A stretch of 64,000 nt of DNA from positions 32,001 through 96,000 of IMG/VR virus record IMGVR_UViG_3300032797_000632; one strand, written 5' to 3'. The stretch comes from a virus. This document shows positions 1 to 64,000 of the stretch, piece by piece (positions within the stretch are counted from its first letter, which is position 1; each line of letters begins with the position of its first letter). The position numbers and the translations under genes are program-made. The notes beneath the pieces were generated by a model. The model saw nothing but the letters and a program-made list of their open reading frames with translations, was not told the DNA's origin and made no database searches.

Positions 1-1
1 C

Positions 2-601
2 AAGGCTAAAGCCAAGCAAACATACGAGGCCCAGGACGCCGAGTACAAGACGCTGGACAAACAATACCGGGAGCTATTTGCCGACTTGATGTCGCAAATA
101 AGGAGCATGGAAGGCAAGGCCGAGGATGGGAAAAGCATCCTGCGGAAATGGAAGGATGTGCTCCTGCGGATAAAAGTCCAGATCCAAAGATCCGAGGGCA
201 AGCCGCTGGTGGTGGACGCTGAGGAGGGTTACGAACTTCTTCTGCAGAGCCTAGCGGACGAGCTGGACGATAAGGCCCTACAGACTGTGTACGACACCAT
301 CCAGGCGATCATGGACACGAGGGAGGCTGGCGAGGAGTGGATGGAGCTCGAGCCGAAGGGGGTTAAGTCGCCCGGGCTGGTGCCCGAGGGCCGGACCGCC
401 GGCATCCTCGAGGATGTCGGAAACCTTTTCCGGGGAATATGGGACCGGATCAGGGATCTTGGCCGGAGGTTCAACGAGGCCATGATGGGTGCCGAGAGGG
501 TAAACAAGATGGTCGACGACCTCGAGACTACCCTAGACATGGCCGAAACGAGGTCCGCCGCCAGGCGGGCCGTCCGGGGGAGGAATGCGGTTCGTCGGTA
601 G
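2..601 (+). CDS. hypothetical coiled-coil protein, 5'-truncated by the window edge
   Basis: Frame is open from base 2 into ORF 86..601; basic C-terminus (ARRAVRGRNAVRR). Confidence 0.7.
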   Translation, partial: KAKAKQTYEAQDAEYKTLDKQYRELFADLMSQIRSMEGKAEDGKSILRKWKDVLLRIKVQIQRSEGKPLVVDAEEGYELLLQSLADELDDKALQTVYDTIQAIMDTREAGEEWMELEPKGVKSPGLVPEGRTAGILEDVGNLFRGIWDRIRDLGRRFNEAMMGAERVNKMVDDLETTLDMAETRSAARRAVRGRNAVRR

Positions 602-908
602 GATCGACGGAGAGGATGTGGAGATGGACATCACCCGCCCCCCCCGGGGGGACGGGCAGAGCTTCTGCGACGAGGCCGTGATATCCGACGCCCGGAAAGG
701 CATGGAGCTATCCGTGCCGGTTTCCACAATCGTGGAATTTTTGACGGAGGACTGCGGGATGGATGTGGTACCCCGCCGGTCCCTCAGGGAAAAAATAAAG
801 GACTCGGCCTCGCCCGATATGGTTCGCAAGGCCGGGCTCGTCCGGGACCGGATGGAGGGCAGAACGGGGTCGCCATACATGAGAGGGAATCTGAGGGTTG
901 TAAAATAA
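585..908 (+). CDS. hypothetical protein
   Basis: GGAGG immediately upstream; overlaps previous stop. Confidence 0.65.
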   Translation: MRFVGRIDGEDVEMDITRPPRGDGQSFCDEAVISDARKGMELSVPVSTIVEFLTEDCGMDVVPRRSLREKIKDSASPDMVRKAGLVRDRMEGRTGSPYMRGNLRVVK

Positions 909-981
909 CGGGATCGTGAAAGAGAACGAGAATGAGACGAGGGCAGGTATCCAACCAAGGGTTTGAAAGCAACCGCAGGAG

Positions 982-1506
982 GTGTTCATGGCCGCCTCGA
1001 TATCTCACGATCCAACCAGCAATGTCTTCACGATAATCGCCGACGACGGCGAGATGATGTTGGGCGTCGGGATCACCCACGCCAAGGAAATTCTGAAAAG
1101 GGAGCCGTTTCTGCTCTCGGAGCCGCAGGCACGGGAGGCCGTGCTGCAGGCGTTCTCGAGGATCGGGGCGCCGTTTTCTCTTGAGATCATAAAAAAGATC
1201 GCCTCCGGCAGGCCGATCTTGGCCGTCAACGCCTCCGAGATCATGGCCCTCGCCCTGTCCGGGGACACGGCCCGGTCCATCAGGGACGAGGATGTCACGG
1301 ACGATAACCTGACCCAGAACCTGGCTAGGGCGACAGACCTCTCGAAGAAGATCGGGACGGCCTTCGCCCAGATGTCGGACGCCGTCAAAAGGAAGATGGC
1401 CACGATGGGAACCGAGCAGAAGGCGGACAAGGCGCGCGAGGTGGGGGGCATGGCCGATGTGCTGACCGCCATCATCGACGCACTCAGGACCGTCGGAAGG
1501 CTGTAA
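982..1506 (+). CDS. hypothetical protein (start may be ATG 988)
   Basis: GGAGG RBS; co-oriented with portal. Confidence 0.7.
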   Translation: MFMAASISHDPTSNVFTIIADDGEMMLGVGITHAKEILKREPFLLSEPQAREAVLQAFSRIGAPFSLEIIKKIASGRPILAVNASEIMALALSGDTARSIRDEDVTDDNLTQNLARATDLSKKIGTAFAQMSDAVKRKMATMGTEQKADKAREVGGMADVLTAIIDALRTVGRL

Positions 1507-1563
1507 AACAAATCAACCGAGAACGGGAAGAGAAGAGACGAGACCGAAGGGAGGGTCGGAAAA

Positions 1564-4500
1564 ATGGCACTGATAATCAAGGCAAACAAATACGGGAATC
1601 CGAGACAACAGGCCGCATCCTCCCCCATCTCCGATAGGGAGATGGAGAGAAGGCGGGAGGCGATGCAGAAGTTCGCCCCGATGCTTAAGGGCCGGGGCAT
1701 GAACCCGATGCGGATCCGGGGGCAGATCCCCGGCACCATGACGATGGACCAGGCCGGGACGATCGGGACCCCGGGCACAGGCGGGCGGGGGCAGATGATA
1801 ACCTCCTCCCCAATCTACTACGATCCCCGGTTTTACACCCTTGACCGATTCTACTTTCCGCGGACGAGGGAGCAGGCTTACGCCATCTGGAAGATTTTCT
1901 ATGACCGTGACCCGGCGTGCGGGGTAGGGACGGACCTCTACTGTTGCCCCAAAGATGAAAAGATAATAGTCAATTCCGGGCTTTATGATGCAGGAAAAAT
2001 AAAGGCGGGCACGAGGATTGTCGCAAACGGCGGGTACGAGACCGTCCAGAAGACATTCGAAAGGGACTTCGACGGTGATCTTTTCAGAGTGGAGGGCGTT
2101 GGAATGATGCCCTTCAGGATAACCAAAAACCACTCCATACTTGCCGTGCACGGCGAGTGGGTTCGTAACACCGATCCAAACAAGAGCAGATGGCGATTGG
2201 AGTTGAAGGGAGAGTCCTTCACCCCCGTGCAGGATTTCAATCCCGAGAGCGATTTCCTTAAGGTTCCCAAGCTCAGACAATCGATAGGCGAGCACACCGT
2301 GGATCTTCTGTCCTTGATCCAGTCGGAGCATGTTGTTTCCATCAAGAGCATGGATGGCGAGGATTACATTTGCATTTATTGCGGGGGTGGATCGGCTACC
2401 AACCATTATGTGCGGAGGTTCATAAAATTCGATTCTAATGTGGCCGAGTTGCTCGGATGGCATGTGGCCGAGGGGCATGTGGACAAAAGAAGTCGCGGAG
2501 TACAGTACTCCTTCGGTTTGATGAATTTGCTACAGGCGGTTCGGGTCTGGCAACTATTCAACGATGTGTTTCGCTTCCGGGATAAATCCGGGATCCTTAA
2601 AAAACCGATCAGCCTTGTGCGACGGGGAGGCAGATACAGGGTGATGCTCTCCTCGAAGATAGTTAATAGATTTCTGCATGAGATGTGTGGTCCTCATGGT
2701 TCGGTAAAGAAGGTTCCGCAGCCAATAATGGAGGGTCCTCGGGATTGGGCATCGGCTTTTTTGATGGGATACCTTTGGGGCGATGGGCATTTGTTTGGCA
2801 AAGGCCATGATGTGCGGGCGGGAAGCATATCGATGGCACTCTCCTACCAGATACAGTTGTTGGCCACTAAATGCGACTGCTTTTTCAGGATGCACAGAAG
2901 GCCAGCGGGGAAATCGAGGAACCGGGATTTCTACTCGCTCGACTGCACAAAGAAGCAGGTGTATCCAAACATATTCGGATGGGATCCTCCCGGGGGCAAG
3001 AAGGTTGAGAATTACATCAGGGACATGGGGGATTATTTCCTCGTCCCGATATGGACAATAGAGAAAAGCCATTATTCAGGAAGGGTGTGCGGGTTCAAGA
3101 CGCCCAGCTCTACATACTGCGTTCCGGCGGTTCTTCACAATTCCGATCTCCCGTGGAGCGATTTCGACATCCTCGGAATCGACGACCCGAAGGTCAAGCA
3201 ATTCTACGAAGATATGTTCTCGGAGCTTAACCTGCCGTCCATCCTCCCGCAGATGACGAACGAGTATTTAAAAATGGGGGTGTGCGTCCCCCATCTGGTC
3301 CTTGACGGGCGCACCGGCTATTGGAGCACGGTGTTCGCCCACAACCCCAACTACATAAGAGTCACACCCATCCCCATCCCCGGGGCCGAGCCCATGCTCG
3401 ACCTTAAGCCCAGCCCGGAGCTGAGGGATTTTGCCGTGTCCCGGGACCCGCGGGTGATGACCATGAGGGCCCTGTTGCCCGATGTTTTCATCCAGAGGCT
3501 GATGGCCGGAATGCCCATCCCCCTAGACCCGATAAACGCCACCTATCTGGCCCGCAGAAGCTCCCCCTACGATCTCGAGGGGGTTTCGCTCTATAGCCGG
3601 GTCTACCGCATAAACATGATCGAGGACTTCCTGACCAATGCCACCATCGCCGTTACGCAGCGGAACGCCGCCCCGATACGGCTTTTCAAACTCGGGGACC
3701 GGGACACCGGATGGCTCCCGGAGAAGGAGGACGAGGAGGCGTTGGCCGAGATGCTGGCGGCCTGCGAGACCGACCCGATGGGCGCCATCATCTACCACTA
3801 TGGGATCGAGGTGGAGTATGTGGGGGTGAGCGACAAGGCTTACCTGCTGGGCCGGGACTGGGACATGATCGAGCGGATCAAGTTCTTGGCGATGGGCATA
3901 AATAAGAGCTTCCTGCTGGGCGAGACCTCGTTTGCGGCGGCGGTGGCTGGCCTGCAGACGATGGCCGAGAGGCTTCTGGCCCTGCGGGACAAGTTCGAAA
4001 CACTCTGGATATACCCCAAGGTCATCAGGAATGTCGCCAAGATGAACCAGATGTATCGGCGCAAGGCGTGCGAGCTTTCCCACCGGATCCGCACCACCGC
4101 CCATATTGATTCCAACCTCATAGTGCCCAAGATCAAGTGGCGCAAGACCCTCGAGCCCACGCAGGACACCTCGCTCCTCCGGGTCTGGCAGGAGATCAAG
4201 GATAAGGGGATATGCTCCGACAGGACCTTGGCCTCGGGGGCGGGGCTCGACATAGACACGGAGCGAAAAAACCTGATTGAGGAGGCCGAGTACCGCAGGA
4301 AATCGCTTAAAGACCACCCGGAACTTATGCCCCAGGAGGCGTCGCTGATCAGAAAGGCGTTGAAGCATAGGATGTCAAAAGACAAGGACAAGACCAATGG
4401 CCGGCACAGGTACCACGCCCCCTCGCACATCCTCGAATCCAAGATATGGGACCGGGAGGGCAAGTACGCCGGGATATCCTACCAAGACATCGAGCCCATC

Positions 4501-4818
4501 GTGGAGCTACTCAAAGACGGGACCACCTCCGATCCAGAATGGGAACGCATCAAGGCCGATTGGGGGCCGATAGGGGCGGAGCTTGACCGAAGGGGCTATA
4601 CCGAGGAGCAGATCGAGCGTGTGGCCGATATTCTGCGCGAGGAGGGCATACAATCCGGGGAGCACGAGATTCTGGACATGCTGGAAGGATTCGAGCAGAA
4701 AATAAGGGAGGAGTCGCAGAAACATGAGAGGGGTCTTTCGGGGAGCAAATTCCTAGCCGGGCACGATCCAGCTAGGATCAGACTTCCGGGGCAGGACAAG
4801 GGGGTTGATCGGCAGTGA
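1564..4818 (+). CDS. portal protein containing an intein
   Basis: Extein reads FYDRDPACGVGTDLY|SDLPWSDF, later GETSFAAAVAGLQ and IKWRKTL, resembling large-phage portals; lies upstream of protease and capsid genes. Confidence 0.75.
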   Translation: MALIIKANKYGNPRQQAASSPISDREMERRREAMQKFAPMLKGRGMNPMRIRGQIPGTMTMDQAGTIGTPGTGGRGQMITSSPIYYDPRFYTLDRFYFPRTREQAYAIWKIFYDRDPACGVGTDLYCCPKDEKIIVNSGLYDAGKIKAGTRIVANGGYETVQKTFERDFDGDLFRVEGVGMMPFRITKNHSILAVHGEWVRNTDPNKSRWRLELKGESFTPVQDFNPESDFLKVPKLRQSIGEHTVDLLSLIQSEHVVSIKSMDGEDYICIYCGGGSATNHYVRRFIKFDSNVAELLGWHVAEGHVDKRSRGVQYSFGLMNLLQAVRVWQLFNDVFRFRDKSGILKKPISLVRRGGRYRVMLSSKIVNRFLHEMCGPHGSVKKVPQPIMEGPRDWASAFLMGYLWGDGHLFGKGHDVRAGSISMALSYQIQLLATKCDCFFRMHRRPAGKSRNRDFYSLDCTKKQVYPNIFGWDPPGGKKVENYIRDMGDYFLVPIWTIEKSHYSGRVCGFKTPSSTYCVPAVLHNSDLPWSDFDILGIDDPKVKQFYEDMFSELNLPSILPQMTNEYLKMGVCVPHLVLDGRTGYWSTVFAHNPNYIRVTPIPIPGAEPMLDLKPSPELRDFAVSRDPRVMTMRALLPDVFIQRLMAGMPIPLDPINATYLARRSSPYDLEGVSLYSRVYRINMIEDFLTNATIAVTQRNAAPIRLFKLGDRDTGWLPEKEDEEALAEMLAACETDPMGAIIYHYGIEVEYVGVSDKAYLLGRDWDMIERIKFLAMGINKSFLLGETSFAAAVAGLQTMAERLLALRDKFETLWIYPKVIRNVAKMNQMYRRKACELSHRIRTTAHIDSNLIVPKIKWRKTLEPTQDTSLLRVWQEIKDKGICSDRTLASGAGLDIDTERKNLIEEAEYRRKSLKDHPELMPQEASLIRKALKHRMSKDKDKTNGRHRYHAPSHILESKIWDREGKYAGISYQDIEPIVELLKDGTTSDPEWERIKADWGPIGAELDRRGYTEEQIERVADILREEGIQSGEHEILDMLEGFEQKIREESQKHERGLSGSKFLAGHDPARIRLPGQDKGVDRQ
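1942..3141 (+). mobile_element. intein (400 aa) with LAGLIDADG homing endonuclease
   Basis: Starts at Cys (CCPKDEKI); block B ITKNH; LAGLIDADG motifs LLGWHVAEG and FLMGYLWGDG; ends VLHN followed by Ser+1. Confidence 0.92.
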
Positions 4819-4934
4819 AGCCTGGCCACTTGTTATCCCCGGCCCTGGCCAGGGGGTGTCATCTACCCAACCTCGGGCCGGGGAGCGTTTAAAAGCCATT
4901 CGGGGCCGGAGATTAAATATTAAAGGAGGGGGGA

Positions 4935-5573
4935 ATGGACAGGCGGGCGAAGCTGGTCGAAAGCGACCTCCAGAAGATAAAGGACCTTTACCAGGACGCC
5001 ACAGGGGCCATAGAGGCGGTGTCTGCGGTCCGGAGGGATTTCATGCTGAGCCTCGGGTCGGATGGATATGCTTTGTCCGACGAGACTTGGGCGAGGGCAG
5101 ACGATGAGCAGAAGGCGTCCATCAGGGAGATGCAGTCGATCATTTCCGAGTCGGACGAGCTTCTCCTAAAGGCGAAGGATTCGTTGCAGTTGTTGTTATC
5201 GATCTTAAGCTATATGAAAGGGGGAAAATTTATGGCTTCGATTCGGGATTTAAGGATGGAGGCGGGGGCAAGGGCGGATCTGACGGACGAGGATGTGCGG
5301 TTGCTCGAAGGCGTGGCCGATCTCGCCCTGAATTTTCCGGGCGTAAGATCGGCGGTCCCGGATCTCGAGGAGATGGCGATGATGGCCGACGATTTCCTTA
5401 AGGCGACGCCCTCCGCCGCCACCATCGGGGGCGACGCCACGGTCCAGGCCAAACTCGAGGAGATGTTGAATGCATATGGGGAATTCATGGTGGCCGCAGA
5501 TGATGTGAAGACATATGCGAGAATAATCGGCAAAGCGGCGAAGTGGCTTTTGGCCGCCGGGGCTGGCAGGTAG
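4935..5573 (+). CDS. hypothetical helical protein, probably two fused modules
   Basis: AAGGAGG RBS; internal purine tract and ATG at 5232. Confidence 0.7.
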   Translation: MDRRAKLVESDLQKIKDLYQDATGAIEAVSAVRRDFMLSLGSDGYALSDETWARADDEQKASIREMQSIISESDELLLKAKDSLQLLLSILSYMKGGKFMASIRDLRMEAGARADLTDEDVRLLEGVADLALNFPGVRSAVPDLEEMAMMADDFLKATPSAATIGGDATVQAKLEEMLNAYGEFMVAADDVKTYARIIGKAAKWLLAAGAGR

Positions 5574-5586
5574 GGGGGGCGGGAGG

Positions 5587-5889
5587 ATGCCATACGGAAA
5601 TTTCGCCACATTCTCCGAGTCCCCGGAATATTGGGAGATGATCGTCGAGGCCATGCTGGACGCACAGGACCCGGCGGAGGCCGCTTCGGAAATAGCCAGT
5701 CTGATTAGAAATTACATAGACGAGGTAGTCCGAAGGGCCATGCCGAAGCTCATAAGGGATATAGTTGACGATGGGCTGATATCCCGGCAGGAAATGGATG
5801 AGAATTCCTCGATGCTACATGTGGACATGGTCGACAGCTATTGGGATGTCATCAAGACCGAGCTTGAGAAGATAAGGGCTCTTTTTTAG
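5587..5889 (+). CDS. hypothetical acidic protein
   Basis: Tightly packed ORF. Confidence 0.6.
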   Translation: MPYGNFATFSESPEYWEMIVEAMLDAQDPAEAASEIASLIRNYIDEVVRRAMPKLIRDIVDDGLISRQEMDENSSMLHVDMVDSYWDVIKTELEKIRALF

Positions 5890-5897
5890 GGGGGCAA

Positions 5898-6194
5898 ATG
5901 AGGCTTGCGCGGAACATCGATGAGATTGAGGGCCTGCTCGAGTCGCTCGAGGACGGTGCCTTCGATCTGGTGGGGGTGGCGGAGTACCTGATCATCATCC
6001 TTGGGGACATGGAGGACACGGGGGTGGGGATGGATGTGATTCGCCTAGCGGCGGACGAGATCGCCGGCCAGATGGACGAGGTGCTGGACCGGGTGGAAAT
6101 AATCCGGACGGAGATGTTTGCGGCGGTCAAGGCCCGGCCCGAGCCCACAAGTGCGGAAAAGGGCGATTCGACATTGGAGTATTTTTTCCAGTGA
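5898..6194 (+). CDS. hypothetical acidic protein
   Basis: G-rich RBS, tight packing. Confidence 0.65.
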   Translation: MRLARNIDEIEGLLESLEDGAFDLVGVAEYLIIILGDMEDTGVGMDVIRLAADEIAGQMDEVLDRVEIIRTEMFAAVKARPEPTSAEKGDSTLEYFFQ

Positions 6195-6203
6195 GGAGGA
6201 AAC

Positions 6204-6485
6204 ATGCCGAGAATGGTTGAGGATCCGGTAAGCATCGAAGAGGCATCGGAGGAATTCAAAGACGAGATGATGGGCCACTATGAAGAGATGACGGATATCT
6301 TCGACGACCTGGAAGAATGCCTGCAGGAATTTGTGGCCTATGCGGCGAGGGGGGACGAGTTGTTCGGCGGAAAACTGGGCGAGGAAACGAACAGGCTGGC
6401 CGATGCCATAAGGTCGGCAATACAAGGCGTTAGGAGTGCATTGAGGCCCGTGGTGGATCAAATATCGAAGATCAAGGATTTTTAA
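6204..6485 (+). CDS. hypothetical acidic protein
   Basis: GGAGG RBS. Confidence 0.65.
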   Translation: MPRMVEDPVSIEEASEEFKDEMMGHYEEMTDIFDDLEECLQEFVAYAARGDELFGGKLGEETNRLADAIRSAIQGVRSALRPVVDQISKIKDF

Positions 6486-6497
6486 GCAAAGGGAAAA

Positions 6498-7121
6498 ATG
6501 CCGGCGAGCGACAAAACCCTTTCCATGCTTCTGGATCCGGCAATAAGCCGGGACTCCAACGGCCTGCTTATAAACGGCAACTTTGCCGGTCAGCAGGAGC
6601 AGACCCGGTTTCTGGCGGATCTGCTCTACCGGATAAGGCCAGCCAAGATTCTGGAGACCGGAACCCTCGGCGGGCTGTTCTGCTACTTCGCCCTAGAGCT
6701 TCTGAAAAAAACGGCCATCTTCACTTTCGACATCGACCCCCATGCTCAAAAGGCGGTGGACATTTTAAACGAGCATTACGGAAACCGGATAAAATTCACC
6801 CTGGGGGACAGCAAGGCGACCCTGCGGGCACTCGGCGAGCCCGGGATCAGGTTCGCATGGATAGACGGGGGGCATGACCAGAAGACCTGCTTCTACGATT
6901 TACGGAACTGCTCGAGGCTGGGGATCCCCCACATATGCGTGGACGATTACAAGATGTGCCCGGGGGTGAGGCCGGCCGTGAGGGATTTCTGCGGGCTGGG
7001 GGCGTATGCGGTGGCCGGGGCGGACGACTTCAAAAAGGACAACAGGGGAATTGTCTATCTAAGGAGACAGGTCAAAAAGAATAAAACGAAAGGGAGGCAA
7101 CATGGATCGGGATCGGTTTAG
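6498..7121 (+). CDS. class I SAM-dependent methyltransferase (Methyltransf_24-like)
   Basis: ILETGTLGG, TFDID, GDS, WIDGGH and VDDY motifs. Confidence 0.8.
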   Translation: MPASDKTLSMLLDPAISRDSNGLLINGNFAGQQEQTRFLADLLYRIRPAKILETGTLGGLFCYFALELLKKTAIFTFDIDPHAQKAVDILNEHYGNRIKFTLGDSKATLRALGEPGIRFAWIDGGHDQKTCFYDLRNCSRLGIPHICVDDYKMCPGVRPAVRDFCGLGAYAVAGADDFKKDNRGIVYLRRQVKKNKTKGRQHGSGSV

Positions 7122-8112
7122 AATGAGGCGGTTTTCGAAGGTTTACCCCTCGGAGCGGAGGATGTTCCTTCCCAAGCCTCCGGTATGGGTGGCGGACAGG
7201 GATCTGTGGGAGAAGATTTCCAAGAAGGTCGGCGGCTACGGGCGGGGATATGGCTGGTCCCTGACCGAGGCCACGAGGATCTACCGGGAGGAGGGCGGCG
7301 CGATCCGGCGGGCACCGGCCCGGTTCGACGAGTACAAGAAGGCCTCCCGCATGCGGGCGAGGATCGCCCGCCTCGGAGTTCTGCGGGCGGAACGGGAGGA
7401 GAGGCTGGGGGCCCCTCGCCGGGATCCACGCAGAGGGGGATCGGACATCTGGGACGAGTTGGTTGGGGGTTTTGCCGGCCCGGAGGAAATCGCCCACGGT
7501 CTAAACATTATGCTCGAGACAGCCGAATTGATCTTCGAGGCCATATCCACTATTCCTCGGGCCAAGATTGAAAAGGCCCAACAGAAGTATGAACGCAGAA
7601 TGGGCCTGGAGGAGTCGGACCGGCCAGTATCCCCACACCTGCGGATGGGGGCTAAGGGTGCCGGGAGGGTGTCGGAGGCTGTCGGATCAATAAGAAGGAG
7701 GATGGGCATGGCGATGGGGGACATGAAGGCCTTCAACCAGAGGTTTTTCAAGGATGTCCCGCAGGGGAAGGACATCAAATGGTACGGCAACAAGGGCGTG
7801 CTCGCACTCCCCGGGGGAAAGAATGCGGAGATAAAGCTGAACGACAGCCACATTTCTCGTCATTATGACGAGTATGTCGTGAGCATCATCGACGCCACGG
7901 GGCACGGGAAGATCACATCGCATCGGTTCCCCTTCGAGCAGTATTTGGACCCGAGCAAGCGCAAGGATAAACGGGGGGATTACGAGGGGTTCTACGCCTG
8001 GCAGTACTCGTCGGCACAACCGCTGGAATGGTACATCGCCGTCCCCTCCGACGACAATGTCCGGGCGATGGCCGAGGAGATCATGAGCTTCATCAAGGAC
8101 TACACCGTTTAG
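7102..8112 (+). CDS. multi-module hypothetical protein with Arg-rich linkers
   Basis: GGGAGG RBS; PPVWV..LWEK..IYREEGG module also seen at the end of 17678..18436. Confidence 0.7.
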   Translation: MDRDRFRMRRFSKVYPSERRMFLPKPPVWVADRDLWEKISKKVGGYGRGYGWSLTEATRIYREEGGAIRRAPARFDEYKKASRMRARIARLGVLRAEREERLGAPRRDPRRGGSDIWDELVGGFAGPEEIAHGLNIMLETAELIFEAISTIPRAKIEKAQQKYERRMGLEESDRPVSPHLRMGAKGAGRVSEAVGSIRRRMGMAMGDMKAFNQRFFKDVPQGKDIKWYGNKGVLALPGGKNAEIKLNDSHISRHYDEYVVSIIDATGHGKITSHRFPFEQYLDPSKRKDKRGDYEGFYAWQYSSAQPLEWYIAVPSDDNVRAMAEEIMSFIKDYTV

Positions 8113-8121
8113 GGGGGATTT

Positions 8122-9072
8122 ATGGGCATCAACGCCAAGGTGATCAGAATCAGGGAAATGGTGGCCGGGGAAAAACGGACTCCGAGGCGCATGGCCTTGA
8201 CCGACTTCCCCCGGAATTGGGACGTGGCCAAGGAGGTCACGGACTGGAATTCCGCCCTAGACTTCCTTGACAAATACAAGGACCGGGCCAAGGAATGGTG
8301 GAACCAGCTTCTGGACCGCCTAAAGCATGACGACTACGACAAGCCGGCCGGCCTGATAGACAAGGCCCTCGGGGCGATTCCCCTGCCGGCCAGCCGGAGA
8401 ATCCACAGGGCGGATGTGGACAGATCGAAAATATCGGAGGTGCGGAGGGCGGTCAAAAAGGAGTTCCCCAATTTGAGGTTCAACATCAGGGAGGTGGGGT
8501 TCTCCGATTTGGCCAGAGGCTCCCGGTATTTTTTCAGCGCCTCGAATTGGGACAGCCCCGAGACCTTCAAGCGGGTCGAGGAGATCGTCAAAAGCATCGC
8601 CCCCGAGATCATCGTAAGCGAGGGGGGCGTGATGATGGGTCCGGAACCCGCAAGCCGGCGGGAAAGGCATCAAAAAAGGAGGGAGATTGTCATGGAAGGA
8701 AAATCGGGGATGATCCTGCGGAGGGGCCTGGAGGAGGGGGAGGAGGAATTGGCTACCGTAGAATATGACGATGTTTTTGATGACAAAACCTCCGAGGTTT
8801 ACAGCAGGATAGAGAGCGAATGCACGGAGGCCGCCGACAAGGTGCAGGAGGCGATTGTCGAGGCCATCAACGAGATGGAGGAATCGCTGGTGGATATCGT
8901 GGAGGGCGTGATCGACGAGATGGAAACCGCCCTCGACCGGAAGCTTACCGAAGACGAAAAGGGCGAGGTGAGGGAAAAGCTGGCGGACGATTACAGGGAT
9001 GTCGCCAGCCAGTTCAGCACTGCGGAGTATGATTTCCACTCCTCGGTCGCATACTGGAACCCGAGGCGGTAG
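8122..9072 (+). CDS. multi-module hypothetical protein
   Basis: Basic leader; two PxPASRR linkers; acidic C-terminus. Confidence 0.7.
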   Translation: MGINAKVIRIREMVAGEKRTPRRMALTDFPRNWDVAKEVTDWNSALDFLDKYKDRAKEWWNQLLDRLKHDDYDKPAGLIDKALGAIPLPASRRIHRADVDRSKISEVRRAVKKEFPNLRFNIREVGFSDLARGSRYFFSASNWDSPETFKRVEEIVKSIAPEIIVSEGGVMMGPEPASRRERHQKRREIVMEGKSGMILRRGLEEGEEELATVEYDDVFDDKTSEVYSRIESECTEAADKVQEAIVEAINEMEESLVDIVEGVIDEMETALDRKLTEDEKGEVREKLADDYRDVASQFSTAEYDFHSSVAYWNPRR

Positions 9073-9075
9073 ACC

Positions 9076-9726
9076 GTGCCCGAGTTCAAACTGAAAATAA
9101 CCATCGATGGCCGGCAGGCGGCGATTATGGTCGTCAGCGCCGACACGAAGGAGGAGGCGATGAGAAACATCAGGGAGCGGATCGACATCTCCGTGGTGGG
9201 GCAGGAGCCCCGGGGGTCGAGGCGGGTGCGGAGCCGGAGGTCGCTCCGCGAATGGGCCGACGACATTATGAACGCCGCCAAGGAGATCAAGTCGAAGCAG
9301 GAGGAGCTGGGCCAGAAGGCATGGAACATCATAATGCCTTCCCTCAAGGAGATCGTAATCGCCGCACAGGCGATTCAGTATGATCTTTTCTCGGAGTCGT
9401 TGCGAAACGCCTCCTTGAGGGAGGTCAAATCCCAGGAAGTGGCCGATGTGGTGTCCGACCCCGGGTTCCAGGAGCTGGTCGCCCCGGTGTCCGAGGGCAT
9501 AGTACAGCAGATGGGCGAGGTGGTGATGAGGACCGTCGACCAGATCGCCGGGCCGATCGAGGAGGTCCTTGATCGCCCCCTGGCCGAGGAGGAGCTGCCC
9601 GATGTCCACGAGGTGGCCACCGACATGGTCCAGGAGTCGCTCTCCCAGGTGTCCCGGGGGATCGCCGAGACCGCCCCGGCTCCCGGGGTCGAGGCCAGAA
9701 GGAGGGCCCGTTGGGCGAGGGGCTGA
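9076..9726 (+). CDS. hypothetical protein
   Basis: Tight packing, GTG start. Confidence 0.65.
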   Translation: MPEFKLKITIDGRQAAIMVVSADTKEEAMRNIRERIDISVVGQEPRGSRRVRSRRSLREWADDIMNAAKEIKSKQEELGQKAWNIIMPSLKEIVIAAQAIQYDLFSESLRNASLREVKSQEVADVVSDPGFQELVAPVSEGIVQQMGEVVMRTVDQIAGPIEEVLDRPLAEEELPDVHEVATDMVQESLSQVSRGIAETAPAPGVEARRRARWARG

Positions 9727-9728
9727 TA

Positions 9729-10712
9729 ATGACAAACCTGGTCGAGCTGGCCAGGGGGAGGATCGGCAAGCTCCCGGGCGTGGTGTCCGTGGGGCTGGCG
9801 GACATAAGCGGCATGGAGTACCTGTCCGTGACCCTAAAGCCCGGGGCCAAGAAGGGCGATGTGGTCCGGGCGATCAAGAGCCTGGAAAAGGAGGGCGACG
9901 GGGCGATCCCCTACGCCATCTGGCGGAAGGGGGAGCCGGTGCCAGAGGAGACGAGGCCCGGGATCCCGGAGCCCAAACCAAGGAAAAAGGGGGGCAGCAT
10001 GGGGTTGGTGGGGAAATCAATGGCCATAAGACGGATGCTCGGCAAGGAGGGCAAGGAGGCGGTCGAGGCGATGGTGGTCGAGTTTCTGTCCGGGAACCCG
10101 ACCCCGTCCGACCCGGAGGTGCATGAGTTCGCCGAGGGGATCGGCGAGGATACGGAGGCGGTCGAGGCCGCCTTCTACGCTCTGGCCGGAAAGTTCGTCG
10201 AGGTCCTGATGGCGGGCCGGGCCAACGAGAAGGGGTTCAGCGTCGAGGACGCCGACCCGGACGAGCTGGCGATGGGGATCAAGGTCGAGATGGAGCACAC
10301 CGGAAACAAGGACCTGGCCCAGAGGATCGCCCTGGACCATCTGGCCGAGGCGGACAAATACTATTCGGCACTCAAGGAAATGGAGGCGGGTTTGGGGATC
10401 GAAGGGAGGGAGGTCAAGGCCAAGATGATCCCGGCGCTCGAGTTCATCGAGGGGGCCGGGAGCACGCAGCCCTTGGCCGTCAACCGGTTCGACTCGGGGG
10501 AGCAGGCGGCGAAGTACGTCAGGAAGCTGGAGTCGCTCGGGGCGAAGGTTTTCATTGACGAGACCTATGGCGAGGGGCCCGACAAGTGGGCGGACGCCAT
10601 CATGGTGAAGCTCCCTAGGAGCATAACCCCGGATCTCCTCAAGGTGGTCGCCGAGGGAAGGGCCGACGACATGGGCATGCAGGGAGAGTATTTCCGGATG
10701 TGGTGGGATTAA
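9729..10712 (+). CDS. DUF5661-like domain protein
   Basis: ELAMGIKVEMEHT..IALDHLAE..YYSAL resembles the DUF5661 pattern. Confidence 0.7.
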   Translation: MTNLVELARGRIGKLPGVVSVGLADISGMEYLSVTLKPGAKKGDVVRAIKSLEKEGDGAIPYAIWRKGEPVPEETRPGIPEPKPRKKGGSMGLVGKSMAIRRMLGKEGKEAVEAMVVEFLSGNPTPSDPEVHEFAEGIGEDTEAVEAAFYALAGKFVEVLMAGRANEKGFSVEDADPDELAMGIKVEMEHTGNKDLAQRIALDHLAEADKYYSALKEMEAGLGIEGREVKAKMIPALEFIEGAGSTQPLAVNRFDSGEQAAKYVRKLESLGAKVFIDETYGEGPDKWADAIMVKLPRSITPDLLKVVAEGRADDMGMQGEYFRMWWD

Positions 10713-10727
10713 ACGGGAGGGGGCGAA

Positions 10728-11327
10728 ATGATATCCCAAAAGGCGAAAGCGATAAGGAGCCGGCTGGTGGGGGCAGGAATCCCTCCAGAATGGTCGAAGC
10801 GGGAGGACATTCTCAAGATCGATGCCGGCGGAGTTTATGCGGTCTTGAATCGGAAATATCTGGGCGACTACCAATGGATGCTCAAGGAAGCCAATACCCG
10901 ATGGAACAGTGCCGTGGAGGGATTTCAAGAGTCGTTGGTCTCGGGTGCGGACTTCTGGGCCAATTTCAAGGGGGCACCGATTCAGAATATGACATCGGAG
11001 CAGTTAGATATGGCGCTTGATACTGCCGGGGACATCGAGGAGCAAGGACTCGGTTTACCAAAACCTCCCGCCCAATATTTTATCGCCACCGATGGCCAGC
11101 GCCGGGTGGCGGTGGATTCGGAGGGATATGAATATTGGAGGTATGTTGGAATCATCATTCCCGAAGCGACAGGGTTAATAAAGCTGGCGCAAATGATGCT
11201 GAACGACAATCCCGACATCAAGTACATCGCCATCGAGGAAGATGGAGATTTTATGGCCGGATATGATTCCCGTGGCGAGATGCTCGATGGCATTGAAATA
11301 GAGGAAGATTATTCCTTCGGGGGATAG
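10728..11327 (+). CDS. hypothetical protein
   Basis: GGAGG RBS; leader KAKAIRSRL. Confidence 0.7.
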   Translation: MISQKAKAIRSRLVGAGIPPEWSKREDILKIDAGGVYAVLNRKYLGDYQWMLKEANTRWNSAVEGFQESLVSGADFWANFKGAPIQNMTSEQLDMALDTAGDIEEQGLGLPKPPAQYFIATDGQRRVAVDSEGYEYWRYVGIIIPEATGLIKLAQMMLNDNPDIKYIAIEEDGDFMAGYDSRGEMLDGIEIEEDYSFGG

Positions 11328-11335
11328 GAGGCGGG

Positions 11336-11632
11336 ATGCGAAGGGAAATAATGGCGATCAGGAGAATGCTTCGGAAGGCCGGACCATATCCATATCTGGA
11401 GGAGTCCATGCTCAAGGCGAGCCACTCGCTCGGATTTGCCATCGACGACCTCGAGGAGGCGTCTCGGGAGGCGGAGAAAGCCGGCATCACGGGCATGGCC
11501 AACCGCATGGACGAGATCAGGGAGGCCCTGCTGGAGCAGAAAAAGGGGCTGGATTCCAACCTGGGGCTGGCGTCGCAGTGGGGCCCGAGTGGGCCGATGC
11601 CGGAGCCGTGGGTGGAGAGGAAAAGGCGATGA
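11336..11632 (+). CDS. hypothetical protein
   Basis: GGAGG RBS; leader MAIRRMLRKA. Confidence 0.65.
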   Translation: MRREIMAIRRMLRKAGPYPYLEESMLKASHSLGFAIDDLEEASREAEKAGITGMANRMDEIREALLEQKKGLDSNLGLASQWGPSGPMPEPWVERKRR

Positions 11633-12651
11633 CGATAACGAGGGATGCAAGGCGCCTGCGGGCGATGCTCGAGGTTTTCGCCGTCCCCGATCCCCTCGGG
11701 GGATACATCGGGTGCAAGCAGAAGATAGTCGAATGGATCATGGAAAACATCCCGGAGGAGGCCGGGTGGGGGCTGGACGCCTTCTCCGGTAGTGCCGTGG
11801 TGGGTTACAACATGAAGGAGAAGGGCATGAAGGTCTGGACCAACGACGCCCTCCTCTATCCCTACCACCAGGCCCGGGCCCTGGTCCAGAATTCCAAGGA
11901 AAAGCTGACCGACGACGAGATCAAGGCCCTCGGGGCGCTCAATGGCAAGGCGGGGTTCATCACCGAGATTTACGGCGGGGTGTTCCTCAGCCCCGGAATC
12001 CTTCAGTACATGGACGCCGTGCGGGAGAAGCTCGAGGAGCTGGAGGGGTTCAAGCGGGACATCGCCCTGGCCGCCCTCTGCAAGCTGGCAATAAGGGCCA
12101 AGAGCCACGGGCGGTTCTCCGGCAAGGGTGTGGAGCTGACCCCGGAGAAATTCAAGGAGGGATACCCCGAGCTGCTCGGCGCCTACAACGACCTGATCAT
12201 CGAGGGCGACGAGTGCGAGGCCCACAACGAGAACATATTCGACCTCCTCCCCGAATTCGAGGGGGACTTCGTATATTACGATCCGCCCTACGTGACCGAG
12301 TTTTCCAACACCCGGTATGACCGGGACTACAACTTTCTCGAGGTGGTGTGCATCGGCCCGGAGGTCGAGCTGCTCAGCGAGGAGGAGCAAAAGAAAACCA
12401 GGAAGGTGGATGTGGCGGGGGACTTCATAACCAAGGGCACCGCTGTGGAGTGGTTCGAGCGCCTGTTCGAGGCGTCGAAGAACATTCCTTTCTGGATCCT
12501 GTCCTACCCCGACCATTCCATCCCCACGGATACGGAGCTCAAAAAGATGATCCCGGGCAAGGTCGAGCAGAAAAGCAAGGACTTCGATTACCGGGGGGCG
12601 CACGAGAAGAGCAAGAACCGGAAGGAGCACATTTTCATCGTTAAGGTATAG
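11629..12651 (+). CDS. N6-adenine DNA methyltransferase (D12 class)
   Basis: YIGCK, motif I DAFSGS, motif IV DPPY, ILSY; ATGA overlap start. Confidence 0.88.
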   Translation: MTITRDARRLRAMLEVFAVPDPLGGYIGCKQKIVEWIMENIPEEAGWGLDAFSGSAVVGYNMKEKGMKVWTNDALLYPYHQARALVQNSKEKLTDDEIKALGALNGKAGFITEIYGGVFLSPGILQYMDAVREKLEELEGFKRDIALAALCKLAIRAKSHGRFSGKGVELTPEKFKEGYPELLGAYNDLIIEGDECEAHNENIFDLLPEFEGDFVYYDPPYVTEFSNTRYDRDYNFLEVVCIGPEVELLSEEEQKKTRKVDVAGDFITKGTAVEWFERLFEASKNIPFWILSYPDHSIPTDTELKKMIPGKVEQKSKDFDYRGAHEKSKNRKEHIFIVKV

Positions 12652-12661
12652 GAGGCGGAAG

Positions 12662-12883
12662 ATGCGGGAAGATAAAAGGATGCTGATTTTCAAGATCGTC
12701 AAATACGGCATGCTGGCCACCTTTGCCTGCCTAGGGGTGCTGGTGATGATGGCCAGCGGGCTGGGGACCGGGAAGATCGTCTCCGGGGCTTATTTGGCTG
12801 CCGGGGTTTTTATGGTGGCGGTCCCCATCATCATCCTCGTGGTCGATGTCTGGTTTACGGACGAGGGGGACGGGAAGGGTTAA
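12662..12883 (+). CDS. small membrane protein (two predicted TM segments)
   Basis: GGAGG RBS; two hydrophobic stretches. Confidence 0.7.
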   Translation: MREDKRMLIFKIVKYGMLATFACLGVLVMMASGLGTGKIVSGAYLAAGVFMVAVPIIILVVDVWFTDEGDGKG

Positions 12884-12913
12884 GGTTTCCACGATAGTGG
12901 AAAGGTGGCATAA

Positions 12914-13849
12914 ATGGTAAAAACATCGATAATCGGAATCGGCGGGGCGGGTGCCAACATCGTGGGATCCATTTGCGGGGCGTTCAAGGGGAAAAACCTC
13001 CCCGCCGAGTTTGCCGTCCTGAACACGGATGTGCAGGCACTCGGATCGATAGTCGAAAGGCATAAGCTGGATCCGGCGATATCCCACCAGATAGGCAAGC
13101 GGTCCACCAATGGCCTCGGGGCAGGAAGCATTCCCGAGATCGGGGCTGCCGCCGCCAAGGAGGATATTGCATTAATAAGAAGCCTAGTTCAGGGCCGGGA
13201 TCTCGTCATGGCCGTGGTCGGCATGGGAGGGGGGACCGGATCCGGGGCCTCCCCTATCCTCATGCACGAGGCCCGGGAGGCCGGAGCTCTGACCGTCTGC
13301 TGGATGGTAATGCCCTTCTCCTGCGAGGGGGCCAAGAGGGCCAAAATCGCCCGGGCGGCACAGAAGGAGGCCGAGGCAGAGTCGGACGCCCATGTGGTGG
13401 TGGCCAACGATGTGGTCGAGGACTTGGTTTTCAAGGATGCGATGGCGAATATCAACTCGACCATTGGCCGGGGGATCGAGGTCATGATCCAGGTGCTACT
13501 TGACCCTAGCCTGATCAACTTGGACTTCGCTGACTTCCGGACTGTGCTCAAGGCCGGGGGCCGGGCACTATTCTCCTTCGCCGGATACGATGGGGAGAGG
13601 CGGGCCGGCAAGGTGTCGGACGATCTGCTGAAATTCTCCCTCCAGCCGGCCACAAACACCAAGCGAATCAGGCAGTGCATAATATTCATCCGCGGGGGAT
13701 CCGACATGAGGCGGGACGAGATCGAGGGCGTATCCACCGCAGTGCAGAAAAAACTGGATGAGGACGCCCTGATGCTCATGGGCGTATCGGTGGGAGCGGA
13801 AAAGGGCCCGCTCGAGGCCGTGTTCTTCGGGACGATGGCGGAGAAATAA
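12914..13849 (+). CDS. ftsZ: FtsZ-family GTPase lacking the C-terminal tail
   Basis: GIGGAGAN, NTD, GLGAG, GGGTGSG signature, PFSCEG, T7 loop NLDFADF. Confidence 0.93.
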   Translation: MVKTSIIGIGGAGANIVGSICGAFKGKNLPAEFAVLNTDVQALGSIVERHKLDPAISHQIGKRSTNGLGAGSIPEIGAAAAKEDIALIRSLVQGRDLVMAVVGMGGGTGSGASPILMHEAREAGALTVCWMVMPFSCEGAKRAKIARAAQKEAEAESDAHVVVANDVVEDLVFKDAMANINSTIGRGIEVMIQVLLDPSLINLDFADFRTVLKAGGRALFSFAGYDGERRAGKVSDDLLKFSLQPATNTKRIRQCIIFIRGGSDMRRDEIEGVSTAVQKKLDEDALMLMGVSVGAEKGPLEAVFFGTMAEK

Positions 13850-13864
13850 ACCAGGAGGGAAACC

Positions 13865-14221
13865 ATGCCAGTGGACTACGGAAGGTTCAGGGTTGAGTTT
13901 GAGGTCGAATGGAACATCAACATCCGCGAGGTTTTACCCGATAACCCGATCGACATCATCAAAGATTTTGATTACCGTCTGGCCAACAGGCTGGTTGCTA
14001 TGTCCAAGGTGGAGGCGGATTATGACCGCCTGCCCGAGGAACCAATTGTGATCATTATAAAAGGATGGGCCGAGATCGATGTGCCATTGCCTGAGGACAC
14101 GGAGGGCATGTCGGATAAGGACATCGAGTCGGAGTTGAAGTCCAATGCGAGATACGAGCTGGTGCGGGATCTAAAAATTGATCAAGTGGATGTGGATGTC
14201 CTGAGCATAGTTCAGGCGTGA
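13865..14221 (+). CDS. hypothetical acidic protein
   Basis: GGAGG RBS. Confidence 0.65.
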   Translation: MPVDYGRFRVEFEVEWNINIREVLPDNPIDIIKDFDYRLANRLVAMSKVEADYDRLPEEPIVIIIKGWAEIDVPLPEDTEGMSDKDIESELKSNARYELVRDLKIDQVDVDVLSIVQA

Positions 14222-15159
14222 AACATAAGGAGGGCAAGATGCCATTATGGGAAGCCGAAGTGACCATTGGATTCGAGGAGAGCTTGATCATTAAGGCCAC
14301 GGAAGAAATGGTGAAAAAGCTCTACGAGGACTCTTTAAGCAAGGTGCTGGCGGAGGAGATTCTTGAAAGCCCCGAGCTTAATTTCGGATCTTCGGCCATG
14401 CTGGGATCCGTCGACGAGCCGAACATGAGGTTCGGGGTGCGGGGGAAAATCCGGACGGAGGCCAAAGACAAGGAGTCTGCCCGGGCGGATATCAAAGCCA
14501 GAATCAAGAGCAAGTTGGAGTTGTCGGGGCTGGGGGTTTACGCCGTGGCCATAAGGAGCATAAAGGAATTGGAGCAGCCGAAGGAGGGCAGGATGCACAA
14601 CATCGGGGCAGACAAGGGGAGCGTCGCCGAGAAGGCGTGGCTGTGGATCGTTGACGAACTGGAGAGCGACGGCCCTTACAAAAGCAACGACGAGGTATGG
14701 GATGCCTTTTGGGAGAAGGCCCACGAGTGGGCAAAGGATCCCGATAACGCCAAGGCCCTAGAGGATGCAGACATGGCGGTGGACGACATCACCGACCACA
14801 TCGAGGGGACCGAAGACATCGAGATATGGTTCGTCGAGGGTCAGCAAGAACAGGAAAAGCTCGATGATCCCGTCATCGCCCGGATCGAGAAGGTGGAGGA
14901 GTTCAAGCGGGGCGGGCCGAACTACGGTGCCGACATCGGGATGAACCCCGGGGATGAGGTGCTCATCTGGCATGACAAAGTGGTCATGTCCTCCGGTGGT
15001 TTTCAGGAGGGATATTACCGGGTCGGGCTCCGGGGAAAAATCAACCCGGATGGAACCACCGTCATATTCACCCACTATTGGTGGGAGGACATGCCGGAGG
15101 CTTACGAGGACATGCTTTACGATGATGCGATGGCACTTGCAGATTCTGTAGGGGAATAA
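14218..15159 (+). CDS. multi-module acidic protein
   Basis: Long ORF; internal AAGGAGG and ATG at 14593. Confidence 0.7.
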   Translation: MKHKEGKMPLWEAEVTIGFEESLIIKATEEMVKKLYEDSLSKVLAEEILESPELNFGSSAMLGSVDEPNMRFGVRGKIRTEAKDKESARADIKARIKSKLELSGLGVYAVAIRSIKELEQPKEGRMHNIGADKGSVAEKAWLWIVDELESDGPYKSNDEVWDAFWEKAHEWAKDPDNAKALEDADMAVDDITDHIEGTEDIEIWFVEGQQEQEKLDDPVIARIEKVEEFKRGGPNYGADIGMNPGDEVLIWHDKVVMSSGGFQEGYYRVGLRGKINPDGTTVIFTHYWWEDMPEAYEDMLYDDAMALADSVGE

Positions 15160-15173
15160 ATAAAGGAGGAAAT

Positions 15174-15740
15174 ATGGATCGCAGAGAAATGAGGCGTCGA
15201 CGGGCGGTTTATGGGGATATTGTTGATTTTAGCATTCGAGATATTTCCGAATTTCAATTGGATAAATTGAGCGACGAACTCGAATCGCTAGGCTTGGCAA
15301 TGGGGGATGATTACGGCTGGAGAAAGCGCGACAAGACAGGCTGGATAAGGCGGGAGTTCATTCAGGGCGATGTCGCCGCCGCTCTCGAAGAATACGGATT
15401 AGTTGAAACGAAGGAGGGCAATATGAGTCGCACGGACATAAGGCGACGGCGGGCGGCGGAGCCGATTCTTGAGATCGAGAAGGCGGACGAAGAGATGCTT
15501 GGGGGCCTGTTCGAGAAGGCCCTGCGGGAGGAGGCGATAAGGGGGAAGATAATGGAGATGGCGTGGGATGCGGCGGAGCACATCGCACAGGAAGGTCCCC
15601 ACATGGATCGGCTTGCACAGATCGTGATGGAGGAGGGGTTTGCCGACAATGAGTCCGACGCCATCGATATAGTCATCGAGCTGGCCGAATGGTGGATGCC
15701 CGAGGTATCGGCCATGATTCGCAAAGGCATCGATCAATAA
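15174..15740 (+). CDS. two-module protein, each module with an RRRRA leader
   Basis: MDRREMRRRRA and MSRTDIRRRRA. Confidence 0.7.
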   Translation: MDRREMRRRRAVYGDIVDFSIRDISEFQLDKLSDELESLGLAMGDDYGWRKRDKTGWIRREFIQGDVAAALEEYGLVETKEGNMSRTDIRRRRAAEPILEIEKADEEMLGGLFEKALREEAIRGKIMEMAWDAAEHIAQEGPHMDRLAQIVMEEGFADNESDAIDIVIELAEWWMPEVSAMIRKGIDQ

Positions 15741-15753
15741 AGGAGGAGGAGAA

Positions 15754-16056
15754 ATGGGCAGGGAATTATTGAGGAGAAGGGCGGTGCACGCCGACGAGCT
15801 GGACCCGGAAGATGTCAAGATGCTCGGGCGACTGTTCGTCAAGGCGATAAAGGGGGTCGAGAAGGAGATCGCTGGCGAGGTGGAGGAGTTCGTCATGGAG
15901 CTGGTCCTGGGCGGACCGCACCAGAAGCTTCTCTGGCAGATCGTGATCGACGAGGGATTCGCCGGAGACACGGACGAGGCTTCCGACTTGGTGATCGACC
16001 TGACGCACCTGTGGGAGCCGGAAATCACGAGGATCGTCCACGAGGCGATTCCGTAG
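15754..16056 (+). CDS. paralogue of the C-terminal module of 15174..15740
   Basis: Shared MLGxLFxKA..GPH..L.QIV..EGFA..W.PE. Confidence 0.75.
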   Translation: MGRELLRRRAVHADELDPEDVKMLGRLFVKAIKGVEKEIAGEVEEFVMELVLGGPHQKLLWQIVIDEGFAGDTDEASDLVIDLTHLWEPEITRIVHEAIP

Positions 16057-16058
16057 GC

Positions 16059-16421
16059 ATGCTGGAGACCCCAAAACCCAGGGTCGTCTACGATCTGGAC
16101 GGGACCCTGTGCGAGTATGCATACCCGGACTTCGGGCCCCCGCGGTGGGATGTCATCGAGACCGTCTGGGAGTTCAAGCGGGCGGGGTTCGAGGTGTGGG
16201 TGAGTAGCTCGAGGACGAGCCCGCTGGCCAACCCGGACCCGGCGGAGAGGGAGAGGCATTTCCAGATGATGCTGGCATTTCTGGAGGAGATCGGGTTCCC
16301 GGCGGACTATGTGGACGACGGCACCCTGGGGAAGATCCCGGGGTTTAAGATAGACGACGAGTGCGTGTCGGCTTTTAGGGCGGAGGATATCTTGGCCGCC
16401 CTAGGCACGATGATGGATTAA
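16059..16421 (+). CDS. minimal HAD-superfamily phosphatase-like protein
   Basis: VVYDLDGTL, SSR, K..IDD motifs. Confidence 0.75.
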   Translation: MLETPKPRVVYDLDGTLCEYAYPDFGPPRWDVIETVWEFKRAGFEVWVSSSRTSPLANPDPAERERHFQMMLAFLEEIGFPADYVDDGTLGKIPGFKIDDECVSAFRAEDILAALGTMMD

Positions 16422-16431
16422 AGGAGGAAAG

Positions 16432-16650
16432 ATGCCCGACATATGGAGCTTTGACACGGTCATCGAGATGATCGTCGAGGATGTGGAGGAGATGATGAGG
16501 CAGTATTGGAAGGAAGAGCCGACGGAAGGATCCCGAGTCATGGGACCGTGGATCGGGCTTGCGATGGACGCCTTTGCCGAGGAGATCGCCGCCCGGGTGG
16601 AGAGGGCCGTTGTGGACGCCCTTGTAAAAAAGAGGTACGAGATAGTTTAA
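16432..16650 (+). CDS. hypothetical protein
   Basis: AAGGAGG RBS. Confidence 0.6.
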   Translation: MPDIWSFDTVIEMIVEDVEEMMRQYWKEEPTEGSRVMGPWIGLAMDAFAEEIAARVERAVVDALVKKRYEIV

Positions 16651-16660
16651 GGAGGATGCC

Positions 16661-17296
16661 ATGCCCAAATTGACATTCAAGACCGATGATCTGCTCGAGA
16701 TGTTCGGGCTTCCGACCATCGAGCAAATGGAGGATACCGGCGAGCAGATGGTCGATTATGCCTACCAGGAAAAGGACATCGACGAGACGCTCGAGGATTA
16801 CGGGATCGAGGACACGGAGAAAAACCGGGAGTCCGTGCGGATGGCCCTGATCGACGCCATATCGTTGGCCACGAGGGGAAACGCCGTGCAGCAGGTGCTC
16901 CAGACCCTCGGGTCCGTGCTGGACGAGTTCTCGGATTACAAGTACAGCTACGACATCATGGGCGAGAAGGGGTTCGAGGGGATGCAAGGAAAGGCCCGGG
17001 GGATCATTAGCCACAATATCGACTGGGAGAAAACGGTGGTCGAGGTGGCCGACGATTTCGGGCATGTGATCAACGATCTTCTGTCCGGGGAGGGAACGAT
17101 TCCGCCGGGCACCTATGCCGAGGATTACGACGCGAAGCAAATGCAGGGGTCGTTTCATGTTTTGAGCATGTATTGGGATGTCTACGGCGGGAGGATGCCC
17201 GAGGTCGGGGATTTCGACGCCGACATTGATAAGCATTATTTCAAGGAAAGGCTGGAGGAAGAGGGGCTCCTGAAAAAGCCCCGGAGGAGGAGATAA
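16661..17296 (+). CDS. hypothetical acidic protein with KKPRRRR tail
   Basis: AAGGAGG RBS. Confidence 0.7.
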   Translation: MPKLTFKTDDLLEMFGLPTIEQMEDTGEQMVDYAYQEKDIDETLEDYGIEDTEKNRESVRMALIDAISLATRGNAVQQVLQTLGSVLDEFSDYKYSYDIMGEKGFEGMQGKARGIISHNIDWEKTVVEVADDFGHVINDLLSGEGTIPPGTYAEDYDAKQMQGSFHVLSMYWDVYGGRMPEVGDFDADIDKHYFKERLEEEGLLKKPRRRR

Positions 17297-17298
17297 AC

Positions 17299-17676
17299 AT
17301 GCCCGGCAAAAGACGCCTCGATCTTGGGAGCAGGACATTCGAATCCAGCAGTGTTTTCGACGAGGAGGCCGACGGCCCGATCCCGAGGAAGGAGCAGATG
17401 GCCGAGTGGGTGAAGTATATCATCGAAGAGCAGGCGGACCTGGAGGGAAGCTTGCCTGATGATTGGACGGATTGGGATGTGGAGATATCCGGCGAGGTGG
17501 CCGGCAAGGAGGACGACCCGGACATGGACTGGTCTTGTGAGGCCGAGTTTGAGCTGACCGATCCGGACGGGCATCCCGCCGTGTGGGGCACCATCTGGGT
17601 GCAGGGCCACCACCCCGACCCGAGGAAGATCGATTCGATTGTGGTGCACGAGGTGGGCATATCCGCGGAGGTCTGA
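17299..17676 (+). CDS. hypothetical acidic protein
   Basis: GGAGGAG RBS. Confidence 0.65.
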   Translation: MPGKRRLDLGSRTFESSSVFDEEADGPIPRKEQMAEWVKYIIEEQADLEGSLPDDWTDWDVEISGEVAGKEDDPDMDWSCEAEFELTDPDGHPAVWGTIWVQGHHPDPRKIDSIVVHEVGISAEV

Positions 17677-17677
17677 C

Positions 17678-18436
17678 ATGGAGCGAGAGGCATACATCAG
17701 CAAGGAAAAAGGCAAGTGGTGAGTTCGTAGCGAGAAAAACCCCTCCTGGTCAGGAGGCTGCTACGACACCAAGCCAGAGGCCGAGGACAGGTTGGCACAG
17801 GTAGAAAGGATCAAGCACATGAAAGGCGGTGCCATGAACAAGGAAGGCGGGTTGCCGAAAACGGAAGAGGAGCTGAAGAATTATTATTGCCCGGAGTGCG
17901 GGCAGAACCCCGACAACCCGGAGCAGATCGTCTACGAGCCGAACCCGCATTATTTCTCCCCCTATGTTTGCACCGACTGCGGAAAGAGCGTGATCCCCGT
18001 CAGCAAGGACACGGGGAAGCAAATAAGCATTGAGGAATGGAAAAAGGAGCGCGAACTCCTGAAAGGAGGATCGATGGGAAAAGGCGTGATATCTGACGGC
18101 ATCAAAAAGATCGAGGACATCTTGGCCGCCAAGGAGGAGCCCGAGGAGAAGGCGGAGGGCGGGGAGGCTGAGGGTGGCGAGGAAGAGGAGCTTGTCCTCG
18201 AAACCGAGGAGGATGTGGCGGAGCTCTACGAGGAGGCCAAGGAAAAGGCCATTGAGCTTCTCGACGCCGTCATCGAGGCCACCATCGAGGAGGAGGGAAA
18301 TCCTCCCAAGTGGGTCAAGAACCCGGCGATCTGGGAGAAGGCCAAGGAGGCGGTGGAGCCGTACAGGGATAAGTATGATGAGCCCTACGCTGTTATCTCT
18401 TGGCTCTACCAAAGGCTCGGCGGAAAAATTAAGTAA
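17678..18436 (+). CDS. candidate selenoprotein (TGA at codon 15), multi-module with Zn ribbon
   Basis: GGAGG then ATG 17678; reads MEREAYISKEKGKW-U-VRSEKNPSWSGGCYDTKPEAEDRLAQVERIKH in frame with ORF 17792..18436; CPEC..CTDC. Confidence 0.8.
17723..17767 (+). promoter_or_regulatory. bacterial SECIS-like hairpin 1
   Basis: Lower stem CGUAGC/GCUACG, upper stem CCUCCU/AGGAGG, GGUC loop 25 nt after the UGA at 17720-17722. Confidence 0.75.
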
Positions 18437-18489
18437 ATCCATTGGGTTGGGGGAGAAAACTGCTTCGGCATAACCGAAAGGAGCCGATC

Positions 18490-18846
18490 ATGGGCGTGGC
18501 ATTGAAGGCGGGAATCGTCAGGCGGGCCCTGCGCACCGGCATGAGGCGGGTGGCCGGATACACGCACTACTGGAGCTATCCGCAGGGAAGCGAGTTCGGG
18601 GGCAGGCGAAACGCCCGGGGCGAAGGCGTCGTGGGAGTTGGGGCATGGAACGATTTGCTTGGCGGAATTCACGACATTGACGTCAAAATCGATACCGCCA
18701 TATCGGCCATCGGAACCGTGGGGCTTGGATTATACAATGCGGATCAAGTGCTCAAGGCCATAAAGCCCGCCCTCAAGGAGGCTTCCGAAAAGCTGGCGGA
18801 GGTGAATAAAATCGCTAGGGATATAGCGGAGACCTACTACAGGTAA
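18490..18846 (+). CDS. hypothetical protein
   Basis: AAGGAG RBS; leader KAGIVRRALRTGMRRVA. Confidence 0.65.
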   Translation: MGVALKAGIVRRALRTGMRRVAGYTHYWSYPQGSEFGGRRNARGEGVVGVGAWNDLLGGIHDIDVKIDTAISAIGTVGLGLYNADQVLKAIKPALKEASEKLAEVNKIARDIAETYYR

Positions 18847-18852
18847 TGCCCA

Positions 18853-19617
18853 ATGAGACGCAGGTCGTACTATCTCGGGATTGACCGGGCGACGCCAGTC
18901 GAGAACACCGAGGAGTCCTTCGATATGTATCAGTGGGACCAGACGGTGATGGACGAGCCCCATCCGCCGGCCCGGGTGGAGCAGTACCCGCCCCGGTGGA
19001 GCCTCGATATCCAGCGCCGGGAGCGGTGGCGGGAGAGGATGTACCGCCCGTTTCGCACGGACAAGTCCCGCACGCCGGCCTTCATAAAGAGGAGGCGGGA
19101 GACAAACCCGCGGGTGGAGATCGGAATGCAGGCGGGCATCATCCGCCTCATCTTGGCCGGGTATTTCGATATCGACCCCGAGAAAATCCACACTCTTTAC
19201 CACTCCACCCCTTCCACGAATGTGGAAAGCATCATGTCCCGTGGGCTGGTCCCCGGCCCTCCCCATAAGGGGGAAGATCCGGCGAAGCCGTGGCTCAAAA
19301 ATGTCGTGTGGATGGCCGACAGTCCGGAGGCGGCCAAGCACCACGGGCTCAGGCAGATGGAAAAGAAGGATGTGGCCGGGGGGCTGACGGTGCTCGAGAT
19401 CCAGTTCGACCCCAAGAAGATCAACCTTTACAAGGCACTGGCCCCCGGGTTTTTCACGACGGACGAGGCAATTCCCCCGGAATGGATCAGGGTGGTGGAG
19501 ACGGTCAAGAGGGCGGAGACGGGGGCGGATATGCATCCTTTGTTGGCGGAGAATCTCCGCAGGGCCCGGGAGGCAGTTGGAAGATTGGCGGAAAGATACA
19601 GGAAGGGATCCTCTTGA
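18853..19617 (+). CDS. ADP-ribosyltransferase-fold (Tpt1/KptA-like) domain protein
   Basis: LYHST..VESIMSRGL, VWMADS..A, VLEI, IPPEWI. Confidence 0.65.
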   Translation: MRRRSYYLGIDRATPVENTEESFDMYQWDQTVMDEPHPPARVEQYPPRWSLDIQRRERWRERMYRPFRTDKSRTPAFIKRRRETNPRVEIGMQAGIIRLILAGYFDIDPEKIHTLYHSTPSTNVESIMSRGLVPGPPHKGEDPAKPWLKNVVWMADSPEAAKHHGLRQMEKKDVAGGLTVLEIQFDPKKINLYKALAPGFFTTDEAIPPEWIRVVETVKRAETGADMHPLLAENLRRAREAVGRLAERYRKGSS

Positions 19618-19624
19618 CGATGAA

Positions 19625-20749
19625 GTTAGGCAATGAATAGATTTCCATTACATTACCCTTTGAATGCTCGGGGACTCCAGGCTCCCGAGGGTCGGCAGGG
19701 TGCGGGCGAGGATGTTCCGCGCTCCGACGGTGTCGGCGTCGTTTGCGTGGCCGCAGGCGACGCACAGAAAGTCCTCTCCCCTGCGATTCAGCATGTCAGT
19801 CGTGCCACAGACGGGGCATTGCCGGGAGGTGTTGGCCGGATCCACGGCCACGGGCAGAACACGGTTCTCCCGGGCTTTGAGCTCGATCCGGTTGAGCACC
19901 CGCCGGTAAACCCACGGCGACATGGCCTTGCGAAATGCTTTATTTCTGTTCGGCTTCTTTCCGGTCTTGAGATGCTTGAGCTTCTCGATGCCTACGGCCC
20001 GGAGCTCGGGCCACGGGAGCTGGTTGACGGTGCGGTTGATGAGGTTGTCCCGCTCCCGGTGGGCCCGGAGTCGGCCCTTGGATCCTGGCCGGCGCCGGCG
20101 GACTCGATCCCTGATGCACTTGAAGTCGGTGCCGTAGTGGTGGCCATCGGAGTCGGAGATCAGCTTATTGACGCCGAGGTCGAGGCCGAGGATCCGGCCC
20201 TCGGTCTTGGGGGCTTGGTCGGGGATGTCGACCCAGAGGATCATCGAGTCTTCGGAGAGAGAGCATCCCTGAATGATCCTCGCCCCGGGCTGGGCCAGCC
20301 ACTTGTTGAGCACGGCGGTTTTCCGGGTGGGGATGGTGATCCGATGGCCTTGATTCAAAACCGAGAGTTTGATGATCAGATCAAAGGACTCCTCGCCCTC
20401 CTCGACGGCGACGAACTTGGCGTCGAGGGTGGCGTTGCCGTCGAACACCGGGCGGGAGGGGGGTTTGCCGAGTTCCCGGGCGGACCGTTGGGTGGCGATG
20501 ACGATTTCGATGGCTTGCTTGAGTGCGGTGCTTTTGTACCGAGCGGAGAGGCGGGAGTGCTCGAGGATTTGGTATGGGGGGATTCCGGGTTCGTCCCACA
20601 AGTTTTTGATGTAGAAGTTGACGGCGACCCGGTAGGATTCGAGGAGTGCATTAATGGCCCGTCGTTTCCGGGCGGTAGCGAATTTGAGGGTGATTTTGCA
20701 GGCCCGCTTCATCGATGGTAATGGTTGATCATGAAAGATATATAGTCAA
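19625..20749 (-). mobile_element. non-autonomous tnpB-only element 1
   Basis: Flank similarity with copy 3 ends at GTTAGG (3' side) and at a TTGAC 37 nt before the ATG; no tnpA. Confidence 0.6.
19648..20712 (-). CDS. tnpB: TnpB RNA-guided nuclease (copy 1)
   Basis: RuvC GLDLG, GIEKL, DADTVGARNI; Zn finger CPVC/CVAC. Confidence 0.9.
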   Translation of the reverse strand: MKRACKITLKFATARKRRAINALLESYRVAVNFYIKNLWDEPGIPPYQILEHSRLSARYKSTALKQAIEIVIATQRSARELGKPPSRPVFDGNATLDAKFVAVEEGEESFDLIIKLSVLNQGHRITIPTRKTAVLNKWLAQPGARIIQGCSLSEDSMILWVDIPDQAPKTEGRILGLDLGVNKLISDSDGHHYGTDFKCIRDRVRRRRPGSKGRLRAHRERDNLINRTVNQLPWPELRAVGIEKLKHLKTGKKPNRNKAFRKAMSPWVYRRVLNRIELKARENRVLPVAVDPANTSRQCPVCGTTDMLNRRGEDFLCVACGHANDADTVGARNILARTLPTLGSLESPSIQRVM

Positions 20750-20759
20750 GAGAAATTAG

Positions 20760-20788
20760 TTGTTGTGTGATGGAAGTTTCAATATAAT
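20760..20788 (+). promoter_or_regulatory. sigma70-like promoter
   Basis: TTGTTG-N17-TATAAT in an AT-rich gap. Confidence 0.55.
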
Positions 20789-20829
20789 ACAATGAAGAGC
20801 AAGGGTAGGCATCGGGAGAGGAGGACGAG

Positions 20830-21006
20830 ATGAGCATGTTTAAAACGGGAGAGGCGAAGATCGAGGCGGTTCTTGAGCTCTGCTGCAAATGCGGCAAGAA
20901 CTTCGTCAAGGCCGGCGAAGGGGCGATCTGCCCTGCATGCCTGGCGAAGGCGGAGACGGGCGGGGACCGAGGCGAGGAATGCAAAGGGGCGGGGAAACCC
21001 GAATAA
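20830..21006 (+). CDS. small Zn-ribbon protein (58 aa, not in ORF track)
   Basis: GAGGAGG RBS; CCKCG..ICPAC. Confidence 0.65.
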   Translation: MSMFKTGEAKIEAVLELCCKCGKNFVKAGEGAICPACLAKAETGGDRGEECKGAGKPE

Positions 21007-21022
21007 ATAAGGAGGGATTCGA

Positions 21023-21868
21023 ATGCACTTCATCACGGCCAATGCGAAGGTCACGGCGGCGGGAGTAATGGGCGGGGCCCCGGGGAAGGACATTCTCCGG
21101 AGGTTCGGAGCGAGGAAGGAGCTACTCGATCCGCAGATCTTCTCCGCCGTGGCGGAGAGGTACCGGATATCTAGGAACCCCCAGGACTATGTCTACACCA
21201 TTGCCCGGGCGGTGTCGACGGATGTCCCCAACCACAACGGGGACGCATTCCCCGAGGAGGAGCTGCTGAGCCTGAACCCGCACGCTGGGGTCATGGTCTA
21301 CCAGACCTTCATCAACGACCCTCTGCACATCGAGCATCTGAGCGACGATCCGACCACCGCCCTCGGGTTCATCCTCGACTCCCACTACAACACCGAGGCC
21401 CAGCACGACAAGTTCGTCGAGACCCTTGTGCTGGTGGACAAAAAGAAAAACGTCGCCCTGGCGTCGGAGATCGCCTCCGGGCGGAGGGATTCCTTCTCCA
21501 TGGGGTGCCTCTGCGAGATCGAGGTGTGCTCCTACTGCAATAAGGCGTCGAGGTCGGACGACGAGTTCTGCGACCACATGATGCACATGCGGATGCAGAG
21601 AATCGCCGGCCAGCTGGTCTACGGGAAATGCTACGGGGTCACATTCACCGAGCTATCATCGGTGGCCCAGCCGGCGGACGCCAAGGCCCGACAGAGGTTC
21701 CTGCTGGCGGCCTCGAGCCGGCGGAAGGCCGAGTCAGTACCCCTCATAGCGAGGATCGGGTTCTCCGGGGACAAGGCCCGGGAGGTTGCCCGCTATCTCG
21801 AGGCCCGCATGGGGGAGTTGCCCCCGGCGATGGTCGAGTTGGGCGAGAAGCTTTTCGGGGAGGTTTGA
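21023..21868 (+). CDS. prohead (capsid maturation) protease
   Basis: NHNGDAF, HIEH, FSMGC, Zn insert CSYC..CDH, ELSSVAQPAD. Confidence 0.85.
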   Translation: MHFITANAKVTAAGVMGGAPGKDILRRFGARKELLDPQIFSAVAERYRISRNPQDYVYTIARAVSTDVPNHNGDAFPEEELLSLNPHAGVMVYQTFINDPLHIEHLSDDPTTALGFILDSHYNTEAQHDKFVETLVLVDKKKNVALASEIASGRRDSFSMGCLCEIEVCSYCNKASRSDDEFCDHMMHMRMQRIAGQLVYGKCYGVTFTELSSVAQPADAKARQRFLLAASSRRKAESVPLIARIGFSGDKAREVARYLEARMGELPPAMVELGEKLFGEV

Positions 21869-22078
21869 TTGGATCCGGTCAAGCTCCAGGCGGTGTACGC
21901 ATTCATCGAGGAGGTCCTCGCTGAGAACTTCTACGGGAAGATAGTGCTTAACTGCCAGGGCGGGGTGGTGAGTACGGTGCAGGTGGAGAACACGGTCAGG
22001 GTTTCGGATCTGGTGGACGCCATGGGCGAGGCCGGCGAGCCTGGGGAGATTGCGGAGGAGGAGGTACCGGAGGAATGA
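21869..22078 (+). CDS. small hypothetical protein
   Basis: GGAGG RBS, TTG start; FYGKIVL..QGG. Confidence 0.55.
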   Translation: MDPVKLQAVYAFIEEVLAENFYGKIVLNCQGGVVSTVQVENTVRVSDLVDAMGEAGEPGEIAEEEVPEE

Positions 22079-22086
22079 CCCGGGTA

Positions 22087-22115
22087 TTGACAAGGGGTTT
22101 CTGCTGGTGTATTTT
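22087..22115 (+). promoter_or_regulatory. sigma70-like promoter upstream of scaffold/capsid operon
   Basis: TTGACA-N17-TATTTT. Confidence 0.7.
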
Positions 22116-22265
22116 GGAAGCAATTGAGCATGAAAAGGCGATGAATCGTTAGAGAAACGGAACCGAGTATGTAGGCAAGGGCGAGACGAGGAAAATCGGA
22201 GGGCCAATCATGGCGACGGGGACAACCCGAGCCCGGCCCGCAAACCGAGACATCGGACGAGGAGG

Positions 22266-22301
22266 AAGGCTCCAGCCGAAAAGGCAGGAGCCTTTTTTAT
22301 T
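22266..22301 (+). terminator. intrinsic terminator or attenuator
   Basis: AAGGCTCC-A-GCC-GAAAA-GGC-A-GGAGCC followed by T6, directly before ATG 22302. Confidence 0.75.
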
Positions 22302-22727
22302 ATGGGAAAAATCGAGCTGGAAAGAATGGTCGGAAGGTTCCTGCGGAGGGCCCAGCCCCCCGAGGGCGAGCCCGAGGAGAAGATAGAGGAAGTGGAGGAG
22401 AAGATCGATGAGCATGAGGAAAAGCTGAACGAGCAAGAGGAGAAGATGGATGATTTGGCCGACGAGGTGCCCGGATCGGCCCCGGCGGGTTCGCCGGAGC
22501 AGGACGAGAACCTGTTTCAGGAGGTGAGGGATCTCAGGAGGAAGCTCGAGGAATTGCTCGAGACCTCGGTCGGGACGCAGGAGACGATCACGAACATGAT
22601 GGACCTGATTGTCGAGACCAACCCCAACCTGATGGACAGGCGGATCGAAAAGATGAAGGACCGAGTCAGGCCAGACACCACGATTACCGAACAAGAGTTC
22701 GGGATCATGAGCCCAGGTTACTACTAA
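22302..22727 (+). CDS. acidic coiled-coil, scaffold-like protein
   Basis: Position; leader ending FLRRAQ. Confidence 0.6.
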   Translation: MGKIELERMVGRFLRRAQPPEGEPEEKIEEVEEKIDEHEEKLNEQEEKMDDLADEVPGSAPAGSPEQDENLFQEVRDLRRKLEELLETSVGTQETITNMMDLIVETNPNLMDRRIEKMKDRVRPDTTITEQEFGIMSPGYY

Positions 22728-22746
22728 ACGGAGAAGGAGGTCGACT

Positions 22747-23664
22747 GTGGCCAGAAACGCAAATGTACTGAGGGCCTTGAGGAATCGCAGGATTTCCAAG
22801 AGGCAAATTTCCGCCCAACCGGCGGAAGAGGCCCCCAAGACCCTGTCCGAGCAGGTGAAGCTCGAAGAGGTCAAGGACCAGATGGAGACCGTCAAGCCTC
22901 CGCAGCCGGAAATCACCACCGAGAAGCAGCTTCAGAAGGTCACCGAGGAGACGAAGGAAAAGCTCCCCGAGACCATGAAGCCCGAGGAGCTCTCCGCCCG
23001 GGTCGAGGGCGAGGATGTGGTGATTCTCCACCAGCGGAAGCCGGCGTTCGTCATCCCGTCCGCGGGCCTCAAAAAGCTCCAGAAGGAGGTCAAGGGGAGC
23101 AGGGGACTGCAGAGCCGCATCCTCAAGGAGGTTTTGAGTGACGGACTGGCGGCGGTCCTCAAGAGGTACGGTGCCAAGAAGGTAGGCGAGGAGAAGGCGA
23201 AGGGCATGGAGACGCAGGAGGCTTATGCGGCCATCCGTTCCCATCTGAAACGCTGTCTCCAGCTGGCCTTTACGGCGATGGGCAAGAACATCATGGACAA
23301 CCCCATCAAGCACGAGTTCCACGAGGCGCTCGAGGCTGCGGGTATCGAGGACCCGGTCCCGGTGATCGAGTCCGCATACTCCCGGTCCATCGGGCCGGCG
23401 CTCGAGGCGGCCTTCGCCAAGGCCGATGAGTACTCTAGGCTGACCGACGAAGGGTTCGTGGAGGTGGAGGCCGAGATCGAGAAGGCGGGCACGATCACGC
23501 CCCGGGCCGAGAGCAAGGAAAGTGCGGAAGCCGAGACGATGAAGAGGAGGGCAAGCCTCGGATCGCTCACCCCGATGGGGCTGGGCTCCGGGGACCCGGT
23601 GGACGAGCGGAGAGCCAAATACAGGGACATCATTCCGAGGATCGGGGTGTTCCGGAGCATGTAG
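22747..23664 (+). CDS. putative scaffold protein
   Basis: Between protease and capsid genes; TITEQE/ITTEKQL motif shared with the previous ORF. Confidence 0.55.
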   Translation: MARNANVLRALRNRRISKRQISAQPAEEAPKTLSEQVKLEEVKDQMETVKPPQPEITTEKQLQKVTEETKEKLPETMKPEELSARVEGEDVVILHQRKPAFVIPSAGLKKLQKEVKGSRGLQSRILKEVLSDGLAAVLKRYGAKKVGEEKAKGMETQEAYAAIRSHLKRCLQLAFTAMGKNIMDNPIKHEFHEALEAAGIEDPVPVIESAYSRSIGPALEAAFAKADEYSRLTDEGFVEVEAEIEKAGTITPRAESKESAEAETMKRRASLGSLTPMGLGSGDPVDERRAKYRDIIPRIGVFRSM

Positions 23665-23703
23665 GCCCGTAAAAGAAGAAGAAAGGAATAAGGAGGAAAG
23701 ACC

Positions 23704-24405
23704 ATGTTAGATAAAAATCGTTGCACCGTGAACAACAGGTTCTCCTATGTGGTGGACCCGGGCATCCAGTTCGAGGCCGGCCAGGTCGGCAAGCTCGTTC
23801 TCGGTGCCGACGGGCAGCCCACCATCGAGCTCTGCAACAGCGGGGAGCTTCCCCACGGGATCCTGTGGAACGACAAGGCGCTGGGGATGACGATGACCGT
23901 GAACGAGGAAGAGGTGACCTTCAATGTGGTGACCAAGAGCCTGAAACACAACAACCTGGTGGCCAGTCAGGAGCGGGTGACCAACACCGCCAGGACCATC
24001 ACCTATGTCAAGGGTGTGGACTACAACCTTGACGAGTCCGCCGGCCAGATTTCGAGGATTCCGGGCATGGGCATCGCTGCCAGCCAGAAGGTCCTCGTGA
24101 CCTACCGGTTCCAGATCCTGGCCAAGGACCTGTACATCTACGGGCAGGGCCAGAATTTCATCAACGACTCCACCCTGGGCTCCGGCAAAATCGCCGTGGC
24201 AGAGGATTTTGCCATCATCTACTCCTACATCTACGACACCCAGGTCCCCTACGCCATCGGGGACCCCCTGAGGGTCAAGGACGGCGGAATCATCACCTCC
24301 GACCCCTACGAGGTCGGACCGGTGATCGGCAAGGTCATCAAGCCCCCGATGGCCGGCGATCCGGCGCTCGGGTTCGAGACGAGAATAGTGCTGCCGAACG
24401 ATTAG
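23704..24405 (+). CDS. putative head decoration protein
   Basis: Directly upstream of MCP; STLGSGKI, YAIGDPL, IGKVIKPP. Confidence 0.6.
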   Translation: MLDKNRCTVNNRFSYVVDPGIQFEAGQVGKLVLGADGQPTIELCNSGELPHGILWNDKALGMTMTVNEEEVTFNVVTKSLKHNNLVASQERVTNTARTITYVKGVDYNLDESAGQISRIPGMGIAASQKVLVTYRFQILAKDLYIYGQGQNFINDSTLGSGKIAVAEDFAIIYSYIYDTQVPYAIGDPLRVKDGGIITSDPYEVGPVIGKVIKPPMAGDPALGFETRIVLPND

Positions 24406-24444
24406 TATCGGTTTCGGCCAACCAACGAAACGGAGGTGTGAACA

Positions 24445-25566
24445 ATGAGTTCTCCCTACATTACAAAACCGGTGCTGGACAGGCGGACCGGCGAGCCTGT
24501 CAACATGCAGGCCTTCGGCGGATTCACCAGAGCGGGGTCCCCGAAGTACAGCGAAAAGGAAAAGATGTTCAATGACGCCGGCGTGATCAACGCCTCGAAT
24601 CCGGCCGACGCCCTGCGGATGATTCAGCATATCCTCTCGCAGGTCGGCTCCGGAGAGATCCAGCCGGTTCCGGCAATCCCCGAGCGGGCTGTCCCGCCCG
24701 AGGAGGTCGTGGCCAGGATCAAAGAGGCCATGCTCGACGAGTCTGGCGTGGGGATGAAAATCCTCGGCCAGGAAATCCTGAACCCCATCCGGGAGGTCAT
24801 CGACTACGAGGGCTTCTCGAGGAAGGTCCTGCTCCCCCGGCCGGTGGGCCCGGGCGAAGTCGTGAGGTACGACAAAGATCCGTACATCGTGGCCTGGGTC
24901 ATCGCCGAGGACGGCATCACCCCGGAATCCCGCGCTGGCGGAGCCTATGTCTACCCGCCGGAATTCGAGGTGACCTCCAGGCCGACCATCGAATTGCGGC
25001 ACATCTACCAGGCGCAGTTCGATATCCTCTCCAGGATCATGGACCGCGCCAGGCAGGGCATCGAGCAGCAGGAGGATGAAAACCTCGTCAAGCTGCTCCG
25101 GTCTGCGGCCAATGTGGTCAACACCACGCAGGGCTTCAGCGCCCTGACGGTCAATGCCCTCGAAAACCTGCGGTACGAGGTCGAGAGGCACCGCCTGATC
25201 GTCGAGAAGTTCCTCATCCACCGGCGGGAGATCACCGACATCGTCGCCCTGGCCCAGCTGGGCTATGTCGACCCGGTGACCCAGAGAGAGCTGATCATGG
25301 CCGGCTACATCGGTTATGTGCTGAACGCCATGATCATCACCACCGCTGGCGTCGGGACCAACGAGTTCAAGGTCCTCGAGCCGGGCGAGGTTTTCGCCGT
25401 GTGCGGCGGGGACCACCTCGGAGGCATGCCGGTGAGGGTGGAGCTCTTCAACGAGCCGATCGTCGGGTTCCACGAAGGCAAGCCCGTCCGGGGCTGGTTC
25501 TTCTACGAGCTCGTCGGTCAGATCATCATCAACTCCAAGGCGGTGGCACGCGGGGTGAAGATCTAA
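24445..25566 (+). CDS. major capsid protein (HK97 fold)
   Basis: Size and position; PIREVIDYEG, PPEFE, IEQQED, GEVF, GWFFYE. Confidence 0.85.
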   Translation: MSSPYITKPVLDRRTGEPVNMQAFGGFTRAGSPKYSEKEKMFNDAGVINASNPADALRMIQHILSQVGSGEIQPVPAIPERAVPPEEVVARIKEAMLDESGVGMKILGQEILNPIREVIDYEGFSRKVLLPRPVGPGEVVRYDKDPYIVAWVIAEDGITPESRAGGAYVYPPEFEVTSRPTIELRHIYQAQFDILSRIMDRARQGIEQQEDENLVKLLRSAANVVNTTQGFSALTVNALENLRYEVERHRLIVEKFLIHRREITDIVALAQLGYVDPVTQRELIMAGYIGYVLNAMIITTAGVGTNEFKVLEPGEVFAVCGGDHLGGMPVRVELFNEPIVGFHEGKPVRGWFFYELVGQIIINSKAVARGVKI

Positions 25567-25585
25567 CCGAAAGGAGGCAGATCCC

Positions 25586-26476
25586 ATGTTGGAAAAAAAG
25601 AGAGCCATGATCCAGGCCGAGATCGACCTGATCGCCTCCGACCTTGACCGGTCGGGGTACCCGGATCTGGCGGAAGGGGTGGATCGCCTCGGGTTCGAAT
25701 TCTCCCGCGGGGAGATCGGTGCCGAGAAAGTGACCGCGGATCTCAGGGTAATCAACGCCAGGGTGGCCGAGGACAGGGCCAAGGTCCGGGAGTCCAAGAA
25801 GGAGAAGGAGCCGGCGGAGAAGGAAAAAGAGGAGACCGAGGAGGAGCGGGAAGCCGCCCTTAAACAGCTCGATCTTCTGGCCGCCGACCTTGACCGGAGC
25901 GGACACCGGCGCATGGCCGAGATCGTCGATGACCTGGCCCGCGAGTACTCCCGGGGAAGCATGAGAGACTCCGAGGTCGAGGCAGAGCTGGACAGGGTCC
26001 GGCACGCCATCTCCTACGGGCGGTTCGCAAAGAAGGAAAAACCCGAGGAGAAGGAAGAGGAAGAGAAGGAAAAAGAGGCCAGGCGGCTGCGGATCGCCCG
26101 CATGCGCATAAGGCTGCGCGCCGCCCGCCGGGCAAGGGAGATGCGGGAGCGGGGGTTCCGCATCAGACCGCTGGGGCTCAGGGGCGGGCGCCCCGAGTCC
26201 GAGGTTCCGGACCGCGAGGCCAGGAGGGAGCGCATTCAAAGGCTCCTGATGCGGTCCAGGCGGGAGATGCGTACCGGCCTGGGGGGCGGGGAGACGGGCT
26301 TGTCCCGGATCCGGCGCCCCGACATCCGGGAACGCATGGAGGCCCGCCGGAGGCTCGCCGAAAGGCTCCGGGAGCGCCAGAGGCTCTCCCGGGAAACCGA
26401 GCCCCGGAGGCCGCTGCGAAGCCGGTTAGGGGAGCGATACCCCGTCAGCCGGTTTCGGCCCCGCAGGAGCTGGTAG
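25586..26476 (+). CDS. protein with duplicated A(S/A)DLDRSG motif and very Arg-rich C-terminus
   Basis: Two internal repeats; protamine-like tail. Confidence 0.7.
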   Translation: MLEKKRAMIQAEIDLIASDLDRSGYPDLAEGVDRLGFEFSRGEIGAEKVTADLRVINARVAEDRAKVRESKKEKEPAEKEKEETEEEREAALKQLDLLAADLDRSGHRRMAEIVDDLAREYSRGSMRDSEVEAELDRVRHAISYGRFAKKEKPEEKEEEEKEKEARRLRIARMRIRLRAARRAREMRERGFRIRPLGLRGGRPESEVPDREARRERIQRLLMRSRREMRTGLGGGETGLSRIRRPDIRERMEARRRLAERLRERQRLSRETEPRRPLRSRLGERYPVSRFRPRRSW

Positions 26477-26518
26477 CGGATCATCCCCGGCCCCTCGGGG
26501 GCCGTGGAGTGGCGAGAC

Positions 26519-26836
26519 ATGGCGGAGCTTGCCGATCTGCTGGGAAAGGTTATCCGCCTGAACAGGGCAGACAGCACGATCAACGGCATCTTCTTCAACC
26601 CCCTATTCGCGGAGAGGATGCCGGATCTGCTGCCCTCCCTGGCCGAGGCAGGTTTCTCGTTCGGGACTTCTGAGCATGAGCTGTTCGATGCGGACATCGT
26701 GGCGGCTAGGCTCGAGGCCCCGAACGGGAAAAGCCTCGATCTCGGCGAGGTGGCGGTGACCCCCGAAGGGGATATCGAGCCCTCCGGGCTCGTAAGAATA
26801 ACGAGGCTATTGGGCTTCGTTTCGGAGAATGAGTAG
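26519..26836 (+). CDS. hypothetical protein
   Basis: GGAG upstream of ATG 26519. Confidence 0.55.
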   Translation: MAELADLLGKVIRLNRADSTINGIFFNPLFAERMPDLLPSLAEAGFSFGTSEHELFDADIVAARLEAPNGKSLDLGEVAVTPEGDIEPSGLVRITRLLGFVSENE

Positions 26837-26854
26837 CGACGAAAGGAGGATGAG

Positions 26855-27469
26855 ATGGCGGAGTTAAATCTGAACAGACTGATCGAGGCCAAGAAGGACA
26901 TCTGGGTCCGGAATCCGAGCAGGGACATGAGGATCAACCTCAAGGTCACCGGCATGGAGGGCGTGCTTCCTGCCATAGACCCGGGGGAGACCAGGTGCCT
27001 GTCGGAGGAGCTGAGCTACAAGCAGATCGACGAGAGCGACCTGCGGAAGCTCATCCGCCCGCGGGGGGGCAAGCCGGCCCCGCTGATGTTGCTCGACCCT
27101 GACGAGATGGAGGGCACGCCCAAGGTCCCCAAGCAGCTCGAGCCCGTCCCCGATGTGACCGCGGAGGACCAGGAGGCCAGCCGTGTCAAGACGACCATCA
27201 TCACCGAGGCGGAAGTAAACCCGAGGATCCAGCAGATCAGGCTCTCGCTCACGGGCAAGACGATGGACGCCCATGCGGCCATCGAGGAGCTTCGGAGGCT
27301 CGAGCCCAACCTGCAGGATCAGGACCTGGCGTTCATGCAGACGGGGAAGGATGTCCCGGCCGCGGTCAAAAAATGGGCGGCCACGGCCCTCGATAAGAGG
27401 CAGAGGCCGCCGGCTCCGGCCCCGAAGGGCAAGCAGGCGGGGCATGACCAGCCGGCCACAACCACATAA
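26855..27469 (+). CDS. hypothetical protein
   Basis: AAGGAGG RBS. Confidence 0.7.
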   Translation: MAELNLNRLIEAKKDIWVRNPSRDMRINLKVTGMEGVLPAIDPGETRCLSEELSYKQIDESDLRKLIRPRGGKPAPLMLLDPDEMEGTPKVPKQLEPVPDVTAEDQEASRVKTTIITEAEVNPRIQQIRLSLTGKTMDAHAAIEELRRLEPNLQDQDLAFMQTGKDVPAAVKKWAATALDKRQRPPAPAPKGKQAGHDQPATTT

Positions 27470-27484
27470 AGGAGCGTCGGGAGA

Positions 27485-27778
27485 ATGGCCGAAGAGATCA
27501 AATTCCGCGAGGAAGACAGGCATAAATGGTCCGCATTCTGGCGGACCGCCGGGGGAGAGCAGGGATGCAGGAAGATTGCCGAGGAGCTCGGATTAAACGG
27601 GCCGAGGTTCGTGAACGCCATCCGGAGCTTCCTGTTCCCGTCCCCCGACCACGAGAGGGCGGCCCGCCTTCTCGAGGGCCTGAGAGAAGTGAGGGAGACG
27701 ATAAGGAGGGGTGTTTATGAAGGTGACCGATCGGGGATTGGCGGCTTTTCTGTACATGCGGAACATTCCGCTCGTTAG
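27485..27778 (+). CDS. small, possibly HTH-like protein
   Basis: RKIAEELGLN. Confidence 0.5.
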   Translation: MAEEIKFREEDRHKWSAFWRTAGGEQGCRKIAEELGLNGPRFVNAIRSFLFPSPDHERAARLLEGLREVRETIRRGVYEGDRSGIGGFSVHAEHSAR

Positions 27779-27974
27779 TTGGCGAAAGATCGACGGGGGC
27801 AGTGGCAGGGGTGGAAGGCTGGAGTTCGATTTTGAAATAGGCGAGCAGGCGTTCGACGAGCAAAAGATCCAGTACTTCAACTCGCAATTGCAGAAGTTCG
27901 ACCAGGCCAAGATAAGCCTGATGAAGATCGTCGACAGCGGATCGTATGAGAGAAAGGCCGCCTCCCCCGCATAA
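27717..27974 (+). CDS. DUF5659-like small protein
   Basis: TDRGLAAFL..FDFE pattern; GGAGG RBS. Confidence 0.55.
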   Translation: MKVTDRGLAAFLYMRNIPLVSWRKIDGGSGRGGRLEFDFEIGEQAFDEQKIQYFNSQLQKFDQAKISLMKIVDSGSYERKAASPA

Positions 27975-27989
27975 AGGGGGGATGGCCCG

Positions 27990-28898
27990 TTGGAATTCAA
28001 CGACCAAAACATAATCATCATGCGGAGGCGGACGGCCACCAAGTTTCCGCTGGTGATAGTCGATCCCGAGAAGGATGTCCCCCTCCAGATAAAGAAGGTG
28101 ACATACTCCTTCGTCGACTCTTTCGACAAGGAGGTTTGGGGCGGGGAGTTCGGGCCGGAGGGGGACCACGACCACGGGATCGACAAGGATCCCACGAAGC
28201 CGAACCTTTTCTGGTTTTCGATGGACCTCAGGAAGGCCTTCGGCGGGATCGAGTACCTCTCCTTCTTCGAGTCGGAGCTGCAGGGGGCCGACTCGGAAAT
28301 TCTGAGGAACTACAAGCTCATCAAATGCCTGGACAACGTCTATTACCGCTTGATGCCAGTCCTCCGGGGACAGATAGACAAGGCGCGGAAGACAGCCCAG
28401 CGCCTCGACATCGACGGCAAAGACTATAATTTCGACGGGCTGGACTGGGACTACAAGGACTACCAGCTAGCCACATACCTCGATCTGGGGGTGCAGATGA
28501 TAAACCTGATCAGCCCCCAGACCTACTTCTCGGTGAACAACTTCCCGCACCAGTATTTCGGGTCGCTCCTGATACTGGCCGCCATGATCTCCGCACTCGA
28601 CGCGCAGAAGCTTTTCTCGATAGACACGGACTTCGACTACTCCCTCGGGGGCAACGCCATCCGGGTGGACCATTTCACCCCCCTGAACACGTTCAACCGG
28701 GACATCGTCGAGCGCTTCAACGCCACGGTCAAGGTTTTCAAGCAGAGATATAGGAGCAAGGGCACGGCGATAATCCAGGTCCAGTACGGGATCGGGCTCG
28801 GGCGGTTCCTGAATGTGGTGCCGTCCGGCTGGTGGAGCCGGTTCGGGATAGCCGTGACCCCGCCGTCGATACCGACGAGGTTCAGCAACTGGAGCTGA
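27990..28898 (+). CDS. putative head-tail adaptor or neck protein
   Basis: Position; INLISPQTYF, DFDYSLGG. Confidence 0.6.
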   Translation: MEFNDQNIIIMRRRTATKFPLVIVDPEKDVPLQIKKVTYSFVDSFDKEVWGGEFGPEGDHDHGIDKDPTKPNLFWFSMDLRKAFGGIEYLSFFESELQGADSEILRNYKLIKCLDNVYYRLMPVLRGQIDKARKTAQRLDIDGKDYNFDGLDWDYKDYQLATYLDLGVQMINLISPQTYFSVNNFPHQYFGSLLILAAMISALDAQKLFSIDTDFDYSLGGNAIRVDHFTPLNTFNRDIVERFNATVKVFKQRYRSKGTAIIQVQYGIGLGRFLNVVPSGWWSRFGIAVTPPSIPTRFSNWS

Positions 28899-28900
28899 TC

Positions 28901-29794
28901 GTGAGTCTATTCTGGACAGAGCCTCAGCGAGTATTAAGCCGGACATGGAAGGTCAGTTTGGCCGTCCGGCAGAACCACCATCTGCTTCAAATAGCCGGCG
29001 AGCCGGTCTATCTCCTGCGGAGGATCCGGGCCGAGGACAGGGAGCCGATCGAGGGGAAAAACCCCTCCGTGGACATCGACCCGGTGACCGGACTCTATTA
29101 TTTCAATATCTGGCAGGACCCGTCCGACAAGCCGTTCCCCGACGACCGGAGCATTGCGGTGACGGTAAACGGCGAGGCTTGGCAGCAGGCATTCGACAAA
29201 TACAGCCTCGTGGGCGGCGACAAGGAGTTTGCCATCGAGATTTTCAGGAACGCCATAACGCCGGCCGGCACCCCGATAGGGGACAAGGTGGTGATCTGGC
29301 TGAGCACCCCGCCGTTTGCCCCCGCCGACGCCGTGGCATACACCTACAAGGAAATCCAAAAGACGGTGGACACGAGGACCATGCAGCCGGGTCGGGTGGA
29401 CTGCCCCGCCGGCGGTTCCGGGGCGGGTCCGGGTGCGGACAGCAAATCCCTATATGGCCTCGAGCAGTACAAAAACCCCCGGTCCATGTGGAGGGGAAAG
29501 CTTCTGCCGAACACATTCCCCCTGGCCTTTCCGGATGTCATGCGGGACAGGGTAGAGCTGTCAAACGCCGGATTCGTGAGGATATCGGAGATGAAGCATT
29601 GGACCTCCCCTCCCCCCCTGTGCCCGGCGGTGCGCGAGCACGACTATATCGTCCGCAGGACAAACGGGCGCCGGTACGAGGTGACGAATCAAACGGAGAT
29701 CAGGCTGGGGTACCGGCTGGTCCAGCAGCAGTTTGATGTGACGGAGGTCGACGCCTCGAGCTCGGTGCAGAACATCCCGGTGGAGACGAACTAA
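28901..29794 (+). CDS. putative head closure or neck protein
   Basis: Position; AGEPVYLLRR, DYIVR..RRYEV. Confidence 0.55.
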   Translation: MSLFWTEPQRVLSRTWKVSLAVRQNHHLLQIAGEPVYLLRRIRAEDREPIEGKNPSVDIDPVTGLYYFNIWQDPSDKPFPDDRSIAVTVNGEAWQQAFDKYSLVGGDKEFAIEIFRNAITPAGTPIGDKVVIWLSTPPFAPADAVAYTYKEIQKTVDTRTMQPGRVDCPAGGSGAGPGADSKSLYGLEQYKNPRSMWRGKLLPNTFPLAFPDVMRDRVELSNAGFVRISEMKHWTSPPPLCPAVREHDYIVRRTNGRRYEVTNQTEIRLGYRLVQQQFDVTEVDASSSVQNIPVETN

Positions 29795-30232
29795 ATGTAT
29801 ACGATGGAGATCAGGCCATTCAACAGGGCGGCCAAGAAGCTGGCCAACCCGCGGATGTTCCGGGATAGCCTCATCCGGCAGATCCCGATCCTGGCGGACG
29901 CCACCTACGGGATTCTGGTCAAGGAGGCCGTCAACCGGGGCTTTCTGGATTTCGCCATGAGCGTGACCCTAGACCCCAAAAGGGGCCGTATTTACACGAT
30001 CCCCGGGGCGTATGTGCAAAAGGGGCAGGCGAAGGGCATGGAGGCCACCACGCAGAAGGCAATGGCCAAGGACATGCTTGAGAGGGCCAAGGAAAAGGCC
30101 GGGGAAGGGGACGAAAAGGCCGTAAGGGGCACGATCAAGCCCACAAGCGAGGAATTGTCCTCCCTTATCAAGGCCGTGGCCCCACGGGCGTTTGATGCGG
30201 TACGAGAAGACATGGTGGAGGAGCTGGCATAG
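29795..30232 (+). CDS. hypothetical neck or tail-completion protein
   Basis: Gene order. Confidence 0.5.
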   Translation: MYTMEIRPFNRAAKKLANPRMFRDSLIRQIPILADATYGILVKEAVNRGFLDFAMSVTLDPKRGRIYTIPGAYVQKGQAKGMEATTQKAMAKDMLERAKEKAGEGDEKAVRGTIKPTSEELSSLIKAVAPRAFDAVREDMVEELA

Positions 30233-30828
30233 TGTTTTACTACCGGCTGACAAAAAAGGCGTCCCTCGAGCTGATAAACTATTTCAAGAAGTGCTTTTTC
30301 GCCTGGGAAAAGGGGCGGATTCAATTTGCGGACGGGCAAAACAAGATCCCGTTATGCAAGATGCCGGAGGTCATGCGGGAGGAGAAGTGGGAGCTTCGGA
30401 CATATCCGGCGGTCCTCGTGGGGTCCCCCCGGGGCGATCCTTTTCCAATGTCCATCAACAAGGATTATATGGACACGGACGAGACATACGGGAAGCCGGT
30501 CTACGGGTCCTATGTGGAAATGACCCTGCCGGTTTCCACGATTGCGGAAACCCGGGAGGAGAGCAACGACCTGGCGGACTTCTGCCTGATGATGATCCTC
30601 CGCCCGGACGCCAAGGAATATCTTCTCGGGTTGGGGATCGAGATACCGAAGCCCCCAAGCCTAGACGGAGACTCCTACCTCAAGGATCAAACATCGGAGT
30701 TTGGGCTCTACCGGACGGACATAGGAGTGTCCCTGAATTTTCATTGGGCAGAGATATTCGATCCGCTTGAGACGGTGCTGGATATATTCACGGATCCGGA
30801 GTTTGTGTCAGCGTTTGAATTGATATAG
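30232..30828 (+). CDS. putative tail terminator
   Basis: YPAVLV motif; upstream of sheath. Confidence 0.55.
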   Translation: MFYYRLTKKASLELINYFKKCFFAWEKGRIQFADGQNKIPLCKMPEVMREEKWELRTYPAVLVGSPRGDPFPMSINKDYMDTDETYGKPVYGSYVEMTLPVSTIAETREESNDLADFCLMMILRPDAKEYLLGLGIEIPKPPSLDGDSYLKDQTSEFGLYRTDIGVSLNFHWAEIFDPLETVLDIFTDPEFVSAFELI

Positions 30829-30912
30829 AATATTATAAAAGAGGGCCGGCCACCAAACTGGCCGGGGGTTGCCGGGGCCCCATCCCGGGGCATGGAGGAA
30901 ACATGGGATACT

Positions 30913-32109
30913 TTGACACTCTCCCGATCAAGATGCCGGGGGATTCTCGGGACTTGTGGTGCAAGGGTACCGAAGGGCCTGCCCGGCCCTTAAAATGTTA
31001 AGGGATGCGTTGAGATCACGATGGATGGTGAGACCACAGTGAGGACAGCGATGGATGCGGATGCTCAGGTCTTTGGGCACGAGGATTCCGCACCGGGAGC
31101 ACACCTGCGAGGTGTTCTTGGCCGGGACTTCGACGATCTGGCGGGCAACAGCTTCTTCCGCTTTTTGCCTGAGAATCGTGAAGAACCCGAACCACGCCAC
31201 ATCCCTCATGGATTTGTTAAGCGATCTCCAACTATTCCAAGATTTCATTTGTTCGATATAAATAATGTCATAGCTTTTGAGCAGACTGTTGGCAGTCTTA
31301 AAATGGAAGTCCCGACGCTGATTAGCGATCTTGGCGTGGGTACGGGCGACAAGAATTTGGGCCTTGTGCCTACGGCCAGAACCCTTCTGCCTCCCATCTT
31401 TCCGACGCTGGCGCATAGCAAGCTGGCTCTCGGATTGTTTGAAGAATCTGGGGTTGTCGACGATCTTTCCGTCGCTGGAGGTAAAGAACGATTCGCATCC
31501 CACATCGATGCTGGCCTCCCTGCCCGTTGGTGGCATGGGTCGGGTAGGAACATCATCGCAGGAAAAGGAAACAAACCATTGGCCAGCAGAGGTTCGGCGG
31601 ATAGTTACGGTCTTTATTTTTCCTTCGATGGGGCGGGAGAGGCGGATTGTGAATCGGCCTACCTTCTTGATAATCAGATGTTTGCCGTTGAGCTTCCATC
31701 CTGCCTGTTCGAGGGTAAAGGAATCGTAGCGATCCCGGCCCCTAAACCGAGGCAATCCTGGCCTATTGTCTCCCAGTTTCCATTGCTTTATTCTTCGAAA
31801 GAAACCTTTGTAGGACGAATCCAATCGTTCAAGGACATCTTGGAGAACTTGCGAACCGACCTTACTGAACTCGGGGAATTCTGCCTTCAGAGCAGGAAGT
31901 TCTTTCATCTGGGCATATTTATTGATGGATATTCGGTTTTGCCTGTAGGCGGAGATCCGTTGCTCGAGAGCAGTGTTATACAATCGACGGCAAAGCTCAA
32001 GCCACTGTTCGGCTCGCCGAATAGTTTGAGAATTGCCCTTAATAGAATATCGGAAGGACTTTTTCATGATCCTTGCACCAATCCAAAATTCGCATATTAC
32101 CTAAGGAAA
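30913..32109 (-). mobile_element. IS1341-like tnpB-only element
   Basis: Right end GGGAGAGTGTCAA on - strand ends at 30913; TTGAT (TAM-like) on - strand at 32114-32110. Confidence 0.65.
30928..32067 (-). CDS. tnpB: IS200/IS605 TnpB (copy 2, distinct lineage)
   Basis: CRRLYN, SQVLQ, PRFR, RuvC SIDVG, IEQM, HRDLNASLNI; CSRC/CPHC. Confidence 0.93.
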   Translation of the reverse strand: MKKSFRYSIKGNSQTIRRAEQWLELCRRLYNTALEQRISAYRQNRISINKYAQMKELPALKAEFPEFSKVGSQVLQDVLERLDSSYKGFFRRIKQWKLGDNRPGLPRFRGRDRYDSFTLEQAGWKLNGKHLIIKKVGRFTIRLSRPIEGKIKTVTIRRTSAGQWFVSFSCDDVPTRPMPPTGREASIDVGCESFFTSSDGKIVDNPRFFKQSESQLAMRQRRKDGRQKGSGRRHKAQILVARTHAKIANQRRDFHFKTANSLLKSYDIIYIEQMKSWNSWRSLNKSMRDVAWFGFFTILRQKAEEAVARQIVEVPAKNTSQVCSRCGILVPKDLSIRIHRCPHCGLTIHRDLNASLNILRAGQALRYPCTTSPENPPAS

Positions 32110-32182
32110 ATCAAGTGTTTAATGGCTATTTAATTATCGGTAGAGGTAGGTAGTTGTTTGGTCGAAAGGAGGTAGTAGAAAA

Positions 32183-32485
32183 GTGAATTACTGCAAAATA
32201 TGTGGAGAGCAAATCTCCGGGAAGACGGGTCTTAAGAAGCACCTGGAGAAAGTGCACCCCGAGGTGTCGAAGAGAAAGTATGAAGCGATGGAGAGGCTGA
32301 TACCCGATGCGGGAATGGCGGTCTGGCACCGGCGTCAGGATCTGCAGAAGGCTTTTCCCGAGCCGCTGAACATGGAAAAGGGGATCGGGGCGAACAAGAA
32401 CTACCTCGAATGGATGAAGAAGTGGGGCGTCAAAGAGGAGCCGGAGATCGCCGAGCACTTCAAACAGACGGAGGGAGGTAATTAA
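32183..32485 (+). CDS. C2H2 zinc-finger protein
   Basis: CKIC-x8-LKKHLEKVH; AAGGAGG RBS. Confidence 0.7.
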   Translation: MNYCKICGEQISGKTGLKKHLEKVHPEVSKRKYEAMERLIPDAGMAVWHRRQDLQKAFPEPLNMEKGIGANKNYLEWMKKWGVKEEPEIAEHFKQTEGGN

Positions 32486-32487
32486 CC

Positions 32488-33807
32488 ATGGCGGAGAGAG
32501 CACCTGGCGTAATCGTAACCGTCGTCCCGGATGTTGCGGCCGTGGCCCCGCCGCTGTTCGAGCGGTACCCATGCATCATCGGGGCTGGCGAGACTGAGCT
32601 TCCGTACTACGACGAGAATGTCGAGAGGGCGGCCTACGGGGACATCGACCCGCTCGCCCACTCGGGCGTCAATCGGATCCTGCAGATCGGGGACATTCCC
32701 GGGCAGGACAAATACGAGGAGGGCGTGGACTTCGTCCTCACCGGCGATTCCGTGGAGTGGCTCCCGGGTGGCTCGAGGCCGGTCACCGGGGTGACATACT
32801 ATGTGAGCTACACCACCGACCTGCCCGCCTCGGCGTTTCTGCCGAAGCTGTACTTCGACGGGAACACAATCATCAGCGAGCACGGAAACAAGACCAAGGT
32901 GGCGGGGGGGATCAACCCTGCGGTGGTCGCCGCCATCATCGCCCTGGACAACGGATCGAAGGGCGTCTACATCATCCAGCTCGACCCGTCCAAGGGGAGC
33001 CTCGATAACCAGTATCTCGATGCCATCGAGAAGCTGGCCACCATCCAGGATGTGAAGCTGTTCGTCGTCCCGCTGGATGTGGACTCGGATGTCACCGCCG
33101 CCCTCTTTAACCACTGCGTGATCTTCTCGACCCCGCAGAGGAAACAGGAGCGGACGCTGGTGGTTCCGGTGGCCAAGAACACGGACTACGCCACCTTCCG
33201 GAACATGCCGTCGCTTTTCCGGCATAAGAGGGCGCACATTCCCGCCTGCTACAACGGGGAAGTCACCCTCATCGGATTCTCGGGAACCTTTAACCAGGTC
33301 TACGCCGGGGTGGCGGACATCGCCAAGTGGTGCTCGGGGGACGTGGGCCAGACCTACTCCGACGAGCCCCTGTCCGACTTCCAGTGCATCGCCGATTTCA
33401 CCGGCCCGCAGATCGACAACCTGGTGGGAGTGGGCGTGTCGCCGATCAAATCGGGAAGCGGGATCCCGAGGCTGGTGATGGGCATCACCACCGATGTCAG
33501 CACGGCCATCAACGAGGACCTCGGTATCCAGGACATTGAGGACTATGTGAAGAAATACTGGCGGGACGGCATGTGGGGCATCTACCGGAACGCGCGGATC
33601 GTCCCGGGCTTCGCCGACCAGCTGGTCAACTCCTCGATCGGGATGCTCGAGCGCCTGATCACCGACAAGATCGTCACCGCCTACCGGGACATCTCGGCCA
33701 TCCCCGACCCGGTGGAGCCGAGGAAATTCCGGATGTTTGGCAGAATCCAGCCCACCTTCTCCCTGCAGTGGCTGGATGTCGAGTGGGTGTTCTCGGCCAG
33801 CGTTTAG
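32488..33807 (+). CDS. contractile tail sheath protein
   Basis: N-terminal APGV, HC...S.P..KQER, GITTD, DPVEPR, P.FSLQWL. Confidence 0.88.
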   Translation: MAERAPGVIVTVVPDVAAVAPPLFERYPCIIGAGETELPYYDENVERAAYGDIDPLAHSGVNRILQIGDIPGQDKYEEGVDFVLTGDSVEWLPGGSRPVTGVTYYVSYTTDLPASAFLPKLYFDGNTIISEHGNKTKVAGGINPAVVAAIIALDNGSKGVYIIQLDPSKGSLDNQYLDAIEKLATIQDVKLFVVPLDVDSDVTAALFNHCVIFSTPQRKQERTLVVPVAKNTDYATFRNMPSLFRHKRAHIPACYNGEVTLIGFSGTFNQVYAGVADIAKWCSGDVGQTYSDEPLSDFQCIADFTGPQIDNLVGVGVSPIKSGSGIPRLVMGITTDVSTAINEDLGIQDIEDYVKKYWRDGMWGIYRNARIVPGFADQLVNSSIGMLERLITDKIVTAYRDISAIPDPVEPRKFRMFGRIQPTFSLQWLDVEWVFSASV

Positions 33808-33839
33808 GTCAGCAGGGCTAAAAGAAGGAGGAAAGGCAG

Positions 33840-34301
33840 ATGCCAGACCAGATTGATGCATTGGCGGGAAAGATAAGCCACGCCGTATTTTACGCCTACC
33901 AGATCACGGTCAACGGGCAGGTGGTCGGGAGCCTCCAGAATTTCGGGGCGACCTCGAGCCAGGACGCCGAGCGGGTCCGCGAGATCGACTTCGCCCAGGG
34001 CACCCGGGTGCTTGAGATCCTGGCGGGCGGCACGGACATCCGGCTGCGGGCCGAGCGGGTCCAGCTGTTTCTCAAGCCCCTTTTCAAGGCACTGGGGCTC
34101 CCCGACGGGGAGTCCCTCGAGGACTACAAGGGCCCCTTCGACATCCTGGAGACCGAGAAGCGCCCCGATGGGTCCAAGCGCCTGAGGCGGTACCACGGGT
34201 GCGTGATCGCCAGCTACGAGCGGGCGATAACCGTCGGGACGATCCACATCGCCGAGCGGTGCGACATCGAGTGTGCCTGGATGGATGGTGCCGACTCGTA
34301 G
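33840..34301 (+). CDS. tail tube protein 1
   Basis: Follows sheath; ITVNGQVVGSLQ, YHGCVI. Confidence 0.8.
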   Translation: MPDQIDALAGKISHAVFYAYQITVNGQVVGSLQNFGATSSQDAERVREIDFAQGTRVLEILAGGTDIRLRAERVQLFLKPLFKALGLPDGESLEDYKGPFDILETEKRPDGSKRLRRYHGCVIASYERAITVGTIHIAERCDIECAWMDGADS

Positions 34302-34313
34302 CGGTTCGATGAG

Positions 34314-34787
34314 ATGCCCAATCTGCCGTGGACTAGACACGCCGTATGGTATGCCTACGACATCAGGGTCAACGGGCGGATTGTGGGCAGTCTGCAGAAT
34401 GTCGGCTCCGAATTCAAGCAGGACCTCGAGCGGATAAGGGAGCTGTTTGAGAACACGGGGACCCGGGTTCGGGAGATGGTCCCCGGCAAGACGGACATAA
34501 GCCTGAGGGTGGAGCTTATCCAGCTCTACCGGACCCCGCTTTTCAGGGCCCTCGGGTATGAGGTTTACAGCCTCGAGCAGTTCAAGCACAAGTTCGATGT
34601 CGTCGAGCGGGAACACTGGCCCGACGGCACGGTCATTCAGAGGGTATACCACGACTGCATGATCGCATCCTACGGCAGGACGATAGCCACCGCCACGGCC
34701 CATGTGGCCGAGCGGGCGGACCTCGAGGTTGGGTGGGTGTCCGGCGGGAAGTCCCCCCTCGGGGACATAACCGGCGTGTTCGGGTAG
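34314..34787 (+). CDS. tail tube protein 2 (paralogue)
   Basis: IRVNGRIVGSLQ, YHDCMI, HVAER. Confidence 0.8.
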   Translation: MPNLPWTRHAVWYAYDIRVNGRIVGSLQNVGSEFKQDLERIRELFENTGTRVREMVPGKTDISLRVELIQLYRTPLFRALGYEVYSLEQFKHKFDVVEREHWPDGTVIQRVYHDCMIASYGRTIATATAHVAERADLEVGWVSGGKSPLGDITGVFG

Positions 34788-34806
34788 AGAACGAAGGGAG
34801 GATGAG

Positions 34807-35310
34807 ATGGCGGACATGATGGATCCAATCGCTCAAATGTTTTCGGTGGGCAGGGCCTTTTCGGAAAAGATTGAGGTCCTGCCCGGGGTCCGGATCATCT
34901 TCCGGGTCCTGAGCCCCCGCGAGCAAATCGAGGTGGGCGAGGCTATGCAGAGGCACTCAAACGGGGATTCCCGATTCCTGGAAATCATGCTTCAAACACT
35001 CGCCCGGGCGATTTATGTGCTGAACGATGGCATGGCCCTCATCCTAGATCAAACGGCGTGCGATGATATGGCCAAGACGCTGGGGCGCCAGCCGAACAGG
35101 GTGGACCAGGCGTATCACATACTTTCCACGAAAGTGGAAAGGCCCGTTGTGGAGCTTATGTACACGGAGTACATGGCGTTTTACGCCAAGCTCTACGAGG
35201 GGATCGACGAGCTTAAAAAAAAATTGAAGCCAGTCCCGCCTGGCGAGCAGACATCGAAATCTGCAAGTACTTCCGGGTCCTCCCAACCGACCATCGATTC
35301 CAAGACCTGA
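34807..35310 (+). CDS. tail assembly chaperone (short form)
   Basis: Between tube and tape measure genes. Confidence 0.75.
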   Translation: MADMMDPIAQMFSVGRAFSEKIEVLPGVRIIFRVLSPREQIEVGEAMQRHSNGDSRFLEIMLQTLARAIYVLNDGMALILDQTACDDMAKTLGRQPNRVDQAYHILSTKVERPVVELMYTEYMAFYAKLYEGIDELKKKLKPVPPGEQTSKSASTSGSSQPTIDSKT

Positions 35311-35615
35311 ACGATATCCAGAAGTTGGCGATGATTCACGCCATCGTCGAGAGCAGGGAGGAGGATGCACAGAGGGCCCGTATGCTTCTGGAGGAGATCA
35401 AGCCGTGGATCAATCCCTTAATGTGGAAAAAGATGGAGGAATCGAAGGAGGTTCGGAAAAACATCCTCGAGTCCGAGGACTTTAAGGATCTTGGAGGCTG
35501 GTATCTGGACGAGGAGGGAAACTTGAAGCATCCGTTGATTGATGATGATGCCGGGAAGGAAAAGCGACCCACAGAGGAATACCATCCCTCTTTCGGTCCG
35601 GCACCGGAGGCATAG
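34807..35615 (+). CDS. tail assembly chaperone, -1 frameshift product
   Basis: A9 run at 35215-35223; -1 frame reads IEASPAWRADIEICKYFRVLPTD.. into ORF 35325..35615. Confidence 0.75.
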
Positions 35616-35618
35616 TCG

Positions 35619-38126
35619 ATGCCAGAGGTAAGAGCAGAGGAGCTTGTCGTTTTCAAGCCCGACAAGGCGGGGCTTGCTCAGACGCAAGCGGCGATCATCG
35701 CGCTTGAGGGTACGCGCAAGAAGTTCCTCGAGGACCAAAGAAAGATCATCGATGTGATGTCCAAGCAGGTGGGCGGGCAACTCAAGGGCCTCGAGGATCT
35801 CACTAAAAAAGAAAGGGAGCGGAGGGACAATGTCCGTGCCATACACGGGATAATGGGGATGATCGCCCGGGATAATGCCGAGTTGGGCGGGCAGATAGGG
35901 GAGTATCTGGAGCGGGTGAAGGAATCCACGGCGGAGGGTAAGGAGGGAGCCGTGGAGGCGGCCCAGGCCGAGCGAGAGCGTGCACAGGCGATATTGAGCA
36001 CATTGGACATGATCGATGGATTGATCGAAGGCGAGAAGGGGATCAATCGGGAGCAGGAGGAGTATCTAAACAGGCAGAAGCAAGAGTTGATGGGGGCCAA
36101 AGATATATACGAGGTGCAGAGCAAGAAACGGGAGATCAGCAAAAAGCTCGGGGTGGAGCATAAGAGGGAAACGGATCTTCTGCTGAAGGATCTCGGGCTA
36201 GTCAAGCAAAAAACGGTGATTGACGAAAAGGATGCAAAGATAATAAAGGAAAGAATTAAGGGTTTGAGTATAGAACAACAATGGGCGTTTAGGTCCGCCC
36301 AACTGCAGGCCCAAACAATGCGGATCACGGAGTTTCAGGGGATGAGGCTTGAGACGGTGAATGGTCTGACGGGGGCTATCAACAAGAAGACGGGGGAATG
36401 GTACGGCACGATGGCCAAGATGGGAGTATGGGGGCTAGTGGCTGCGGCGGTGGCGGGTGTGGCGAGGCACATGCAGATGATGGCGGCGGGAGGTATGCAG
36501 GTGAGCGCCCACATGAGGCAGGGGGCGGTTGATGCTGAGCAAATGGTCAATTGGACGGGGAAGATGCAGCTGGACTTCGGCATGGGGAGGGATGAGGTTC
36601 TCGGGCTGACACAGTCGCTATCCGAGGCTGGCATGAACTTGACAGAGATAGATGGCGAGATGGAAAAGATATATGCTCGCCAATTTTTATGGGGAGTGGA
36701 GACGGGAAAACAGGTAGAGATGATTCGCCATATTCAGTACAACACCCGGACGACCGCCAGCGAGGCAAGCGGGTTGCTGGATATTGCGATAGCTACTGGC
36801 AGGGAGCTCGATGCTTGGTCGGTGGAAGAGGTCGTAACCCAGATGGGGATTTTCACAAAGGATCTTCGTGGTGGGAAGATGGATGCCCTAACCACGATGG
36901 CACTTTTCAAAACCATAGCTGCTACGGCGGAGACCGTCGGGGGCCACATGAATGTGTTCGCTGGCATGTCCAAGGATGCCCGGACGACGATAATGGGCAT
37001 GGTAGGAAACATGGAGGAGATGAGTGCACAGCAGTTAGTGTTCATAGCACAGAACTACAAGTTTCCCGAGGGTATAAAGGGGGCGGCGGAGCAGGTCCAA
37101 TACCTGCGGAAGGCGTTCCAGGGGCTGGCCATTGATGAGGCGACTGGAAAACCTATTGATGCCATGAGGGCCAAGGCCGAGGCTCTCGGATCAATATTAA
37201 AGACGACCATGGGAATGATGCCAAAGACGGCAGGTCCAATGCAGGTGGAGTTTCGCATGACGGAGCTGATGACCAGAATGTTTCCCGATTTGGCGAAGGT
37301 CGCCCCGGAGATGGCCTCGAAGCTAGTCCCGCTCATACCGCTCATGGAGAGCGGGAAAAACATTCAGGATGAGTTGCTGGCCGTTTACAAGGATGCGGAG
37401 GCCAAGGTTCCCAACCAGCAAAAGATAGCGCAAGATCAGCTTGATGAGGCGAAAAAAACCTCGTTTTACTCCATGGGGATAAAGGAGATGCTGGCGAGGC
37501 TTGTCGGGTTGGTTGCTTCGATAATATCCAAATTCCCGGGCCTAGGGGGGCTACAAGAGGAAATAGGCAAATTGCAAGAGCAATACCAGGAAACCGGAGA
37601 ACCCATAATGCGCTACAGGTTGGGGGAAGAGTTGTATGAAAAAGTTGGGGATGAGATGAAGAAGGTGACTGCCAAAAGGGAGGATATTGTAAAGGCGTCC
37701 GGCGTGCCCGTGGCTGAGGTGCAGGTTGCATCGTTGGCTGCCGCCGTCGCCGCAGGGGGCAAAGGAAAGATAGGGGAACCAGCGAAGAGCGAGGCTACCG
37801 CCAAGGAGATGATAGCTGCACTCGAGAAAACATTAGAGGCAAAGGCAAGGGAATTAAGAATGCTAGCCGCTCCCAAACCCGGCGAAGGCTTTGGTGGTGA
37901 GGGAATACAACGATTGCCAGAAAAGGGCAAGCGGGAATTAGCGAACATAATTCAGGCGGTGGCCTTAGTGAAACACGAGACCCCGCTGGAGCTTCAAACC
38001 AGAATGAGGATAAATTTGGATCTGACCAGCTACTACGACCCACGCAAGCAAGAGCATATAATCGAGCAGAAGGACACAAGGGGCAAACAGAGCAGGGTGG
38101 CAAAGGGAGGTAGCAGAAAACCATGA
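35619..38126 (+). CDS. tape measure protein
   Basis: 835 aa, helical, follows chaperone. Confidence 0.8.
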   Translation: MPEVRAEELVVFKPDKAGLAQTQAAIIALEGTRKKFLEDQRKIIDVMSKQVGGQLKGLEDLTKKERERRDNVRAIHGIMGMIARDNAELGGQIGEYLERVKESTAEGKEGAVEAAQAERERAQAILSTLDMIDGLIEGEKGINREQEEYLNRQKQELMGAKDIYEVQSKKREISKKLGVEHKRETDLLLKDLGLVKQKTVIDEKDAKIIKERIKGLSIEQQWAFRSAQLQAQTMRITEFQGMRLETVNGLTGAINKKTGEWYGTMAKMGVWGLVAAAVAGVARHMQMMAAGGMQVSAHMRQGAVDAEQMVNWTGKMQLDFGMGRDEVLGLTQSLSEAGMNLTEIDGEMEKIYARQFLWGVETGKQVEMIRHIQYNTRTTASEASGLLDIAIATGRELDAWSVEEVVTQMGIFTKDLRGGKMDALTTMALFKTIAATAETVGGHMNVFAGMSKDARTTIMGMVGNMEEMSAQQLVFIAQNYKFPEGIKGAAEQVQYLRKAFQGLAIDEATGKPIDAMRAKAEALGSILKTTMGMMPKTAGPMQVEFRMTELMTRMFPDLAKVAPEMASKLVPLIPLMESGKNIQDELLAVYKDAEAKVPNQQKIAQDQLDEAKKTSFYSMGIKEMLARLVGLVASIISKFPGLGGLQEEIGKLQEQYQETGEPIMRYRLGEELYEKVGDEMKKVTAKREDIVKASGVPVAEVQVASLAAAVAAGGKGKIGEPAKSEATAKEMIAALEKTLEAKARELRMLAAPKPGEGFGGEGIQRLPEKGKRELANIIQAVALVKHETPLELQTRMRINLDLTSYYDPRKQEHIIEQKDTRGKQSRVAKGGSRKP

Positions 38127-48123: not shown

Positions 48124-49242
48124 GTTAGGTAATGCATAGATTTCTCTTACATCACCTTTTGAGGCCCCGGGGACTCCAGGCTCCCGAGGGTCAGCAGGGT
48201 GCGGGCGAGGATGTTCTGTGCTCCGACGGTGTCGGCGTCGTTTGCGTGGCCGCAGGCGACGCACAGAAAGTCCTCTCCCCTGCGATTCAGCCTCGACACC
48301 GTGCCACAGACGGGGCATGTGCGGGAGGAGTTGGCCGGATCATTGGCCACAGGACGAACACGGTTCTCCTGGGCTTTGAGTTCGATCCGGTTGATTGCCT
48401 GCCGCACGGTCCACGGTGCGAGTGCCTTTCTAAACGCTTTATTTCGGTTCCGTTGTTTGCCGGTTTTGATTCCCCGAAGGTTTTCGAAGCCGACGGCCCG
48501 GAGTTCGGGCCACGGCAGGAGGTTGACGGTGCGGTTGATGAAGTTCTCCCTCTCCCGGTGGGCCCGGAGCCTGCCCTTGGAGCCGGGCCGGCGTCGGCGG
48601 ACCCGGTCCCTGATGCACTTGAAGTCGGTGCCGTAGTGGTGGCCATCGGAGTCGGAGATCAGCTTATTGACGCCGAGGTCGAGGCCGAGGATCCGGCCCT
48701 CTGTTTTGGGGGTTTGGTCGGGGATGTCGACCCAGAGGATGATGCCGTCTTCGGACAGGGAGCATCCCTGAACGAGTTTTGCCCCCGGGCGGGCCAACCA
48801 TTTATTGAGGACGGCGGTCTTTCGGGTGGGGATGGTGATCCGGTGTCCTTTATGGAGGGTGGAAAGACGGACGATAAGATCAAAGGAACCATGCCCGGCT
48901 TCGGTGGTGATTTCCGGTTTGTTGAGGGTGGCGTTTCCATTAAACATAGGGCAAGAAGCGTTTTTGTCTTTGTTCGCCCGCTTGGTGGCGACCACAATCT
49001 CGAGGGCTTGTTTAAGTGCCCTGCTTTTGTACCTTGCGGAGAGACGAGAGCTCTCGAGGATTTGGTAGGGGGGTATTCCGGGGGATTCCCAGAGTTGGCG
49101 GATGTAAAAATTGACCGCTACCCGGTAAGCTTGGAGGAGGGCGTTGATGGCCCGTCGTTTCCGGGCGGTGGCGAATTTGAGGGATACTTTGCAGGCCCGC
49201 TTCATCGATGGTAATGGTTGAATACAAAAGGCAAACAGTCAA
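48124..49242 (-). mobile_element. non-autonomous tnpB-only element 3
   Basis: Same boundary motifs as element 1. Confidence 0.6.
48147..49205 (-). CDS. tnpB: TnpB (copy 3, close paralogue of copy 1)
   Basis: Long identical stretches with copy 1; GLDLG, FENL, DADTVGAQNI. Confidence 0.9.
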   Translation of the reverse strand: MKRACKVSLKFATARKRRAINALLQAYRVAVNFYIRQLWESPGIPPYQILESSRLSARYKSRALKQALEIVVATKRANKDKNASCPMFNGNATLNKPEITTEAGHGSFDLIVRLSTLHKGHRITIPTRKTAVLNKWLARPGAKLVQGCSLSEDGIILWVDIPDQTPKTEGRILGLDLGVNKLISDSDGHHYGTDFKCIRDRVRRRRPGSKGRLRAHRERENFINRTVNLLPWPELRAVGFENLRGIKTGKQRNRNKAFRKALAPWTVRQAINRIELKAQENRVRPVANDPANSSRTCPVCGTVSRLNRRGEDFLCVACGHANDADTVGAQNILARTLLTLGSLESPGPQKVM

Positions 49243-49311
49243 GTAAAATGATTCAAGACCAGAGTCAATTACCCCTCCCTGACGGAAGGAGTTTCCGAGC
49301 CGGAGAATAAG

Positions 49312-52300
49312 ATGAAACGAACTAGATACTTCGCCGACACCGCTCCTGGCCAGGAACAATTGAACAACCATGTCGATGTGACGATAGAGGGGATCAAGGA
49401 GCGATTCCTCTCCGAGTCCTACATGGGGATCGTTTCGGGCTTGGTGGTCACCCCCGACACGATCCCGACCAATGTGGCCATCGCCCCGGGAACGGGGTTC
49501 GTACCTAACGGCGAGCGGATCAATGTCCCGTCGGCCATCAGGCCAGTGTCCCTCACCGACTATACCCTAGGGGCGAAAAACTACATCGTCCTCAAGTACA
49601 CCGAGTCGGAGGACACCCCGCTCCCCGAGCGGTTCCACCCGATCCAGCACAACACGATAGTCAGGGAGGGATACTCTGTTGAGGTGCTCACAGCCTCCCA
49701 ATGGGCGTCCCTGACCACCACCCAGCACGAGGAGAGGCTCCTTGTGGCCATCGTCACGGCCAAGGGAGTAGGCCAGCCGATAACCACGACGGACATCCAG
49801 AATGCAGTGCTTCCGGGCCGGTTTCTCACCGCTAGCCAGCCTTTAAACATCACGGGGGTTTTGATCGTCGCCATTGACCAGACGACGCCGGTGGGCTTCG
49901 GAACCCTATCCTTCACCTACGCCGGCGGAGTTTTGACCATGACCTGGGCGTCCCCCGGGGGGGCTGTGGGAGCGGCGGTGAATGTGTCCGTGGTCGGAGA
50001 GTACACGCTTACATCGGCGGCCCCGGACTCCAAGACGATCAAAGTGTCCGTCGATCCGACGGCGACCCCCACGGTCTCGACCTCCGACAGCATACAGACG
50101 ATTCTGCTATATGACCGGGACATACCGATCCAATCGGCGCAGGACAATGTCCACCGGATGATGATAGGTACGGGATTCGCCAACCCGCGGAATCCGCACG
50201 GGCTGTCCCTAGGGGATCTCGGGGTGACGGAGACCGGACAAGTCAGGGAGCATCAAGACCGGATGCACTCCAACGGTATTTACAAAAGGAGCGATTCGGG
50301 CGTCCTGATGGTCACCGCCCAGCCGGCCTCCGGAAGCCACCTCAACGACTTCCTGTCGATCCAGATCCCGGCGGGAAACGACTCCTATTATGTCAAGGGA
50401 TATAAGCACGCCACCGTCTCCCCGTCCGAAGTTGATTTCGACGACGCCGGCACGCAGCTCGAGCTATACGAGGTTTACATCGACAAGGAAGGCGACATCG
50501 GCAAGAGCCTTCGTGCCTACATAGCGGCCCCGCGGAGCGTGGGGGACGGGATTGCCATCATCGCAATGGACGACGACATCCTGGCCGGGACATACGGGAA
50601 CGGTCTCTGGTTCTACCGGGTAGGGTTAGCCGGGCAGATGAGGTGGAACGGCGGCCCCATCCAGAAATTTACGATAGTCTCCGGCGATCCGCTTGCCGAA
50701 CACTGGCTGGTGTTGATCGGACAGGACGGCAAGAAGATAACGGTGCACATCCATGACATCGAGCTTCCGGCGCCGGGTACATATCAGGACAATGTGGAGG
50801 TGCAGGCCGGGATTGACCAGGATGAGCTTTTCCTGATCCACCAGGTGGCGTTTGACGGCGAGGAGGGAACGCCCGGGGAGATGCTCCTCCCTGAGTACAT
50901 CACGGACAGAAGGGTTTTCGGGACCCTCGGCCCCGACGCCGAGGCGGACAGCCTTGACAGGCTGTACGAGGAGGAGGGGTGGGCCCAGCGCCTTTATACC
51001 AGCGGCGTGCTTTATGGGATGGACATCACCAACCCCAGCGGGGTTGTCGTCGCCTGGACGCCGGGGGAGGCTTACATTGCGGGGAAAAGGTTCAAGGTGA
51101 CCAACGGGACCGTAAGCCTAGCGACGGACGGCACCAATTATATCTATGTCGATGAGGACGGGCAGGTGGTGGTGTCGCTGACGGATCCATCGCTTTTGAT
51201 CTCCGAAAAATATCCCACGACGCAGAGGCCCTACGCTCTGCTCGCCACGGCGGTGAAGAGCGGGGGAAGCCTGTCGTCGCTTGTGATTTCCAGAAAGGCT
51301 CCGGACCTCGTGGTGGGCGATATTTATCAGCAGGGGACATCAAGATATATGCGAGCCACAAATATGTATCCACATGCCGGGGGGTGCGGATTGTGGCGGG
51401 ATGGGGCGTGTGGAAATTATGTCATGCAACAGGCGACGGCTCCTGATTGGTCAACCTGTTATGACAAGTTCGGATCGATAAGGGACGGAGGGTTCTGGGG
51501 ATGCCATCCGGGTGCGGGTTATGGTGTGACCGGATATGGGACCGCCACGGGTGGCGGAGGGGTTCGGGGTATTGGTCAGTGCATGGGAATTTGTGGTTGC
51601 CAATGCGGTGCAGATGCCGGGGTCGGGGTTTATGGTTACGCCCGGAATACCGCCGGGAATTGTAGTGGATATGGAGTCATCGGTTATGCTCCTTATTGCG
51701 GTGGCCTTGGGGTGTATGGGTGTGGGGGAAATCGTGGTGGAGAATTCATAGCCACGAGGACGGATGCCCTTTTGTATGGCCTCGTCGGGTGCGCCTGTTC
51801 TTCTTGCGTTGGCTCGGCTGGCATTTCTGGCCAGTCAGGATATGCTGGCGTTTGCGGATATGCCCCGACAATCGGAGTTCAGGGATGCGCTTCGGGGGCA
51901 AGTGGTATAGGTATTATTGGATGTGCTCCTGGCAATGGTGGAATTGGTGGATGGTTCGCTGGCGATGTCCTTGGCGTTTGCGGGCGGGGATCAGGGACGG
52001 GTTCGACGGGAGTATTTGGTTGCGGAGCGTCTTATGGAGGACGTTTTTGTTCTTATCAGGTCACCGGGGGATATGGGGTTTGGGCTTGTGCGCTCGGAAC
52101 CGGTAGCGTAGGCGGTAATTTTGAGGGCGCAACTTACGGGGTGTATGCGTATGCAAAAGCAACGGGGGGCACAGGACTTTACGGATATGCTGATAATGGA
52201 TATGGAGTTCAGGGAATTGTTCCCGTTGGCACTGGGGTTTACGGATATTCGGCATATGGCTATGGTGGCCAGTTTTGCTCTGCCAACACTTGGGGTTTGG

Positions 52301-53373
52301 TGGGCCATGGAGTATATGGAGTTTGGGGGTGTTCGTCAGGGGCGGGATATGGTGTCCTAGGATGTGCCTTGGGTGGGGTAGGCGTTTATGGATGTGCCAC
52401 TTCTGGCTGTGGAGTGGTGGGATATGCAACCGTTGGCCATGGCGTGATTGGCACTGCCCCATCCGGTTATGGAGTTGTGGGGACTAGTTATATTTCGTTT
52501 GGCGTGTATGGAATAACCTGTGGTGCCAGCGTCGGGGTTCGGGGAGACGCCATTGCCGTGCCTAATGGTTGCGGGGTTTTCGGATATGGCACCGGCATTG
52601 GCGTTAAGGGATACAGTTCGGCGAACTACTCCTATGGCGGGGTGTTTGAGGGGGCCATCGCCCAGACCGGCACTGTGGGAGTATGTGGCCTGGGCAATGC
52701 CTACGGAGTCGTTGGCGACGCCAAGGGCACTGGTAGCACCGGGGTGTATGGGGTAGCCAGCGGAACTGGTTGCGGAGTTTGCGGGTATAGCGCAAGCGGA
52801 TATGGGGTGGTTGGGGCGGTGGCGACGGGTATTGGGGTTCGTGGGTATTCCCCGGACGCTCAAGGGGTGTATGGAATTTCAATCGCTAATGTCGGTGTTT
52901 ATGGGTGCGGGCCTTACGGGGTTTGCGGGGCGGCCTGCGGTGGCGGATGGGGAGTCTTTGGCCAGGCTTCAACCGGATGCGGAGGATATTTTGCGGCCAC
53001 TTCTGGCTGTGGCGTAGTCGGATATGCGACAACCGGAGTCGGTGTTTATGGAAGCTCTATAACTGGTGTTGGAATTTGTGGAGAAGGTTGCGGGTGTGGG
53101 ATTATTGGGCGGGCAACCAAAGATAACGCCGCCACCTACGGTGTTACTGGTTATGGGATGAACTCTCCGGGAGGTAAAGGAGTGTATGGTGTGGGATGTT
53201 ATTCTGGGGTGGAAGGGGTGTCGGATACTGGTTATGCAGGATATTTCTGGGGATGTGTCTACGCCACCTCAATTTACTATTCTCAGGGTAGTGCCGGCGG
53301 AAACTGCAACTATACGGTGCCATTAGGAAAGCAACTGAGATTCTGTGGCGGGCTATTCATATCTGCGGTATGA
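49312..53373 (+). CDS. tail fibre or receptor-binding protein with Gly/Tyr/Cys-rich repeat half
   Basis: N-terminal baseplate-binding region (GIVSGLVV, NPHGL); C-terminal GVYG/GVCG repeats. Confidence 0.75.
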   Translation: MKRTRYFADTAPGQEQLNNHVDVTIEGIKERFLSESYMGIVSGLVVTPDTIPTNVAIAPGTGFVPNGERINVPSAIRPVSLTDYTLGAKNYIVLKYTESEDTPLPERFHPIQHNTIVREGYSVEVLTASQWASLTTTQHEERLLVAIVTAKGVGQPITTTDIQNAVLPGRFLTASQPLNITGVLIVAIDQTTPVGFGTLSFTYAGGVLTMTWASPGGAVGAAVNVSVVGEYTLTSAAPDSKTIKVSVDPTATPTVSTSDSIQTILLYDRDIPIQSAQDNVHRMMIGTGFANPRNPHGLSLGDLGVTETGQVREHQDRMHSNGIYKRSDSGVLMVTAQPASGSHLNDFLSIQIPAGNDSYYVKGYKHATVSPSEVDFDDAGTQLELYEVYIDKEGDIGKSLRAYIAAPRSVGDGIAIIAMDDDILAGTYGNGLWFYRVGLAGQMRWNGGPIQKFTIVSGDPLAEHWLVLIGQDGKKITVHIHDIELPAPGTYQDNVEVQAGIDQDELFLIHQVAFDGEEGTPGEMLLPEYITDRRVFGTLGPDAEADSLDRLYEEEGWAQRLYTSGVLYGMDITNPSGVVVAWTPGEAYIAGKRFKVTNGTVSLATDGTNYIYVDEDGQVVVSLTDPSLLISEKYPTTQRPYALLATAVKSGGSLSSLVISRKAPDLVVGDIYQQGTSRYMRATNMYPHAGGCGLWRDGACGNYVMQQATAPDWSTCYDKFGSIRDGGFWGCHPGAGYGVTGYGTATGGGGVRGIGQCMGICGCQCGADAGVGVYGYARNTAGNCSGYGVIGYAPYCGGLGVYGCGGNRGGEFIATRTDALLYGLVGCACSSCVGSAGISGQSGYAGVCGYAPTIGVQGCASGASGIGIIGCAPGNGGIGGWFAGDVLGVCGRGSGTGSTGVFGCGASYGGRFCSYQVTGGYGVWACALGTGSVGGNFEGATYGVYAYAKATGGTGLYGYADNGYGVQGIVPVGTGVYGYSAYGYGGQFCSANTWGLVGHGVYGVWGCSSGAGYGVLGCALGGVGVYGCATSGCGVVGYATVGHGVIGTAPSGYGVVGTSYISFGVYGITCGASVGVRGDAIAVPNGCGVFGYGTGIGVKGYSSANYSYGGVFEGAIAQTGTVGVCGLGNAYGVVGDAKGTGSTGVYGVASGTGCGVCGYSASGYGVVGAVATGIGVRGYSPDAQGVYGISIANVGVYGCGPYGVCGAACGGGWGVFGQASTGCGGYFAATSGCGVVGYATTGVGVYGSSITGVGICGEGCGCGIIGRATKDNAATYGVTGYGMNSPGGKGVYGVGCYSGVEGVSDTGYAGYFWGCVYATSIYYSQGSAGGNCNYTVPLGKQLRFCGGLFISAV

Positions 53374-53426
53374 TCGATTCCGAGACGAGAAAAGGGAACG
53401 GATGGAAAAACCGAAAGGAGAACGAG

Positions 53427-54527
53427 ATGAGCAAGAAGGAGAGAGGAGAAAGGAAGAAAAAGCTCGTGGTGATTCAGGAAGGGGGCATCGGGCTTGCGAT
53501 TGCGGCCACGGCCGCCATCAGGAAACTGAGGGAGTCCAATCCGAATGCGGAGATCACGGTGGTGTCCCCCTACACCGAGGTCTACTACAACAACCCCCGA
53601 ATCGACTTCATCTACGCCCCCAACCTCCCGGGATACCTCTATGAGAGGCACTGCAAGGACGCCGATGAGGTATTCCTTTTGAAGCCGGACAAGATATACA
53701 CCCACACGCTTTACCGGCGGGAGAACATGCATGTCACGAAGGTGATGCTCGCTCTTCTTGGCCTGCCCCCGAGCAACAAGGACATGAAGCCGGAGGTTTT
53801 CTTCTACGAGCACGAGCAGGCGGAGGCGCAGAGTTTTCTGTCCCAGTTCAACAAGCCGGTGATTTTGATCCAGCAGACGGGGGCTACCGCCCCGATGGGC
53901 CCGATGGAGCCGTTCTCGTTGATACAGGATAAATCCTGGGACATCATGTCGGCAAACCAGATGGTGGCCCAGCTGAAGGGCGGATTTCAGTTCATCCAGA
54001 TCAGGCTTCCCAAGGAGCCTATAATCATGGACGTCGCACAGATCACCGTCCCGACCAGAAGGATAATCGCACTCATGCCCTACATCACCACCTTCGTGGC
54101 GGTCGACAGCTTCCTGCAGCATGCGTCGGCGATATTCCAGAAGCCCGGGGTGGTGCTGTGGGGGCCCACCAATCCGGCCAACCTGGGATATCCGTTCAAC
54201 ATCAATATAAGGCATCCCGAGGCATGCCCCACGAAGGAGATCCATTGCCGGAGGCCAGAGGTCCATTTGTTTGATTTCATGCCCGGGTCCGGCCAGACGA
54301 TGAACCAGCCGATCGACCCCTGGCGGTGTCCGTCGAGGGCCTGCATGAAGACCATAACCCCGCAAGAAGTCATAGGCAAAATCTCCCAAGTATTGGGACA
54401 AAAACAAAAGAAGGAGGAACGAAATGGCAAAAATAACGCTCACCAGCCCTGTCAGCCAGCCGACCCTAGACAAGGTGGATCTGGTGGAAATCCAGATACG
54501 GCGACATCAGGGGAACATGTCGGCTGA
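53427..54527 (+). CDS. GT9 (heptosyltransferase-like) glycosyltransferase
   Basis: GGIG, VDSFLQHASA, VVLWGPT, CMKTITP. Confidence 0.82.
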   Translation: MSKKERGERKKKLVVIQEGGIGLAIAATAAIRKLRESNPNAEITVVSPYTEVYYNNPRIDFIYAPNLPGYLYERHCKDADEVFLLKPDKIYTHTLYRRENMHVTKVMLALLGLPPSNKDMKPEVFFYEHEQAEAQSFLSQFNKPVILIQQTGATAPMGPMEPFSLIQDKSWDIMSANQMVAQLKGGFQFIQIRLPKEPIIMDVAQITVPTRRIIALMPYITTFVAVDSFLQHASAIFQKPGVVLWGPTNPANLGYPFNINIRHPEACPTKEIHCRRPEVHLFDFMPGSGQTMNQPIDPWRCPSRACMKTITPQEVIGKISQVLGQKQKKEERNGKNNAHQPCQPADPRQGGSGGNPDTATSGEHVG

Positions 54528-54726
54528 GGTGGTTTACGCCGAAGGCTATGTGGCCAACGGAAAGTTCGAGCCGAAAAACATCAAGAGGGAGATGATACGG
54601 TCCGAGGATCTCGCTCCGATTCTGCAGGCGATGGCCAATGGCCAGAAATCCATCGAGGACAACCTCGTGAATGCGATCCTGCAATGGCTGGTGGACCAGG
54701 GCAAGGTCGCCGGCACGGTGGCCTAA
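54424..54726 (+). CDS. hypothetical protein
   Basis: AAGGAGG RBS. Confidence 0.65.
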   Translation: MAKITLTSPVSQPTLDKVDLVEIQIRRHQGNMSAEVVYAEGYVANGKFEPKNIKREMIRSEDLAPILQAMANGQKSIEDNLVNAILQWLVDQGKVAGTVA

Positions 54727-54741
54727 CGGCAAGGAGGCCAA

Positions 54742-55047
54742 ATGTCCGAAGACATCAATGCGATAAAAAGCCGTGCGTTCTCCGTCCTGTCCACGGGGGC
54801 ATCCCCGGTGTGGGGAGCCCCCCTCGAAACCGAGTTCGCCATCACCAACATGATCATCTGGAACAAGGGTGGCGAGGACATCGAGTGGAGCTACGACGGG
54901 CAGGTGGTGGACGGGAAGCTGGCTAGCTCCGCCCCCCCCCTGACATTCGTTCAGATGCCGGATGGCGTGCGCAAAATACGGACCAGAAGCGTGACGGGCG
55001 GAAAGTCGGTCTGGGTCTGGGCGTGGCAGCGGGGTGCCATCGGTTAA
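54742..55047 (+). CDS. hypothetical beta-rich protein
   Basis: AAGGAGG RBS. Confidence 0.65.
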   Translation: MSEDINAIKSRAFSVLSTGASPVWGAPLETEFAITNMIIWNKGGEDIEWSYDGQVVDGKLASSAPPLTFVQMPDGVRKIRTRSVTGGKSVWVWAWQRGAIG

Positions 55048-55063
55048 ATAAGCGAGGTGCTTT

Positions 55064-55624
55064 ATGGCGGATCTTTATTCCTATTCCTACACCAAGTTGA
55101 TCGTGGACATAGACGCCCTGTCCATCCAGATCAAACAGGATCCCGTTATCACCAGTGCCCTGCATCATGTCGATTGGGGCAAGACCAAATCGCTGGTCGT
55201 TTATTTCAATACCGAGCTGTCGGCCAATGCGAAGACAAGGCTGGATGAGATAGTGGGAGACTATGCAGGGGATGCCGGGGGGTGCATGAATGTTTACTGC
55301 TCCGACTGCGACGCCTGGTCCGACGGGCAATTGTGGGTGAAGGACTCGCCCCAAAAGTGCCCCATCTGCAAGGGTAAGAAAATAACCTGCCAGAGCGCCC
55401 AGTATCTTTTGTCGCAAAGCGGGTCGGCGACCCTGAACGGCGTCAAATCGATAGCGGTGGATTACAAGGTGCCTTTTCTGAGGAGCCCGCGGGTGCGAGT
55501 CTTCATGCCGGTGCCGGGTGCGGTCACCCCGGTCATTAAAAACCAGAGCCTTAAGGGCTTCGTCATCGATTTCCAGACCGAGGTCAAAGACACCACGGTT
55601 GAATGGGAGGCCGTCGTCGGCTAG
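55064..55624 (+). CDS. hypothetical protein with Zn ribbon and fibre-like C-terminus
   Basis: CSDC..CPIC; EWEAVVG end. Confidence 0.6.
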   Translation: MADLYSYSYTKLIVDIDALSIQIKQDPVITSALHHVDWGKTKSLVVYFNTELSANAKTRLDEIVGDYAGDAGGCMNVYCSDCDAWSDGQLWVKDSPQKCPICKGKKITCQSAQYLLSQSGSATLNGVKSIAVDYKVPFLRSPRVRVFMPVPGAVTPVIKNQSLKGFVIDFQTEVKDTTVEWEAVVG

Positions 55625-55632
55625 GAGGTGAA

Positions 55633-56346
55633 ATGGCAAGCCAGCAAGTTGTGTTGACGGGTAATCAGAACACGGTCAGGGCCAGCATCAAAAACTGCAC
55701 ATATGTCAAGGTCCTCGACTCAGACCAGAACGAGAAGGCGAGTGCGTCGCTCCCCTCCTCCGGGGACACCTATGTGATAGAGGCCCCCAACTTGGCCACG
55801 GGGACATACATGGTCGAGTGCAACGGCGAGATCATCGAAGCCGTAGGGGATTCGGTTTCTGTCATCAAGGTGGGGGACATCCAGACCGCCGAGGGGGTCA
55901 AGGCCACCAGCGCCACCAAGTACCACACCAAGAGGGAGCTTTACACGATCGGGAAGAAATACACCGCTACGCTCGGGGTGCTGAACATCTTCGACGAGGA
56001 GATCGTGGCGGACATGGTGGGGGCCGACGGGACGGTGATGCTCGGGGGCGGGAAGTACTGGGTCAACGACAGGGTGACGGATGGCGATTACATCGAGTTC
56101 TCCATCATGGACAAGAGCGATGTCCTGGGCCTGTTCCAGTCCCTCGGGCTGACGCTCGGGGTCGATGTGCTAGAGCTTGGGAAGTTCGTTCAAAAGGAGT
56201 ACCTGAGCAACGGCCAGTCGGAGATGATGCCCTTCGACCAGGCGAAACGGCTGGTTCAGGGGCTGTTTCTGCGATCAATCTACAACAGCATCGGGACCAC
56301 CGGGGACGCCCCGGTCGTGAGGGTCCGATTCGAGATGGCAAAGTAA
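55633..56346 (+). CDS. hypothetical protein
   Basis: GGAGG RBS. Confidence 0.65.
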   Translation: MASQQVVLTGNQNTVRASIKNCTYVKVLDSDQNEKASASLPSSGDTYVIEAPNLATGTYMVECNGEIIEAVGDSVSVIKVGDIQTAEGVKATSATKYHTKRELYTIGKKYTATLGVLNIFDEEIVADMVGADGTVMLGGGKYWVNDRVTDGDYIEFSIMDKSDVLGLFQSLGLTLGVDVLELGKFVQKEYLSNGQSEMMPFDQAKRLVQGLFLRSIYNSIGTTGDAPVVRVRFEMAK

Positions 56347-56358
56347 GGGGGAGGAGAA

Positions 56359-56508
56359 ATGGCCGATGAGAAAATAACCAGCACGAACCAGCTCAGGATC
56401 AACGGGGACAAGCCGAAAAAGCTGGCCAAGGTTTACAAGATGGACCGGGAGCAAAAGAAAAGCGTCAACGGGGTGGTAAGTGAGTATCTCTCCAAGAGAA
56501 AGAGTTAG
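56359..56508 (+). CDS. small basic protein (49 aa, not in ORF track)
   Basis: GGAGGAG RBS; fills gap. Confidence 0.45.
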   Translation: MADEKITSTNQLRINGDKPKKLAKVYKMDREQKKSVNGVVSEYLSKRKS

Positions 56509-57082
56509 GGAGCTGGTCCTCGCCGGCAAGCTCCGCCCCGGGGATGTCTGCTTCTCGGGGTACCGGCGGTCCTTTATCAGCCGGGCGATAATGTGGTTCA
56601 CGCAGTCGTGGATCAGCCATTCCTTCTTGATCAAGGACATCAGCATCCACGAGGATGGGTCGGCGGACTGCTATGTGATCGAGGCCGGCGAGTTCGAGGT
56701 ATGGATGACCACCTTCGACAAGTACCTCGGCCCCGATTATAAATTCGAGACCTACCGGCCCCGGGTAGATGTTTTCTCGGTGTTTCGGGCGTTGGAGAAC
56801 AGCGAGCAGTATTTGGGGAAAATGTACGGATACCTCCAGCTGGTCGGGTTCATTCCCGTGCTGGCATGGAAATGGTTGACCGGAAAGAGAATACACAACC
56901 CGTTCGGGCAGGGCCAGATATGCTCGGAGCTGGTCCTGAGGTACATAAAAAAACTCCCGGTGAAGGGCTACGATTTCCTGTATGTCGACACGACAAGTCC
57001 GATGGACATCTGGAATCTGATGGCCAAGGACCACGAGCAGTTCATGTTTGAGTTAAAAAAGGACTACGACGAGGCCATTTAA
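56480..57082 (+). CDS. permuted papain-like NlpC/P60 (YiiX/YebB-like) amidase
   Basis: LRPGD, SHS, GKMY, ICSELV, SPMDI. Confidence 0.8.
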   Translation: MSISPRERVRELVLAGKLRPGDVCFSGYRRSFISRAIMWFTQSWISHSFLIKDISIHEDGSADCYVIEAGEFEVWMTTFDKYLGPDYKFETYRPRVDVFSVFRALENSEQYLGKMYGYLQLVGFIPVLAWKWLTGKRIHNPFGQGQICSELVLRYIKKLPVKGYDFLYVDTTSPMDIWNLMAKDHEQFMFELKKDYDEAI

Positions 57083-57197
57083 TGATAAAATGCGGAAAGC
57101 GGGGGAGGGCCTATGGGAACCAAAGTTCGTAGGGGATCCTGTCTGGACATGCTGATTCAAAGCCATCGGGAGCTGACGAAGGGAAGGGTGGTGTCCA

Positions 57198-57437
57198 ATG
57201 GCAAAAGAAAAAAATGTCGTGTGCGGGGTTTGCGGAAGAAAATGGAGGCAGGGCGATGTGAAGCTGACCCCGTACAACCTCCCGATTCCGTTAGGGAGTT
57301 GCTACAAAGTAAGGCGGGATGAGGTCTGCGAAGAGTGCCGGGAGGATATAGAGAAAATAACCAAGCAGAAGATAATAGAGATCGGGGAGCACATCGACGA
57401 GAGGATAAAGAGGTTCAGGAAGGCCAAATTCGAATAA
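57198..57437 (+). CDS. small Zn-finger protein
   Basis: CGVC..CEEC. Confidence 0.6.
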   Translation: MAKEKNVVCGVCGRKWRQGDVKLTPYNLPIPLGSCYKVRRDEVCEECREDIEKITKQKIIEIGEHIDERIKRFRKAKFE

Positions 57438-57450
57438 GGGGGAGGGGAAG

Positions 57451-57948
57451 ATGGCGAATGGCCTGCCAGGCATAGGACCGGTCAGCGAACCGGAGGAAAA
57501 GCCCGAAGCGGGGCCCGGAGAGGGCAAAAGGCACCGGCTCCTCAACTTTGAGGACATTGATTGGAAGGCCTTCGCCAAGGGCCTGATCTTTATCGTCGCA
57601 CTCCTTGGGGGCCTAGTCGGCGGGGGATACCAGTTGATTTCGGAGCGGAGTCCGGTTACCAACGAGTCGGCGTTGGCCGCCCAGATCGAGAAGGTCCAGG
57701 GCGAGGTCAACACAGCCCGGGCGGTCACGGACCAGATAGACCGGCGCGTCACCGCCCTCGAGTCGGCGGTGAGCAACATCAGGGACGATGTCTCCAAGAC
57801 CAAGGAGTCTGCGGCTGGCACCAAGGCCGATGCGGAAAACCTGAAAAGCCAGATGACCGAGGTCAAGGAGGCCGTGAAGAAGATAGACGAGAAACAGCAG
57901 ACCATACAGGAAGGCATCGAGAAAATATTGAGGAAACTGCCGAAATGA
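57451..57948 (+). CDS. single-TM coiled-coil protein (lysis region)
   Basis: Hydrophobic segment followed by heptads. Confidence 0.65.
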   Translation: MANGLPGIGPVSEPEEKPEAGPGEGKRHRLLNFEDIDWKAFAKGLIFIVALLGGLVGGGYQLISERSPVTNESALAAQIEKVQGEVNTARAVTDQIDRRVTALESAVSNIRDDVSKTKESAAGTKADAENLKSQMTEVKEAVKKIDEKQQTIQEGIEKILRKLPK

Positions 57949-58370
57949 AGATCCGAATCTGCGGAGAGGATGGCATCAGGACCGACCTGATCGGCGAGAT
58001 AAGGCCAGACGGGTGCAAGGTCTACTTTGTCGACCATGATGCTGTCCGCCTCCAGATCGTGGAGTTTTCGCTTGGCGGACACCACTATGTCTACCCGGAG
58101 ATCCCCGAGGACGAGATATGGGTCGAGGACACGGGGGACCGGCAGGACAACTCGGACAATGTGACCCACGAGATCGTGGAGCGCATAATGATGAAATATG
58201 TGGACCGGGAGATGTCTTACGATGAGGCCCATGATGTCGCCAGTAGCATAGAGGAGTTGCTCCGCAAGATTGAGCATTTCGGGGAGCCCTTGGCGGAGAA
58301 AGTGTCTTCGATCAGGGAGATGCTGATGGGAGGGGGACCATGCCAGAAGGAATCCAAAAGCCGGTCCTGA
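57945..58370 (+). CDS. hypothetical protein with HExxE motif
   Basis: ATGA overlap; IPEDEIWVE, HEIVER, YDEAH. Confidence 0.6.
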   Translation: MKIRICGEDGIRTDLIGEIRPDGCKVYFVDHDAVRLQIVEFSLGGHHYVYPEIPEDEIWVEDTGDRQDNSDNVTHEIVERIMMKYVDREMSYDEAHDVASSIEELLRKIEHFGEPLAEKVSSIREMLMGGGPCQKESKSRS

Positions 58371-58759
58371 AAAAAAAGCCGTGGTGGCTCAGGTTGCTGA
58401 CCCCGGATGATTTCGCAGTCACGATATACCCGAACATCTACCTGCCGGCGGGGAAGGCCGGACTCGACGAGGTGGCATACGGGCACGAGTTTGTCCATTG
58501 GGCACAGCAGGAGAAGGCCGGGTCGATTGTGTGGTGGATCGTCAAATACCTGATTATGAGGCCGTTCCGCAGGGAGATGGAGTTGGTCGCATTCAGGACC
58601 ACCATCCGGATCCTGGTGGGCAGAAACCAATGGACCCAGATATACCGCACTTGGCTGATCAGGAAGCTTTCGGGCCTGACCTATTTTTACATGATGTCCT
58701 CCAAGGAGGCATCCAAGTGGGTAGATGAGGCGGTCAAGGAGGCAAGGAGGGGGAGATAG
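58340..58759 (+). CDS. HExxH metallopeptidase-like protein
   Basis: AVTIYP, HEFVH..Q, EMELVAF. Confidence 0.65.
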   Translation: MPEGIQKPVLKKKPWWLRLLTPDDFAVTIYPNIYLPAGKAGLDEVAYGHEFVHWAQQEKAGSIVWWIVKYLIMRPFRREMELVAFRTTIRILVGRNQWTQIYRTWLIRKLSGLTYFYMMSSKEASKWVDEAVKEARRGR

Positions 58760-58769
58760 GATTGGGAAT

Positions 58770-59302
58770 ATGGCTCCTAAACCTTTAGGCATTGATTTGA
58801 ATGAAATCATCAAATATTACAATGATGGTTTATCATCCATAGAAATAGGGAGGATGTTTAACTGTAGCGATGCCTACATAAGAAACAAATTGAAAAATGC
58901 GGGGACGGCATTGCGAGGCACGATGGAAAAAAGCATAGCATGGAAACACGGAAAATATTGAGTGCGCATTATCAGGGAATTCCCGTCGAGGCATGGGATG
59001 GATTCAAAGATCCGAGAACAGGAAGGGATTATACAAGTAAAGACTATGCGGAATGGCGGGATAGGATTTACAGAATGGATAAGTACATTTGCCAAATGTG
59101 CTTTAAAAGGGGCGGAAAATTGGCTGCCCACCACATCAGATCTTGGTCGAAATATCCAGAATTAAGGTACAACGAAGACAATGGAATTACCCTTTGCGAT
59201 AAATGCCATAGGGCAATAAGGAGGCGGGAAGAAATATTTGAAACCTATTTTATGGAAAGACGGAAAGGAGGGGGCGATGGTGATCTTGTCGGACGGTCAT
59301 GA
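58770..59302 (+). CDS. HTH + HNH homing endonuclease, split by a frameshift near 58950
   Basis: HTH (SIEIGRMFNCS) in one frame; CQMC..AHHI..NGITLC..CH in the next; AT-rich. Confidence 0.7.
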
Positions 59303-59871
59303 CCGCCTTTTGTTTCGGAGCTAAAAACAAGGTCAAGTACCCTTACCTGAGGGAGCACTCCGAGGTCGCAAGGATCGACAACCTCGTGGCCAACATGCTC
59401 AACACCGGGGGGATCGAGGTCGTGAGAATAAACGCCGACTGGATGCCGGCGGCGGACCTCGCCGGCAGGACCGGGGGGCTGCCAAACAGCCTCCTCTGGA
59501 AGGTGCGGGCCATCAACGCCATCTGCGACAAGGAGAGGGTGGAGGCCGCCTTCGAGATGCACCTGAACGCCATGCCCCAGGCGAACACGGCCAGCGGGCA
59601 CGAGGTGCTCTACACCTCGGACGCCGGGAAGATGCTGGCCGCCGAGCTGGATAAGTTTCTCGACGCCCAATGGCCGAGCAAGGATCGGAACACAAGGGAC
59701 GAGGATGGCCTTTATTTTCTGGACAAGGTTCGGGCACCTGCGGTGATCATCGAGCCGTTCTTTCTGGACAGCGACACGGACACGGACCTTTACCTGGCCC
59801 GCCCCGGGGACCTGGCTCGGGCCCTGGCGGACGGCATTGTGGCCGGGCTTAACAGGCTGGGAAAGCCATAA
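59277..59871 (+). CDS. N-acetylmuramoyl-L-alanine amidase (Amidase_3) endolysin, frameshifted near 59305
   Basis: MVILSDGH in one frame; LRE, EMHLNA, SGHEV, LYFL, PAVIIEPFF in the +1 frame. Confidence 0.8.
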
Positions 59872-59884
59872 ACGGGAGGCGGAT

Positions 59885-60220
59885 ATGCCCGATTTCAAAA
59901 AAGCCCTGAAGGAAGTATGGGATTTCCTAGCTAATTTATTCTGCGAATGGGATAAGGAATACAGCCGATGGTATCCATCGATGGGGAAGATCTCTTTCTG
60001 GATCACATTTTATATTTGCAGTAATTATTACTGGATGAAAGAAAAGGATGTTCCGACCTACCTGCTTTATGTGTTCTGGTCCCTGCTCGGGTACGCCGTT
60101 TTCAAGATGGGCAAGGAAACATTCGAAAGGATAAAGTTGGGCGGGATTTTCGGTGGCGGGAACGGCGGGCAGGGGAATGGACAGCCAGCCCCGGATCCGG
60201 CGAAACCGAGGGAGCAGTAA
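59885..60220 (+). CDS. putative holin
   Basis: Two hydrophobic segments; follows endolysin. Confidence 0.55.
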   Translation: MPDFKKALKEVWDFLANLFCEWDKEYSRWYPSMGKISFWITFYICSNYYWMKEKDVPTYLLYVFWSLLGYAVFKMGKETFERIKLGGIFGGGNGGQGNGQPAPDPAKPREQ

Positions 60221-60224
60221 GGGC

Positions 60225-61031
60225 GTGATTCTGACGATCCTAAAAGTGCTCAACAGGTTCAAGTTCTGGATTCTGCTGGCGGTTTTCGCTGGCACGATAT
60301 TCCTCTACCAGCACCATCACCGCAACGAGGTGATAGGGCTCGAGGGGGTGATCTCGTCCGCCGGGGTCGACATCATGACCTGCAAGGGGAACCTCGCCCT
60401 GTGCGAGACTAACTTCAAGGAGCTAGCCGATAAATGCCGGAAGGCGTGTCCGGCCATGTCGGGCGACATAGACGAGATCCAGAGAAAGTATGCGAAGAGC
60501 AAGGAGGAGCTGATCGCAAAGCAGAAAGAGATAGACAAGCTTCTCGGAGACATCAACGCCATCAAAAAGAAGAAAATCGAGGCCGGGGATGTGATCTGGC
60601 CAGAGAGTGCTACCGATGTCGTGGACCAGCTCAAAAAAGCCCTCGGAAAGCAATGGACGGGGGTGATGGACAAGATCAAAAAGGATAGCGGGATGGGGCC
60701 GATTCAGGAGTTTGCGAAAAGGTGGAACTGGTACCCCAAGCTGAAAATGGGGGTCGGATACGACATGAACCAGGCGCAGGCCCAAGTCGGGGTCAGCCTG
60801 TTTTCCTATGGAAAAATAAAGGCCGTGGACCAGACCTATCTGGACTTCGTCGAGCCCTATGTCGCCGTGGGACTGAACGGTGCCAATGTGGCCATCGGGA
60901 TCGCCCCGGTGAGCCTGAACCTCGGCGGGTTCCTGCCGGTAATTAAGGATCTGGACATCACGGGCGGGGTTCAATTCAATTTGGACGGGATGAAAGTGGT
61001 CCCCATAGTCGGGGTGACATCGACATTTTGA
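60225..61031 (+). CDS. spanin-like protein (TM, coiled coil, beta-strand C-terminus)
   Basis: Architecture and position. Confidence 0.5.
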   Translation: MILTILKVLNRFKFWILLAVFAGTIFLYQHHHRNEVIGLEGVISSAGVDIMTCKGNLALCETNFKELADKCRKACPAMSGDIDEIQRKYAKSKEELIAKQKEIDKLLGDINAIKKKKIEAGDVIWPESATDVVDQLKKALGKQWTGVMDKIKKDSGMGPIQEFAKRWNWYPKLKMGVGYDMNQAQAQVGVSLFSYGKIKAVDQTYLDFVEPYVAVGLNGANVAIGIAPVSLNLGGFLPVIKDLDITGGVQFNLDGMKVVPIVGVTSTF

Positions 61032-61041
61032 GGAAAGCGTA

Positions 61042-61413
61042 ATGCAAATAATTAAAAAGAACGAGAGCACCGCCGATATCCGCAGAGCTTATTTATATTG
61101 CATTGATGGGTCGGGAGTTCCCGTTTCCGGAGAAGATTACGGGCAACCTTATATGTCTGTGAATGGTGGAGACTGGGTAGCCACCACCAATACGTTAATT
61201 GCCATAGTAGATGATGTGGACGTTAATTACGGAGATTATTATGTTGAGCTGACCCAGGAAGAAGTGAACGTAGACGATATGTCGATTATTCTCATTCGAT
61301 ATAAATCAGTAAATACGATAGAGATAAAAGCAAATCCGATCCAGATTCAGGAATATCCGTTGAAAGTTGCATTCAAGTCTTTATTGGATGCTATAGGAAT
61401 AGGAGCATTGTAA
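61042..61413 (+). CDS. hypothetical virion-associated protein
   Basis: RBS; GDYYVELT; AT-rich. Confidence 0.6.
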   Translation: MQIIKKNESTADIRRAYLYCIDGSGVPVSGEDYGQPYMSVNGGDWVATTNTLIAIVDDVDVNYGDYYVELTQEEVNVDDMSIILIRYKSVNTIEIKANPIQIQEYPLKVAFKSLLDAIGIGAL

Positions 61414-62420
61414 TGTATAAACATTGGTGGATAAATGCCAATGCCCCCGACAATAGCGGTTCGGGACAAAATATTTATGAACCGAAAAAAGACTGGCAGG
61501 ACGTTGGCGGATTGCTGTCCGTGATCGATACTGATGAGATTAATGTTATTCATCACGCTATGGGAGACTATATATTGTCGGATGAATTGGATTTGAGTGC
61601 CTACCGGGTGATCCTCCTCGGAGAACATAGCCTTATGCATCTATTGGCTCCTGGGGTTAAATATTGGAGAGGTCTCGGGCAAGGCAGGATTATATCTTTT
61701 GAGTATCCGGCTGAAATCAGTGGAATAAATATTTTAGCGAGTAGTGATTGTGTTGGATTAACCTTGAGAGGACCTGTCCGTTTCCGAAATACATTTATTT
61801 ATGTTAATTCTGAAAGATCAATTGGGATTGATATTGCTGGACCCGCACTCCTTGAAATCGAATCTTTATTGTTGGCTCCGGTTTTAAGCTCGGGCACAGA
61901 TGGAAGTTATCTATTAAGATACTCCGATACAAGTAATTCCATTCAAAAAACTATTAAGAATACGATATTTTTATGGGATTCAGAACATCCTGATTGGCCT
62001 TTCCCTGAGAGCAGAATTTGGCAGGAGGTTGGCGGGTCCGACGGAATGATTTACACACAAAATAATGTTTATGGCGATTTTAAGATATTTCACGGTGTTC
62101 AAAGCGTTTTCCATCTGGACAAAAATACTTACCCAACTCAGGCAACTCACAAAGACCCCTGGCCCGTGATGTGGCCGGATTTAAGCATGATTCCTCCTGC
62201 AGCTCAGAGTTTTGATACAGATAATCAATTTGTAAAATGTACTAGTGTTCCTCCAATAAATCCAAGAAAACTATTTATAGGGGCAATCGATTTCATCTTG
62301 GAGAAATGGTATCAAAAAGGTCATCTGGGTGATCCCGCTTATTTATTAAGGACAAATCAAAATAGCTTTTGGTATGACGATGATCATAATCTTATTAAGA
62401 TTCAGTCAGAGGAACTTTAA
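61413..62420 (+). CDS. possible beta-helix protein
   Basis: AT-rich ORF; pectin-lyase-like N-terminal pattern. Confidence 0.5.
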   Translation: MYKHWWINANAPDNSGSGQNIYEPKKDWQDVGGLLSVIDTDEINVIHHAMGDYILSDELDLSAYRVILLGEHSLMHLLAPGVKYWRGLGQGRIISFEYPAEISGINILASSDCVGLTLRGPVRFRNTFIYVNSERSIGIDIAGPALLEIESLLLAPVLSSGTDGSYLLRYSDTSNSIQKTIKNTIFLWDSEHPDWPFPESRIWQEVGGSDGMIYTQNNVYGDFKIFHGVQSVFHLDKNTYPTQATHKDPWPVMWPDLSMIPPAAQSFDTDNQFVKCTSVPPINPRKLFIGAIDFILEKWYQKGHLGDPAYLLRTNQNSFWYDDDHNLIKIQSEEL

Positions 62421-64000
62421 ATGGATCCGATAGCTGTAGGCGTAGCTTTATCTGCGGTTCAAAAGACTGATCCGGATTGGATTGATCTTACTGACGGTGG
62501 ATATACCGGTTTGCATAAGCATATCGTAGCCAAGAGCGATGTTCGTAACCCCCGGACATTCATCCAGCAGATCGGGCATCCTGGCGGCCCGTGGTCGAGT
62601 GCGAGTCCATTCTTTTGCAATTCGCTTGCCACCTGCCCGTTCAATCCCGACACCTACCCGACGATAGAAGTTTGGGGATATACGTTCCGGTCGAGCGATC
62701 TCGATCAGATCAAGCTGTCTTATTTGGCTGTCGATCATATCGGAACTCTTGCTTCCCCCGGAGATTTCACTTTTACCCCGACGACCCACGATTTCGGAGA
62801 TGGCGACGGACCTGTGCCGGTGACAAGATGGGCAATTACCTTGACTACCGATCCGACGGAAGGATCGGATGATGTCGATGTCGAGGCGAAGTCTCTCGAC
62901 GGGATAACAGAGACCGATTCTCGGGCGGTGGTGGTGGATAATACCCAGCCATTGATATCGGGGGGGTGGGTGGAGGATTCGCCAACCCATCGGGACTATG
63001 CGACACAGGGAAATCTTTACAAGGGAGAATATGTCAAGTGCCAATATGTGGCCTCGGACACCAATTACGATTACACTCGGATTTATTCCGGGGCGATGAC
63101 GACAACCGTGGATTTCAACCGGCCCGAGACCTCCTACATTACTGCTTGGCTTCGATCAAAGAATGTGACCGGGAGCCAAACAATAAATCTTAGGGCGGTG
63201 GATAAGGCGGGCAATTATAATCAGATTTCATTAACGCCCCTCACGGTTCAAAATGGGCCAGCACTCCCCGCCCTTGTGGGTTTCGATTATGTGGATGCGG
63301 GGACACCAATTCCCCCGCAGACCATGTATTACCAGAATCTTGCCGGATCGTCCTATGCCGACAATGTGGCGCGGTTCGCCGCCCAGATCGCCTCTGCCTT
63401 GATCGGGTGTCGAAATTCGGGCAATAGTGATCGAGTCGCCAGATTTCAAAGCGGGACCCTCTCTTTAACCACGATGGTCGCCACCACGGCCGACTGGACA
63501 AACTTTGTGGCCACCGGCGTCCCGATATCGACCCAGGCTTCGAGGAACGATGGCAAGGCGGTGTTTCACATCGAGGATCAGTTCTGGTCGACCCAGGATT
63601 GGAGCACCACGAGAAACGCTTGGTATAACAACCACAAGGCCCTGGATTACAGCTCCGATCCGAATATCGTGACGGCCTACATCGGATTCCCATTTAATAA
63701 GGCGGGATTCGATGCTTTTGCCGACGGGGTTAATGTTGCGAGCCTAGCCGGATGCCGAGTGTTTGACGGAACTATAAACAACCAGGCTTCTACCGGGTCG
63801 GTGGAGGTGACGATTGACATTGGGGAGAACACCCACAAGACTCACCAGATCAGACTTTCCCGCCGGGATACCCAATCGGAGGTAGATTGGGCGGGATGGG
63901 GATCGAAGCTGAAGGCGAAGTGGTGGAACGGTTCGGCCTGGGTATATTGCAATAATGACCAATTGCCGGCCACGCCGTCGTTTGGTTCGGGAAGTCAATT
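62421..64000 (+). CDS. large Ig-like domain virion protein, 3'-truncated (not in ORF track)
   Basis: Open from ATG 62421 to window end; VVVDNTQP and RAVDKAGN motifs. Confidence 0.75.
   Translation, partial: MDPIAVGVALSAVQKTDPDWIDLTDGGYTGLHKHIVAKSDVRNPRTFIQQIGHPGGPWSSASPFFCNSLATCPFNPDTYPTIEVWGYTFRSSDLDQIKLSYLAVDHIGTLASPGDFTFTPTTHDFGDGDGPVPVTRWAITLTTDPTEGSDDVDVEAKSLDGITETDSRAVVVDNTQPLISGGWVEDSPTHRDYATQGNLYKGEYVKCQYVASDTNYDYTRIYSGAMTTTVDFNRPETSYITAWLRSKNVTGSQTINLRAVDKAGNYNQISLTPLTVQNGPALPALVGFDYVDAGTPIPPQTMYYQNLAGSSYADNVARFAAQIASALIGCRNSGNSDRVARFQSGTLSLTTMVATTADWTNFVATGVPISTQASRNDGKAVFHIEDQFWSTQDWSTTRNAWYNNHKALDYSSDPNIVTAYIGFPFNKAGFDAFADGVNVASLAGCRVFDGTINNQASTGSVEVTIDIGENTHKTHQIRLSRRDTQSEVDWAGWGSKLKAKWWNGSAWVYCNNDQLPATPSFGSGSQ

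Follow-up and report, generated by a model that had tools for sequence, protein, structure and literature searches.

A candidate selenocysteine codon followed by a SECIS-like hairpin in a head-region gene of an uncultured phage

The gene at positions 17678-18436 of the viral DNA studied here carries an in-frame TGA at its fifteenth codon, and the question that this locus raises is whether the triplet ends a peptide of 14 residues or is read as selenocysteine (Sec) within a protein of 252 residues. The window, by which we mean the whole 64,000-nucleotide stretch that was analysed, corresponds to bases 32001-96000 of a linear IMG/VR virus record of 126,141 bases estimated to be 64% complete. The reading frame, its relatives, the RNA structure that follows the TGA and another gene of this phage were examined together. 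The selenocysteine interpretation put forward in the original prediction is supported by this analysis, and we estimate at about 0.78 the probability that the gene is a selenoprotein gene in which Sec would be incorporated at UGA 17720 via the host SelB.

Inspection of the plus strand confirms the gene start that had been proposed, as well as the position of the TGA in frame with the downstream ORF. A Shine-Dalgarno motif GGAGG (17667-17671) lies 6 nt ahead of the ATG at 17678-17680, and the gene upstream ends with its own TGA stop at 17674-17676, one base before this ATG. From there, a frame of 252 codons plus TAA extends over 17678-18436 and is interrupted only by the TGA at 17720-17722 (codon 15), the candidate Sec codon; beyond it, the frame runs uninterrupted as far as the TAA at 18434-18436. 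The read-through product would begin with the N-terminal module, about 49 residues long, continue with a Cys4 zinc ribbon and an acidic linker, and close with a conserved C-terminal domain. The zinc ribbon (Cys71, Cys74, Cys98 and Cys101, 17888-17980) is assigned from the sequence and from weak Pfam zinc-ribbon matches, all of which fall below the cut-off. Homologues P0003, P0004, P0005 and P0006 align along the 252-residue frame, and the C-terminal domain is common to P0003, P0004 and P0006. The UGA is found in frame within an otherwise open and conserved coding frame. Furthermore, every family-invariant residue of the module downstream of the TGA has been retained, and the module is therefore translated now or was until very recently. 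Two internal start codons have to be considered as well. The TTG at 17792 was originally described as having no adjacent ribosome-binding site, a description that has to be tempered: a Shine-Dalgarno-like GAGGA is present at 17783-17787, 4 nt upstream. This TTG is nonetheless not a conserved start, because it is CTG in a related contig. An AAAGGA sits 8 nt ahead of the ATG at 17819.

The N-terminal module (residues 1-49, 17678-17824) belongs to a family of its own. The original prediction had invoked a small phage module with a Cys where the TGA falls, and such a module does exist: it is encoded by the 80 metagenome loci that were retained out of 124 found and by one IMG/VR locus, giving 81 related loci. 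All 81 were inspected and 61 were aligned, the 20 omitted being duplicates or near-duplicates by eye. The codon occupied by TGA in the phage corresponds to a Cys in 42 of the 61 aligned loci, where it follows an aromatic residue as the proposed KW context would have it, and none of the 81 loci has TGA at codon 15. The fate of this Cys is strictly tied to that of the residue 13 positions further on, Cys28 (TGC, 17759-17761), which had been suggested as its partner. Indeed, both positions are Cys in 42 aligned loci, neither is in the remaining 19, and not a single locus has only one of the two. The same holds throughout the 81 loci: wherever codon 15 encodes something other than Cys, Cys28 has been lost as well. 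Both Cys are retained in variants whose hairpin loop is shorter by two residues.

A structural model of the module gives this co-variation a geometric context. The AlphaFold model, computed with 62 sequences (pLDDT 80.5), displays a beta-beta-beta-alpha arrangement with strands at residues 5-10, 13-18 and 25-29 and a helix at 32-49. The structure check that had been recommended places residues 15 and 28 on the neighbouring antiparallel strands 13-18 and 25-29, a modelled arrangement which fits the idea that they would be cross-strand partners. The simplest reading of the co-variation, as far as the alignment goes, is a disulfide or redox pair, in which case Sec15 would give a selenenyl-sulfide. 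The phage protein thus probably forms a selenenyl-sulfide instead of a disulfide, since positions 15 and 28 are a co-varying Cys pair in most relatives.

Even with E values of up to 1 admitted, no Pfam or PHROG profile matches residues 1-50, no relative carrying the protein occurs among the cultured phages of the INPHARED set, and the PDB holds no significant relative of the module by sequence or by fold. A search with residues 1-48 of P0005 returned three proteins only. At the level of predicted folds, BFVD yielded two proteins named XkdF, of the PBSX prohead-protease type, from uncultured tailed phages (E 2e-4 and 8e-4, TMq 0.74 and 0.71), as well as a weak likeness to a DUF2188 protein; the module has no profile match above the cut-off to Pfam DUF2188 or another curated family, and the PDB and BFVD fold searches do not identify it as a known redox fold. 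Some copies stand alone, as proteins of about 60-80 residues; others are found at either end of a different protein or within proteins of 700-1700 residues, one of which (locus L077) starts with a Peptidase_S77 prohead protease domain. In loci L002-L081, the module nearly always finishes in V-E-x-F-K-H-M-K; proteins often end a few residues past this motif, and in the large proteins the chain runs on. A domain boundary or a site of processing could lie here.

The gene is located between a PhuZ-like tubulin gene (12914-13849) and a head maturation protease gene (21023-21868), the latter 2.6 kb downstream. Describing the gene and its module as head-associated, as was done at the outset, is reasonable because the gene lies between these two. 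The tubulin itself matches phrog_4733 with an E value of 4e-5 and suggests a jumbo-type phage.

Is the TGA real, and is it kept in relatives? The window is represented in small shares in two landfill-metagenome DNA runs, and no RNA run holding it is listed among the sequencing runs. An independent witness is a 7840-nt contig from a landfill metagenome of another data set (X1, record 1), which aligns without gaps over 17689-17902 and shows 7 differences. This 214-nt segment is 97% identical to the window and includes the TGA and the hairpin as well as the beginning of the zinc ribbon; both flanks are unlike the window at an 80% threshold, and either the segment was exchanged recently or its nucleotide sequence is under unusual constraint. 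Apart from its end, the contig has three listed differences, 17792 T>C, 17839 C>T and 17848 C>T. All are synonymous in the frame, and the one at 17792 turns the TTG start of the ORF caller into CTG; no difference is listed at 17720-17722. An assembly error, which had been named as a circumstance that would overturn the proposal, is unlikely given that this contig covers the TGA without a listed difference. A further contig (X2) ends 8 nt short of the TGA.

More distant relatives are known through their gene calls. P0004 and its JGI twin P0011, encoded on contigs of about 7.1-7.3 kb, and P0005 all start exactly at codon 16, with a Val at this codon in P0011 that corresponds to a GTG start, and they share about 83% identity with the remaining module while keeping all the family-invariant residues. 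Judging by the sequences, starts at codon 16 are the behaviour expected of a gene caller confronted with a stop at codon 15. Conservation of the UGA among orthologues can accordingly be described as one 97%-identical contig without a listed change at the TGA, together with diverged relatives whose gene calls begin at codon 16. Other calls open further downstream, P0002 from ATG 17819 and P0024 from TTG 17792. A degenerate DNA pattern of the TGA-bearing module returned no match in the IMG/VR viral contigs or the GTDB genome contigs. The TGA form of the module is rare, given this result and the lack of TGA at codon 15 throughout the 81 loci.

The RNA immediately downstream of the TGA can adopt a SECIS-like structure (17717-17771). 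Its lower helix pairs 17717-17721 with 17767-17771 and takes in the U and the G of the UGA, the middle helix pairs 17725-17731 with 17760-17766, and the apical helix pairs 17742-17747 with 17752-17757 around a GGUC loop (17748-17751) that starts 28 nt after the U of the UGA. The two perfect 6-bp stems announced in the original prediction are both correct, namely CGUAGC (17726-17731) with GCUACG (17760-17765), contained in the middle helix, and CCUCCU with AGGAGG, which form the apical one. The 61-nt RNA 17715-17775 has a minimum free energy (MFE) of -23.8 kcal/mol (z = -3.5), and none of 200 shuffled sequences is equally stable. In bacteria, the SECIS consensus calls for a stem-loop immediately downstream of the UGA whose apical loop opens with G(U), within about 16-37 nt, and the phage hairpin, with its loop start at 28 nt, agrees with this arrangement.

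To what extent does the hairpin set this gene apart from its homologues? We used a shape criterion that calls for a perfect stem of at least 6 bp containing no more than one G-U pair, a loop of 4-8 nt whose first four bases include GU, and a loop start 15-36 nt past the first base of the codon. By this criterion, which was modelled on the bacterial consensus and fixed only after the hairpin had been seen, the gene's hairpin passes, none of 70 distinct homologue loci passes from the same codon (3 of 70 do so when 5 bp are allowed), and 45 of the 3152 TGA triplets of the 126-kb record pass (1.4%). Free energy does not support uniqueness: by plain MFE of the 54 nt from codon 15, this gene ranks just 5th of 71, so that the shape criterion alone separates the hairpin from the homologues. 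The codons of the P-[DS]-W-S-G-G stretch are partly self-complementary. Neither the hairpin at 17720 nor the one in the second gene described below matches an Rfam SECIS family by covariance model, be it at the gathering score or at E up to 10. According to passages of two reports (PMC12013277; bioRxiv 10.64898/2026.09.15.751765), the SECIS elements of bacteria vary widely and models capture them poorly.

Across the whole record, there are 10 hairpins with a stem of at least 6 bp and a loop of 4-7 nt starting with GGUC, and 3 of these have a TGA 24-28 nt ahead with long open frames on either side (P = 4.7e-4). This association weakens to P = 0.14 (at least 1 of 9), no longer significant by itself, once the finding itself and an antisense case at 31040 are removed. 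The latter TGA, which precedes a GGUCUU-loop hairpin, was considered as a third Sec candidate, yet it falls on the antisense strand of a TnpB gene (30928-32067, minus strand) and was attributed to chance. Two other combinations of a TGA with a hairpin, at window positions 5105 and 14942, have the TGA off-frame within real ORFs and were likewise taken as chance.

The remaining case is a second candidate selenoprotein gene of 161 codons on the plus strand (42045-42530), which shows the same signature. From ATG 42045, 95 codons lead up to a TGA at 42330-42332 (codon 96) and 65 more to a TAG at 42528-42530, filling the gap before the next gene. The TGA is followed by a 7-bp hairpin in which CCUCUAC (42347-42353) pairs with GUGGAGG (42360-42366) around a GGUCAG loop (42354-42359) that starts 24 nt after the U of the UGA. 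A HMMER search of 1.84 billion representatives retrieved three full-length homologues, P0013 (46% identity), P0016 (28%) and P0017 (22%), and all three have a Cys opposite TGA 42330 in a locally conserved motif. Closer relatives are split exactly at codon 96: the first half corresponds to P0008 and P0009, both of 95 residues and the latter 67% identical to the phage sequence, and the second half to P0014 (52 residues), P0015 and P0020 (53 residues each). No relative of this gene was retrieved from IMG/VR. A Logan contig of 19,190 nt is recorded for both P0009 and P0014, and one of 105,688 nt for P0020. One diverged relative phage appears to keep both interruptions, because the contig of P0005 is also 105,688 nt long, the equal size being the only link between the two records. 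In this second family, four Cys positions are conserved (5, 17, 96 and 152), a pattern suggestive of two disulfides or of a metal site. That two random nonsense mutations would each have fallen on a conserved Cys followed by a GGUC-loop hairpin, and would have persisted in diverged genomes, is very unlikely, and it is because the second gene shows the same signature that our estimate for the gene at 17678 was raised from about 0.6 to about 0.8.

The genome as a whole uses TGA as an ordinary stop. It closes 52 of 135 crude ORFs and is the commonest stop in this set, it terminates the gene immediately upstream, 44 nt ahead of TGA 17720, and long ORFs split by TGA are no commoner than those split by the other stops, at a GC content of 57.7%. 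Reassignment of TGA as in NCBI tables 4 and 25 was rejected on the basis of the upstream TGA stop, the 52 of 135 ORFs and the lack of any excess of TGA-split ORFs. No tRNA-Sec, selA, selB or selD was found in the 126-kb record, estimated to be 64% complete. Its three tRNAs, located outside the window at record positions 5553-5629 (Arg-CCT), 105160-105232 (Met-CAT) and 116609-116684 (Thr-CGT), include neither a suppressor nor a tRNA-Sec. Two TnpB-like genes (IS200/IS605 OrfB type, by the look of their sequences) lie on the minus strand at 19648-20712 and 30928-32067, among plus-strand phage genes. They gave no pointer to the host, as the first has no close relatives and the second has scattered matches of at most 59% identity in unrelated bacterial and archaeal MAGs. 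Elsewhere in the window, the ORF at 1564-4818 encodes 1084 residues, of which 395-452 form a LAGLIDADG_3 domain, and the gene may contain an intein.

The explanation that we propose is the following. Translation would begin at ATG 17678, and the mRNA hairpin just past UGA 17720, with its apical helix at 17742-17757 and its GGUC loop, would recruit the host SelB carrying Sec-tRNA(Sec). With the ribosome standing at the UGA, SelB would bind the apical helix together with its loop, such that Sec15 would be inserted and termination avoided. In the resulting 252-residue product, Sec15 would be situated in the beta-beta-beta-alpha module opposite Cys28 on the adjacent strand, and a Se-S bond would join the two across the module's beta-hairpin, a selenenyl-sulfide replacing the disulfide. 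The phage, whose record contains no Sec machinery of its own, would rely on a Sec-competent host, and failed insertion would leave a 14-residue peptide, possibly followed by re-initiation at ATG 17819. The dependence on SelB, the actual insertion of Sec, the Se-S bond and its role are what we infer from the features described above. Selenenyl-sulfides are harder to reduce than disulfides, and one may speculate that a hard-to-reduce bond would suit a phage of an anoxic habitat. A broader scenario, which we offer as a tentative idea and consider rather doubtful, is that a clade of large phages, seen to date in metagenomes of landfill type, uses Sec, via the host SelB, in at least two virion-module proteins, where it would replace one Cys of a conserved set and keep a selenenyl-sulfide closed under more reducing conditions, as a structural staple and not a catalytic centre.

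Other explanations must be weighed against Sec insertion. The TGA may be a true stop created by a nonsense mutation, the module being dispensable; a 14-residue peptide would then be made and the working protein would start from ATG 17819 or TTG 17792. A single base change is enough to convert a Cys codon to TGA, the TGA form is rare, and the module is modular and missing from many architectures. Moreover, both internal starts are preceded by a motif, AAAGGA and GAGGA, and were chosen as the beginning of P0002 and P0024, respectively. We nevertheless regard this explanation as unlikely, because a random mutation would have had to strike a conserved, paired Cys in two genes of one phage, and because both interruptions seem to persist at 63-83% identity with the invariant residues kept after the stop. 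The absence of the hairpin from all 70 homologue loci, of Cys type or other, and the replacement of TTG 17792 by CTG in a relative also argue against it.

Read-through of the UGA could also take place without Sec, by means of a near-cognate Trp or Cys tRNA, at a low level, or of a suppressor encoded in the missing third of the genome, with the hairpin doing no more than causing a pause or stimulating the read-through. Among bacterial stops UGA is the leakiest, and the lack of Sec machinery in a record of which only an estimated 64% is at hand leaves room for this mechanism. We find it improbable all the same, considering that the known tRNAs (Arg-CCT, Met and Thr-CGT) include no suppressor and that TGA ends many genes, the immediate upstream neighbour among them. 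Furthermore, both interrupted codons align with Cys, not with Trp or variable positions, and both are followed at 24-28 nt by an apical loop starting with GGUC, the arrangement of bacterial SECIS elements. Finally, an error of assembly or sequencing, or a genome-wide reassignment of TGA (code 4 or 25), might be invoked for a single metagenome-assembled record in which the TGA is one base away from a Cys codon. This is highly improbable in view of the independent contig of another data set, which has no listed difference at the site, and of the gene calls of other assemblies that begin at codon 16, to which are added, as regards reassignment, the GC content, the absence of an excess of TGA-split long ORFs and the rank of TGA as the commonest crude-ORF stop.

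Selenocysteine insertion, our preferred reading, would extend the range of Sec decoding, which is known for cells and for two poxvirus genes acquired from the host. In the passages of the literature retrieved by our search, no natural phage selenoprotein was found (PMC9402790, PMC13326102, PMC12013277, bioRxiv 10.64898/2026.09.15.751765). That a phage practises Sec recoding of the bacterial type in its own head-region protein family is what we consider likely here. If this is true, bacterial viruses exploit Sec recoding with a UGA and a SECIS in two structural-region genes of their own, the host range of such phages is tied to Sec-competent hosts and to selenium supply, and gene callers systematically split genes of this kind, as P0002, P0024, P0008 and P0014 would illustrate. 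In addition, a natural Sec/Cys switch within a perfectly co-varying cross-strand pair would offer a simple system for comparing selenium with sulfur outside active sites.

Comparison with known systems situates the candidate. Its module family is shared with the XkdF-type (PBSX) and Peptidase_S77 fusion proteins of uncultured tailed phages, in which the module is found alone, terminal or internal; among the module copies read, only that of this phage has a TGA replacing the first Cys. With bacterial selenoprotein genes of the fdhF type, it shares an in-frame UGA where homologues have Cys, a stem-loop in the coding sequence at once 3' of the UGA, which stands at the foot of the structure, and an apical loop that opens with GGU(C) at a distance of 28 nt from the U, or 24 nt in the second gene. 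Unlike these genes, it is borne by a phage, selA, selB, selC and selD being absent from the 64% of the genome at hand, it encodes a head-region protein that is not a known redox enzyme, and it has no Rfam SECIS match. The viral selenoproteins named in passages of PMC8310308 are the poxvirus glutathione peroxidases of molluscum contagiosum virus and fowlpox virus. They have in common with the phage candidate a virus-encoded UGA decoded as Sec by the host machinery, and the fowlpox enzyme further resembles it in having its SECIS within the coding region. However, the poxvirus genes are captured cellular genes of eukaryotic viruses that depend on the eukaryotic SECIS/SBP2 system, whereas the phage candidate belongs to a phage-specific protein family and carries a hairpin of the bacterial type.
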